Source: Phallusia mammillata
Lineage: Eukaryota
DNA: 64,000 bases
NCBI GenBank assembly: GCA_965637545.1
Contig: OZ281495.1
Span: 19,654,001-19,718,000, forward strand
Direction of reading: 5' to 3'
Part shown: positions 1-64,000 of the stretch, one piece after another
Numbering within the stretch: the first letter of the stretch is position 1
Layout of the letters: each line of letters starts with the position of its first letter
Translations under genes and position numbers: made by a program
The notes under the pieces: model-generated
What the model saw: the letters and a program-made list of their open reading frames with translations, nothing else
Told to the model about the DNA's origin: nothing
The model's database searches: none

Positions 1-1339
1 TTCGCGGACCTGAATTAAAAATCGTCAATCTGCTATTGACCGTTGGATGAACACAATTGACACGATTCGTCAACTATGTGGAAAAGCTAACAGTATCCTT
101 ACCATCCGAATTGCTGCTATTTAGTCATTGTTGTTTCGCTACTGACGGGTTGCAGGCCGCCTATGTCTGTGAAACATTTATGTCGATTTTCGCCTTGTTG
201 TTTCGGCTTAAATAATATTGTTGCATTGTGTGGTTTTATGGACACCCCAAAACGGTCAAAAGCTATAAATGATGTATTGTTTACAATAAAAAAGTACATA
301 ACTTTCATCGTACTTACAGAGTTTGCGCACTATCAATAAACGTCCACGTTTAGTAAAAATTAATGCCAAGGCTGCCACTTAGGAACACACTTCTGATCTA
401 CCTCATTTATCAAACAAAAACTCTAAATTCTCGCACAATTTATCATTTGCAATTTTTCATTGCCCAATGACTTCTCAAGAGGTCACCGGAGTTCGTTTGC
501 GTCACCTCAAATGGACTGTGCGGAAATAAATTATTCATTTCGACCTGTTGCAGCATCCACCCAACGGTGCGTGGAAACAAACTGCTTACGATAGATGCGT
601 AATCCAGCTCATAAAGGCTTGTTCCAAGATCAACTGACGTCAATTAGATATCACTCGTTCGTCATTCATCTCGCTGTTTGCTTTGTACAAACGCTGCGCT
701 ATTTTTCGCAAACTGTGCTTCTCTTCGCATAAGTTCGTTCGTACCTTTGATGTATACGCGTGTTTGTTTGTGCTTAACCTGCCCAACTGTACATATTTTT
801 CTCAAGACTGTGCAAGTTTGACCTGAAGTTGCCCCGAAATACTCAGAATAAAACTGCACTCTGATTGGTCAAATATGCGGTCAAAAAATAAGTTTGTGTG
901 CTAGACTCGTATGTGCAAGACTGATTGTTAACCTCTACATGATTTCATGCTTATAACCGCTCAAACCACAATATAAGTCAAGTCAAAGGGAGGTAGACAA
1001 AAATGTTGCTGGGCAACGTCTGTTTATGTGTCCCGAAATATATTTGTACGGTTTTATGTCGAAGAAAGTCTTTAATTATTCGTATGTTACCACTTGTGCA
1101 ACGCAGAAAAACAAGGAAGTTGACTATCACTGACTGGGCAAATTTGCCGGCGCACTTAGCCACAAATATAACAGCAGAGCATTACGCAATTTTCATGTCG
1201 CTGTTTCCCAACCTCTTTATACCTACGTCACACTAACGTGCTAAGTTTTTGTACGCACAATACACTAAAAAACACCGTTTAAAGAAACTAACTTGCAACT
1301 TTATTGTAATAAATGTCGACGCTACCTTCGGTAACGAAT

Positions 1340-1827
1340 TAAAGATGCACCCAATCGACTTAAATGGGTTCGGCCGAAACCGAATATTCGGCAGTTTAGC
1401 CGAATATATTCGGCCGAATCAACCGAATCATTTATGACGTCATGTGATGTCGTTCGCTGCGCGTTTGACATGTAAACATCAATTTATCTAGCAGACAAAC
1501 AATGCAGAAAAGTTGTGTCTCATTATCTTTTTAGTTCTGTGGGTTTTAAGGTTGCCTATGGGCCATGGTTGCCAGCCTGCCAATGAATTACCTTTCATCA
1601 GCAGTGGGAAAAACGATGATGTTTTTTAAATCGCAGTATAGTTGTCGTGATTTTAGTTATGGCGCAGTTTGAAAGATTGTGAGGTTTCTTATTGAGCCGA
1701 AAAGACAAGTTTTACGTTTGAATTTAATTTCGTAAAAGATTCGGTTTCGGCCGAAACTAGTCGATTTTGTAAAAATGGTCGATTCTGCCAAATAAATTCG
1801 GCAAACCGAATATTCGGTACATCTCTA
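1340..1827. mobile_element. hAT MITE, GCCGAA-repeat family (older, degenerate copy; inverted relative to 7846-8353)
   Basis: Right end ...TTCGGTACATCTCTA; degenerate left end TAAAGATGCACCCAATCG; arrays of GCCGAA/TTCGGC near both ends; flanks taacgaat/taaccaag (6/8 match); colinear with the reverse complement of 7846-8353. Confidence 0.85.
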
Positions 1828-2621
1828 TAACCAAGAAGATCAAAATTAAGTGCGTGCGTTGTCACGGACACCTGCATTCGTCACTATAAGCTCTTCAACA
1901 TGCGATGATAGTTGCATTCTGCAATAACAAGTATTTTCAGGACACTTGTCAATCTTTCACGACGCATTATAGTGGTGATTTGTTAAAAAGTGGTTTTAAA
2001 CTAACATAAATGTTTTCACTTGCATTAACAACAAAATTCGGTTTAAAAACATCTATCATATCATAAAGTAGATTTGTATGGATGATGCAATGTTTGAAAC
2101 CCCCCAATAGCCAATTTGTGATGTATTTGCAAAACTGAATTAAGCCGGGTAATTATGTTTCAAAAAAGGGTTAAATGCTTATTGCGTGACAGGTGTTAAC
2201 CGATTCGTTGGACTTAAACATGCTTACAGCAGCCCCATCTTCATGCATTTTGCATGGAGCAATGAAAAATTCCTGGATGAATAAAATAGAACATGTTTTA
2301 ACTCAAGTAGAGGTCACACATTTTTGCTTCATGTCATGACTCATTTAAGCTAACAGCTGCTGTGCATGCTGCAGAGGAAACCGATGGTTAGCATCTTAAT
2401 TCTACCACTGACCCTGCAAAAGGCTAAAAACCCAACACGACAAAATTGCCAGAAAAAAGTAGTCACAACAAGATTGTTTGTATTGTCGTTTACTTAAAAA
2501 AAAACGAACATGACCAGGCTATATTTTCATTTCAAAGATTTGTAGATATATAGGCTTCCAGCCGATGTGATTCTTTGTGCAATTTGTAGAGCGTGTGGAG
2601 CCATACAGGGGCGACTTTAAG

Positions 2622-5600
2622 ATGTTAATGTTAAGCCAGTGGCAAAAACTTGCTATGTAATCATGCATCTAAAAATACCCAAACTATGGTTAAATTTATA
2701 ACAGAAATTAACAAAAAATGCCGCGCATTTAAAACCCCCAACCTGGCTATGGGCGTCGTTGACGTTTTTTCTTGGCACGGTGCAAATATTTTTTCGGAGA
2801 TTTGGTTTCACCATCACCATCAAATATTTGGTCAAGAATGTGAAAGTTATGGATCTGCGTGGTAGGTGTATCTCTGTTCTCCGATGTGATTGGTCAACAT
2901 ATTGACACGGTTGACCAGTCATGTGTGTCGTGTGTGCTATGCTTGGTTGTGTTTGTACTTACATGCACTAACATGACATGATGATGGAAAACATTGCATG
3001 CAAAACAAAATCTGTTTATTCTAAGCTTTTTGTTTTCATAACACTTAGTGCAGGGGTGTCCAACCTTTTTGGCCAAAGGGCCACATGCGGTTTACGAATG
3101 ATTGCGCGGGCCACTTGAGTGTTTACTGCTAATTTGTAATCTTAAAATGGCTGTCCACATGTCCACTTTTCTTAGTATATTCTGTTAGCTTTACTTGCTT
3201 TTCGTTTCTTATTTGGCATAATCTATATCACTGCAGAGTGCGTAAGATATTTCACTGCTGAATGCGTTTTGCGCAAGTGTTTGATATCAGATGTACAACA
3301 ATGAAGCAAGAAATATTGACTGACTCTTGAAGCAAGAGTAAGATTGTAGACGAAACAATGCAGAAATTGTGATGCGTAACAATGTGCATTGTGATGCAAT
3401 AAAAGTAACTTGAACAGTTGTGTATTACTCTATTAACAAAGAAATAAAGCAAACAATAAATGCCAATCCTCGGATTGTAAGATCGCCATAAATTGCACAG
3501 GCGTTAAAGTTCATAATACAAGTCATTTCGAAAAATACCGCGCGGGCCACTCAGAACCTTCCTGCGGGCCACGGGTTGGACACCCCTGACTTAATGAATG
3601 TAACAGGCATTCGTTTTCATTTTTGTAAATTTTAGACTGCTAAGACTGCAGACCTTTAATCTTAGATTTGCATTTTGCAACATTGCAAATGTAACTTCGT
3701 TAGGAATCAATCAATCATATACAATATGAAGGCAGTCAGTCATGTGTGATTAGACAGACATTGATTGGCAAATAAAGTTGTATTCTTAACATTGTGAGTT
3801 GTACATTGATACTTTATGGAACAGATCTTAAAATATGTTCTATTGGTGTTTGTGTTCTGATTCTTTTAGCACGTAACTCTTTTCTATTTATTCAAATTGT
3901 TAAACAGGATCCATTGAAATGTATTTGAACAAAGTTTTTAGGTGTGCATTACATCAAAGAAGTAGAACCTTGGCCAGTTTAAATTTTCAGGGCAAAAGAG
4001 CTAGTCAAATTCGTCATGTAAGTGAAATGTGTTTATATATAAATATATATATGATCTTTGCAAAACAAAACCCTAACAGTTATATCCAGTATAAACACAA
4101 AACATTTGCCCATATGGTCATACTTTATTCAGAATTTGTAAAACCTTGACAAATATATTGATTGTACACACATTTGGTTGAAAAAATCATTTAATTATTT
4201 TTTTGGTATAGTCTACCACCAGTACTGTGGATGCAGATGGAGTTTCATTTGAACCAAATCGGAATTTTGTAACAAAACTTGAGTTTCTTGAACCAAAAAT
4301 TGAAGATGCAATTCCAATTTATAGGGTTTTTGATAATGCAGGAAAGGTTATTGATCCATCTCAGGACCCACAGGTATTTGTTTTTTAAAGTGTGTAGTTC
4401 ATAAGGTTACATAACAAATAACAATAGACGCAGAAAATTGGAACAGTTAGTAATGTTTAAAAGTGTGATATTAAAATATAGCCTAAGCACTGTGAACATT
4501 GTTTTTTCAAACAACAATGTTTTGAGATCTATCAGAAACCTGCCTATTATTTGTAGTTTAGTGATGATACTCTGATTCGAATGTACCATGCAATGAAAAC
4601 TCTAAACATAATGGACCAAGTTATGTATGATGCCCAAAGACAAGGACGGGTATCCTTTTACATGACAAACTATGGTGAAGAAGGATGTCATATTGGGAGT
4701 GCTGCTGCTTTGGATGACCAAGATCTAGTTTTTGGTCAATATAGAGAAGCAGGTACTGTATTTCTTAAAACAGTTTTTCTTAAAAAAAGTATAAAAACTG
4801 ATTCTTAGGAGTTTTGATGTGGAGAGGTTTTAAATTAGAAGAGTTTATGGATCAGTGTTATGCCAACCTAAATGACCCTGCTGCTGGAAAACAGATGCCT
4901 GTTCATTATGGATCAAGAAAGCTTAACTTTGTCACAATCAGTTCTCCCCTTGCCACTCAAATGCCCCAGGTACAACTGCAGTATACATTTTTAAACCCTT
5001 TTTAACCACAGGGGGTGCTACAACAACAAGACAAAATATGGTCAGCAAGTTTCTGTAGTTATACTACCTTGATATTTCATCTATCATTTCAGGCATCAGG
5101 TGCAGCGTACGCATTGAAACGCACCCATCCTGGGTTATGTGTGATCTGTTATTTTGGTGAAGGTGCAGCTTCTGAAGGTGATGCTCATGCTGCATTTAAC
5201 TTTGCCGCCACTTTAAATGCACCTTGTCTGTTTTTCTGGTATGCATGTTTTATTTTTCACGAAATATTGTTATGGCCCATATCAGTAGTTCTCAAACTGT
5301 GCGTCGCGACGCCCTGGTGCGTCGTTTCAATCTTCTAAGGGCGTCGTAGAATAGTTCCGTTTCGCGGCTTTTTGTTGTTGTATCAATGAACACAACTTTA
5401 ATTTCCTCATTAACTTTTATTTGCTGGTGCGTCGCAAGCCCAGAAAACTTTTCCAAGGGCGTCGCAACAAAAAAAGTTTGAGAACCACTGGCCTATATTA
5501 ACAGAAATGTAATTTTAGTTTTCTTAAATTATCACTTTTTTAGGATATTGTTCTGTTTTCTACATTTGGGCCGGGTTATTGTCTGCAAAGCATATTTTAA

Positions 5601-6683
5601 TGTGCTGTAAATTGCAAAAACCTTTTTTTTTTAGCTTTTAATGGCAGAATTGCATTGTTTACAATTTCGTTTCAAAAAAAAAATGTTGTTGCCAAAAAAT
5701 ATGTGCAGTGTTGTTGTTTAATATCGGACGTGTTCCAGCCGAAACAACGGATACGCAATTTCCACCCCAGTCGGAGATCAATACAAGGGAGATGGAATTG
5801 CGGCGAGGGGCGCAGGTTACGGAATGCTCACCATACGAGTTGATGGTAACGATACCCTTGCAGTTTACAACGCCACGAGTAAAGCGCGCCAAATCGCTGT
5901 TGCCGAAAACCGACCCGTTCTCATTGAAGCCATGACATACAGGTTAGTACTTTTGAAATTTGTTGGTCATATTTGGCCACGATTTTTTTTGGGTGTATAG
6001 CACGACATTTTCAACTCGTTTGCCAAACTAGTAAAACCTCTCTTCAGAACTGAATAAATTAAGTTACTGACACCAACGCAACATATTCAATGCAGTTCAG
6101 TCCGTTACTAAGAACATCTTTTTCACAAGCCCTTTGTAGCTAATAGTTGAACCACTTCCATTAAAAGAGGTCATACACCTTTGCAGGGTCGGACACCACA
6201 GTACGAGTGACGATAGTTCCGCCTATCGTTCTGTAGATGAGGTGGACTACTGGTCTCGTACCGATGACCCAATCGCACGATTTTTCCGTTACATGGTCAA
6301 TGAACGAAAATGCTGGTCAGAAGTACAGGACAAGGCTTTCACAAAAGACTCGAGAAAAAAGGTTTTTGTTTAACCATACTATGACAACCATACAATTCCC
6401 CTTCGAGCAATGTTAACTTATGTTTATCCTGTCAAATGACGCGTAGACCTTCCATACCATGATCTAGTTTCATGCAAAGTATCATTGTTACAATTCGAAA
6501 AACTTGCAGATTATGACGGCGTTTAAAAACGCTGAAAAACGCAACAAACCATCTCCATCGTTGATGTTTACCGACGTGTACAAAGAAATACCACCACACC
6601 TCCAACAACAGCAAAAGGAAATGATCGACCACGTGAGGGCGCACAAGGACCACTACCCACTTGACAGACATGAACCAATTTGA
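2622..6683 (+). CDS. BCKDHA: Branched-chain alpha-keto acid dehydrogenase E1 alpha subunit, mitochondrial (9 coding exons)
   Basis: Phase-consistent GT-AG exons: 2622-2656, 3942-4017, 4212-4373, 4557-4752, 4809-4969, 5093-5238, 5739-5942, 6187-6360, 6510-6683. Motifs [49 protein letters not shown]-binding [11 protein letters not shown]...CRNNGYAIS and phosphorylation loop [16 protein letters not shown]. Exon 1 (12 codons) is the least certain. Confidence 0.97.
3051..3588. mobile_element. hAT (Buster/Charlie-type) MITE in BCKDHA intron 1
   Basis: TIRs CAGGGGTGTCCAACC / GGTTGGACACCCCTG; subterminal GCGGGCCAC repeats; TSD acttagtg/acttaatg. Confidence 0.92.
5283..5490. mobile_element. hAT (Buster/Charlie-type) MITE in BCKDHA intron 6
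   Basis: TIRs CAGTAGTTCTCAAACT / AGTTTGAGAACCACTG; internal GCGTCG(C/T) repeats; TSD gcccatat/gcctatat. Confidence 0.9.
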
Positions 6684-6759
6684 AACAAATTCAATCCAAA
6701 TGTACCAATCAACTTTTGTAGATGTTTATAGTTTTGCATTGTTTGTAAATGTTATTAGC

Positions 6760-6790
6760 ATGCAACCCATACGGTATGCAACCCATACGG
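6760..6790 (+). repeat. Exact tandem duplication (period 16) in the probable BCKDHA 3' UTR
   Basis: atgcaacccatacgg-t-atgcaacccatacgg. Confidence 0.9.
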
Positions 6791-7845
6791 AAGAACACAA
6801 GATTGATTTCATTTTGTGTTAAACGTTAAGTTTATGTGCGTTATTAGCATATCATGTTTCTAGTTAGTTAATCGATTTATTTTCTAGTTGCGGTAGGCTT
6901 GGGCTATAGCGCATGTAACTTGCATGTTAAATGTTATGTTACTTAATAAGTCCTAAAATCGTGGCTTTTGTTTAAGTAACCGGTTACAACGACTAAATGT
7001 TTAATGGATTTTACGCCGAAAATCATTGGTTCCGGCTAGCTTCTTACCTCGCGTATTAACATATATTCTGTTTGTTCCATATAAACATACGAACTGGCCA
7101 CATTAATTTTTACTTAAAACTATCTTTTATTTTTTTCACAATGTTATTTTTTACAGAAAACGACATTTTATTGAAAAACAAACAAAGTAACGTTCGTTTG
7201 TTTGCGTCACGACGTTACGTTTTATACCAACTAACGATGTGCTACGTATTCTAATTTAATTTATGTTTATGCGCCATGAACTTGTCACTAAATTACCTTC
7301 GCCTCCCCGTGGCTTATATACACAATATCTGAATGCACGAGTAAATTGGGCTGAATTTATTTTCAGATGAAATAAAGAAATAGAGGCAGAGTGGTTTAAT
7401 GCACATATTAACAAGTGCTTTTTTGAGGCGTGTTGTAGGCAAAGAGGAAAAAGGAGACCTGAATTTTTGTAGAAATTACACTTTGTCATTTGACACTATG
7501 GTCTATAATGCAACTTACAACATATTTCCTGTTAACTTACGTATTTAACCAAAAAAACTTTATGTAAGTTACACTTTTTGTAGCATGATTATACACTGAA
7601 ACCAGATTTTTTTTACACCAGGGTTTCTTACGTGTACTCACTTAGGGGTACAATGACCAAAGACATGCCTGTTATAATATAAGCTGTTTGGGCCCATTCG
7701 TAAAAAGTCGTTCACTTTTAATTTCTAAACAAGATTTTCAAGTAAAAATGATGTCAATTTGCTTTAGAATTTCCAAGCAGGTACTGCGATTTTGTTTTAA
7801 TTTTAGCCAAGGGTTTTAAAGAGCACGAGGGAAAATACTTAGAAC

Positions 7846-8353
7846 TAGAGATGTACCGAATATTCGGTTTGCCGAATTTATTCGACCGAATCGGATATTT
7901 TGCAAAGATTCGGTTTCGGCCGAATAATTTGTTGCGATTCGGCCGAAACCGAATCTTTTACGAGCACAAATTTAGAGGGTTAAACGTGTCTTTTCTGCTT
8001 AAGGTACCACACAATCTTTCATAATTCACCGTAAGGAAAATCGCGTCAATTGTAATTATTTTTAACACATTATCATTTTTCCCACTGTAGACAAAAAATA
8101 ATCAGTGATTCATTGGCACGTTGCCAATCATGCTTGAAGCAATTTTAAACCCCATAGAGCTGAAATAAGGACGAAACACAACTATTCTGCACTAATTGCC
8201 TGGTAGATAAACATTTTTTCATGTCAAACGCGTAACGTACGACTTTGCGTGACGTCATAAATGATTCGGTTGATTCGGCCGAATTTATTCGGCAAAACCG
8301 CCGAATATTCGGTTTCGGCCGAATCGAAATTTAGCCGATTCGGTACATCACTA
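7846..8353. mobile_element. hAT MITE, GCCGAA-repeat family (Ac-like TAG-ended TIR)
   Basis: TIRs TAGAGATGTACCGAAT / ATTCGGTACATCACTA; many GCCGAA/TTCGGC subterminal repeats; exact 8-bp TSD cttagaac. Confidence 0.95.
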
Positions 8354-9368
8354 CTTAGAACCACTTCATCAAAGTTTAGACAGTGCTATTAGGCGTAATT
8401 ACAGGGCATTTTTTGGTCATATTAAATACCATATTAAAACATGCGTGCATTTCTTGGCTTACGATTACTCATTGCTGCGCCTCACTGCGTGATCAGAATG
8501 TGTGTTGGTGATGTCACAATGCTTCAGGCGTCTCCTGATTCTAAGCGGCTGCGCAACTCAACCGCAACGATTGCTGAGCTTATCGCTTCACATGTTTCAG
8601 TTAAAGGTCGTGTGGTGTTTGGATGCGATGTGCGTTTTCGGTGTTTGTCTGCTATTATATCAAGTTCAACACAGCTTGCTCAATATTTGTGCTTGAAGTG
8701 TTTAATCAAGTTAATTCAAAGCACACGATTTCTACTCGTGTTGTAGGGATAAGTTTACATCATACTTATTTCAAGGCTAGTATCGTTTGTTTGAATGTGT
8801 TTTAGGCTCTGCTTAACTGGGCCCAGTCCGTTGTATTATTATTTTATTTAGCACATTCACAGTTAGTTAGGCTAGGATTATTACAACGCTTGTGAATGTA
8901 CTACAGTGAACAAGGTGATGATTAAAGTAATCCAAGTTATTTTTGTTTGTCTGTTTTTTTGTAACAATATAAGCTAGTGGTACAAAGTAAGGCTACAAGC
9001 AGAAGGCCTGCTGATGAGCACACCCAACTAAAGTTTACATTAGGTTGCAAAAGAAAAAAAAAACTAAGCTGGTGAAAAGCTGGTGAAACTTTTAAAAGCC
9101 AACGACACATTTGCTTTCGTCAGCAAAGAACAACTGTGCCCTATAAATAAGTATGACGTGCTAATGTAATTTAGTGGCGAAGGATAGACGTATCTAACTG
9201 TCATTTGATCGATGTCCACTGTTCAGTACGGTTCTCAATCGTGACTAACTCGAAAGCAAGGCCTCTTTGTTAATACATTCTGTGCTGATTTTGTGTCGTG
9301 ATGCGATAATATCTCATAAAAACAGTTAGTTTTGTCAGTAATACGACGGTTTTGTTATGTTTGACATG

Positions 9369-9411
9369 TATGGCTTAAAACGTTTAAAAACATATGGCTT
9401 AAAAACGTTTA
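9369..9411 (+). repeat. Short direct duplication upstream of the TMEM47-like gene
   Basis: tatggcttaaaacgttta (9369-9386) and tatggcttaaaaacgttta (9393-9411). Confidence 0.75.
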
Positions 9412-9699
9412 GTTTCAGTAAACTTGTTATCGTTATTATTGTTGGACTTATTTGTTGCGTATAGCTGAGCTATTGGTGATAAACAACTTTACGAAAGTGA
9501 TAAAAACGCGGTAAATCAGTTTTGATTTGAGTCTAATTAAACGCTAATTAAAAATTGTAAACTGTAACATGTGTGTTCTGTGTTGGAAAACTAGTAACAA
9601 ATTTGTGTCAACCAACTTTTATTATTGATTTTGCCATTAAATTTGAAAAAAAGTATAAAATTTACATGCTGTTGTTAGCAGGTTGCAAAACTATTAAAA

Positions 9700-10662
9700 A
9701 TGTCCAGGGAGGTGGTGATTGAAATATCATGGCTTCGTCCGTTAAAACTGATCGGATTGGCAAATTTGCTCTGTGGCATAATTGCGTTTATTCTATCCAT
9801 GGCATTGAGAGATTGGGTGATCAGCGACGAATCCAAGGACTTTCAGTTTTACATGAGCCTATGGACTCAATGCGAAAAATTTCCTCCACTCGATGACGCC
9901 GTTGATTCAGATACGGAAGTTGACTGGACGTGTAGTGATGCCGGATTGAGAGGAGGTTTGTTTGTATTCCACTACAATCTAATTGTTGCATAAATTTAAT
10001 ATTTGTCTGTTTTTACAGCGTATGTTTCCGTGGTTCAAGCTATGATTGTTATTCCTTTTATTCTGACCATAATTGCTTTTGTCCTGGGATGTGTTGCTTA
10101 CTGCAAACGCGAGTGGAGACTGCTTTACAGAATAGCGGCCATCATCCTTATAGTGGCAGGTACCGCATTTTTTATTTCGTTAACTATCGTATTTTCATTT
10201 CGTTTATATTGCCGTAAATAAATAATTAAGGTAAAATCGTTTTATAAATCTAAATTAGTGTAGACAATGCTGCTTGAAAAGATTAATGACAAACTGTAGT
10301 AACATATGTTTTCTGCAGCTGTTATCGCGTGTCCGCCTTTTACGCTAACAGGCCGTGAAAGTCGTTTGCTTAGTAAGAACAAATCCTTAAGTAAGCCGTT
10401 TAGGTTATATCTGATAGATGCGATTATAATAATCAGCGCATTTTTTTACTTTTGTTTTGCAGCTATTGGAGTGTTGATCGCTGTCATTCTGTTTCCAATA
10501 ATGTTCCTTCAAATCCTTCCATTCTACGCATTTTTCTGGTTTGGTTGGGGATACGGTATTGCCTGGGCTGCTTTCTGTTTTATTTTAACTGCTGCTGTTC
10601 TATTTCTAATTTCACAAGACAAGAAGGAAATTTACCACACACAAAAGAAATTAAACATCTAG
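9700..10662 (+). CDS. TMEM47: TMEM47/PERP-like four-pass membrane protein (PMP22/EMP/claudin superfamily), 3 coding exons
   Basis: Exons 9700-9955, 10019-10159, 10463-10662 joined by phase-1 introns. N-terminal LRPLKLIGL matches the remembered TMEM47 LTPLKLVGL; loop YMSLWTQC...WTC; four hydrophobic segments; FGWGYGIAW before TM4. Family is secure; exact orthology (TMEM47 vs PERP) is not. Confidence 0.85.
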
Positions 10663-10934
10663 TAAAAAAGTCACCAAAAACCATCCACAAAGCTGCCAAT
10701 AAATGCCCCATTTTTCGTACTAACAGTATATTTTGCGAAAGCTTGTAACGATCCCGGTTCACGACTAAACAAAAAGAAAAAGACACAAAATTGTGTTTTT
10801 TCAAAATACTTTACAAACATAATTTTTTACGTAGTTGACTTAATTTCATTGTTTTTTTTTTACTTATCCACCAAATAAAATTAAAAAGGTCCCAATTAAA
10901 AGTCATTAATTTAAGTTGGAAGATTAAGTATGTC

Positions 10935-11282
10935 TAGGCCTACCATACGTCTTTTTTTGGAGGACATGTCCTCCTTTTTAACGAAAAGCAAGTTGTCCTC
11001 CAAGGACAATAAAAAATACTCAAATGTCCTCCTTTTTGAATTTTCTGTATTTACTAAAGCTAAATAACAATTGCGCCTTTAAAACCGGCCAAAATAGTGC
11101 GAGTTGTGGTCATTGGTAATTGAAATTCACAATTTATAGTAAGTTAAATTCATCCAAATTGAACTATAATAATTTGTCAAAAATCTTGTGCCTTTATTTT
11201 CTTTGGGCACAAAAGTAACTGTTAATATTCGTTGTGGGGAATCTGTCCTCCTTTTTGGTCATGAAAATATGGTATAGGCCTA
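10935..11282. mobile_element. hAT (Tip100-like) MITE
   Basis: Ends TAGGCCTACCATA / TATGGTATAGGCCTA; repeated TGTCCTC/GAGGACA motifs; exact TSD agtatgtc. Confidence 0.85.
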
Positions 11283-11706
11283 AGTATGTCAAATTGTATG
11301 TTGCATATTTCTATGTCCCTTTAAAATGTACTTTTTTATTCTAATGCCACGCAGTGTGCTTTATTTACCGCTTGACCAGTGAACAGCATGTGTTGTAATA
11401 ACCCTGATGATTGTGTTTAATATGTATCGATACGACTTTTAAACTAATAAACGTGCTACTTGGATTTTTGTTTTGTTAGTTGAATGTTTGTTAGGAAATT
11501 GACGTTGAAGTATTTCACAACAACCAACATGCCTGAAACGGTATGCAACTGAAACCCAAGAAAATTAGCAAGGCAAAATTAGGCATTGTCCAAAATAATA
11601 TAGGCTACTTCACTTCTGATTGTTCTACATTGTTGTGACAGCCAATTTCCCTGTAACATTGTTGTATCAATAGAGGTGAAATTAAAAGTATTTGAAACAT
11701 CTACAT

Positions 11707-11860
11707 CAGGGGTGGGCAAACTGCGGCCCGCATGTGGCCCTTCAGTAAAGGTTGTGCGGCCCGCAGAGATGCTTGGATTTCAAAGTACTGGCAAACGAGT
11801 CCAATTATTACATATTTTTGAGCTGATTAATGCGCCTGTTGCTAGTTTTCTGCGATCTGG
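11707..11860 (+). mobile_element. Truncated hAT (Buster/Charlie-type) left end
   Basis: Begins CAGGGGTGGGCAAACTGCGGCCCG with GCGGCCC repeats; preceded by atctacat (nnnTAnnn). No matching right TIR found, so the end coordinate is approximate. Confidence 0.6.
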
Positions 11861-13971
11861 CAAAATGTGGCTAGAATCAAATACGAACTATGCTTGTAGT
11901 TAAGTAGATTTGGCAAGCAACGAAGCAAAATCACTTATTCTACCAGACCCAATGTTGTTTACTTGCTTTTGTTTTAACGCACGTGTACATAAACCGTTTT
12001 TCCAAAAGAATATTTTTTCATTTAACTCATGTACAAATTGACATTAGTTACAGTAAAAAGACTGAAAAAAATCTCAAGGCAATGAACATACTTTCGTTTA
12101 GGTTGTGTCTGAAGGTCACAGTGCGTCTATATTAGTACCAACACCTAATTATACAATCAACTAGATTGAGTTGCAAGCTTTCCTATGTTTTTAAAGTCAT
12201 TGTGGCATTTATCGGCGTCGCATATTTGTGCGGATTTGACACAAAACATGGCTTTTAACAAAGCACTAATTCAATGAGTGTGCGCTTGAAGTCTTTGTGT
12301 TTTCAATTTATGATTGGGTTGAATCGACGATCGTCCTAGTTTGAAAAACAGACGCTCGTAAACCGCCTGACCGCGCGGTATGAATCGCCCGAGATCGCTT
12401 GCGAACGCGCTCCATGTTTGTTTAATGAGCCCAGTTATCTCACTATAAGCTCCTTTTTATTGCTCCCCGCATCGCGCGCGGCTTCGCATTTATGTCGCCT
12501 TGACAACGTTCAATTTAAACAACAAAGAGGTCATAATTGTTTGGGATTCCAAAGCAGTATACGACCAAACTATTCCACTTGCGAGACATTTAACTGATGC
12601 TGGATACACAAGTCGACAAGCGAACTTGAGTGTCGTGGAATAGGAGTCAGCGAGATATTCGTTGAACCGCAGGCTGTGCCTAGTTGTTCCTCAGAAATGC
12701 ACCTTACAAACAACTCGGTTGTCAGTTGTAAGCTTTCTGAAATAGATAATCAAATAGATATAGATGGAGATATTTAAAATGCACAATCAGTTTGGATTTG
12801 AGAACGGACAAGTTAACTGTACCTTTACGATCAGTAAGTGGGATTGTCATTGCCAACTTGGGCGTGGGGTTGGTCGGCGAGTAGCAACAAGATGCGGTGA
12901 TAGTGCCCTCCTTGCCTAAGAATTTTGCTGTTTTTTGCAATTGTTGACTCGTTGAGCTATGTTTGAGTTAGGACAGATTGTGTGACTTTCGCTCGTCGTA
13001 AGTGAATGATGTGTAAAAGGTAACAATAGTTTAGGAAACAAAGTGCATGCCTTTATGAATGGTTATCGAGACCTCTATTGTATCGGTGGCCCCATAACCG
13101 ATTGTGGCTGTTTCTTGGACAACAATGGCTGTGGTTACGATTCGTTTCACTTCACAAAATATGGTTATGTTTAAACCTGCCGCCCTTTTCAGTTGCCTTC
13201 CGACTTCCGAGTTATCGCATAAGTCTAGTTGCAAACTGATGTTAACGACCATGTTTGATCAAAGCTGCGCTGGTTCGGGCATGTTCCTCATTTCGGTCAT
13301 TAAGTTCCAATGTTTCACTTTTCGAGTCAGCGATTGCGTCTGGTGGCAAACATCCCGAAGTCTTGTAAGTAGGACGGATAAGTACACTTTCACGTGGCGG
13401 ACAAATGAAAATGAGCGGCGCTTGTGGAATTTCAAATGAGTTCCAGCACGCATGACCCCGTAAACATCAGAGCAACGTGGGTCACTTCTGTTTCTGTATA
13501 GCGGCGTGTAAATAAAAGTGACTTCTTCCTCTTACCCCGCTCGCCTTTGTTTCTTGGTTGCGGCGTGCTCGCTCGCTCGCTACTCGACGTTTACTCACCC
13601 ATTCATCGCTGCTCTCATTCGGCGTTTTGAGTATTCCAATGTGTGGAACGAACATCTGTAATAACCAGCCGGCCTTTTTCACGCTGTGATTCCTATGCGG
13701 CTTGTTAGACAAAACTGTAGGTGACTGGTTCGCTGCCGTCTCACATTAACATAGCGAGATTCCGTTGTGAGAAGCGAAACGTATAGGTAAAATTAGTTTG
13801 TAAGTAGCTTGGTACAGAAAAAGCGTTTGTCTTCAAGATTTTGACGTAGGCGTAAAAAAGTGAACTTATTAGCCTACACAATGTAATCGTATGTATTCAT
13901 GTACGATGTTTGGCACTTGTAGGTTGTGTTTGTAAGTAGCAACCAGAGTAAACTGTTGGATATTTATCTAC

Positions 13972-16900
13972 ATGAGTCGCAGATATTCAAGAAACGGAAG
14001 AAGTTCAACTGATCGATCTAACGAAGTTCCTCTCGAGCAAGTCATACAAGTAAGTATGCTAACATTGTTAAAGTACAACTTACATAATCAAAATGGGCCA
14101 AGTTTACACATAATTTCAAATGTGGCTAAACGCACGGCCCAAATTTGGTTACTTATGGGACGGCAATAAAGCCCTGACCAAAATTTGCTTTTGATAACGT
14201 AGTTCAAACATGGTACCGCTAATAAAGACAACCATGCTGCATTACAATAAACTCGATGGTACTTAAATATTCCTAAGTAGACGCCCCTCTGGATCGGATT
14301 TAAAACATCATGTCTAGCAACCACGAACCAATTTTATCACAAATGTCCTTGAAACATATATTCGTTATTAGCAAAATCCTATAGGTTAGTTAGAAAATTA
14401 TGACGTTACATCGTGTTAACTAAATCCCCTTAGTTCCGCCCCCAGCAGTGAACAATGTATGTTCGGTTTTGTTGTGCAACACGCAGAACAATGTAACTGT
14501 TTTTACGAACACAGTTTGGGGCTGGGATTAAATTTCACTAATGTACTTTTACCGTCTGGAAACTTGGCGTGAGAATTTCTACGTGTATCGACAGAAATAT
14601 TAACAAAATGTCATAACAAAACCGAACCACAACTAATTGGCTTAAAGTGTTTTGGAAGAACATGGTAGATATCGGTTCAAAGTTGTGTAACAACGGCCTG
14701 CTACTGTGGCTAGCCGCGAGGACCTCTCTTTCTCTCCGGGTCGCAGCGTTTGTTTTAGTTTGAAAATTTCAAATCGGAACAACCGTTGATGGTCGTCGCC
14801 CGTTGCTCCGACTGAGCAAACAACGAGCGAGTACGTTCTTGCCCGTCTCGCGTTACTCCCGAACTTTTACTGTACACAGTAGAAGATGGTGTAGCGTTTT
14901 TTCGCCGGCGATTTAATACATTTGCGAATTACGCTGTTGCTAAAGACGCCTTTGCTTCAAGCTGCACCATACAGTTTCGTAGCGTATAAAAATGTTTTAA
15001 CAAAGTACGCGCAGTCGACTTCCACCTTTGCAAGTTTAAAAAAAATGGCCACATGACACTAATCAAACCCTCTGATATTTTCATCAAACATTTTTGTCTT
15101 GCAGTACTGCTACTAGGTATTGTTTTTGGGCAACAACCGTTTTGTTGCAAAATATCGTTTCCCGGGTGATACTCATACGTATTTGTAACTGAACAGTAGA
15201 TTTATGTGAACAGATATTTAATCAAGTTGATATCGGTACATTGGTGTAACCGAGTTTTCGCGGTGACAAATCAAATATGACCGGCTATTTGGTCACTATT
15301 GGAGATTGTTTGTTCTCTAACGGCCGAAAACAGACATCGCGTTGTGAAGCTCCCAGCGTGTAAAGACACGACCGCAATGCAAACTTAGCTTGTTGACCTG
15401 CAAACGATGACGCCTAAAACCTCCATTCCCATGGAATCACCGGCGCCCAAGAAGACTCGTAGTGTGTAGCGAGTCGTTATAGTCGGAATGTTGTATTTGG
15501 TCACGTGGGTAACCGACTTCAATGTTAGGTTTTGGCGGGAAGTTAATTATTACCTACCAACAACAAACTGCATGTGTAAAAGTGTGTACTTGATGTCTGT
15601 CACGATGGCAAGGGTTTTACCACCTGCACATTTAAAGTGGTTGGTTTAGGTTGAAGTTTTAAACAAACTTTTCAAAAACCAATAAAAAATGTAGTTTTTG
15701 ATCTTTGGCCACATTATAATAAAATGTAATGATATATTAAGTATTTTCCAGTCATGAAATGAACAAAAAAAAAACAATCCTGACAGGCGTTGAACGGGTT
15801 TTCGAACCAGCTGCGTGCAGTCAGTCGAGACATTGTTTGAACACTTCTGTTTAGCGTTGGGATCGTAAAAAACGCGAGTGATTGCATGATAACTTCTCTT
15901 CTGGCCGAAAAACCCTAATATTTGGGTCTCAGCCTTTATTCTGTTTAAGCCTTGTTGTATGTGATAGTAAATGGCTTATATCCTGCTTAAGGGATAAACG
16001 AACAAACAAACAACCTTAAACCACACACTTGCCGGACAAAGTCTTTGTGTTTTGATCTCAACCATTTCACGCATTCGTCTCTTTCGGTACAGTAACGCGT
16101 TCTTTTGCGTGCCCTTGTTTACGCAAAGCGTCACACAAGGAGGGCAAGGAAGAAAAAGCGCGGGCACCAATTAAAAAACTAGCCATTTTAATGTTCCGGT
16201 CAATCTTGGTTTTTCTGCAAAACAACAAAAGATAAAAACACAAGATTTTGAAGTCAAACTTACCAGCACAACGCAAATGGGCAGCTCCAATTGTCAGTCA
16301 AACCAGCTATTTATAACTTACTTACTAACTGCTAATGAAAACAACCTTGTTTAAATTAAAGTCCTTGCCTGAGCGCGTAGATACATATCACACCTGTCGA
16401 CAGCAAACACGCACGTATCACGAGGTAAGATATAAACTATGTATGCAACACCGACATCCACAGAAAGCAGGCAATTTACGTAATCCAATGGAACACTAAT
16501 TGTCCTAACGGCTGTTGCGTCACAGGACAATTGTTACGTTTACTTGGCAAATTTAAATTCACACCGGTTGGTAAAAACGACGTAACAAGTACTATTCACT
16601 AAGTTTCATTACGAACATCGTTTTGGTGCAACGTACACAATATTTGTTAACTTACCAGACTGAGGCGAAATATTTTTAACCACACACGACATTACAACAC
16701 AGCAATTTAAATGTCGATGCTCTTTGTTGCTATTTAGTGGTGTAGTTTGTTTTTCTTCTTAATTAAATCATGGCTTTTTTGCTGACACGATCAATATTTC
16801 GTAATTAGATAATACTCTGTTAAAAAAACGTCGCAACCAACACAAATAACTTTGCTCGTCACTGGGCAAACTTAGGTTTCTTATTTCGGCGAATAATTTT

Positions 16901-19900
16901 TTTTTTTCAATCGGCGGAACTACAGATTTTTGTAGAGAGATGCAAAATTTGACCATCAGTTTTTTTCTAACATCATATATTGTCATGCTGTTATATGTTT
17001 GCAGAACGTGGAAGATACTGTGCTCCGCAACGAACGCGAAGGTTCAGGGGCGTGGTCGATTGGAGCAAGAGTGAGGGAGATCATAACCGAAAATCTCCGA
17101 GAACCAGACAGAAGTAGGCACAGCGACCAAGAAGAAACAATGGCAAAATCAATGCAGGTAATACTGGAACACTCTCCAGCACTACAAGTAAACTAATCCA
17201 TGTTCGAGTTCATAATGTCTGTATTTGATCATGCCAATTAAATTGTTGACATGCGTTTTCATATGTTGGCTTACATATAATTGATTGTTGTAGGAAGAAA
17301 ATCGGATGTTGCAGTCGGAGTTAAGCAGAGTAGAAGATCTGTTGGCTCAATCCCGAGCGGACAGAGATGAAATTGCGATCAAATATAACGCCGTCAGTGA
17401 AAGAGTAAGAATTTGTTAAAATTGTCTCATTTTTTATGTTTTATTGTCACAGTCGTACTCACATAGTCAAAATTGTGTAATGGTTTGCATCAACAACGCT
17501 GTTGATTCAGATGTTTTTCTCCATAACTGAGAAATTGACTGTTCTTCTAGACAGCTTGTGTTTCGTGTAACAATGTAATATTATCCACTAGGTGCCAGTC
17601 ATACCCTAAATTTGCTATGTGTGCTCTAATAGAAACCTTTCGAAAGCTTGAGTGTTCTAGCTAAGCCATTCGGCGACAATTTTGTATCATTCCGAACATT
17701 AGGTAAAAAGTGTCGTCTCATTGTCTTGTTTTGTCAGATTTCATTTTCAATTTACTGCTAATAGATCAGGTCAAGAACGTGTGTATAATTTGCAGCTAAG
17801 AATTTAGACTCCATTGTATGCAATACTAAAGTTGTTTGTATCAAAATAGTAATATTTATCGTATTGTTTATTTCCTTGCTTAGTCTAATGTGGTGGTGTT
17901 TCCACTTACAAACGTCCCCACAAACATCACATTGATATAGTAGAGTGCGTGGCGGGTTTGCAAATTGTATTGGTTACTCAAATAGTTCTAACGTTTTGCT
18001 CTTCAAACGTCCTTGTTGCGCCACTAGCGCCGTCCTTTAGTGTCAAGTAGGCTCTATAGAGGTAAAGGGATTTCATCCAATCAGAACACGCCGTGGTCTG
18101 CGAGATAGCGTCCCTGCCGGTGTCCAGTTACACATTCACCCTGCCCACTGTTGCACTTGTGTGGCATAATCACAAACAAGCCAAAAAGCTTTGTTACAAA
18201 TTTGATTTGGAGATTCAATAGTTTTTTTGTTTTTTTTTATAAATATCAGTACTATTGTTCTTTACAATTTTAGAAATCTTTTGATAAATCATTGACAGAT
18301 TTTTATGGTTTCTACAGTGTAGAGGCGAGGACTCGGTCCAAGCCCTACTAATAGGTCTGGTATACAGTATTTGACAAATTGTAGCATGTGGATAAAGTAC
18401 GTGCAGGTGCCATGAAGCTGGGTACCTGCTAATTTATTGGAAATATAAAAGAAAGATAATGGACTGGGATTTACGAGTCGGTGGCTTATAGCATAAGAGA
18501 GGGAGTAAGGTTGCCCTTTTTCGTCACGCGTGTTTGCTTCGATTGATTCGATTACAAGGTATTGGTGAACACGCGTCAAGTGAAATACTTCGGATATTGA
18601 GTAACAAAGCCTTTACTGATTAGGCATTTCACTGTCTTTCAGTTACGCCACTCACTTGCGGTTAGTGGCATGTGGGAAGCTCATCAATGTCAGCACGGTT
18701 GGTCTCTGTGTGTTTAGACAGTTTGACAGGGCACAACCATTATGCCGATTTGCTCTTGATTACATAATACACAAACGATTAATCAACTGCATAGTATCGC
18801 GTGCACGAGTTTGGTGAACAGTTTAGACTTTAGAGGTTGATAGATGTCAGTCAGTTGTAGTGAGTAATTTTACTTCGTACAGAACATTAGATCCAGTGTT
18901 TAGAGTTAAGACGAGCGGCGATTGCCCATAGCAACCACAGTACAGGAGAATTCGTTTTCTCTTAGCCGCATTTGACGCACGTAACCTAAAAAAATATTTA
19001 ACACACTTTTTTCTAGTGGCAAACTTTATGTCAATTTCCTTTCTATATTTTGGTCAAAACATGGCAACCAGAAAAATCTGAGATACTGAAATGTTTTGTT
19101 TTATCTACTGATTTAAGGTTGTGGTATAAACGGTAGGTTAGCAAGGATATTAGTGGTGTCGTAATGTCGTCAAACACTAGCACCGAAGAAGAAGAAAGTC
19201 CTCCTGAGTCTGTGCGCTCAAGGGTCGACCGTGTAAGTTTTAATTGAGACAAATGACACATTTCTTTTTCACTATGAATCAAAATTTAATACACATATTT
19301 TAACCACATGCGCTTGATTTGCTGTGATTTGGGAACATATGGCCTTAAACTAACCACAACGTTTTTTGATTTGTTACCAGCTGGAGCAAGCCTTGAAATT
19401 AGAAAAGGGTGAACGGGACAAAGGAGTAATGGAGAATAAGACTCTGCAAATGGAGGTGAATATTGCCTGCAGTGTAAAGCTAACATTTAAATTACGCATG
19501 TTTACACATTGACAATATGGTGCGGTCGATCGGTTTGTGCCGCTTAAACGGCTGGCCCAGAAAATCCGATTTTTGTCACGTAACACAATACCTACCAAGA
19601 ACAATTTGGGTGGTGGACTAGCGAGAAATCAGCCAAACTGGCCTTTTGGACAAGCAACATATCCTTAGAGTTTGTTTTTATTTTCTGTTTCGTGAAAATG
19701 GCATACGACGCGCTTCGTGATCGAACTGAGGTAGTTGTTGAAAAAAACTGCAATAATTCTAGATATCCAAAGTTTGCTTACGTTGTATATATTTGTAGAA
19801 CGCTCGACTTCGCCAGAAATTGGATGAAGAACAAGCTTCTTACAAAAGAAAACTACAAGCATACCAAGAAGGACAACAGCGCCAAGCTCAACTTGTTCAG

Positions 19901-22900
19901 AAACTCCAGAGCAAGGTATGGTCAAAAACTCTTTAATTATACACTGGAGTTATATTTGTTATATTTAACACTGGGAAGTTTCAAAATGCCACGCAAGGTT
20001 GAAGCATTCAGCCATTCAGATATTTATTCGTTTGGATTCTTCACGGTTGTTTAGTTATCAAAGTATTCCACTTACGGTTACGGCGGTGGCGATTCCGTTT
20101 CTTTAGCGTTGTTTCGGTAAGTCATTGTGCTCTGTCAGCTTGAAAATGTGGTTGCTACCGACAACAGCGTGTGTCCGCTTTTGTTCACTTGAATTCTAAA
20201 CCCGCTCTGGCGTGAGGGAAACAATAATTTGTTGGTTAGGGTTGTGTGTCAGTTTCTTTTTGTTCACCTCATTTAAAGGTTTTCCCTTTGTGCAACCTTT
20301 AAGTTAGAACAAACGGTTATGTGTTGATGAATCAATTATTTTCAAGTCACTCTGAGCGCATTTAAGTTCAAACTGCATGATTGCGTTTTTGTACTACAAC
20401 AGGTTAATGGATTAGCCGCTGTATTTGTTGCATTTTACTCAACCGGTATAGACCAAACGAAACTCATATTGGTTATTAAATTTCACGTCTTTGTCAAGCC
20501 CTTTTGTAATCAACAACGTATGTTTGGAGGTCGGTTTAAATGCCTCACCCTTGAACGCCGCCCGTCTGGCAATCACCTTCTAATCAAACACTAGGGACCG
20601 AGCGACGTAACATAGTGATCCCCTTTTCCCTCAATGTAGCCCAGCTCGATTCTTTGTTGTTTTTTTCGCGCGATTCATAACACTATCGCGGGAGTGTGCC
20701 CTAGCAATTCTGAAGGACGCCGGCATAGAATTGTGAGCCCACAAATATTACCCACTGCGCGTGATGGAAGCGGATACTTGTAGAGTTGTTATGGAATCAG
20801 TGTCAGAGTTGAAAGCCGGTAGTTCTGTGTTTTGTTGAGCAAACACATCTACTCGTGTATGCGTGTGTTTTGTATATGTATAGGTGAGGGTAACAAGACA
20901 CGGTGTTGCAATATAGAATGTTTAAAGCCATGTTTTTAAATAATATCTGAGATGAACACTTCCGTTGGTGATTGCAGAACCTTTCAGAGATTGTGAAATT
21001 TGATTGTTTTTGTAATGAGTGATAAAAAAGAGTTGGAAGGCCTGAAGGCGCAGGTATACAAATGCTAGTTTGTTGTAGCGGACATTTAATTGTGTAGCAT
21101 TATTTTTTGTAACCTAATTGACTTTATATGCAGGTTCTCCAATACAAGAAAAAATGTGGCGAGCTCGAAGAGGAAGTTGCTTTGCTCAGGTCGGAGTCCG
21201 ACAGATCACGAATGGAGGTAATTCTTAACAAGTCATGAGTGTATGGTATTTTGGTGTTTTCAATCTCGATTTCAAGTTGCTAGAATATAGAGATAAGGGA
21301 TTTTGGTTTTGCAAATTACTATTTGCTAGTTTGCCTCATTTGTTCTAGCTTTCGGAAACGACTGACACTCTAAAGAACCGTTTGGATTCAACGGAAGCGC
21401 GTCTTCGCCGCACCGAGGAATCCCACACCACTGACCTTGAGGATGCGCTTATCAAGTTAGAGGAGGAAAAACAAAAGTACGTTTTTTTAACAAACCATAT
21501 AACTTATGTTATAATCTGTAAAGTAAAAACATTCGAGTTGAACTGCCAAAATGCTTCTAAAATAAGTGTGCAAACACTTCTGCAAAGCCAAAATAATGGC
21601 ACAAATACTATCAAGTTAATTACTAAAGTTCTTAAAGGTAGTCGATTATTAGTCTGTTGCGGATAAATTTCAAGCACAAAACGAAATTCTTGTGACGTCG
21701 TGCCTCCCGTCATACCCACCAAGCGCAATGTTTTCTTAGCAATTGTATCGGAACGATCCTGGCCAATCAGAACGCGAGTCTGCGCGTCTTGTGGTGCCTT
21801 TGACTACACCGGCGTTCTCTCGCTGAATTCGAATAACAAAACGTACCTCCTGGAATTTGGCTAAAAGGAACTGACTTAAAGTCAAAAGTTTTTTATATTC
21901 ACGCTTTGACACGATGTTGGTCTTTGGCAAACGCTTTAGTCTGTGCCGTTTATGTTTGCTTTCAACCGCCTTTCATTGAACCGGTTAGCGAATTGTAAAA
22001 CGTCACGCCGTCATTGACCGGCGTCCATACAACTCGCTACTTTTGAATTTCCGATGTTTGCATTTCAACCGTACGCGTGGACAAATAACCCAGAGCGTAT
22101 TTTCGCACTATTTTAACCACATACGCCCTGACAAAATATAAAACAACTGAAGGTGTATCTGAAGTGTTTTAATTAATTGCACCAATTTAATACCAATTAA
22201 TTTAAAGATGCGAAAGTTTGACCGAAATCAACTCTATGCTCCGGGATCAACTTGCACAAGCCAACCAATCCAATGGTGAACTTACTGACGACCTTCGTGC
22301 TGTCACTGAAGACTGGAACGACGTCAAGGAAGAGCTGCGACGTAAGGAAACCGAGTGGAAGGAAGAGCAAGAGGTATAATGTCAATCACTTCGTAATATT
22401 ACCAGACCCTTAGGGTGACGCTCTTTCACGTATCCGCCATCAGTGACAACAAACACGCGTCAATCAACCAACAAAAACAAACTTACTTATAATTAATCAT
22501 GTTTTATCGCAATTCCACGGTCTTACGTACACGAATAAATTAGTTTACTAAGGAACTGATTGTAGTCTCGGGCATACGCAATAATGGGACAAAAATCTTT
22601 GATCGTTTTTCTACAATGCGTTCCTAACATTTGATTTTGAACAATGAATGTATTGTCATTTATTGATTTTTGTGCTGCTTTTCCTTCCAGAATTTCAGCT
22701 CCTATTTCGGTGACGAGCACAGTCGATTGTTGGCTCTGTGGCGTGCCGTTGTTCAAATTCGCCGTGGTTTCAACGATCTCAAATCGAACACACAGCGTGA
22801 TCTCGAGCAGGCGGCCAATAATGTCCAGGTATAATAAGTTTCTTGTTTAATATCTTTTGTTTTCACAATGCGAAATGTTGCGGGTTTTTGTTAGTCGCCT

Positions 22901-25900
22901 CAAGTCTTGTTTGTCGCACAATCGGTATGTTGTTTGCCTAAGATATATCACGCTGTAGACAAAGTGGGATTTTTCAAGTGTGCTTATTGTTTTTTATTAT
23001 TCCAGCGTGGTGCTAGGGAGCTGCATGCGGCGTGTCTCAACTTGAACTCCAACCAAAGTGTGCAGGACACATCCGCAAAGGTGTCGCTAGAGCGCGAGAA
23101 GACCGAACGCGGCGACATCGAAGGACAATTGCGCAACAAGGTGCGTTTTGTAATTCATGGGAAAGTATGTCCGATACGTAAAAAGTTGTGCCTGGCTCAA
23201 TGATGGTGCAGATTAAAAAACACAAAAAAAGTTGTAGTTTGCCCGCATCGTTGATGTTGCTTTCGTGTTGACCCGAAAAAAAGCGTGTATCTGAGAATAG
23301 AATGTTTTGCAGGTTAAGGAAATGCTTCAGATGCAGTCTGACTTCGACTCCGAAAAAGCGCGGTTGAATGCTCGCATCAACGAACTCACGGTGGCTTATG
23401 ATCGAGCCAAGTCTCAGCTCAGCGACAAGGACCGAACCATCAACGATTTAAGCTCTTCGGCAAGACCTCTGGTAAGTTATTGTGCCTAACTTCTAACAGC
23501 TTGACATATTTGTACTGACATTGCAAGAAAATGTCCTTGATGCCCTGCTTTAATTCCGTTTTTTGTTGTACAGGAAAGTACACGTGTTGATGGCGGCGTG
23601 GAAGATGAGGAGGCTGCTGCAACCGTGGCTGAAGAGAAACGGGCATTGGAGCAAGCTCTGCGTGATATTGCCCAGTCAGTAATTGCCGACGCTGACCTTG
23701 CGATGGCATTATCTGATAGTCCAAGAGCATCAGCCGTACAAGAGCTAACCGAATCCATGGCTGATCTCGGCATCGGTTCCTCGCCAAGGTAATAAGCACG
23801 TAACGCCCAAGGAACGTGTGTGTGCATATTCATAATTCCAAACGTAGGTGGTAAATCGGGCCAGTTACGTTGGTTTAATGGAGTGGAAAAGCCGTTTGAA
23901 ATATTTATCATGCGTGTATTTTTCTCGGATTAGCCAACCAGGTGTTTAGTCCTGGAGGAGGTGGTTATGAATTTAGGAACAATTGTTGTGTAAGAAAGTC
24001 ATTGAGAGTTAAGTTTACTTGTTTTCATCACAGTTACCAGAAACAAATATTGATAACTTCACACGTTTTTTGCCAGACCTGTGCATTCCATAGTTAAGGT
24101 CGTTAAGCCTCCTCGCCGCAGCGGCTCTTATGGCATATTTGCTAAACTCTAAACTGGCCCAAATCTACGCGAAGTATGTCCAAAGGCACTTATGCCTCTT
24201 CACTCGGTGGTTTTATTGTTTGGTTCGTTAGAGAGTCCCTCTTTTTGCCAGGACGCTTGTCCTTCAGTTAACCAAGCTTGATAGTGACTTTTTGCAGCAA
24301 GCGTTGTATATCGCAGTTCGGCGCAGAGTGAAGATTCTAAGAGGTTTTTGCTAAAGTTATATTGTTTCTTAGTTAAGCACGGTGACTTTAGTAAAGTTCG
24401 GGTTTGTCTTCAGCAATATAAAAATAGTAACAGCTTTAGCGCGTAATGCACTCAACACCAAAAGTTGGAAAAGTAAGAGATTTGATAAGGCAGTATCAAG
24501 CAGCATCTGCCGAAAGAACTGGAAAAAAGATTTCGTTGGTTTCGCGTGCAAGTCCAAATTTTTCTGCAATCAGTTCTGATGACAGCGGGTTTTTGTCGCC
24601 TGGTCTGCAAGGTTCATTTGTCGAGGACAGTTCAGTGTTTTTGCATGGAGCTCATTTGAACGAAGAGTTGGCAGAAACTGACGATGTTGTGTCGCCTTTG
24701 CGCTCATACACATCTGCGCGGTCGAGAAGAACTAGCCCCGATAGTCACAAGCATGTGCGGTACAAAATATGCGTGGGAAAGAAAGTGAAATGCGATTACT
24801 GTAAAACAAACATAAGCAAGAAGACATACGACCACAGTAAATGCACATGTTCAGTCTCTCCTGCCACTTATCAAACCACTTTTGTGCGCGTTTGGCCGAA
24901 GGAGGCAAGGTGATAAAACTAAACAGCTCCATTATTTTTGCATGTTGTATTAGCAGTATTAAACTCTTGGTTTTTATGTTTTTGCAGGAGAAGTTATTCT
25001 CCACTCAGATCTCCATCCCCTGGACGTAGATCACCCCGCCGCGGAAGATCTCCAGGTATTAGAGGAGTCTCTCCGTCCTTTGCTGATTCAACATACAACG
25101 CGGTTCAGGCAGCCTTGCAAAAGAGGCAACTCCAAGTACAGGTATAAGCGCACGGTTGTTTGAGCCACGTACCATGCCATAACAATCTTTGTTTTAAAGG
25201 AACTACGTGCCAAGTTGGAAGCGGCTCGCGACGCAGCTTCGTCGCTGAAGAAACAAGCTGCGAACAACGACGCAGATAGAAAGACTTTGGAAGGAGAAGT
25301 TTTGGCTCTTAAGGAAGAACTAGATAACGCAACTCGAGCTAAAGATGAAGCTAAACGCGATGCCTACCGTTATAAATCAAGTGCTGACGTGGTTGGAAGG
25401 TAAGCTATAGATATATATACATAAAATGTTGTAATTTTATGCACATATATAATTAATGTGCATTCTTCAGTGAGAAGAACGAGATGGGTAAGGAGCGTCA
25501 AAGCCTTCAAGGTCGTATTGATGCTCTTGTTGCCGAAAAGGATAGACTGCAGGCCGCCAATGCAGAACTACAAAGACAGAGAGACAATGTTGAAGATGAA
25601 AAGGAGGATCTGCTAAAAGATCTTGCTCGGAAAGAGAAGGAACTACAGAGAGGGTATGTTGCAACGAAATGTTTCACCGAGGTTTCAATGTGTTTTAATT
25701 GAATTTTTGTGTTGATGCGCAGTATTTCGGCTGTGGACAACATGGATGATAAGCAGTCGTCCCTGCGAGAGCAACTTGTCACCACCAAGGAAGCTCTGAA
25801 TAGAGCCGTCTTGGACAAAGAGATTATGGAAGCTGAAAAGGCTGAAGTCGTCGAAGCATTGGCAAAGGTAAATAGCTTCAAGCAAAATTGTTAACTCGAA

Positions 25901-28900
25901 TGACAAAGTCAACTTTTCAAGGTTGAAAGGAAAAATGGCGAAATTGAACTGGCATTAAATAAGCTAAAGACAGAAGAAGCTACCCTGAGGGACCAACTTG
26001 CAAAAATGCAAGCCTTGAATGAAGGTCTTGCCCAAGATAAGGTTGATCTGCACAAAGTGATTGCTGAGGTAAATTTCCTAAACACTGCCGCTAGGTAGCG
26101 ATGTTAAGGTCAAACGACTAAAATATTGTTGTTTCAAACAGTTGGAAGAAAAGTTCGCCGCTTTGGGAGCTGCAAAATACGATCTGGCATTGGAGAAGGA
26201 TTCCATTAGGGCAGAGCTCATCAAAACTGAACAAGAGAAGATGGATCTTCACAACGAAAAGGCCGGATTAGATCATAGTCTGATACTAACAGAACAGAGT
26301 CGAGAGAAACTGGAACAAGATCTGATGTTGTTACACCGAGAAAAGGCAGAGTTGTACGACTCTTTGAGCCAGGTATTATAGCCTGAAAAAGAATAGATTC
26401 AATTTTATTTTCGTTACTGACCGTATTTATTTCAGTGTACAAGGCACAAAACGAATGTTGAGGAAGATCTTGCCAGAACCGCAGATGAAGTAGCGCGGTT
26501 GAATGACATGAACAGCAAACTCACGAAAGAAAAAGAAGAGCTTACCAAGGAGAAGGCCAACCTCATTGTTCAACTCACTGCTACCGAACGCGAGAACAGA
26601 ACTCTCTCCGAGGAAATGGCAGGACTAAGGTGCGTATTGTAAACGGCTTGGACCAAAGGATAGTTTAATTTTTAACACGCTGTTTTATAATTACAGAGCT
26701 GACAAAGAAGCCCTCGAAAATAATCTGTTTGATGTCCAAAATCTTGCTGCGACATTGGAAGCAAAGAAGGAACAACTTGAGGAGATTAACCAGAATGCAT
26801 TGATGAAGAATGAGGCATTACAAGGTAATTAAAACAAAATGTGTCCAAATGAAATCTTGGAGTAAACAATTTTATTTATTTGATTAGTTGAGGTCGGTCG
26901 AGTACGCAAGGAGATGGAAGTCGAGAATGCAAAACTACAGAGAGACATTCAGCTTCTGAACCAGTCAATGAATCAGCAGGAAAGGGAGGCACAGGTCAGT
27001 TTGAAGACCGAACAGCAGTCCCGCGAAGAAGACATCGAAAAGTTGTGTCGCGAAAAGGTTTGTTGAACAAAGATACCTCATAAGCGACCATTTATTCAAA
27101 CATAATTTCTCGTTTTTCAGGAAACCCTACGGCTGGACATGCAGTCCGAAAAAGAAGAACTTATTCATGCATGTAACCTCGACAAGGAGGAAACCGTTGC
27201 AAAATACGAAGCCGAAAAACAAGAACTGCAAGAGGAAATTGAGGCAATAAACCAGGTAAGTTTGAATACCTTCCATTTGAAAGTGAATATAGTTTTTTAT
27301 CAATTAAAAATTGTTCATGTGAACTTTCTACTTTAGTTTGTTATCAGTCACTAAACAGCTCCGTGCAAAAAATATTTTATTGCACCCAATTACGCAATTA
27401 CGAAAGTAAAGTATGTTGTTTTTGTTTGATGTCCGGTCTTGCAGCATGATGTGACAAAGAAAGCACAGGTGATATCAGGTTTCACATTTCTTTTCATGTT
27501 TGTCCTTGGACAAAACAGAAACAAGGGTAGACCACACGCATCCATATTTCATATCGCCAGTGTATTTTCGTCGCCAGTCGAAAGAGCTTGAACTGGCAAT
27601 GAGTAGTACTTACGTTTCTTGCGCAGAGTCTGTAATATTCTGATTAGCTACACTTAGTTGGTTTCAGCTTTTAGAAACAACTGGTTATGTCTCTCTGGTT
27701 TTGGCTAATGTAACTGAGCCGAATAAAGCAGTAAAGTAGTGAGTGTAAGGTTGTGCAAGATGGGGGACACAGACAGCAATATTAACTTTCGTCTTGATCG
27801 CTGGAACCATATGGCAAAACCAAATTTTACTCTTGGTCGCATTTTGCGAGTAAGTAAATACCTTAGATTTGTGAGGTAAAGATGCAAAAAAACGAAATGA
27901 GTCCTGTGTATAGGTGACAATGCTTTGATTTAGTTAAAAGTGGTGATGCACCGAACCCGCCTAAAAAGGTTCGGGCCGAAACCGAATATTCGGCCATAAG
28001 GCCTTTAGAAATACTGCAAATAGTTAGTTTATGATGTTTCGTATGGGCGGAAATAAAAGTTTGAGCATTAATTTCATGCAAAAAAAGTTCGGTTTTGGCC
28101 GAATTTTCAAAAAAGTTCGGACCGAAACCGAAACATTGGAAAACGGCGTATTCGGCCGAAATGTTTCGGCCGGCCGAAACTTCGGTGCATCACTAATAGT
28201 TAAAAGGGCTTTCACATCGAAGAGGTGACTTTGAAGTGTTATTTAAACTATGATTATCATTATTATTTTAGGAACACAATGAAGAATTGATTATGGCTGA
28301 AGCAGAAAAGCAGCAAGCTCTATCGATGAAAGAAACTGAGAAGAATGCGCTGCAGGAAAAGCTCAACAACGCATCACAAAATCTCCAAGAGTTGGAAAAT
28401 GAATATGAAAAGTTGAAACGACAAGCCAACTCCAAACATGAAAAGGACCGGGTAACCACAACGATCATTAAGTTGCCGGCTAAGATCAACTTTAAGTACA
28501 ACATTGAGTTTTATTTTAGACGACAGTAAATCAAATCACCCAGGAGTTGAAGGACTTCCGCACTCAATTTGAACTTGCAACTGAAGCGCACGAGCGCGAA
28601 GTCAAGGGCCTTAATGATGCCTGCAAGCAAGTTCACGCAATGCGAGATGCAGCACTTAAAGAGGTGAGAGTAATTGCAGCTTACAAACCATAAAATGACG
28701 CGTTCTAACTCTTACCCATTGCGATGGATCGAAATAGGTTGAGGAACTGAAGTTGCAGCTACGAATGGTTGAAGATGCCCGCGACGGTGTCAGACGCGAC
28801 CTTATTGAAGCACAACGAAAGGTCAGATAACGACTTTGCTTCTTTCAATCATGGTGTTTGGCCACAGGGCTTAAATGCAAAACGTTTTCTTAGGTTCGTG

Positions 28901-31900
28901 AAACCGAGGAACAACGCGATCGACAGCGCAAAGAAAATCTTGAGCTGAAACGTGGGGTAAACGACGAAATTCATGAAAAACACACCCTAAACAAGGCCAA
29001 TGACCAATTGCGAACACAAGTTAAAAAGGCGGAACAAGAAAGAATTGCACTTAAGGTTTGTATGCCACAATAGAAAATTATGTATTGAACTTGGTAAAAC
29101 ATTGTTTACCCTTAAATCACAGAGAGCAAATGAAGAGAAGGAACAAAAGATTGCCGTCCTTGATGAAAGTCGTGGAAATGTACAAAAAGAGAATGGAGAC
29201 CTCAGGGCAAGTCTTCGTGAAGTGGAAAGAAGTCGTCTGGAAGCCAGGCGGGAGCTCCAGGAACTAAGGCGCCAGGTAAAGATCAAGCTAAAAAAATAAG
29301 TGTACCTAACACAACAAGTCAATTGATACTTTGAAAAACAGGTAAAAATGCTGGATGGCGAAAACACCAAAAAATCCAAGGAGGTTGAAGATCTCCAGTC
29401 TCGTGTTGCATCTGATGAAGAGCGTGAAGAAGAAGCGAGACGCGAATCATTCGGATTGAAACAGAAGATTGTAGCAACTGAAGCAAGTAAAGAGCAAGCT
29501 TTGAAAGAGGTCAGTCCTTAAACTGAATTTATTGTGATCTCTATTACACTAGGATTGGTACATTTAAGCTTAATTTTTACAGAATTCTATGTTGCAACGA
29601 AAACTTGCGGAGTTAGAGGATGACAGTCGGGTCAGGGAGAGAGATTTCCTCGAGCAACTTGCTGAAGCTACGGCAACCTCAAAGAAAAACAAAGACGACC
29701 TCAGGACAACTGCTTTAAAACTCGAGGCAGCAGAGGAGGATCTAGCTGAAAACAAATTGAAACTTTCCGCAGCTGAAGGCAGAATAACAGGCCTTGAGAA
29801 CGAGATTGTCAAAGTAGAAGGTGTGTATACCAACTGTTCAAGTTTGATCGTAATGTTTGAAACTAAATTTCATGGTCAAAATCAGGCAACAAGCGTGATG
29901 TTGAGTTCAAATTGGGAAGTTTGCACAGTGCACTCCGTCGAACACTAGGAATCTCAAGACTTGGAAGAACAATGAGTCCAATGAGAGGTTACCGATCTTC
30001 TACACCATCACCAAGCAGGTACGCAGTTTAATTCTCATCACATTTGTCACATTATGGGAAAGGTGATTAATGTGTCAATGTTCAGGCGCTCTCCCTCACC
30101 TGGCAAGGGATACGACAACACATTTACCACAACAACTGGAGGCAAAGGTACTCCAATCCCGACTACTGGATCTCCAGACAGAACTAGAAGCCTTTCTCCG
30201 AGCTACAGAAGATCAGGATCTCCAACGTACGATTCTGAACTAATATGTTTTTTAAAAAGTTCGTAAAACTTGACCAACTGTGCGAATTCTATTTTGTAGC
30301 CGAACCGAGCAACTGGTCCAGGATATAGATCCAGAAGTGGTTCGTGCCGCGCTACGCGACTTCGTACAGGAACTGAAGGACACTCAACGTGAGAAGGATG
30401 ACTCCAAGATTGAATGTTCTAACCTCACGCGTCAGGTATACTATTGTGAGAACTAACAGTACATTTGATGCAACGATACTTAACATGACATTACTACAGT
30501 TGATGGAAATGGAAGCGGATCGCGATCGTGTAAATCAGCGTTTGCAGCAACTTCAGAAATCGCTGGGCGAGGCAGAGGAAGGCAAGAGAGGAGCTCATGG
30601 ACGCTTGGCCTCCGCACAGACTGCTCTTATGTTACAGGAAGAAACAATCAGAAGAAACGAACGGGAGCAGAAGAGTATGACAGAAAAGTTGGCTCAACTT
30701 GAACGCGCACAGCAGAATGCTGAAAGTGAACGTCGAGCGCTTCAGGTATGCAGTCGTTGATTACGTAAACTTTAAACATGTTTATTGTAAGCAAATGTGT
30801 CATAATATCCGGATTACTGTAGGATAAGATCAACAAGATGAAGGCGCAACAAGCTAAACTGGAGGCTGACAAACGCAAACTCAAGGAGGCATTTGACATG
30901 TCAGAACAACGCGCCACAAAACTCGAACTTGCCCGTCGCGCGTTTGAAGGAGACTTACAACGCAACAAGCTGTCTCTCAACGACAAAGAAACCGCTAATC
31001 AGGTGTCATGCGTCGTTTTAAGGCCCAGCTTATAACTGCATGATGGAAACGCATAAAATGTTTTGCTTGCTTAGGTTCAACAAGAACGCATTAACAACTT
31101 GACGAATCAAATTCAAGACTTGGAAGGCAAATGTACATCACTCCAACTAACTATTGACAGACTAAGCACCGCACTTGCCAAAACCGAAGAGGGTGAGAGT
31201 CACTTGAAAGATAAGGTGATATTTCGGAATATGGGTTTGTTATTGCCTAGTCCGATGACCAATTAACCTTAATTCCCAAATAGGTTCAGTCACTGTCACT
31301 TTCCATGTCGGAGAAAGATGCGACGACTAATTCTCTCAATGAGAAGATCAGCCAGCTGCAGAAAATGCTAACCGCCTCGGAGCACGACCGCCGTGTGTTA
31401 CAGGTACATATCTAAATAAACAACAGCGCCCCGGTTTTGAGTTTGTGGTGAATGTAACTCATCCATCACTGTCACAGGAGCGCCTGCAAGCAGCACGTCA
31501 AGCTGTTGCGGATCTGAAAAAACAAAACGGGGCACTTCAAGAGCGAGTTCACAATCTTACGCATGATTTGGAGGATTGTGAGGTCCGCAAATCGGAACTT
31601 GATAATCAGCTGAAGAGCCTGCAGCAGGTAAATAAAATAAAAGCGTGGGTAACTTTGAGTTACCGGTGAACAACAAGACCGATTATTCAGATGCTTGGTC
31701 AACATCAAGAAAACGAAACTGTGGGTCTTGAACGCAACCAGAAGTTGCAAGAGGAGAAGCGAATTCTGCAAGAACGCATCACAGGACTGCAAAGAGCTAT
31801 CGCTCAGTTGGACTCTGAAAAGCGTGAAACACAGCGCGGTGCAGTTCGTCTGGAGAAAGACAAATCTGCTTTGCAGAAAACTCTCGACAAGGTACCTGTT

Positions 31901-32564
31901 ACAATGGCCCATGTGCAAAAGTGCTTCGCGCCATGTCTGTTGTTTAAACGCCCGGTGTCGTGTAATCATTAAAATGCCACACAGGTTGAACGTGAGCGCC
32001 TAAAGACTGAGGAAGAGACGATACGCCTTGCTGAGAACAAGGGCCACATGGACAGGTCCTTGCGAGACATGGAAAGTGAGCTTGATGACGCAGGAAAGAG
32101 AATCCAGGTGTGATGCATAACAAACATGGAAATTTTCAATTAAACTGTTTGTTTGCGTTTCCGAAAGCCATTTGTGGTCTGTTCGTACATTGTAAATCAA
32201 CCAACTGGTGTTTATTGTTTAGGCATTGCAAGCTCAACTCTCCGACTCTGAGCAGGGCAATGCCCAGCGACTGATCGAGGTAACAACTAGACACAGGCAG
32301 GAATCTGAGATGGAAATGGAGAGATTAAGAACTGCCCAAATACAAACAGAACGTACACTTGAGGCGCGCGAGAGGGCGCATCGCCAGAGAGTAAAGGGCC
32401 TCGAGGAACAGGTACATATATGGTTGAGAGAACTTTTTTGTTTGCTGTGGTGACCTCTTACCGATTTATACGATTTAATCTTGTAGGTTTCAACCCTTAA
32501 AGACCAACTGAGTCAAGAGATTCGCCGTCGCCAGCCTTACTCATCCCACCGATCGAAACCATAA
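13972..32564 (+). CDS. CROCC: Rootletin (ciliary rootlet coiled-coil protein), about 40 coding exons
   Basis: Exons 13972-14049, 17005-17157, 17294-17404 (EENRMLQSELSRVEDLLAQSRADRDEIAIKYNAVSER), 19381-19455, 19799-19915 (EEQASYKRKLQAYQEGQQRQAQLVQKLQ), 21134-21217 and onward. Includes the S/P/R-rich exon 24988-25141 (RSPRRGRSP...AALQKRQLQVQ), a long heptad coiled coil, and terminal exon 32487-32564 (VSTLKDQLSQEIRRR...). These match remembered vertebrate rootletin motifs. Confidence 0.95.
18077..18090 (+). promoter_or_regulatory. CCAAT (NF-Y-type) box in a CROCC intron; near-identical copy at 21763-21776
   Basis: ccaatcagaacacg here and ccaatcagaacgcg at 21763, both in CpG-richer intronic patches. 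Confidence 0.4.
18921..18935 (+). promoter_or_regulatory. RFX X-box-like motif upstream of a candidate internal CROCC first exon
   Basis: ATTGCC-cat-AGCAAC against consensus GTNRCC-N0-3-RGYAAC (1 mismatch); half-site CATGGCAAC at 19060-19068; about 230 bp upstream of ATG 19164. Confidence 0.55.
19164..19232 (+). CDS. CROCC: Candidate alternative first coding exon A of CROCC (MSSNTSTEEEESPPESVRSRVDR)
   Basis: ATG-led 23-codon exon ending at a GTAAGT donor, phase 0, in frame with exon 19381. Confidence 0.7.
19698..19730 (+). CDS. CROCC: Candidate alternative first coding exon B of CROCC (MAYDALRDRTE)
   Basis: aaaATGG context, 11 codons, GAG|GTAGTT donor, phase 0, 68 nt before and in frame with exon 19799. 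Confidence 0.6.
20151..20165 (+). promoter_or_regulatory. RFX X-box-like motif in a CROCC intron
   Basis: GTTGCT-acc-GACAAC, an imperfect X-box palindrome about 850 bp upstream of ATG 21015. Confidence 0.4.
21015..21053 (+). CDS. CROCC: Candidate alternative first coding exon C of CROCC (MSDKKELEGLKAQ)
   Basis: ATG-led 13 codons, CAG|GTATAC donor, phase 0, in frame with exon 21134 (VLQYKKKC); upstream acceptor tgattgcag at about 20978. Confidence 0.65.
24446..24759 (+). CDS. CROCC: Candidate alternative first coding exon D of CROCC (MHSTPKVGKVRDLIRQYQ...SPDSHKHVR)
   Basis: 104-codon Ser/Arg/Pro-rich open frame; in-frame TAG at 24437-24439 just upstream; phase-2 donor CG|GTACAA matches the phase-2 acceptor of exon 24988. 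Confidence 0.6.
27941..28195. mobile_element. Short hAT MITE, GCCGAA-repeat family, in a CROCC intron
   Basis: TIRs TGGTGATGCACCGAA / TTCGGTGCATCACTA; GCCGAA/TTCGGC repeats throughout; flanked by tagttaaaag direct repeats. Confidence 0.9.
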
Positions 32565-35273
32565 TTTGCAGCATTAAACTTCAACTAATTCACAAGCTTC
32601 TTGTATTACATACGTGGCCTCTTTTATAAAACGCTTGTTTTCTACCACACGGATCTTTTTCTGTACTGTGCACAAATTTTACACTTTGTTGTTCCTACTT
32701 TGTTTTTGCTCGGTACACATGCACTATGTATTTGATCGATATACCATTTTTCCCAGAATCCTTTGTGGACTTCTAAGCTTTCTGCAACGGTGGCGTATTA
32801 CAAAAGTGTATAGGGTTTGTGTTATTAAGCATATTATGGTTTACGTGTGTTCACTGTATATAAAACAACCACTGTACGATTCATGCACCGCTACAACGTC
32901 TCTATGTTTGTAATTAAATGCTTTAATTCTAATCACTGTCCGGTTATTAATATTCGATTCCTCTCCAATAAATATTTTTATAGGCTGTTTGATCGCTTGT
33001 TTAGTGGTGCTTTTTGACCAAATGTTCAGTATTGTGAAAATATAGATAATGCTATTTTTGTATTTGTGTCAGACGTAGTTTTTCGGTTATTTACATTGCA
33101 TTGCTTATATAGCAAAGTGTCGATGTATGTACATGCATAAAAAATATATAAATGTATTTCTATTGTATCAACTCACTGTTTTGAGGGCTCGTGTATAGGA
33201 CTAGTGTAGAACAAAAATGTACAGTTGCCAATTTGTAAATGAAACCAGAATTCGACAATCCGTCCAAATTCACCCTCCTGAAAATTTGCCCATTTTATGT
33301 GTTGAGCGACAAAAGGATATGAGTTGAAAAAATTTATTATTAGAATATGTGTGTTATATTGTTTAATTGCGTTTTCTAGCACTGTCGGTGAATAACCGAA
33401 TGTTTCTCGTAATAAAGTACGTGCTATCCAAACTGTCTATCAATCAAAGACTAAGTAAGACATTTGTTGGCATTATTAGCCCATCGAGGTGTCCTGGGAA
33501 AACAAAGAGTTTATAAAGGTTTTCACAAACAGAAGTTTTCGACTCAACTTTTGAACGGAAAGTACCACGGCTGTACACAGACTTTATGTTGCGGTTTTCT
33601 CAAAACAATTCTATTCTGTAACCGTACGTCATATATGTCGCTAACACGGAAAAACAAAAATAGGAGGAAGTATAGTTGCGTTTTACATCCATGTTACTTG
33701 GAACGTGTAGATACCCCGTCACAAACTGGCTGTCGTAAGGAACTTGGCCACACACAGCGTAATCTTTGTGATTTCGGTACGTCGAACGGAACAATTCGAT
33801 CTTGTGTTATTTATAAAGTTTCACAAACGGACTATAGATAACCGACAAAACTCGACATCGAGTTTTACCATTTAGTCAATTAAACAACACACCGTAAGAA
33901 GAAACGAAATTTCAAATGTAAATAGCTGTTGACAACATAAACTATAAATGTCACTGAAACGGTCCTAATTTGGATATTGTCGGTGCCCGAAGCATCATCG
34001 ATTTGCAAAACATGCAAATTAAACGACCGAGAGGTTCTGGAGGGCCTTAAATCATCATCGTTTCTCTGTTGATCTTGATGATTGTGCGATACATGACGTT
34101 GTCTCGACATATAGATTACACGACATAATCTTCCGAACCTGTTTTTTACGCTGTTTGACGTTTTGTGTGAGTCAGTTTTGAAACGATTTAACCTGAAGTC
34201 ACCCCTTTTGCCCACGTTACAAACTGTTATTGTCAGATTTTCTGTTATGTGTTGAAAAATATTTGTTCCAATACTTCAAAAAACCTCAAAAGTTGAAACG
34301 CTACAATATATTCCAACTTTGCGCCAGTTACGTAATCCAGGCCGGTGGTCGTTGTGTGTATACGCAACTTACACTTCCCACTTGATCAGGCATAACACGA
34401 TCGGGATTCGTTCCGATTCCAAATCCGTATTTGACACATAAACCCATTTCAAAAAGGCGCCTGTCACGTCCCACGCAAATCTTCTACCAGGTCGACAGTT
34501 CGCTCGACCCACGGTCGATTGAACATGTCGGGAATATTTGGTAAATTTGTCAAAGCTAGTCTAATCTCAGAGCCTCCGTGCTGGCCTTTGAGCGACCTCC
34601 GACAATCAGCATACAACTTTAACATACAGAGCGACTTCGTTGCGCTCATCATCTGGATTAACTAAGTTACCATCGCACACAAACTGAGCTTTCAGGTACC
34701 TTTGTAAGCGGATGATTGATATCCGAAAAATTGATGACGTACATCGTCCGGCCTGATACACCGATACAAGTGCAGATTTCCTTGCAACACGCCTTGTGCC
34801 CAGAGTGATATCCACGCGTCAATCATTTTGTCTGTTACGCAACTCATCGCATTAGGCGAGTAATCCTCAAAACAATGCGCCAGAGCGGTAGCGTAAGTCA
34901 TGATGGCGGCATAAATAACGAGCAGAGGAGTAACATGTTGCCTCAGTCGTGCGGCTTCTGTCAAACATCCGGGACACACCTCAGGTCCAGTTCATAACAT
35001 GAAGCAAAGAACACGATTTAGAATCGCCGTGGTAAACAAGTTCTTGATATCCCTTATGCGTTCATCATGTAGCATTTGACTTGTAGGTCATTTATCTGAC
35101 ATTATCGTTACCAGTCTGACTGGTTAGTATTGTAAGCTTAGAACTAACCGCTTCCTACCAAATATAATTTTAGGAAATTTTGGATTACGAAATGACGCTG
35201 TTTGGTGGGAAAAATAAATGCGTCATCGAAATGTTATTTCGGGGAAGAATACTAATACCATGACGCTTTAGCA

Positions 35274-35689
35274 CAGCGGTTCCCAAACTGGGGTCCGCGG
35301 TCCTGTAGGGGTCCGTGAGGCAATTTTGGGGGGACCGCAAAGCGGTTGAAGTAATTCTATAATCTTATTTGGCGTCAGTTTGTGCCAATAAATAAGTTTA
35401 AATTAAAGTAGAATTAAGAATCGACTGTCTCCATTGCTAAACAATGCCCTTTATTGAATAACAACTATCAAAAATGCAATTGTTCGCGCACAATCGTAAT
35501 GTTTTTGTCCTGTTTTTGATGTCACATGCTGTCTTAGGATGATTGTTACGCGCAATTTTGCATAACTGGCTAAGATCCTTCAACTTTCGTTTTTATGAAA
35601 TACACATTTAGGCTTAAGGACCGCGAGCCCTCGAAATAATGGCAAACAGACCGTTTTGAAAAAAATATGAAAAAGTTTGGGAACCACTG
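35274..35689. mobile_element. hAT (Buster/Charlie-type) MITE
   Basis: TIRs CAGCGGTTCCCAAACT / AGTTTGGGAACCACTG; GGGGTCCGCGG repeats; exact TSD ctttagca. Confidence 0.93.
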
Positions 35690-38600
35690 CTTTAGCACAA
35701 TGCTTTTATTAAAGGAGAAACGAGCACAATGCAGAATAACCCACTGCACCACAACAAAGTTTTCATGTAACTAATAGGCAAGAAAGAATCATATATCTCC
35801 TGTTTGCAAACGACCGTCCGGCAACTGAACTGACAGCAGCAAATTCACGTGAACTCTTTTCTCCTAACTGTCGCGCAAGTTTAGAAAACTTCAGGCTCCG
35901 TCACAGAATTATGGACCGCTATCCGCAAGTCGAACATTTTGGCAATATTAAGGTGCGCAGGTCGAAATTGCAAGAATTGCAATTCACCACAACAGGTCAC
36001 GAAGAGTGACACTTCTGACGTGAAAATGTGACGTACAATGATTGCAATCGCATTCCTTGCGGCGTTTGGCGCCAGCGCGTTTACTCCCGCAAATGCAAAC
36101 ACAAGAGGCCAGCGGTCGCCTGTTTATTAACGGTTACAACTCATTGTATCGCTTTGCACGCAAAGGTCCTGTCTCTCACGGTGTCTGGGTATCCTACAGG
36201 TCACCAAAACGTATTAAAGGTTAAAATGAAGCGACGGCCATTATCAAATTTGGTAGCGTTGTCGCCCTGTCGTTAGTAAGTTCATGTACAAATTTTCAAC
36301 ACAAAAATTGCACAGGTGGTCTACACGTCTTATCTTATCATCACATCACATCAGGCAAGATTCTTCCAATCACCGTTTTCGGTTATCGTTCCCAGGTGAC
36401 TTACGATCAATATACTGATGCTTAACCTGACTCTTCGCTGTACTATACATCTTATTTGTTTTAAACAAGCTTCAGAAATTATTGTCCCGCGACACATTGC
36501 CAACATAGCACTTTTTGCACTCACAATGGCGTGGTAAATAATAAATTTGTTTTCCGGAAATGTCGTCAAACTCGCACTTAGATTGCAGAAATTTGTTGTC
36601 GGCGACGAACTGCTTGCGTTGCACTAATTCGCGGTTGTTGCGCACGCAACTCCATCTATGCACAGATAACCTCCATGAACGCCATTGCAATGTTTAAAAT
36701 TGACAGAAACAGATTATATGTAAATTATTTCTGTTGTTTTAACAAAGAACTTTAATTGGTTTCAGCACGTGTTCAATAAAACACATGAGCTAAACAGTTG
36801 AGTGGTCAACGAAGCGGATAGATCGCATTGGCTGTAAACCGTTAAATATATTGCGCACGCGACACCGCCGAAAGCCTGAAACAATTAAACAAATAATTGC
36901 TTTTTGACACTTTCCTGAAAGCAAATTGCAGGTCAGAGTTATATGGACAATACTTAGCACAGTTAACAACTAGCCTGGTGATTGAGGTGAACTTCAGTAA
37001 GCCTACAGGTTACTTTGAAGATATGTTCGATTGCATTGTAGAGATCAGTTTTTCAGAATGGCTCAAAATAAAGCCTCGCTTATTAGTTCTTAGAAAATGT
37101 ATGGTTTAAAAGGCGTCATATCGACAGTAAAAAGGTACTAATAGTATTTCCATTAAATAGGCCTACAGGTTCATTGAGTTTTTGTTTTGCTTGTGTTTTC
37201 CATAAGTGATGTTTTTGAAGACGTAGATGATACATGAGATATCTGCATGGTGGTTTACATATATGCTTTAATAGTCACCTTAATGCATTCACCTCGTACC
37301 ACCGTTTTGTTCTTCGTTGTTGTTGTAGTACAGCGAGTCCTTGTGTAACCGCATTATTACGGTGGAAGTAATCATATAGTAATGTTTATTTTTATTGCAC
37401 AATTTTCATCATTATTCCGTCGAAATCTTCGAGGGAGAACTTTCCAAACTTCCCGTTAAGGTCACATGTCACACTACACACGAGCCGGTTTGATATTGTT
37501 TTTCTTACATCATATCAACCTTGATTTTAAAAGATTATTACAACATAATCTGTGTGATCGTGCGGTTTCTTGAGTAAATAATGTAACTCATTCCGACTTC
37601 GTGATCACATTAGTACCTTTGCCTTCTCTATATTTGGCACAAAAGCTCTTTCTCATAACCAGGCATGTCATGACCGACAAACTTGATTTTAGGTGACAGG
37701 CCCCGACATTTGTTCGGAAGTCAGGCGATCATTCCAATTGTCTAAAAGCGGCCCATTGCGTCATTTGTAGGTTATCGCTTTATGACTTGCTCAAAGGTTT
37801 TTGCTTACGCACTGCGAAGCTTGTTTAAATCGAACTGACGCAAAAGATGACAGCGTGTTGCTTCGTGTGTACGAAAACCAAGCTCGAACGTACGTTTATG
37901 GAGCATTGGTTGGTGAATTAATATAAATCTATTGGTGATATTTAGCTGCATGATGACACTGAACTTTTCATTCGGATAATCCGCTGAAGTCGTGCCGATA
38001 TTCGCTCAGATCTCACCGAAAACGTTTGAAAAGCAGTTCAAACAACTGAGCCATAACCTTTCGGTCTGGCAGTATCATGCACCTAGCAAGTAATACCACA
38101 CCATGCGTTGCTATCGAAAACAACTTATATATCAGCGTGTGGCCAAATGGTGCTGAATGCATTTTAATTGATGTCTACATTAATTTGATAAGCAGAACAT
38201 ACGTTTGACTGATAAGAAAAGAACGCTGGTGTAAAACGTGTGGGAAAATGTAGGTTAAAGAAATTATCTGCATGACAAATCATCAGGTTAATTTTATCAA
38301 CAAGCTTCTTGCACATGTTTTACCATCACCTTCTGACAAGAAGTTAGGTTTATGAAACAATAAACAGGACATGTGAAACGATAAATACGTACACATACAG
38401 CGGCAGCAATCAGACGCTTTTATCTTTCGCTCGTTTGGACGGTAGCAAACTAAAAGTGAGATGAAAGTCTGAACAACCTGTAGAAATGCCATAACAAAGT
38501 TTTTTTCAAAAAAATGGTGTCATTCGCTTTGCTTTGTTTAATACGCAAGGAAGTAACATGATATGTCAAAACCCGCTAAATTGTAGTTATGTATGATATT

Positions 38601-38763
38601 TGTATTGACAAAGTAGAATGAAACCACAGTATGATTTGTGTGCAATAGCATACATGTATTTTTGCTAGGTCGAATTTCATCACTTTTTTACATTACAGGC
38701 AAAGCTTTATAATTTATATAACATCCAAAACCATCGTCGCTATATTTTATTTACCGTTATACT

Positions 38764-39148
38764 CAGGGTTGCCATCGACTTAAAACCAAAAATAAGGACA
38801 ACCGAAAAATTAAATTTTTATGCGAAACGAAACAAATGTTTTTGAACAAATCTTGGCATTTATACGAGCCATGACATAATATTTGCAATATATTTTGGAA
38901 AGAAACAATCTGTTTCAGCAACTGGTTGTTCGTAGAAAATACTAAGTGCATCTCACAACAGGTCGGGTCTAGGTTTACTTCTACTTGTAGCAGGAATTTG
39001 ACTATAGCAATTGTTGAAAATAAGACAAAATAAGGACTACAGTCAAAAATAAGGACATTTCTTAGAAATAAGGACAATGAACTTTTCTAAGACATGGCCC
39101 TTCAAAATAAGGACAAATCTTAGAAATAAGGACGGTATGGCAACCCTG
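38764..39148. mobile_element. hAT (Tip100-like) MITE
   Basis: TIRs CAGGGTTGCCA / TGGCAACCCTG; several internal AATAAGGAC repeats; exact TSD gttatact. Confidence 0.93.
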
Positions 39149-39288
39149 GTTATACTGTAGAAATCCTGTTGCATGTAAAAGAAACACGACAAACATAGAA
39201 CCCGTCGTTATTATATCTGAAGGCTGTTTAGTTGATAATGTAATTTGTTATTAATACCTGGATTAATAACCAACACCTCTGCATACAC

Positions 39289-39765
39289 CGGTGCTTTCAA
39301 CCGCACAGCCCAGGATGTACCATCATTTTTAAAGGGTCTACCACTTTGATGGTGTGTACTGGGGTGTACCAGATACAATATACCTATGGTCAGGTATCAC
39401 GATAGACAGGTTTATGTTTTAGAACAGACTATAAGTGAAGTGTATAACGTACAACTGTATTTCAAGTGTACATAGCTTGTAAGTTACCATATTATATTTC
39501 AGTGGTCATATAATTTAATATTTCTTCTGATAATTGACTTTGGTAACGGTTCTTCACGCAGTAGAAAGTCAATTACAAGTTACAGCTTTCAGTGAGCTCT
39601 TTTGTAAGAAAAAAATATGATAATGGATTTACATTGCGCCCATCTTATTCCTGTTGGGACACCAGACTCAGTTTTTTGAAAGGGTAAATAGATTTTTTAC
39701 TAGGATGTAAAATTTTTGCGCAACGTATAAAGGGTGTACCGTTACAAAAAAGGTCACAAGCACTG
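39289..39765. mobile_element. Degenerate hAT (Buster/Charlie-type) MITE
   Basis: Imperfect ends CGGTGCTTTCAACC / GGTCACAAGCACTG; repeated GGTGTAC/GTACC motifs; TSD gcatacac/gcatatac. Confidence 0.7.
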
Positions 39766-42700
39766 GCATATACTACTATACATTCATAAAAATAAATATG
39801 TCAACATTATTACGTAGTACTGTTTATGTGTTTATTTTTAAACAGTACATATATAGGGAACTATAAACGTTTTTTATACCAAACAAACCAGTCACTTTTT
39901 TATTCAAACAGTGAAAATAAACTTGTCAAAGGCAACAACATTTATTGCCGCAGTGTGACCAATCAGCTACATACCAAACAAAGTTGGCGCCATTTTGTTT
40001 TCTCCTCTAAACCGCATTTCGTTGTCGTCAGTTTGATACGACCAGCTGTGAGAAAAACATAACTTGTTGTTAACGCCATTGCTTCACCAAATTCCCGTGT
40101 GACAGTGCGACATGATCACATGTGCGCCATATTTCATTGATGTAAGTTCTAAATAATGCACGAATCAAATCACAAAATTAGGTTCAATGTCATGTCCTTC
40201 CAAGCAGCTTAGACTGGGTTGACCAGACGTCTGCAGTTCGGAATAAAACAAGCGACTAGCAAGTCAGTAATTACGTTTCCAATGTCGTCAGACGAGCGTC
40301 TGTCATAAAACAATGGTTAAGCGGTTAGGGTTTGTCCCCGCGAGGGGAATCTATTTTCAAGCTTGAAAATAGGACTTTACCCTGACTCGACGGAAAACAA
40401 TTTTAAAGTTGTGTTTTCACTTCACGAATTTAACCAACATTTAAGCCGTCCGATCACACCCGAAACGTTACAAAAATCACCGATGAATCCCTTCAGGATG
40501 TTGACGCGTAGACCAAAGCCTTTGACAAACGACATCAATTCATAGCTACACACCGCTTGTCGCATCAATTTACTAACGTTAACAGATGCCTAACCCAATT
40601 CTTGCTCTTTGACAGATCGCTTGTTTAGGGCGGTGACCTGACGAAAACACTCGCTTTTGGTCACGACAAGTATTTTCCAATATCGGTTTTCCGAAACTGC
40701 CACGCCGGTGCTTCCGATACAATACTCGATTGTTGTAGCAGTTATGTAATAGCCAAAATTACAAACCTCAAATAGAAAAAGATTGTAATTACTGCTGCGT
40801 AAACACTGAAACAATGTCTAATTACCTCGGTAAAAATGCCAGTAAGCATGCACTCGTCGCAGAATAACAACGCGTTCTATAACTAACATGTTAATCAACA
40901 AATCAACAAAAAGTTTTTTAATCGAGTAAGGACAACTTATTCGGCCTTGGTGTTTGAAATATGATTACGCTGTTTAATATTAAACGACTAATTTATTGAT
41001 AAGGCAGTTTACCTAACAAAACGAACAACTTGAATGCATTGTTTCCGTCGCTTTAGTGCATTTACGACTATAATCTGATGCGTGTGCTGACATTATCTTG
41101 ATGGTTGTTGATATCGCTATGAAAATCTCTCGACCCAGCTTCGCTCAAATACAGAAAGTGAACACAGAAACTTATCGTGGGACAAATGTTATAGGCAACC
41201 TTTCGCCTAATATCATGCATAAGGTTAATGTGATGGTAAAGTCAGCGTGAATTGGATTATCTGATATGGCCGTTGATGTTTTGCAAAGGCAGGGTAGAAA
41301 CATTTTTCTGAGAACGGTTAAAAGGAAATTGCCAGCATGCGCCTTAATCTGTTAAAAACTTCCTGTTTGTTTTCGCGATGTCACGGCCTTTATCATTGAA
41401 ATGTTATACAACCATTGTTGATGTGACCTTGTGACCACAAAATTCTCCCCAATAATACAAAAGAGTTTACTATCCACCAAGTCATTTCGTAGACTTGCAA
41501 AACTTGCCTGTGTTATATTTTCACCACAAGAGTAGGGCTCTTTGTTTTTAACAGACTGTTCATTTAAACCTACAGATCACGTGCAACCAACGCCAGGGGC
41601 ACCGCCAATGCAATCCACAAAAACAAAACGCAGAAGCATTCATGTGTCTTGTTTACAGAGCAACGTGCGACCAATCATCGTTTACAAACAAAATTTGTGT
41701 GCGTGACGTATAGTTTGAAAAAAATGTTCGCCTCCCTAAATAAACAAATGTGGGCGGCCAGTTCTCTCCCGATAAAAAAAACTTGTGTACCAGAAAGCAG
41801 TAGTGGTTAACGGGTGTAAAGCATTTCTCGTGAGAGTTGTTATGCAGTTAGCAGGACATTCCAGAAAAATGCCACGCGATTTCGCTGTCTTGATAGATTG
41901 GTAATCTAGAAAAGAAACTGAAGATATTGGTTTGCGGCTTGAAGAAAAGGGCGTCATGGTTGGTAAAAATTGACGCGACGCGATTTAAATCTAAGTTGTA
42001 CACATCGACAAATAGGCGGTGCTGTTTTGATGCTTTCGCGCCACATCGGATAATTAAATTTGATACAATACAGTCACGGTAAACTAATGCCGTGCATGAG
42101 CCACCAAATAGGCGGTTGCACAGAGAGATGCACGATAAACATCAGTAACTTGGGCATTCTGATCTGTCTGCGTTGAACTTTGTCAAAGCGTTGCGTAATT
42201 AAGACTAATTTGCGATAGACATATTGAAATGTAAACTCCAGGTTAAAATATTGTAAGAAAGGCTAATAGCAAACGACATTTCAATGACTCGGCATCTGAG
42301 CTGTCGTGCGGACACTCGGCAAGGTGAAATAATCATTAGGCACGAACTCGCCGCCCGCAAGCAAACGGCACGTGCCATTTAAATATAGTTTTAATCCCTC
42401 CACAAAGACGTCGAACCCGCGATCGGTTTGAAAAGAAAGTTCAGAAAAAAGATGATGACGACGTCGTGAAAGTCCCACAAACGAATTCAATATAAATTCG
42501 CATCTTTTTCAGTAATCGCATCAGTGCGAGGGTCAGTGCTTCCACCTTAAAGTATATGTGGTGCACATTAAGAAGGCTGTGGCGAAGCAAACTTCCAAAA
42601 ATGCAAGATCGCTATTTGGCTACGGGGCAAGAGTTATGTAACTTCGGTGAGCGTGAAGTGTCGTAACCTCGCAAACAACCTGGTGGCTCCCTTTTTTGCT

Positions 42701-42970
42701 AATATATAAGGCGATATCGGTATTTTTTTAGCGCCACATGCCGCGCAGCTATCTTACCATCATGAGCTAATGAACAGAAGAGGTTAGCTTCTTGCAAGTA
42801 ATTTGAAATTCGCGGAAAGAAAGGTTTACTGTCACTGCAAAAAAATCAATAGGTTAATAACTCTTAAACAACGACAGCCAATGACAATTTACTACATATT
42901 GTTATTTTTCAGACTATTTTGAAGAAGCTTGCTGCAATTTTAAAGCCCAAATAAAAATAAAAACTGGTAA

Positions 42971-43595
42971 ATGGCAGCTTTCAATGCACTGTTTGCATCG
43001 TGTATGCGTGACATTGCCACGTGTTCATTTATGAAAAGAGGAAAATCACCGACGAAAATGGCCAAACCCGACAGCGCACCTTCAGCATGTGGTGGTGAAT
43101 GTAAAATGTGCGCTCAGTGCACAGAAAAATCATTAAACCGAGATCAACGAGTACTATACATGGACCACTCTCCACCTCATCACTGTGAAGAAATCGTTGA
43201 CAACAAGGAAGAAAATTATTCGACTAATTCTCTTCAACGCATTAGTGTGGGACGCTATTTTATCGTCTCAAAAGTTTGCCTACCATCTACCATCTTCAAA
43301 ACAGGTAACGCTCTTTTACATGATTAATAGCATACCTGTGTCATGTCCTTAGCACTAAGTGAACTCTCACCCGGAAAATATTTTAGCTACGCACGATTTA
43401 GTTCGGCCGCAATATTCCAGGAAGGCATCAGGCCATCACAGCCGGTGGCCCGTGAAAAACGCAGATGACGAGTTTGCGCGACCCGAATTAGGATTTAAAT
43501 TGCGCTTAAAAATAATTATGACATACGAGGTTTCGTGCGGGGTCGCTCCCGTTACAGGAGTTGGAACCAAAATCACGAAACGGATTGACGTTTGA
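42971..43595 (+). CDS. Probable two-exon orphan protein with a Cys cluster (CGGECKMCAQC)
   Basis: Exon 42971-43304 with aaATGG start and ACAG|GTAACG donor (phase 1). Either acceptor gives an open frame: 43353 (stop 43468) or 43360 (stop 43595). Strong acceptor ttatttttcag at 42912 upstream. No family recognised. Confidence 0.45.
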
Positions 43596-43748
43596 TAAAC
43601 GAATCTGTCTGCGTAATCCCACAATCGTGACTCAACTAATCAAAGAAGCCGTCGTCAACCGCAGAACGTAAGACTTGGTCTTAGCTGAGCGCCGCGCACA
43701 ATTATTGGTTGCATAACAATTATAGAGGTTAAAAAAACCCACAAGCCA

Positions 43749-44674
43749 ATGCAGCCGAATACAATTTTATGCAGAATATTGCTTGCATTAATACCTAAGA
43801 AATTCCGTTTAAAATTGTTACCTTTAATCCTTCTATTTTTTGCAGTTGTTTTGTTCCTGACCTTTTCATCAATCGAAGCTTTTCCGGCAAGAAATGAAAA
43901 ATTTTCTCCTGTTCTTCGATCAATTGTTGGAAAACTAAATTCCTTTCCAACCTTCACCATTAATCATGATACCCTAGACATTTTGCAAAGATTTACCCGA
44001 AATGCGCCGAACTTTCATCGCGAATCTTATAGAAGAGTTCATGTTCGAGCACAGCATGAAACCAGATCATGCGAAGATTTTGTTGCCAATCTTTCCCACA
44101 TGCACCAATTTGCTTATTCAGAAGCGGTAAGTATTTGATAAGATTTAATAACAAATGTTATTGGACCAAATACCGAACCAACTTTTTCTTCAGAGCAAGT
44201 TCTTTAAGCGACCCCACCGCAAACGAGATGCTGCCCACCGACTTAACTTGAATCGTTCTTGGGGTGAAATTTGTAACCACGCGTTTCGCCAATACTCGGA
44301 GATGAGCTGTTACATGAATTCTCGGCCATCGGTGTACGGAAGACACACCAATGAGGTTAAAGCTGCTTTAAATTCAATGACCAATCTCGTCCAACAAGAG
44401 GTAAGTTGTTCTCCCATCAACGCACATGTTAGCAGCTTTAAAGTTTTTTAAACACAGTTCTACATCCATATTATTTCCGGCCAATGATTTACAAGTTTAC
44501 CTGTTTTTGCAGATGAACAGAATTAACTTTCCTTACAACAATGATAGAACATGCTCCACCAACATATACCTCCAGATGCCAGACTACACAGCAGCTCGAC
44601 AAGTTTTGTTCAATATGTTTACACTAAACAGCTTAATAAAGCAAGGCTGCTCCACCAAAACTCACACGACGTAG
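43749..44674 (+). CDS. Uncharacterised secreted preproprotein, 248 aa, 3 exons
   Basis: Exons 43749-44126, 44194-44400, 44513-44674; both introns phase 0 with GTAAGT donors and pyrimidine-rich CAG acceptors. Hydrophobic leader LLPLILLFFAVVLFLTFSSIEA|FP; basic site HRKR|DA; four Cys in the C-terminal ~115 aa. Confidence 0.85.
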
Positions 44675-47277
44675 CCAATGGAGTGAGAATTGTCACCAAT
44701 GCCCGAATAGTATACTGTTCCTTTTTAATTGTCTCCCACCATTATACTGTTTGTGACCAAATATGACGTTTTCAATGTCTCCATAATTCCTCTTTTACTT
44801 TATGTCTGTGCAGCGCTGGTTACGCTTTTGCACTATCAACTTGGCAATTTGCTTTTCAAATTGTTTTCATGGTTCCAGAGCAATGTTACGTATTTTGCAC
44901 ACACAAATTCGTATTCGTGTAAGCACGGGATTGCTTTTTTGTATTTATTTTCATCTGACAAAACAATGATTGGTTTTTACTTTTCACTTTATTTATTGCA
45001 CCCTATTTCTACACAGCGCTTAATGGCCGCAAAGCCAAAAATCGCGTCAGTCTTGCCCTGCCAATGTTGTCATGTCAACAGTTTGTGACGTCAATTTATT
45101 GGTTTTGTTACTTGAAGTGTTGTTTTTCGAGACACAATATACAAGCACTGTTATACAGTAGGGGTCTCTTAAATTTTTTTAGAAATAAGCTACAATGTTC
45201 AACGAAGTCATTGAAAGCTGCCTTAAGGGCGATTTAAAATACCCTGAAAACAGGTTATGAAAGTTATACTTGTTGAAACCTGGTTCAATTTAGTCTAGCT
45301 ATTCATGCCGCATTTAAGTCCCCTAAAAAACTGTTGATATCTACCTCTACTATAAAATGCGAATTGTCTACAATACATTTGTAGTTAAAGGGTATATAGG
45401 TGAGCTATTGAGAAATGTAATTATCTTTGAGATAAAAGCTGATTAAAATTTATGCAAGTATTTCAGTGCCAAAACTTTTCTACAACTTTAAATTATTTTT
45501 ACAAACAAAACATAGCAACTGTTTTCTGTATTTAGGATTTTTGACTTTCTTAACAAAACGATTCTAAACAGATAAGACTTATAGGGAATACACTTGACAT
45601 GTTCAGTAAATAAACCAACGTCATGCGACACCGGTATAACAGGTTGCTGAATGCCAACAAACCCCTTTTAAGCTAAAATTTATGTTCGATTAGGCGATTC
45701 TAAAGTAATCTACCTAAACCTTTTTTCTGATTCTAACTGGGCGTTAGCTTGTTTGGGAAAACTGTTTTTCGTTGTATTCGACACGCGCCCAGTAAAGCTG
45801 GCAAATTCACAGAACCGGGTAAATTTTGTTTCATGTTTTTACATCTTTGTTAACTTATTGCCAGTTTGTCGGTGCTTTTTTATGTGACGGTTGATAGATT
45901 TAAGTAAGATAGATTTACCTACTAGGTCTACTAGTTTAAGATGGTCAAGTAAGTTATATCTTATTCGTATAGGAAGCAACGACACACTTTTTCAATTAGA
46001 TTGTGATAAAAGTTCCACATCCCGGGCAATATTCGGGTTTTCTACACTCCATTTGGTGCAAATGTCTAATGTACATACTTATGTAACTTCTAAAAACATT
46101 TCGCAAATGATTTCCTAATAGGTGTACGGACATTAACATGACTTCGTGGGAATAAGCCAAAAACGAAAAATAACATCCAAGCCTTGAGAATGATTAGATA
46201 AATCATTTGATAGTATGTCTCAGATTTTATCCTGCTAATGTACAGTGCACACGTCAATCCCTGGAATTTCTGAAGCTTTGGAACAACATTGAAGCGACTT
46301 ACAATAACAAATGTCCACAAGCATAAGCGCTTTCTTGCCACTACTTCAAGAAGAATAGCGTGTTCCGAAACAAATCACAAAGATTGTCGTGATCTGCTAT
46401 CTAACTTTTTACAAACTGACAGGCGGCGCCAGTTGCGCTGGTGGTATTAACTTCTATCGCTCTTTAGATAAAGTTAGGTAAAATTTGGATTACTATTGAC
46501 CAAAAAATTTACTGTTACATAACAATAAAAACACGCTAGATTACCTAATTAGGATCTGCACAATCTTGACAAGGCATGAAATTGAAAGATAACCAGCCAA
46601 TAACAACATAGTCACTGATAATTAACTTTTTCGTCCCAATATTTCGTTACAAATAGGATTTACAATCAGCTGCAAAATTATCGTTTCCAATGCAATACTA
46701 AACTATTTCTTTTTTTGTCAGGTATTATCAAAAACGCTACACACTGAAACCATAAAACACTAATCTATTTTCCAGTATTTGTACGAACACAATTGGCCAA
46801 TAAAAGTAATACAATAGATGTTGGTTTGAATCAATGGACACAATAAATAAATTTTCTTAGAATGAATCATTAGGTATATTGTAATTTTGAACCAAACAGT
46901 GTTACACCCAACAAAATATGGTTATCTTGTGCTTATTGCGACATCTATCAGATAGGAGATCAAGGACTTTTAGAAAATTTTATATTGGCACGGTTGCAGG
47001 GATAAATAAGAGGTAAAACTAAAAGCGATTAAAGCCAGGAACATCCTATACATAAATATTAGAGTTTATTGTTCGAACAATTGCTAAAAATAGCAAATCG
47101 AATTGAAATGTTGATGACAAAAGTGTATCCTACAAAGCCACTATAGTAAATGTGATGCTCAGGTACATCGGCAAACGGTTTTGCTAAAGCAAGCATACTG
47201 TGTATTGATTACTGCAATTCATCTTCAAGCCTTACAAGCTTGGAATCGTCAAAATAAAAAAATGCCATGTTTTCGGA

Positions 47278-50200
47278 TTAATCTGGAGAGTTTGCTGTGT
47301 CCAAAGTAATTGAAGCAATCCGAGCTCCACGCGATTCGGACATCGTCATCTTCTTACCCACCTTTCCTTCATTGTTATTTTCTGACGAGTATTCTTCATC
47401 TTTCCTGTAGACGAAACAATGCATAAAAATATGCGTTAAAAAACAAAAATAAAAATATAACTTGCAAATTTGCTGCAGACGAAACTCTCCTTCGTCGACG
47501 CCAAGCCGCAGCTCGAAAAGTGGATTGAAGGTCATGTATATATATCAGGTATACACATCCACCTGCTGCGACCAGAAACAATACCACTCCGACAACAATT
47601 CCAGCAGTAGCGTCTGCAACACAAAAGTAATAATCTTCTATGAAGCAACTGCGGCAAACAAATGTGAGCAACTTTTTTAAATACTCATGCATTCAAAGTA
47701 GATTTTTAACCCATGTGAGAAGACAAGAAAAAGCTCAACTCTAACTTATGCGACCCGCGTTTTCGTCCCACTTGACTTTCCAACTTATTCATTTTATTTT
47801 ACTGCCGAAAAAAATATAACTGCGTCTATCTGAATCATGTTAAAAGAAATGTGTTTGGACAAACACAAGTATCCAAAATCAGGCCAGTGTAGACCAGCAG
47901 TTCCGCACACAGGGGTGCCATTGTAAACTGTTTAAGATTTGTCTGTAAATCAACATAAATTGCACTGACTTAATTGCTTGTTGGATATTTTGTTAAAGTC
48001 TCAGAAATTGACTTGGTAATTTTGCAGGACTCAAATATTTGCCCAAATCTTAACTAAGACAACTCACCAGCCTTGCTTTCAAGCGGTATGATTTTGTCCC
48101 TTGCCTCATTATCTGAAACACATATGTTTATCTTATAGCAAACATCAATATACAACCAACAAAATTTCGAGCTTACGGCATAAGGTTCCGTTTGGGCACG
48201 TGTCGCCCTCATCACAAAGGGAACATCTATCACCCACTTTGTATAGTTGCTCACCTAAAACGTTGCCGCTGCCCGAACAAGCACTTGTTCACTGTTATTT
48301 GTTTTCGCTATAATGTTTAGAACAGTGGTTCTCAAACTTTTTTGACCGCGACCCAAATCTGAGTTTTATGAATATCTCACGACCCAAGCCTCAAACATCA
48401 AAAAATTTAAATATTCTTATTAACGAGCCGAACTGCAATTTCGAGGCCACGCCGTCGCCGCATAGGAGTCTGCCCATGTCTAAATGGCTGCAGGCTTAAC
48501 GAGGTCGATTCGTTTGACAACACTGCATAACAAAACACACATTGTGGCTTTGCAGCACCATGATCATTGATAGAAGTGAATCCCAAATCTAAAAAGTTTC
48601 CTTGTATGAATACTTAATAATCCTTAAACGCTAACTGTTACATCTCCATCGTCTAGTTTCGCAAGATTACCTTGTCCTTTTATTCCCCGTGCTATGACGT
48701 TACAATCGCTATGTGCGTAACAGTAAAATTGAAAGGCTATTGTCGGTATGTTGTAATGATTGGTTCATTTACTGAACAACGTGTCAAATGAGGTGACTTT
48801 ACTACTTCATTAAGAAAATTCGTTTGTGTTTACTTAATACAGTAATAGTTCGTTTGGGCAGAATGGAATCACCGCAGCGCGACTCATTTTTTGACCCTGC
48901 GCGACCCATGTTTGGGTCGCGACCCATACTTTGAGAACCACTGGTTTAGAACATGCTCTTACCCTGGTGCATACTGACAAACCATGTACAGCGCGTTGTC
49001 CAAATAAGTACCGTACGCAAGCAGACGTCTACATACCGTCCATCCACATCCAAGTTTATGTGAGTTCGCCCAAACGAGCTTTAGATAAAAAAATACGTTT
49101 ATAGTTAGTTTATGCAACTGTACCATTGCGTTGTTTTCAAACCTGTGTATAATGGCCGCACTTTTTGCCTGGCTCACACGAGTCGTTGTAAAATTCGTAA
49201 TATGCGTATTCGTTAAACCAAACACTGACCGCCCGAAGGGGATCAAAATCGGAGGCGAGCAGGCCACTAAGAGCCCAAAGGTTTTCGCCGTTGTCTTTCT
49301 GCAATAAGGAATTTTGTAATTGTACATATCCTATTTGTTTCGGCGCAAGACCCAATGAGATTTTCACACCATAATCCTTCTTTTACGTCACAGGCAAGAA
49401 CTTATGGTTCATTTGTAAACAGTAATATCAAATATGTCAACATTATTGGTTCGGAGCGTAAGCGTGATGGATGAGCATTAATTCCACGAATGTCGACAAG
49501 CGACGGCAAAGCATATCGGAGATTATGTTGTTTGCTACAGTATAATTATTTGTCAAATTATGGAGTTATTTGTCTGAAAAAATATGTGGTATGTTACGCT
49601 GCAATTCTAGAAGTGGATCTGCTGTACTAACGTTAAGTTGTGGTGTTCGTCTTGCCCCAAGTTCACTATGTTCAAAAACACATTTTTTTGAATATTCTAG
49701 AGAATTGACTGCAAGCCCGTCATCCCAAGTCTACAAATAAATACACAGAATATAAACTTTTCAATTTTTACGTTAAATCTTTAAAACAATCATAGAAGGA
49801 TAGAAACTTTTTGCATTTAAAAAAAAGTTAAAGTACATGGATAGTAATGTAAAATTTTTTTAATAAAATTGAAAGTTTAGCACTGTAAAAGATTAACGTA
49901 AAATGTACTGTTTACCAATATTTTATTTTACCAATATTATACTTTGTAAAAGATATACAACGAGCAATGATTCAGGTTACCGCTATCGAAAGTTTTAAGG
50001 TTCCCACATCTACATAAAAATAATAGCTTTCAATATCAGTTATAGACAACATACCATGAACTTCATATTTGCGGGGATGGGTTCCTCACCTTCATCCCCA
50101 ATAGTTGCTCGATGCTCATTGTGTGCGTCTAAAACCAGCTTTGCCTCCGCTGTGGAAAGCGAACGTCTCGGTCTAATAGAAACAGAATGTTATGTTGTGT

Positions 50201-50376
50201 CAGTTTAAAAAACAATTCTTTGCTAACCTTATCAAACTATCTTCTACGAAGCCTTGTCCATTAACATATAGACAACATGTCTTTAGGAGCTGACAGAAAA
50301 ACCATGTGTGACATATTCTGCGAGTTATGGCAACGCTTTGCAGTGATGCCAATAATTTGCTGTTAAAAACTATCAT
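47278..50376 (-). CDS. CAP/SCP-domain protein (GLIPR1/PI16/CRISP-like) with C-terminal transmembrane helix and cytoplasmic tail, 9 coding exons
   Basis: Minus-strand exons from 50376 (exon 1), 50172-50055 (HNEHR...PANMKFM), 49730-49632 (TWDDGLA...C), 49298-49143 (GENLW, WFNE, CGHYTQ), 49080-48964 (LVWANSHKLGCG, VCQYAPG), 48268-48177 (GN, Cys-rich hinge), 48112-48068, 47613-47466 (TM GIVVGVVLFLVAAGGCVYLIYI) and 47404-47278. Confidence 0.9.
48323..48943. mobile_element. hAT (Buster/Charlie-type) MITE in a CAP-gene intron
   Basis: TIRs CAGTGGTTCTCAAA / TTTGAGAACCACTG; GCGACCC repeats; exact TSD gtttagaa. Confidence 0.95.
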
Positions 50377-53019
50377 TTTATCCTGACTGACAAATTTCAC
50401 AACTCAACGAACGGAATGCTGAGTGTGGCCCCTATAGCTAGCTGGTGATCGGCGCAAGGCAGCTTCGCCGCAAACAACCAGAAGTGCTTGCTATTTCGAT
50501 GCTCGAAGATGCGTAATCCACGAAAAGCTTTCTTATTGCAGCCGACGAGTGTCAAGTGAGTATCAGTCAAGAGCAACTAGTCGGATCATCACTCTGTTTC
50601 CAACCACTTCAGGATAACATCTGATGTCAACATTGCCGCTCAAACACGTATTTTCGATATTTAGAGCACTGCTAACATCTAAAAATAACACTTTGAAAAT
50701 AGTGCGCATTTAACTTTATGTGTTTTGTGCACCATAGCTTAACAACTTTTTGCAAAATCATGTAAAATGCTTCAAACTTTTGCTACTTCGTGCGTGAGAA
50801 TAGCACAGAGTTTACAGAAACTTTTCACTGAAGTGTGCCGCGCTTTTCCATGTCGGGATGAGTCGACCCTTACCAGCATGTCGAAGCTATCTCTATTATG
50901 CTCAGTTTTTCAAGTAAGTCAAGTGCTCGCTCTTCTGCCACTTTAAACATGTAATGAACGTGTTTAAAAGAAGACTTCGGCTCCTAAAAAATCATACCCC
51001 AAACACAAAAGATTTTCCAGTCAGACAATTTTGCGGTCGTTTAGGCTGCATCACTATCCCGCCTGTTTTGAGATTAATATCTTTTACCGATAGTCGATGA
51101 ACAGGATACTATTGTTACATTTCTCTGACCATAAAAGCACAGAGATTGATACGGAGCAACCGATATGTTTGAACACGCTCACGTCTCTGAAATCAATAGT
51201 TGTCTAGACCTTGTATAGCATGTGCCTATTTTTTTGCCTTCTCTTGGCGATTCACAGTTCTTTTAAACATAAAATAGGCGGAAAAGAGTAAAAAACCGTT
51301 AACCGCTGGGTTGTGGTTCCCACTTTAACGGGCATGTTTTAGTGTAAAGTTTTTCATCGCAACAATTTAACGTCAAACTGTGGTTCAATAGCTAGCACCA
51401 AGAGCTGTTCAAACATTTTAGGCGTCATTTAGTGTGATGTAAAACTGAGACGCACAAGCTGGACTAACCAATTTTTTCAGTCTCCCACATGAAATTTTTA
51501 ACTTTTGTGGACTGATAACTTTCACAAAGACTTACTTTCCCAACAACATATACAGAAAGATATTTTATGATAAACGTTTCAAACAAGTCGATGAACTAAT
51601 GGCATTTGGTACTATTGAAAGTGTAGCAATGTCTATTTTATATCTGTTTGTGTGTTGTTTTATAGGCTACTGCAAAAAAGCATGCTAGTTCTTTCTTTTG
51701 GAGAAAGTCAGTTACGTTATACTTAATTTTATAATTCATCTCCTTTTAAGCTACGCCTTTAATCTTGTGTAATGTGACCTTTGATGTACTTATAAAGTCG
51801 TAACGCCTACCCATATTTGGAATACGTATATTGCCGAAAACTTTCATAAAAACACAAAAAAAATATAAAATACACATTGCTACAAAAGTACAAAATATAT
51901 AATGCAGCATCGCTGTAGGTCAAGCACAAGAACTGCTGACATAACCTATGTACACATTTAAGTATGTCAAAGTGTCTATTTGCATGGGTTAATAGAACCC
52001 TGGAAGTAAAATGCGATCAGTTTTTCGTGGCTGTCAAAACGTGTCGAATCCTTTTGTTACGGCAAAGAAGCTTATAATGTTTATATTTTATGTCCTAATT
52101 GATACAACGAACACGGCTATAAGCAATTTTAACTAACCGGGGTGTTTTAGCACGAATTCGAGTGTTATGACGTTACATTTAGAATACCGGTCCGCATGCG
52201 TTTATCTAATGATACTACAGTAGCCTATTTGTGGTTTATGGTCATGTCGTGCTGTTAGCTGTTTGTAAAAAATCACATGACAACTACTTTGTCGCTTTGT
52301 CGCTCTCTAGCAGAGTATTTTTTTTTGAATATTCTTTACAATGTGTTTGGCAAAAAAAGTTTCTATTCATCATTCATTATTTTATTTCTAAATCTAAACA
52401 TTTTTTAGGCATTTTCTTTATGTTGATGCAGAAATTATAATAAAGGCAATGGGACCATAAAGCACAAATGCCCTACAATGACATTACGGTTAATCGATTG
52501 GGGGAAATCCCTTTTTGTATTTGAAAGTTTTTGCGAATAATTCGGATTTATAAGGATGAGAAGTTACAGGTCTTGTAGATGTGACGTTCAGCCTAAACAT
52601 CAAGCTAATACAAACAATAACTGCCAAACACGACTTTGGTATTACATGAAGTTACATGTTTCGACCTGTTTAGATTTATTTCGCATTTCAATGCCCATGC
52701 GTAGAACAAAGTTGCACTTTGTTTTGTAGTTTTTGTGTCTCAATAAATGTATTGTTATCATAGGTTTGAAGTGGTGTTTGTGAGATCAATTTTGCCTGAA
52801 ACATTTCAATTAAACAAATACTGAACAGGGTGCATTTTACAAGGCACACTATTTTTTTTGTATATTTTTATGTTATGATTCATATTATGGTCATGATTAA
52901 GTTTAACAAACCAACACAATAAGAAATATGACTGTTGTTGTTTGAACCTTTTGACTTTTATATTTAGGTTTCACATCATCGAACAGGTTGTCAATTTGGG
53001 ATATGTTTTAAACTGAGAT

Positions 53020-56000
53020 ATGTTTTCTGCACATGATAGTGCACTATTGGATGATCCTAAATATCGCAACTATATAAGTGCCATTGACAAAGCATTAAAA
53101 AACTTTGAATCTTCAAGTGAATGGGCAGATTTAATATCAGCTCTTGGCAAACTGCACAAGGTAAAAACAACCACCTATAAAATCTAATTTATGATGAGAA
53201 ACTTTGAGTTTTAAAACTTTTTTGTAGGTGCTTAATCCAAAGTATAAGGTAATACCAAAAAGCATTACAGTTGGAAAAAGATTGGCACAATGTATGCATC
53301 CAGCTCTACCTGGAGGTGTACATCTCAAAGCGCTCCAAGTTTATGATTGTATATTTAATATTATTACAAAACAATATCTGCAAACTGACCTCTACATATA
53401 CAGGTATTTTATTTCACAGATTTATCAAATATACTATGCAGTTACATTTTATAGATTTGCAGCAATTTAAATTGTATAATAATTCTCTAGTTTTTGTCCA
53501 CATTGGCATGATTGTATAATGCCTGTCAACAGAATGCATCCTGGTGTACTAGCCAATATGGCCTATTTCTTTACCAGCTGTACTGATATGACATTTTAGG
53601 TCAAAACAGTATACCGTGTCTACAGCTTATTTTATATTTATTGGCTTGGTGCTTTCAAAATGAGGGTTAAAATATACTAATGTTAAAATTATCAGATCAA
53701 CACTTTTAAGGGTCAGTTTATGTTCCATTTTTTTTATGTATCAATGAAAATCCAGACAACATATGTCCATTGTTTTGATATGTTGAAAATTAACATACTG
53801 AATTCTTTTTTTCAACAAGACACTTGACAAGTTGCAAATATGTGTGTTTCACCTAAACAATGTGTATGTTTTAGCACGGGAATATTTCCACTTCTTTCCA
53901 ATGCCTCTATGCAGGTTCGACCTGTACTGCTAAACTTGTATGAAACTCACATTCTTCCGCTTGGAAAATCTATTATTACCTGCCTTGATGGAATTGTTGT
54001 TGGATTACTACCAGGTATTTTAGTAGTTTAATAGCATTTATGCGTCCTTATTAGGAATTGTACATAATCTATATTCACTCCATTATCTATGGTATTTTTC
54101 AGTCTTGCCCAACCCATGTCAAATGGAAATGCTTGGTGACCAGATGGTTCGGTACAATACTTTTAATGGGCCTGGCATAATATGATTTACACTAGAAATA
54201 TACATGATTTTTAAATATACATCTTACATTTAACTTTATGTCTGTGTGTATTTTTCCACATACTGGTGTATGTGAAACATTTATAATGAAGTTTTCTGGT
54301 GAAAAATGATTTGTATAAATAACTTCAATTATTATCTATTTTTAGGGCTTGAGGAGGGTACAGAGTATTTTGATCGCGTTGATGTTATCTTGAAAAAGCT
54401 ATGTGGAAATGTTGGGCACCTTGAGTTTTACAGTGCTATTTGGAGAAGTATATTATGTTCATCAAGTGCCCGGCTTCCAGCTATACAATTAGTGTTGAGA
54501 AGATTTGATAAAAGACGTACTACTGATGATCAACTCTATATTATTGGCTCAGACATAAATGTTATGGTAACAAAAACACTTTTGTTAAACCTTTTTCAAA
54601 ATTAAATACGGCAGTTTTATAATTTTGGTAACAGCCCATCTTCTAAAATCTTTTTTTCATATTTTACCAAATTTGTAATTTTAGTTGGTTATGTGCGTAG
54701 GTTAGGGCCTTATGTGAAAGCTTTCAAGATGCAAGCGTTCTGGTTCAACGGGCATCCTTTGATGTTCTCATCTCGATTTGTCCGCTCTCATCTATACCTG
54801 TGTCCAAAGAAGACTGTTGCAGTTTGCTGATAGCTGCTGTTCAATGCATTTTACGAAGAGACATGTCCTTAAATCGTAGACTATATTCTTGGCTTTTAGG
54901 TAATAGACACCTTTGATTCAGTTTCTAATTCTAGACATATTGTCGATGATAAAAACAGTCCCAAGTCAATCAATTCCCCTCTTGTGCAAAGATGTTAAAT
55001 TTCTGTTAACAAGGCTGTATGACATTAAAAACGGTTTTCGAAGTTTATTTATTTGTAAACATCACAACAATCAAGATGGTGTCAAAAAGAATCACTTTGC
55101 ATTACATGTGACCAACCATATGTGACTTATCACCTTTCTGCTGACTAAAATGCATTTTGTCCATCATAAAGTTAAGTTGTGAAATGTTTTAATATTTGCT
55201 TTTAGGATTTGACCAAAGCAAGCGTCATGAAAGCAGTACCAGTATCGAACAAGACCAGAGCACTTTTTTTGAAAAACATTCAAAGGAACTGCTTATCAAA
55301 GCATGCAAGTACATACTTGACAAACAAAAATGTCACATTAAATCTACATGGAAAAGCTCAAATGTAAGTCTTATTTGCAATTTTAGGCATATAGTTTCCA
55401 AAGTTGTTTACAGTAGTAGCTGTAATTTACCGCTGTTCCACAGAAAAAAACTTATTTGTAGCAAAACTTGCAGACACTGAATTGATTATTTCCGAATTTA
55501 GCTTGCAATAAATTATATTATCTTTTCTTAATGTGAACTTCTCATCTCAGTTTGTTTCTGCGGATGACCTTTATCCTCTAAAACTGTTGGTAAATCTTTT
55601 GGACAAAGCAGAAATTGGACCACTCATAATCGATGAGTTGTTGATTGATGTGTTCAGGTTGTAAATGATCATACAAAATACTGTTTGTAAACCATAATAT
55701 TAACTGTTTTCAGTTTTTAATGAGATTAATTGTGCTCAGGCTTTTGCAAGCTGCAATGTCCTGTCTTAAAGTGATTGGAGTGGAAAGTGGAAAAGACTCT
55801 GCCTTTACAGAAGTAACAAAAACTGTCAACCTTTTACTGGATGTGTTTGAACCTGGATATATATGGCGGCATATTATAAAATTATTATCTACCATTTTAG
55901 CCAACCTATCTGTTGAAAAGTATGTGTTGTTTTTTATTTCCACTACTGCTCTGTGGAAGTTTTTCAATTACGCGTAACTAAATGCTTAATTTGTCACAAT

Positions 56001-59000
56001 TGGTTTTGCAGAGCTCAAAATTCACATGAAATTGTGACATTTGTGGACATTTGTGACTTCATTCAACTATTTTTGGAAATCGTTTCTCTTGAAAACTTTC
56101 CAGATGTAGGTTTTGTTTATTAGGATATCTTAAAAAAAACAAAGATATTAGAGTGTATTTTATTGTAACAGGTACGCACAAGTTACTTGCCAGAGGTGTT
56201 GTTTCATGTAATTGATTATCTCATCAAATCAAGTTTATCGGAAAAATGCACACCAAATCTTAATTGTGGCCTCGCTGCCAGCAGTAAATTGTTGGACTCT
56301 TGTCAGTCATCACAACCTGAAGAATATTTAACAATGGTATGACTATAAAGCATGTTTTTGAATAAATGCACCAGTTTTTAAATTTAGATTTATAAAAGAA
56401 CTGATTTTAATAATTCTATTTTATAATTGCTATTTCTTGTGAACATTTAAGTTTAGTTTAGGATGGGTCCGGTAACCAGTTTATTTGAAGTTTTGTTGCC
56501 TTTAATTTTTAGACAAGTAAAATGGTTGTATTGCTTGGTTTAGTTCAAACGTTTGCAATATATACAATTATCAAACATAACTATTCATACCATTATTTTT
56601 TTCGTTTTGAAATTATTTAAATACAGGTTTTGCTACCGTTGTCTTATACTAAAGCATTTTTTTCTTTTTTTGAAACTGTTAAATACACTTGTCAACAATG
56701 AACATTTATTTGAATGTACGTATACAATGAAACAGTTGACATCAAAATCTAGTATGACCAATTAAATATTGAATGCAATCTAATACAATTCAGCTCATTT
56801 GATATTAAATTAAACCAAATTGTTAGTTTTGAAAACAAAAAAAAGTTTGCAACTTTTTGCAAGAATTTATGAGTGCAGTTAAGTTGATTTTGTTTCTTTT
56901 GGAACAATTTCGGAACCGAATATAGGTAACCATGTACCAACTTATGAAATAAAGACTAACCATGCAAGTATTTAATGGCTATTAAAGTGTAATTTTTTTT
57001 TCATTAGACTCGGTTTAATGAAAACCTAAATTTTGCAGCACAGCAGTACTGTACAACAAACTAACCCCACCTCTGCTGATAAAGATGAAGATGAATTGAA
57101 CAAACATTCAGTTTCTGATTGCAGCCAACACTTCAATGAGTTTGTTTGCACATTTGTTTCACTTTTTCTGCAGGGAACCAGGTAACAGTCTACTTTAATA
57201 AAACAATCTCAATGCAGTAATTACTGGGACGGATATTTTTAGATGCAATATTGATAAGTACCTTGGTCAACTTGAAATATTTCAAGCTGTCAGGGATAAG
57301 GGAATGAACTTACCAATTGATTCTCAAAATCTCAACGAAAATTCTCAAAGCTCAATAAAACAGATAGCAAATAAATCAGGTAAACATATTTTCTGTTTGT
57401 TACGTTATCTAGAAGATAACAGCTTTAAAAAATACATAAATTTGGCATATAATTCACAGTTTTAAAAACTCTAACAAAAACAAACAAATCTAGTGTAAAA
57501 GAGTAAAACATGAAGTTTTAGTAAAAGTTTTGGGTTGCTCAGATGTGAGTTATGACCAGGTAAAATCGTAAACCAGAGTGGCAAAAAAACACAGCAAAAG
57601 GATCAGGGTTTAACAATCAGTTTTTTATTTGCTTTATGTGTAGATGACTCATTAAACAACCCTGACACAGTAGAAAACTTACTTAATGTCTTCCATTTGT
57701 TGTGCCGACTGTTGTTGGACTTTGCTTGTTTTCCTGTTTACTACCGTGGCTTAGCATCACCAACACACAACACTAATACTGAGAGTGTCTGGTAAGATTG
57801 ATTAAATGTGAGTTTTGGTTTGGAAATGAAAGTTTTATTAATATATTCTTTTTGTCAATAGTTTTCCAGCATGGTTTAAATCTCTGTTATTTGTATCCTG
57901 TTGGGATTCAGCTGATCATATACACTGGTTTAAGTTTTCATCTTGTGCTATTTCCACAATCCTGGATCTAATTTCTCTCTCCCAGAGTGTTTATTTGTCG
58001 GCAGGTTAGATGATTTATATTTGCATGCCTCTGTGTCAGTAAAAACTTTTTAAAATGTTTGGAAGTTCCATTGTAATTTGTATTGTTTTAAAAGTTTTAA
58101 AAATTATAAGCAAGTTTTAACTTTAGACTCTTAAGACTTTGAATGGCCCATCCTTCCAGCTAAAGTAAAGCTTAAGCCAGTACTGTCCACCGATTCCAAA
58201 TAAAGCAAAAAATTCCTCACAAACTGCGTTTCATGTTGTACAACAACTATAATTTTTGTGAGAAATCCTCTTCAGATCCATCCCAGTTGCAAAGTTGCCA
58301 GTTTGCTTAGAATATAACACACAAAGAACTTGTATGTGAAACCACCTGCATTTAACAATGGCACAACAAAGGTTGCTTTCCCAACAACCAACTTCCAAAT
58401 AGCCATATGTGCAAGTGCAACAACAATACATAACTATAATAAAACATACAAGTACATAAAAAACTTGCAATTCAGGTTGTATTTGAAATCTTGATTTGTT
58501 AGTACATTAATTGTTTGTTTCATTTAAAGAACGTCCGGATGATGAAAAAGCTTTAGGTACAGTGTCAGTTGCTGTTCTTTCACCCCTGTCTTCTATGCAT
58601 ACTGAAATGTTATATGATGAAACCTCATTCTTTCAACTGATTTCAAAGGACCTGTGGAAGGTAACTTTTTTGTTAACCAATGTGGAATTTTTTCCTTGCC
58701 CTTGTTACAGCAATCAACATATAATCTTTTTCCAGTCTTTGTTGTTCTTTCTAACACAGATACATGCATATTTCATATTGTTTTATGTTTAAATCATTTT
58801 TCTATCAAACATCCAAAGTTTTCACTGTAAAATGTTTGTGACATTGAATTTACAGATGATTGGAAATGAATCAGATTGGCATCACCACCTCACTTGTGTA
58901 CACCTTCTTGTTCGTTTGCATTCAATGTGTACTGATGCAAGATGTGAAGATGTTTTACTGGAAGACATTTTGCATCATGATCAGGTGGATTGCATCTTTA

Positions 59001-62000
59001 ATCTACTCGAGTCTCTGTTGTTCTATGTATTGGGGCCTATCGACAAATCAGCTTTAAATCTAAAACAGTATTCTAATGACTGGAATCTATGCACAATTGG
59101 TTATAGTACAATGAGCTTAAATATGTTTTTGCCATTAATGGTCAAAAACACACAATGGAATCTCACAGTTCAAATACATATCATCAATTAATAAGCGAGA
59201 TGACTCATCTGATAAATTAGATAGAATAAAATATTTTGTTTTGAATAAGTTTAGGAAGTATATTGACTTGTGTTACATTTTTTTGAATATGATATTTTGT
59301 AGGCCATCAGAACCAACTCAATAATGAAGTTTTGTCGGCTGTGGCATTTTACACGTATTTTGACAAGAAAGAAATTTGGACAAAATTTAGACGGGCATTT
59401 CTACACATTCAGCAGGTATAGTAATTTTGGTTGTACATTGCTGGTTTGTGTCAGCTAGTTTATTAACTTAAAGCAGTGGTTCTCAACCTTTTTGCCTTTG
59501 CGGACCCCTTTTGGTACTGTCAAGCTTATCGCGGACCGTACCCTTTGAAGGTTTTGGTATTTTTTGTCCTTTTTTTTATTAACAAGCAACCCAAAAAAGG
59601 TGCAGAATATACCAACCACGTTTGGTCCAGGACCAAAATTTCAATCGCTTTGACTGGGCTGCGACATCGGAACTCAATAATAAAGAGCCATTACATTGTG
59701 GTGTGACGTTGTTTGCCACTGAAAATTTACCTCTCTTGCATCACAATGGGGTTAAAATGTCACAATGCTAGGTCCGCGGACCCCCGGTTGAGAACCACTG
59801 ACTTAAAGCATCTCACTTTCTGAGCTTGCTTGCATAGTTTCATAACTGGTGCAAAATTATGTGCAATTGTTGTTTGATAAAATGGTAGAAGTTTACATCA
59901 TACATGTTCTCAGTTTGCACAATAGCTTATCTGGCGTTAATATGACTCGTAGATGATTGTAGGGTCAGGGCACAATTCTTTAAAACAATGGAACAAAAAC
60001 ATTCACAACAAACCTTAAATAGAATCGTTTTATTAGGATTCTGTTATTCATAAACAAAGAAATGTAAAACATACTCATTTTAACAGGATGTAGGTATAGC
60101 TGCAGCGGATTTAGCCATTATCCACCAATTGTTTCCTCCTTTTTGGTGCAATTGGGTCGCTATGTTTTCTAACACCAAGCGAAAAAAACTCAACACGACC
60201 AAAATAGTTTAGGTTTTTGAATAAATAATCTAATTTTTGTAAACATCATCCGCTGTAAATATGTGTTAAAATCGGTACTCAGACAACCAATCGCATATTA
60301 TTTACAGATGTCTCTTCGCTGTAGTGGACACCTTAGCGTTTTCCGAATCTCAAGCAGCTCATCCATCCTCCCCACTTTTTCAACTTACAGAGGGAAATTC
60401 GAGCGTCGCCATAACAACGGTTCATCGGTGGTTGCGTCAATGTTTAGAGAAACAAGATCTGCTTCGCGTACTCGAACCATTTTTGCTGGTCATACTACAC
60501 CCGAAAACTAGAAGCAGTCCTTTATATGCTGGTATGTTAACTATGCTCAGTGTTTGTTTCCTTGCGTTAAGGGTGACGCATCATTTTTAGTTAAGTAAAA
60601 TATTTGTGGAATTGTTTTGTCAATTTGTGGGACGTTTGTTCGTATTTCGTTGGTTGAAAGTTTGCGATTGCTTAACATTTTATACCATTGTGGCATTCAA
60701 CCTATCAAAAATCCAATAATTTTATTCAATTGCTTTCATTGTACTGTGTTTTCATTTGCACTAATGTATAGTAAGTAATATGTTAATCCACCCCCGAAAT
60801 TAGTCAAAATATTTCAGTTTACAGCTGTAAGCTGCATCCATTATTAGTGATGGGACGAGCACCCGGTATGGTATCGAACGATTTCAGTGGTATCGATACT
60901 CGTACTCGGTATCGAAATATTTTGTCTCAGTTTTCGATACCAACGTGCGAGTACCGAAAGCCGATTTACACCATAAGAATACGGGCAACTTTTGGCCAAT
61001 ATTTGCTTCGGACAGTACAAAATTGGAAAAAAGTCCCGCCAGTTTACGTACGTCTTTTTCGCTATCACGTGGTGATTACATTTTTCGGCATGTGTTTTCG
61101 CCTTTACCCCGAGCATGGCAGATAAATTAGCTAGTGATATACAACTAAGTACAACACTACACTTAAGTACTCGGTAATCGAACTCGGTATCGAAGGTATA
61201 TACATGTGGTACTCGTACTCGGTATCGGTACTCGCTTCAAAATCTGGTATCGTCCCATCACTATCCATTATCATTTTTCAATGGTAAAAATAACGGATTA
61301 GATCAAATAAAAGCCACCCAATTTAAAAAAATGATTCCCCTGGTTGCCTTAATAGGTTTTCGAAAAGAAGTCTTCGATTTGGTTGACTTTTATATTTCTG
61401 TTCAATTAAGTAAACCACCATTCATAGTGTGAGGTTTTGTATCCTTAAAACGACTTTCCTTATTACAACTTTTTTAACAATTGCTTAACAGAGACAGCTT
61501 TAATAAAGAGAAGTGCAGAGTCGTCAAACAACTCGGAGTTTATTCCACAAGAGGTGATTTTGTTTGTCATTGGTTGAGCTACAATATGACTATAATACAG
61601 GTGTTGTCATCGTTGTGTGTTACAGGCGATATCCGAACATCACTCTTCCAAGTTAAAAGTCGATTTTAGGCAAGGTTTTGTTGTGTTTGCATTCTTAAAT
61701 GAGGAAATATGTTAGGAAATTGTTTTGTTTTAGGAGATTGACGTTGAAGGACGGAAAACCGACTTCAACTTCTGCTGTTATCGCGGAAATTGCCAGAGGA
61801 AAGTCGCAATACAGGTACTTATATTTGCTGATTTATTGTCTCTGGGTGGCACTAAAGAGCTGAAAGCGAAATAGAAACGCTAAATAAATATACAATGAAG
61901 TCCGCTATTCCGTTGTCAACTTTGTGAACTGTTGTTGTGAACTTTCTAAACCAAATCAAATGGCGACCAGGGGGTTGAGTCGTCTGACCAATGTTCCCTT

Positions 62001-63795
62001 TACTTAAAACCACCGGGATTGTGTTTGGTGTCCCCATTATAACATCAAGTATCAGCATATTATTTTTGATGGTTGTTGTCATTTGCCCATAACATTTATT
62101 GCTCGAATAGATAGGCAAAGAACAGTCACGTTATAAAAAAGTAATTTTCTGTACGATATGTGTAATATGACTTGAAGTGTGTTATTTTTTCTAAAACAAT
62201 TGAAGCTTGCTACAGAAATATAAAATTAAGCTTCGTTTTTCTCTTTTTAATTCTCGTACTTGTGCTTTCAGGGAGTTGGTGTCAAAGTTAACAGCTTGTA
62301 CGGAAAGTGAACTGATCGCAAAAGCTCATCAGATCGTTGATCAAGTTATCAAAGATTCACTGCATTACCTGCAAACGTGAGTTGAAGCCAGTCCGTTTGC
62401 GGTTTACGTCACATACCCTACCTAATGCCACTGGGTTCCGGTAATGATGTCTTCGAACGCGTTTCGTTTCACCGAAATCAATATCTCACATCATTTTCAA
62501 GCGATTTGCAGATGATGGGTTTGCAAGCGATAAGTGGGCGTTTCCATTTTGTTTTGAGGTCAAGGAAAGTAACACAAACTGTGCTGCTTTGTATATAAGC
62601 GTGAAATTTTTCTCAGCAAAGTTATAATGGGCTTGTTATCTTGAATAAGACTATTACTTATGTCATGAGTATTATTGAAATTGGTTTCAAATTTTAGAGA
62701 TCGATCAGTTTTTTGTCACCTGAGTTTGAACCACTCTTTCGGTACATTATTTTTATTTCAATTACTCTATACAACTTCAAATGCACACAAACCCAAAAAA
62801 CCAGGATTTAAACTTTTCTTCTAGTGGCATCTTAATTTTATCTCATAATTGCGTCCTTTCGGTACTTTTTTTGACGAAACCTGAGTGTCCGTGGTTGTTC
62901 ATACTTGAACCTAATCGCCGGTAATTAGAAAACGACTTTTAAACTGCGCGGGTTAAACATGCATTTTCCGGTTGAAAATCTTACTGATAGGTGCCAAATG
63001 TTTTTTAGCTGCATTTCTGGTCATGTAAGAATGACAATACATTTGTACGGATCATTCGATATTTATTGGCTGCCAATAGCTTTCTTATAGGGGCGTTTCC
63101 CTCCACTTCACGTAACATCACGTTCCGGGATATTGCGTGGTGCACGCAGATAGCTCACTGACAGCGGGATGATGCAATCTGCGATGACTCCTAATGTATG
63201 AACTTAAATGTAGATTATTTCCTGCAAATGCACACACTTCCTTATGAAGCGATCTTCGGGCATTCCAAATGTGATATTTTAGTCATTGATGTTCTATATT
63301 TAGAATTTTTCTGCTTTGCTAGGAATCAAGATATTATTGCAACACATACATAAGCTGTTGCTGCCAGGCATAGTATCAAGTTTGTAGAGCTCTTCTGGCA
63401 ATTGTATTTTTATACTAACGTTTCTACAAGTCGCCTTCTTCATGTTATTGCAACAGATTAAGTAATTTACCTATTGAACTAAATAAACGCCATTTTTGCC
63501 CTTCGAACGTGTTGCTTAAAGGCCAATGCCTGCATGGCAGATATAAATGTTTGAAAGGTTCACATGTTTGAAAAAAGTTCATTTTTTTCTACTTTCTAAA
63601 ATGCTACATGTTATCTTGAGTTTGGTTACATTGTCACATCCACCACAACCAACATATTTCAGTTTTCGGCATACGCTTAGCAAAGCTTTTGATACACGAT
63701 TTTTCTATTTTCAACTTTTGTTTTTGTTTTCAGCACAACCTTTGCCAAAACCTGTGAGGAAAAAGGGAAAATTTCGACTGAACAAGTTGATTCTG
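53020..63795 (+). CDS. DOP1: Protein dopey (DOP1), N-terminal portion; gene continues past the window end
   Basis: Start [47 protein letters not shown]; then [49 protein letters not shown]...[44 protein letters not shown]; last visible exon 63734-63795. DOP1A vs DOP1B cannot be decided. Confidence 0.96.
58126..58400 (-). mobile_element. Possible decayed non-LTR retrotransposon (LINE) reverse-transcriptase fragment in a DOP1 intron
   Basis: One minus frame reads [11 protein letters not shown]...*...[23 protein letters not shown], resembling the LINE RT segment D-L-x-K-A-F...GI-x-G...W...F-x-V. Similarity judged by eye only. Confidence 0.3.
59474..59800. mobile_element. hAT (Buster/Charlie-type) MITE in a DOP1 intron
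   Basis: TIRs CAGTGGTTCTCAACC / GGTTGAGAACCACTG; GCGGACC repeats; exact TSD acttaaag. Confidence 0.95.
60845..61263. mobile_element. hAT MITE (TAG-ended TIR, GGTATCG/GTACTCG repeats) in a DOP1 intron
   Basis: TIRs TAGTGATGGGACGA / TCGTCCCATCACTA; many GGTATCG and CGTACTCGG units; exact TSD tccattat. Confidence 0.95.
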
Positions 63796-64000
63796 GTAAA
63801 TCTCAACGCAAAATTTCTCATGACGTGAAGAATCACAAAATTGCTTCACACAGTAATATTCTCTTGTATAAGGTTGGTTTAAATTCGTTTAAGTTTTATT
63901 CTGTTACTGATATTAATACAAATAAAACTATTCTGTTAATAATAGTATGTGAACCACATAATTATATCCACTGTGAACCGAAAAAAAACCTTAATTTTGA

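What the first reader, a model, noticed from the sequence alone, without database searches (positions are those of the whole stretch)
18900..24987. Array of internal start exons in rootletin: a nested N-terminal truncation series
Seen: besides ATG 13972, four intronic ATG-led exons each end in a GT donor whose phase matches the next constitutive exon: 19164-19232 to 19381, 19698-19730 to 19799, 21015-21053 to 21134, and 24446-24759 to 24988. Three sit in three consecutive introns, which is unlikely by chance. X-box-like motifs (18921, 19060, 20151) and CCAAT boxes (18077, 21763) lie nearby. Established: rootletin polymerises into striated ciliary rootlets, and RFX factors drive ciliary genes through X-boxes. 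Inference: up to five promoters give rootletins with different heads on a shared coiled-coil tail, possibly tuning rootlet architecture per ciliated cell type. This is the best candidate for an undescribed system here.
Basis: partly seen in the sequence, partly recalled or inferred. Interest (0 to 1): 0.72.

Follow-up and report, generated by a model that had tools for sequence, protein, structure and literature searches.

The report
Conserved alternative start exons in rootletin
Three of the four proposed extra start exons inside this rootletin (ciliary rootlet) gene are conserved in a related species and so probably encode alternative protein heads, but no transcript using them appears in the RNA data I could check.

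Summary
The gene is a rootletin/CROCC homologue on the + strand. Assembled transcripts from four runs (two studies) join only the constitutive exons and continue upstream into the exon ending at 17404. None covers any of the four candidate exons.

Every one of the 10 introns tested holds in-phase ATG..GT frames.

Comparison with the same locus in a related species changes the picture. Synonymous sites there are saturated and introns do not align, yet three candidates are kept as ATG-led, donor-ended frames in the matching introns:
- **c1 (19164-19232):** strong match.
- **c3 (21015-21053):** same 13 codons, moderate match.
- **c4:**
- **c2 (19698-19730):** no counterpart; it looks like chance.

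Both CCAAT boxes (18077, 21763) and the X-box-like site at 20151 lie in conserved non-coding blocks. The sites at 18921 and 19060 do not.

Best reading: one canonical and three alternative first coding exons give rootletins with shortened or replaced heads. Expression, start sites and promoters remain unshown. Alternative first exons are a known kind of feature, so interest is moderate.

The parts
13972..14049 (+). Canonical first coding exon e1 (26 codons, donor GTAAGT)
   Evidence: Read directly from the sequence. The X2 transcript contig has about 398 letters before 19381, against 342 nt for the e1 coding part plus e2 plus e3. Borders are inferred and not covered by laid contigs. No counterpart was found in the fetched part of the relative's contig.
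17005..17157 (+). Constitutive exon e2 (51 codons)
   Evidence: AG/GT borders read from the sequence. 67% amino-acid identity to the relative at L007 5383-5535.
17294..17404 (+). Constitutive exon e3 (37 codons), spliced to 19381
   Evidence: The loose end before 19381 in all four runs equals 17375-17404, followed by GTAAGA. 97% amino-acid identity to the relative.
17979..18134 (.). CNE1: conserved non-coding block holding the CCAAT box at 18077 (CCAATCAGA kept); candidate promoter or enhancer upstream of c1
   Evidence: blastn 75% over 160 nt to the relative, in the same order between e3 and c1. Alignment. Similar in all reading frames, so non-coding. Single copy in the genome.
19164..19232 (+). 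c1: conserved alternative ATG-led coding exon, 23 codons, donor GTAAGT, phase 0, fits exon 19381
   Evidence: The relative has MASNSEDEELAPESVRSRVDK|GTAAGC in the orthologous intron. tblastn E 2e-6. Global score 67 against a null maximum of 19. 0 of 20,000 shuffles reach that score. pN 0.19 against pS 0.63. No RNA contig covers it.
19381..19455 (+). Constitutive exon
   Evidence: Contig joints in 4 runs. 100% amino-acid identity to the relative.
19698..19730 (+). c2: ATG-led 11-codon frame with a weak donor (GTAGTT); judged a chance frame
   Evidence: The best counterpart in the orthologous intron scores -3, against a null top of 15. No tblastn hit. No RNA contig.
19799..19915 (+). Constitutive exon; start of the Pfam Rootletin domain (profile positions 1-24)
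20138..20282 (.). CNE2: conserved non-coding block with an X-box-like site at 20151-20165; candidate RFX-responsive enhancer or promoter upstream of c3
   Evidence: blastn 76% over 148 nt, alignment. The window site is GTTGTCGGTAGCAAC on the minus strand, with 1 mismatch. The aligned site in the relative, GTCGCCAGTGGCAAC, fits GTNRCC-N3-RGYAAC fully (read by hand).
21015..21053 (+). c3: probable conserved alternative ATG-led coding exon, 13 codons, donor GTATAC, phase 0, fits exon 21134
   Evidence: The relative has MTDSREVSKLKEQ|GTGTGG, also 13 codons, in the orthologous intron. Score 31 against a null maximum of 8 among 566 candidates. Shuffle p 5e-4 per comparison. No in-frame acceptor lies upstream in either species. 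No RNA contig.
21134..21217 (+). Constitutive exon (Rootletin profile positions 25-50)
21745..22112 (.).
   Evidence: blastn and tblastx, alignment. Single copy in the genome.
22691..22828 (+). Constitutive exon; end of the Pfam Rootletin domain (profile positions 140-184)
   Evidence: 52.2 bits against a cut-off of 36. Joints.
23574..23788 (+). Last constitutive exon of the head region; ends in phase 2
   Evidence: Joints. 92% amino-acid identity to the relative.
24446..24909 (+). c4, revised: conserved alternative ATG-led coding exon, 154 codons + 2 nt, donor AAG|GTGATA, phase 2, fits exon 24988. Encodes a lineage-restricted, mostly disordered head.
   Evidence: Its only relative among 1.84 billion representatives is P0001 (E 1.8e-13). 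P0001 is encoded in the orthologous rootletin intron. Similarity runs from just after the Met to TYQTTFVRVWP and stops 3-4 codons before an AAG|GT phase-2 donor in both species. pN 0.39 against pS 0.75. No long minus-strand frame in the window. No in-frame acceptor upstream. Single copy. No RNA contig.
24988..25057 (+). Constitutive exon (Ser/Pro/Arg-rich linker) that c4 would join
   Evidence: Joint 23788 to 24988 in 4 runs. 96% amino-acid identity to the relative.

Best explanation
This rootletin gene has, besides its canonical first coding exon (ATG 13972), three further ATG-led coding exons inside its 5' introns: c1 (19164-19232), c3 (21015-21053) and c4 (24446-24909). All three are under protein-level constraint.

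The most likely mechanism is that each is the first coding exon of a transcript started inside the gene, or given its 5' end there. Each would be spliced in frame to the next constitutive exon (19381, 21134 and 24988):
- **c1** would replace the first 114 residues with 23.
- **c3** would replace the first 178 residues with 13, starting inside the Rootletin domain.
- **c4** would replace the whole head of about 520 residues with a new, mostly disordered head of 155 residues placed in front of the coiled-coil rod.

Conserved non-coding blocks with a CCAAT box (17979-18134) and an X-box-like site (20138-20282) lie upstream of c1 and c3 and are candidate control regions. c2 is a chance frame.

**Shown:** the exon anatomy, cross-species conservation, phase compatibility and the canonical splice chain. 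**Inferred:** the splicing of c1, c3 and c4 to the downstream exons, the internal start sites, the promoters, and any effect on rootlet assembly.
For: **The gene.** It is rootletin. Pfam PF15035 maps in order on successive exons, and one exon alone scores 52.2 bits against a cut-off of 36.

**The comparison species.** The orthologous locus sits on metagenome contigs. Constitutive exons there are 67-100% identical in amino acids, but pS is 0.79, which is saturated. Introns do not align apart from a few blocks.

**The three conserved exons.** Against that background c1, c3 and c4 are kept in the matching introns. Similarity starts at the ATG and stops at a same-phase GT donor.
- Of 71 ATG-led frames of 10 or more codons in 12 introns, only these three hit in the orthologous intron.
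- Scores are 67 (null maximum 19) for c1 and 31 (null maximum 8) for c3. Shuffle p is below 5e-5 and 5e-4 respectively.
- c4 has E 1.8e-13 to P0001.
- pN is below pS in all three. For example, TYQTTFVRVWP is identical in protein but has 7 silent differences.
- c3 in both species, and c4 in the window, have no in-frame acceptor between the upstream stop and the ATG, so they cannot be in-frame internal exons.

**Conserved motifs.** CCAAT and X-box motifs are kept in conserved blocks. Rootletin is a known RFX target in Drosophila (PMC2375033).
Against: - No transcript evidence. In four RNA-like runs from two studies, the single laid contig per run joins only constitutive exons. It continues upstream of 19381 into the exon ending at 17404, and depth is zero over c1, c3 and c4.
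- Word shares of at most 0.16 in all eight RNA-like runs are about what constitutive exons alone would give (my own estimate).
- Conservation rests on a single related species.
- c3 is short, and its significance is moderate after allowing for the number of candidates.
- No conserved sequence lies directly upstream of any of the three ATGs, so start sites are unplaced.
- X-box-like sites are at chance density in the window.
Confidence: 0.6

Rival explanations
1. All four are chance intronic frames, and the gene makes only the canonical protein.
For: In-phase ATG..GT frames occur in every intron. Only the canonical splice chain is seen in RNA contigs.
Against: c1, c3 and c4 are conserved from the ATG to the donor in a species whose introns are otherwise unalignable and whose silent sites are saturated. 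The c4 frame is open for 155 and 189 codons in the two species.
Confidence: 0.07
2. The conserved frames are coding but are not rootletin heads. c4 would be an independent nested single-exon gene for a small protein of about 155 residues. c1 and c3 would be small independent peptides or parts of another transcript.
For: The c4 frame ends in a stop at 24911-24913, one codon past the donor. No RNA joins it to rootletin.
Against: - In the relative the frame runs 36 codons past the end of similarity.
- Similarity stops 3-4 codons before an AAG|GT donor in both species, in the unusual phase 2 that the next rootletin exon needs.
- All three frames match the phase of the next rootletin exon.
- No long frame lies on the opposite strand in the window.
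Confidence: 0.15
3. c1 is an occasionally included internal (cassette) exon between 17404 and 19381, not a start exon.
For: In-frame AG acceptors exist between the upstream stop and the ATG in both species, for example 19136|19137, which would add 32 codons.
Against: The 9 to 23 codons upstream of the ATG are not conserved, while similarity starts exactly at the Met. The candidate acceptors lack pyrimidine tracts. Contigs join 17404 directly to 19381. This reading cannot apply to c3 or c4.
Confidence: 0.08
4. The conserved stretches at c1 and c3 are regulatory DNA, such as splicing or transcriptional enhancers, that merely happen to be open frames.
For: They are short. Other conserved non-coding blocks exist in the same introns.
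Against: The true non-coding blocks were found by blastn at about 75% DNA identity and look alike in all frames. c1 and c3 were missed by blastn and are similar only as protein. Their differences concentrate at silent positions, and the ATG and donor are kept in register.
Confidence: 0.1

Closest known systems
Mammalian rootletin (CROCC): N-terminal head plus coiled-coil rod
   Same: Same family, with the Pfam Rootletin domain mapping in order on the exons. From my own knowledge of Yang et al. 2002 (cited within PMC2375033), the head and rod are separable, and rod-only constructs still form fibres. The c4 junction lies at the Ser/Pro/Arg-rich linker after the head region.
   Different: Here a natural, conserved exon would supply a different 155-residue head. 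It has no detectable relative outside one related species. I found no paper in the held library describing such a series of start exons for rootletin.
Drosophila rootletin (CG6129/Root) as an RFX target with a conserved X-box
   Same: A ciliary gene of the same family whose expression depends on RFX through an X-box found by cross-species conservation (PMC2375033). Here an X-box-like site is likewise conserved between two species.
   Different: The conserved site here is intronic, about 6 kb downstream of the canonical ATG and about 0.9 kb upstream of c3. The window copy has one mismatch, and binding is untested.
Alternative-promoter N-terminal isoform series in other genes (for example RBM20 with an internal start site, PMC13198548; ADGRB1 with an intron-17 promoter, PMC11711277)
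   Same: The same general mechanism is proposed: internal first exons or start sites give proteins with shortened or replaced N-termini on a shared C-terminal body.
   Different: In those cases the transcripts and start sites were shown experimentally. Here only sequence conservation supports them.

Membership tests
Rootletin/CROCC family gene | Pfam Rootletin domain (PF15035) near the N-terminus | tested here: met
   Exon-by-exon hits in profile order: positions 1-24, 25-50 and 140-184. The last exon alone scores 52.2 bits against a cut-off of 36. The relative's frames at the same place carry the same Pfam hit.
Rootletin/CROCC family gene | Long C-terminal coiled-coil rod | tested here: inconclusive
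   Downstream exons give only weak coiled-coil-type hits, such as Tropomyosin at E 6e-4. Open frames down to about 32450 have coiled-coil-like composition.
Alternative first coding exons (alternative promoters) | ATG-led exon ending in a donor whose phase fits the next shared exon | tested here: met
   Met for c1, c3 and c4 in both species, and for c2 in the window only.
Alternative first coding exons (alternative promoters) | Evolutionary constraint on the exon as coding sequence | tested here: met
   Met for c1, c3 and c4. Not met for c2. Only one comparison species was available.
Alternative first coding exons (alternative promoters) | Transcripts that join the exon to the downstream exon | tested here: not met
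   No such joint, and no contig over the exons, in four runs from two studies. These are contigs only, which drop rare variants, and the tissues are unknown. The result is weak evidence of absence.
Alternative first coding exons (alternative promoters) | Transcription start site or spliced-leader acceptor upstream of the exon | not testable with these tools
   Contigs cannot show 5' ends, and no raw-read RNA runs were offered.
RFX/X-box-regulated ciliary gene | X-box (GTNRCC N0-3 RGYAAC) conserved across species near the gene | tested here: met
   The site at 20151-20165 lies in CNE2. It has one mismatch here and is a full match in the relative. Sites at 18921 and 19060 are not conserved. Overall density is at chance, 16 observed against 16.2 expected.
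RFX/X-box-regulated ciliary gene | RFX binding and RFX-dependent expression | not testable with these tools
   Needs ChIP or reporter assays.

The most novel reading that the evidence does not exclude
An internal promoter in the intron at the head/rod boundary of rootletin produces a rod-only rootletin. It would carry a fast-evolving, lineage-restricted 155-residue head with four conserved short motifs: an N-terminal helix G[KR]VR[DE]LIRxYQ, a DSGxxS motif resembling a beta-TrCP phosphodegron, DDV[VL]SPLR, and a four-Cys cluster followed by TYQTTFVRVWP. Together with the c1 and c3 heads, this would form a conserved set of isoforms that tunes rootlet assembly or turnover by cell type.
Probability: 0.4. 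Interest if true: 0.55.

Novelty: new member of a known kind. Interest (0 to 1): 0.42.

Why it matters
Rootletin's head controls how the rod assembles and what it binds. Natural isoforms that shorten the head or swap it for another would give a direct handle on how rootlet and centrosome-linker fibres are made different between cell types.

The c4 exon would also be an example of a new, rapidly evolving protein head recruited onto an ancient structural protein.

In practice, gene models for this locus should carry the three extra 5' exons. The three conserved intronic blocks are ready candidates for reporter assays. Alternative first exons as such are common, so the finding is useful but not surprising in kind.

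Tried and rejected
- **Repeats.** The CCAAT-bearing segments and the c4 frame are not repeats or transposon relics. All are single copy in the 240-Mb genome, and there are no repeat families in 17400-25000.
- **X-box enrichment.** None.
- **RNA families.** No Rfam family in 13000-25200.
- **c4 head, family searches.** Pfam gives only a sub-threshold zf-FCS hint (E 0.062), which is not repeated in the relative's protein, so I dropped it. The ESM Atlas gave no usable hit.
- **c4 head, structure.** The AlphaFold model is low confidence (mean pLDDT 38.7), with one helix at residues 8-22. I made no fold search.
- **Further species.** A metagenome scan for more relatives of c4 returned only the same related species (99.85% identical).
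- **Exact look-up.** The window's c4 product is not on record.
- **Opposite-strand coding at c4.** Rejected. The relative has minus-strand frames of 112-119 residues, but the window has none longer than 90.
- **A first weak c3 match.** The match at L006 6794-6826 was rejected because it has no ATG and no donor. The true counterpart is at L006 9743-9781.
- **Canonical exon e1.** No counterpart was found in the fetched part of the relative's contig.
- **Literature.** Searches found no description of rootletin start-exon series.


Full report
**1. The gene and its real splice chain**

The + strand of 13972 to about 32450 encodes a rootletin/CROCC homologue. The Pfam Rootletin domain (PF15035) maps in order on successive exons:
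- 19799-19915: profile positions 1-24.
- 21134-21217: positions 25-50.
- 22691-22828: positions 140-184, at 52.2 bits against a cut-off of 36.

Eight RNA-like runs hold 0.10-0.16 of the words of 19060-25059. By my estimate, that is about what the constitutive exons alone would give.

I laid four of these runs, from two studies. One transcript contig per run (2.8-7.0 kb) joins, always at GT..AG, the exons 19381-19455, 19799-19915, 21134-21217, 21349-21476, 22208-22373, 22691-22828, 23006-23140, 23313-23471, 23574-23788 and 24988-25057.

Before 19381 every contig continues with the last 30 bases of the exon ending at 17404. The X2 contig has about 398 letters there. That fits exons 17294-17404, 17005-17157 and 13972-14049 plus a short leader. 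So ATG 13972 is the start of the dominant transcript. No contig touches any of the four candidate exons.

These are contigs, which drop rare variants and cannot show 5' ends. They show what is common, not what is absent.

**2. The observation and the chance argument**

The claim that three in three consecutive introns is unlikely by chance is wrong.
- All ten introns tested contain at least two in-phase ATG..GT pairs, 105 in total.
- In shuffled introns the probability of at least one such frame of 10 or more codons is 1.0, 0.87 and 1.0 for the three introns in question.

Only the c4 frame is unusual on its own. It is open for 157 codons (24440-24910), with P about 0.003 in shuffles of that intron.

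X-box-like sites (GTNRCC N0-3 RGYAAC with at most 1 mismatch) occur 16 times in the window against 16.2 expected. The site at 19060 does not reach that threshold.

**3. The turn: an orthologous locus in a related species**

A full HMMER search of 1.84 billion representative proteins with the c4 frame gave exactly one relative. This is P0001, 189 residues, E 1.8e-13.

P0001 is encoded on metagenome contigs of 47-79 kb. It lies about 4.2 kb downstream of, and on the same strand as, frames that hit the Rootletin domain. Walking along these contigs recovered the orthologous rootletin locus. All the contigs come from one species.

Constitutive exons are 67-100% identical in protein. Silent sites, however, are saturated: pS 0.79 against pN 0.06. 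Introns do not align.

Against this background:

- **c1.** The window has MSSNTSTEEEESPPESVRSRVDR|GTAAGT. The relative has MASNSEDEELAPESVRSRVDK|GTAAGC, in the same intron between the orthologues of exons 17294-17404 and 19381-19455. The global score is 67 against a null maximum of 19, and no shuffle of 20,000 reaches it. The nine shared residues PESVRSRVD carry five silent differences. The codons upstream of the ATG are not conserved.
- **c3.** The window has MSDKKELEGLKAQ|GTATAC. The relative has MTDSREVSKLKEQ|GTGTGG, also 13 codons, in the orthologous intron. The score is 31 against a null maximum of 8 among 566 ATG..GT candidates on both strands. Shuffle p is 5e-4 per comparison. After allowing for the tens of candidates in that intron, this is moderately significant.
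- **c4.** Similarity runs from just after the Met (G[KR]VR[DE]LIRxYQ) through SSDDSGF[LF]SP, DDV[VL]SPLR and four conserved Cys to TYQTTFVRVWP. TYQTTFVRVWP is identical in protein but has seven silent differences in DNA. Similarity stops 3-4 codons before an AAG|GT donor in phase 2 in both species: 24909/24910 here and 10470/10471 in L002. Phase 2 is what the next exon needs. The real exon is therefore 24446-24909.
- **c2.** No counterpart. The best score in the orthologous intron is -3.

Of 71 ATG-led frames of 10 or more codons in 12 introns, only c1, c4 and, more weakly, c3 match in the orthologous intron.

For c3 in both species, and for c4 in the window, there is no in-frame acceptor between the upstream stop and the ATG. 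If they are coding, they can only be start exons. c1 could in principle be an internal exon, but conservation begins exactly at its Met. The window has no long frame on the opposite strand at c4.

**4. Conserved non-coding blocks**

blastn found four blocks outside exons:
- 14747-14844: 86% identity, in the first intron.
- 17979-18134 (CNE1).
- 20138-20282 (CNE2).
- 22009-22078, which with 21745-21789 forms CNE3.

They are equally similar in all reading frames, so they are non-coding. No Rfam family matches.

CNE2 keeps the X-box-like site at 20151. In the relative that site is a full match, GTCGCCAGTGGCAAC.

CNE1 lies 1.0 kb upstream of c1 (2.2 kb in the relative). CNE2 lies 0.7 kb upstream of c3 (1.5 kb in the relative). 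Nothing is conserved directly upstream of the three ATGs. The site at 18921 is not in any conserved block.

Rootletin is an RFX target with a conserved X-box in Drosophila (PMC2375033). A conserved X-box at this locus is therefore expected. It could serve the canonical promoter as an intronic enhancer just as well as an internal promoter.

- **c1** would replace the first 114 residues, including the stretch most conserved across animals, with 23.
- **c3** would replace the first 178 residues with 13, starting at profile position 25 of the Rootletin domain.
- **c4** would replace all of about 520 head residues with 155 new ones, joined at the Ser/Pro/Arg-rich linker before the rod.

The c4 head has no Pfam family and no Atlas look-alike. 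It is modelled as one N-terminal helix followed by disorder, at low confidence. Its DSGxxS motif matches the textbook consensus of a beta-TrCP phosphodegron. That is a hypothesis only.

**6. Verdict**

Its statistics are wrong. One of its four exons is chance, and one has the wrong donor.

Its central idea is nevertheless supported by conservation for three exons: several ATG-led start exons feeding a shared rod.

The decisive evidence is missing. That means transcripts, 5' ends and promoters. The available RNA contigs show only the canonical form.

I give about 0.6 to the start-exon model. The main rivals are an independent nested gene at c4, occasional internal use of c1, and regulatory rather than coding constraint on the short exons.

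The mechanism is a familiar one, and I found no paper describing it for rootletin. I therefore class it as a new member of a known kind, of moderate interest.

Another first-stage note on this window (s1-403164) had also proposed a start exon in intron 23789-24987.

Noticed in passing
window 14747-14844 (relative: L007 861-958): A 99-nt block in the first intron is 86% identical between the two species. That is more than any coding exon at the DNA level. It has no Rfam hit, and its fold energy is only mildly below shuffles (z -2.1). It may be an enhancer or an undescribed small RNA.
   Followed up: partly
window 23789-23795: If the intron after exon 23574-23788 were retained, the frame would stop within one codon (…SSPR, then TAA). 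That would give a head-only protein just upstream of the c4 start exon. This matches the idea in note s1-403164 that the gene could be read as two units. No RNA contig supports it.
   Followed up: no
window 21745-22112: A conserved CCAAT-bearing block, and a second conserved block 100-170 nt upstream of exon 22208, have no conserved ATG-led exon after them. They may be an enhancer, or a further internal start site reading straight into exon 22208.
   Followed up: partly
L002 9219-9231 and 9791-9802; window 24033-24044: One-mismatch X-box-like sites lie 0.2-0.8 kb upstream of the c4 ATG in both species, but they do not align with each other. This is compatible with chance.
   Followed up: partly
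L009 against L002 (c4 counterpart): Two samples of the related species differ inside the most conserved motif (TYQTTFVRVWP against TYQTTLVRVWP). This is a within-species amino-acid polymorphism in the c4-type head.
   Followed up: no
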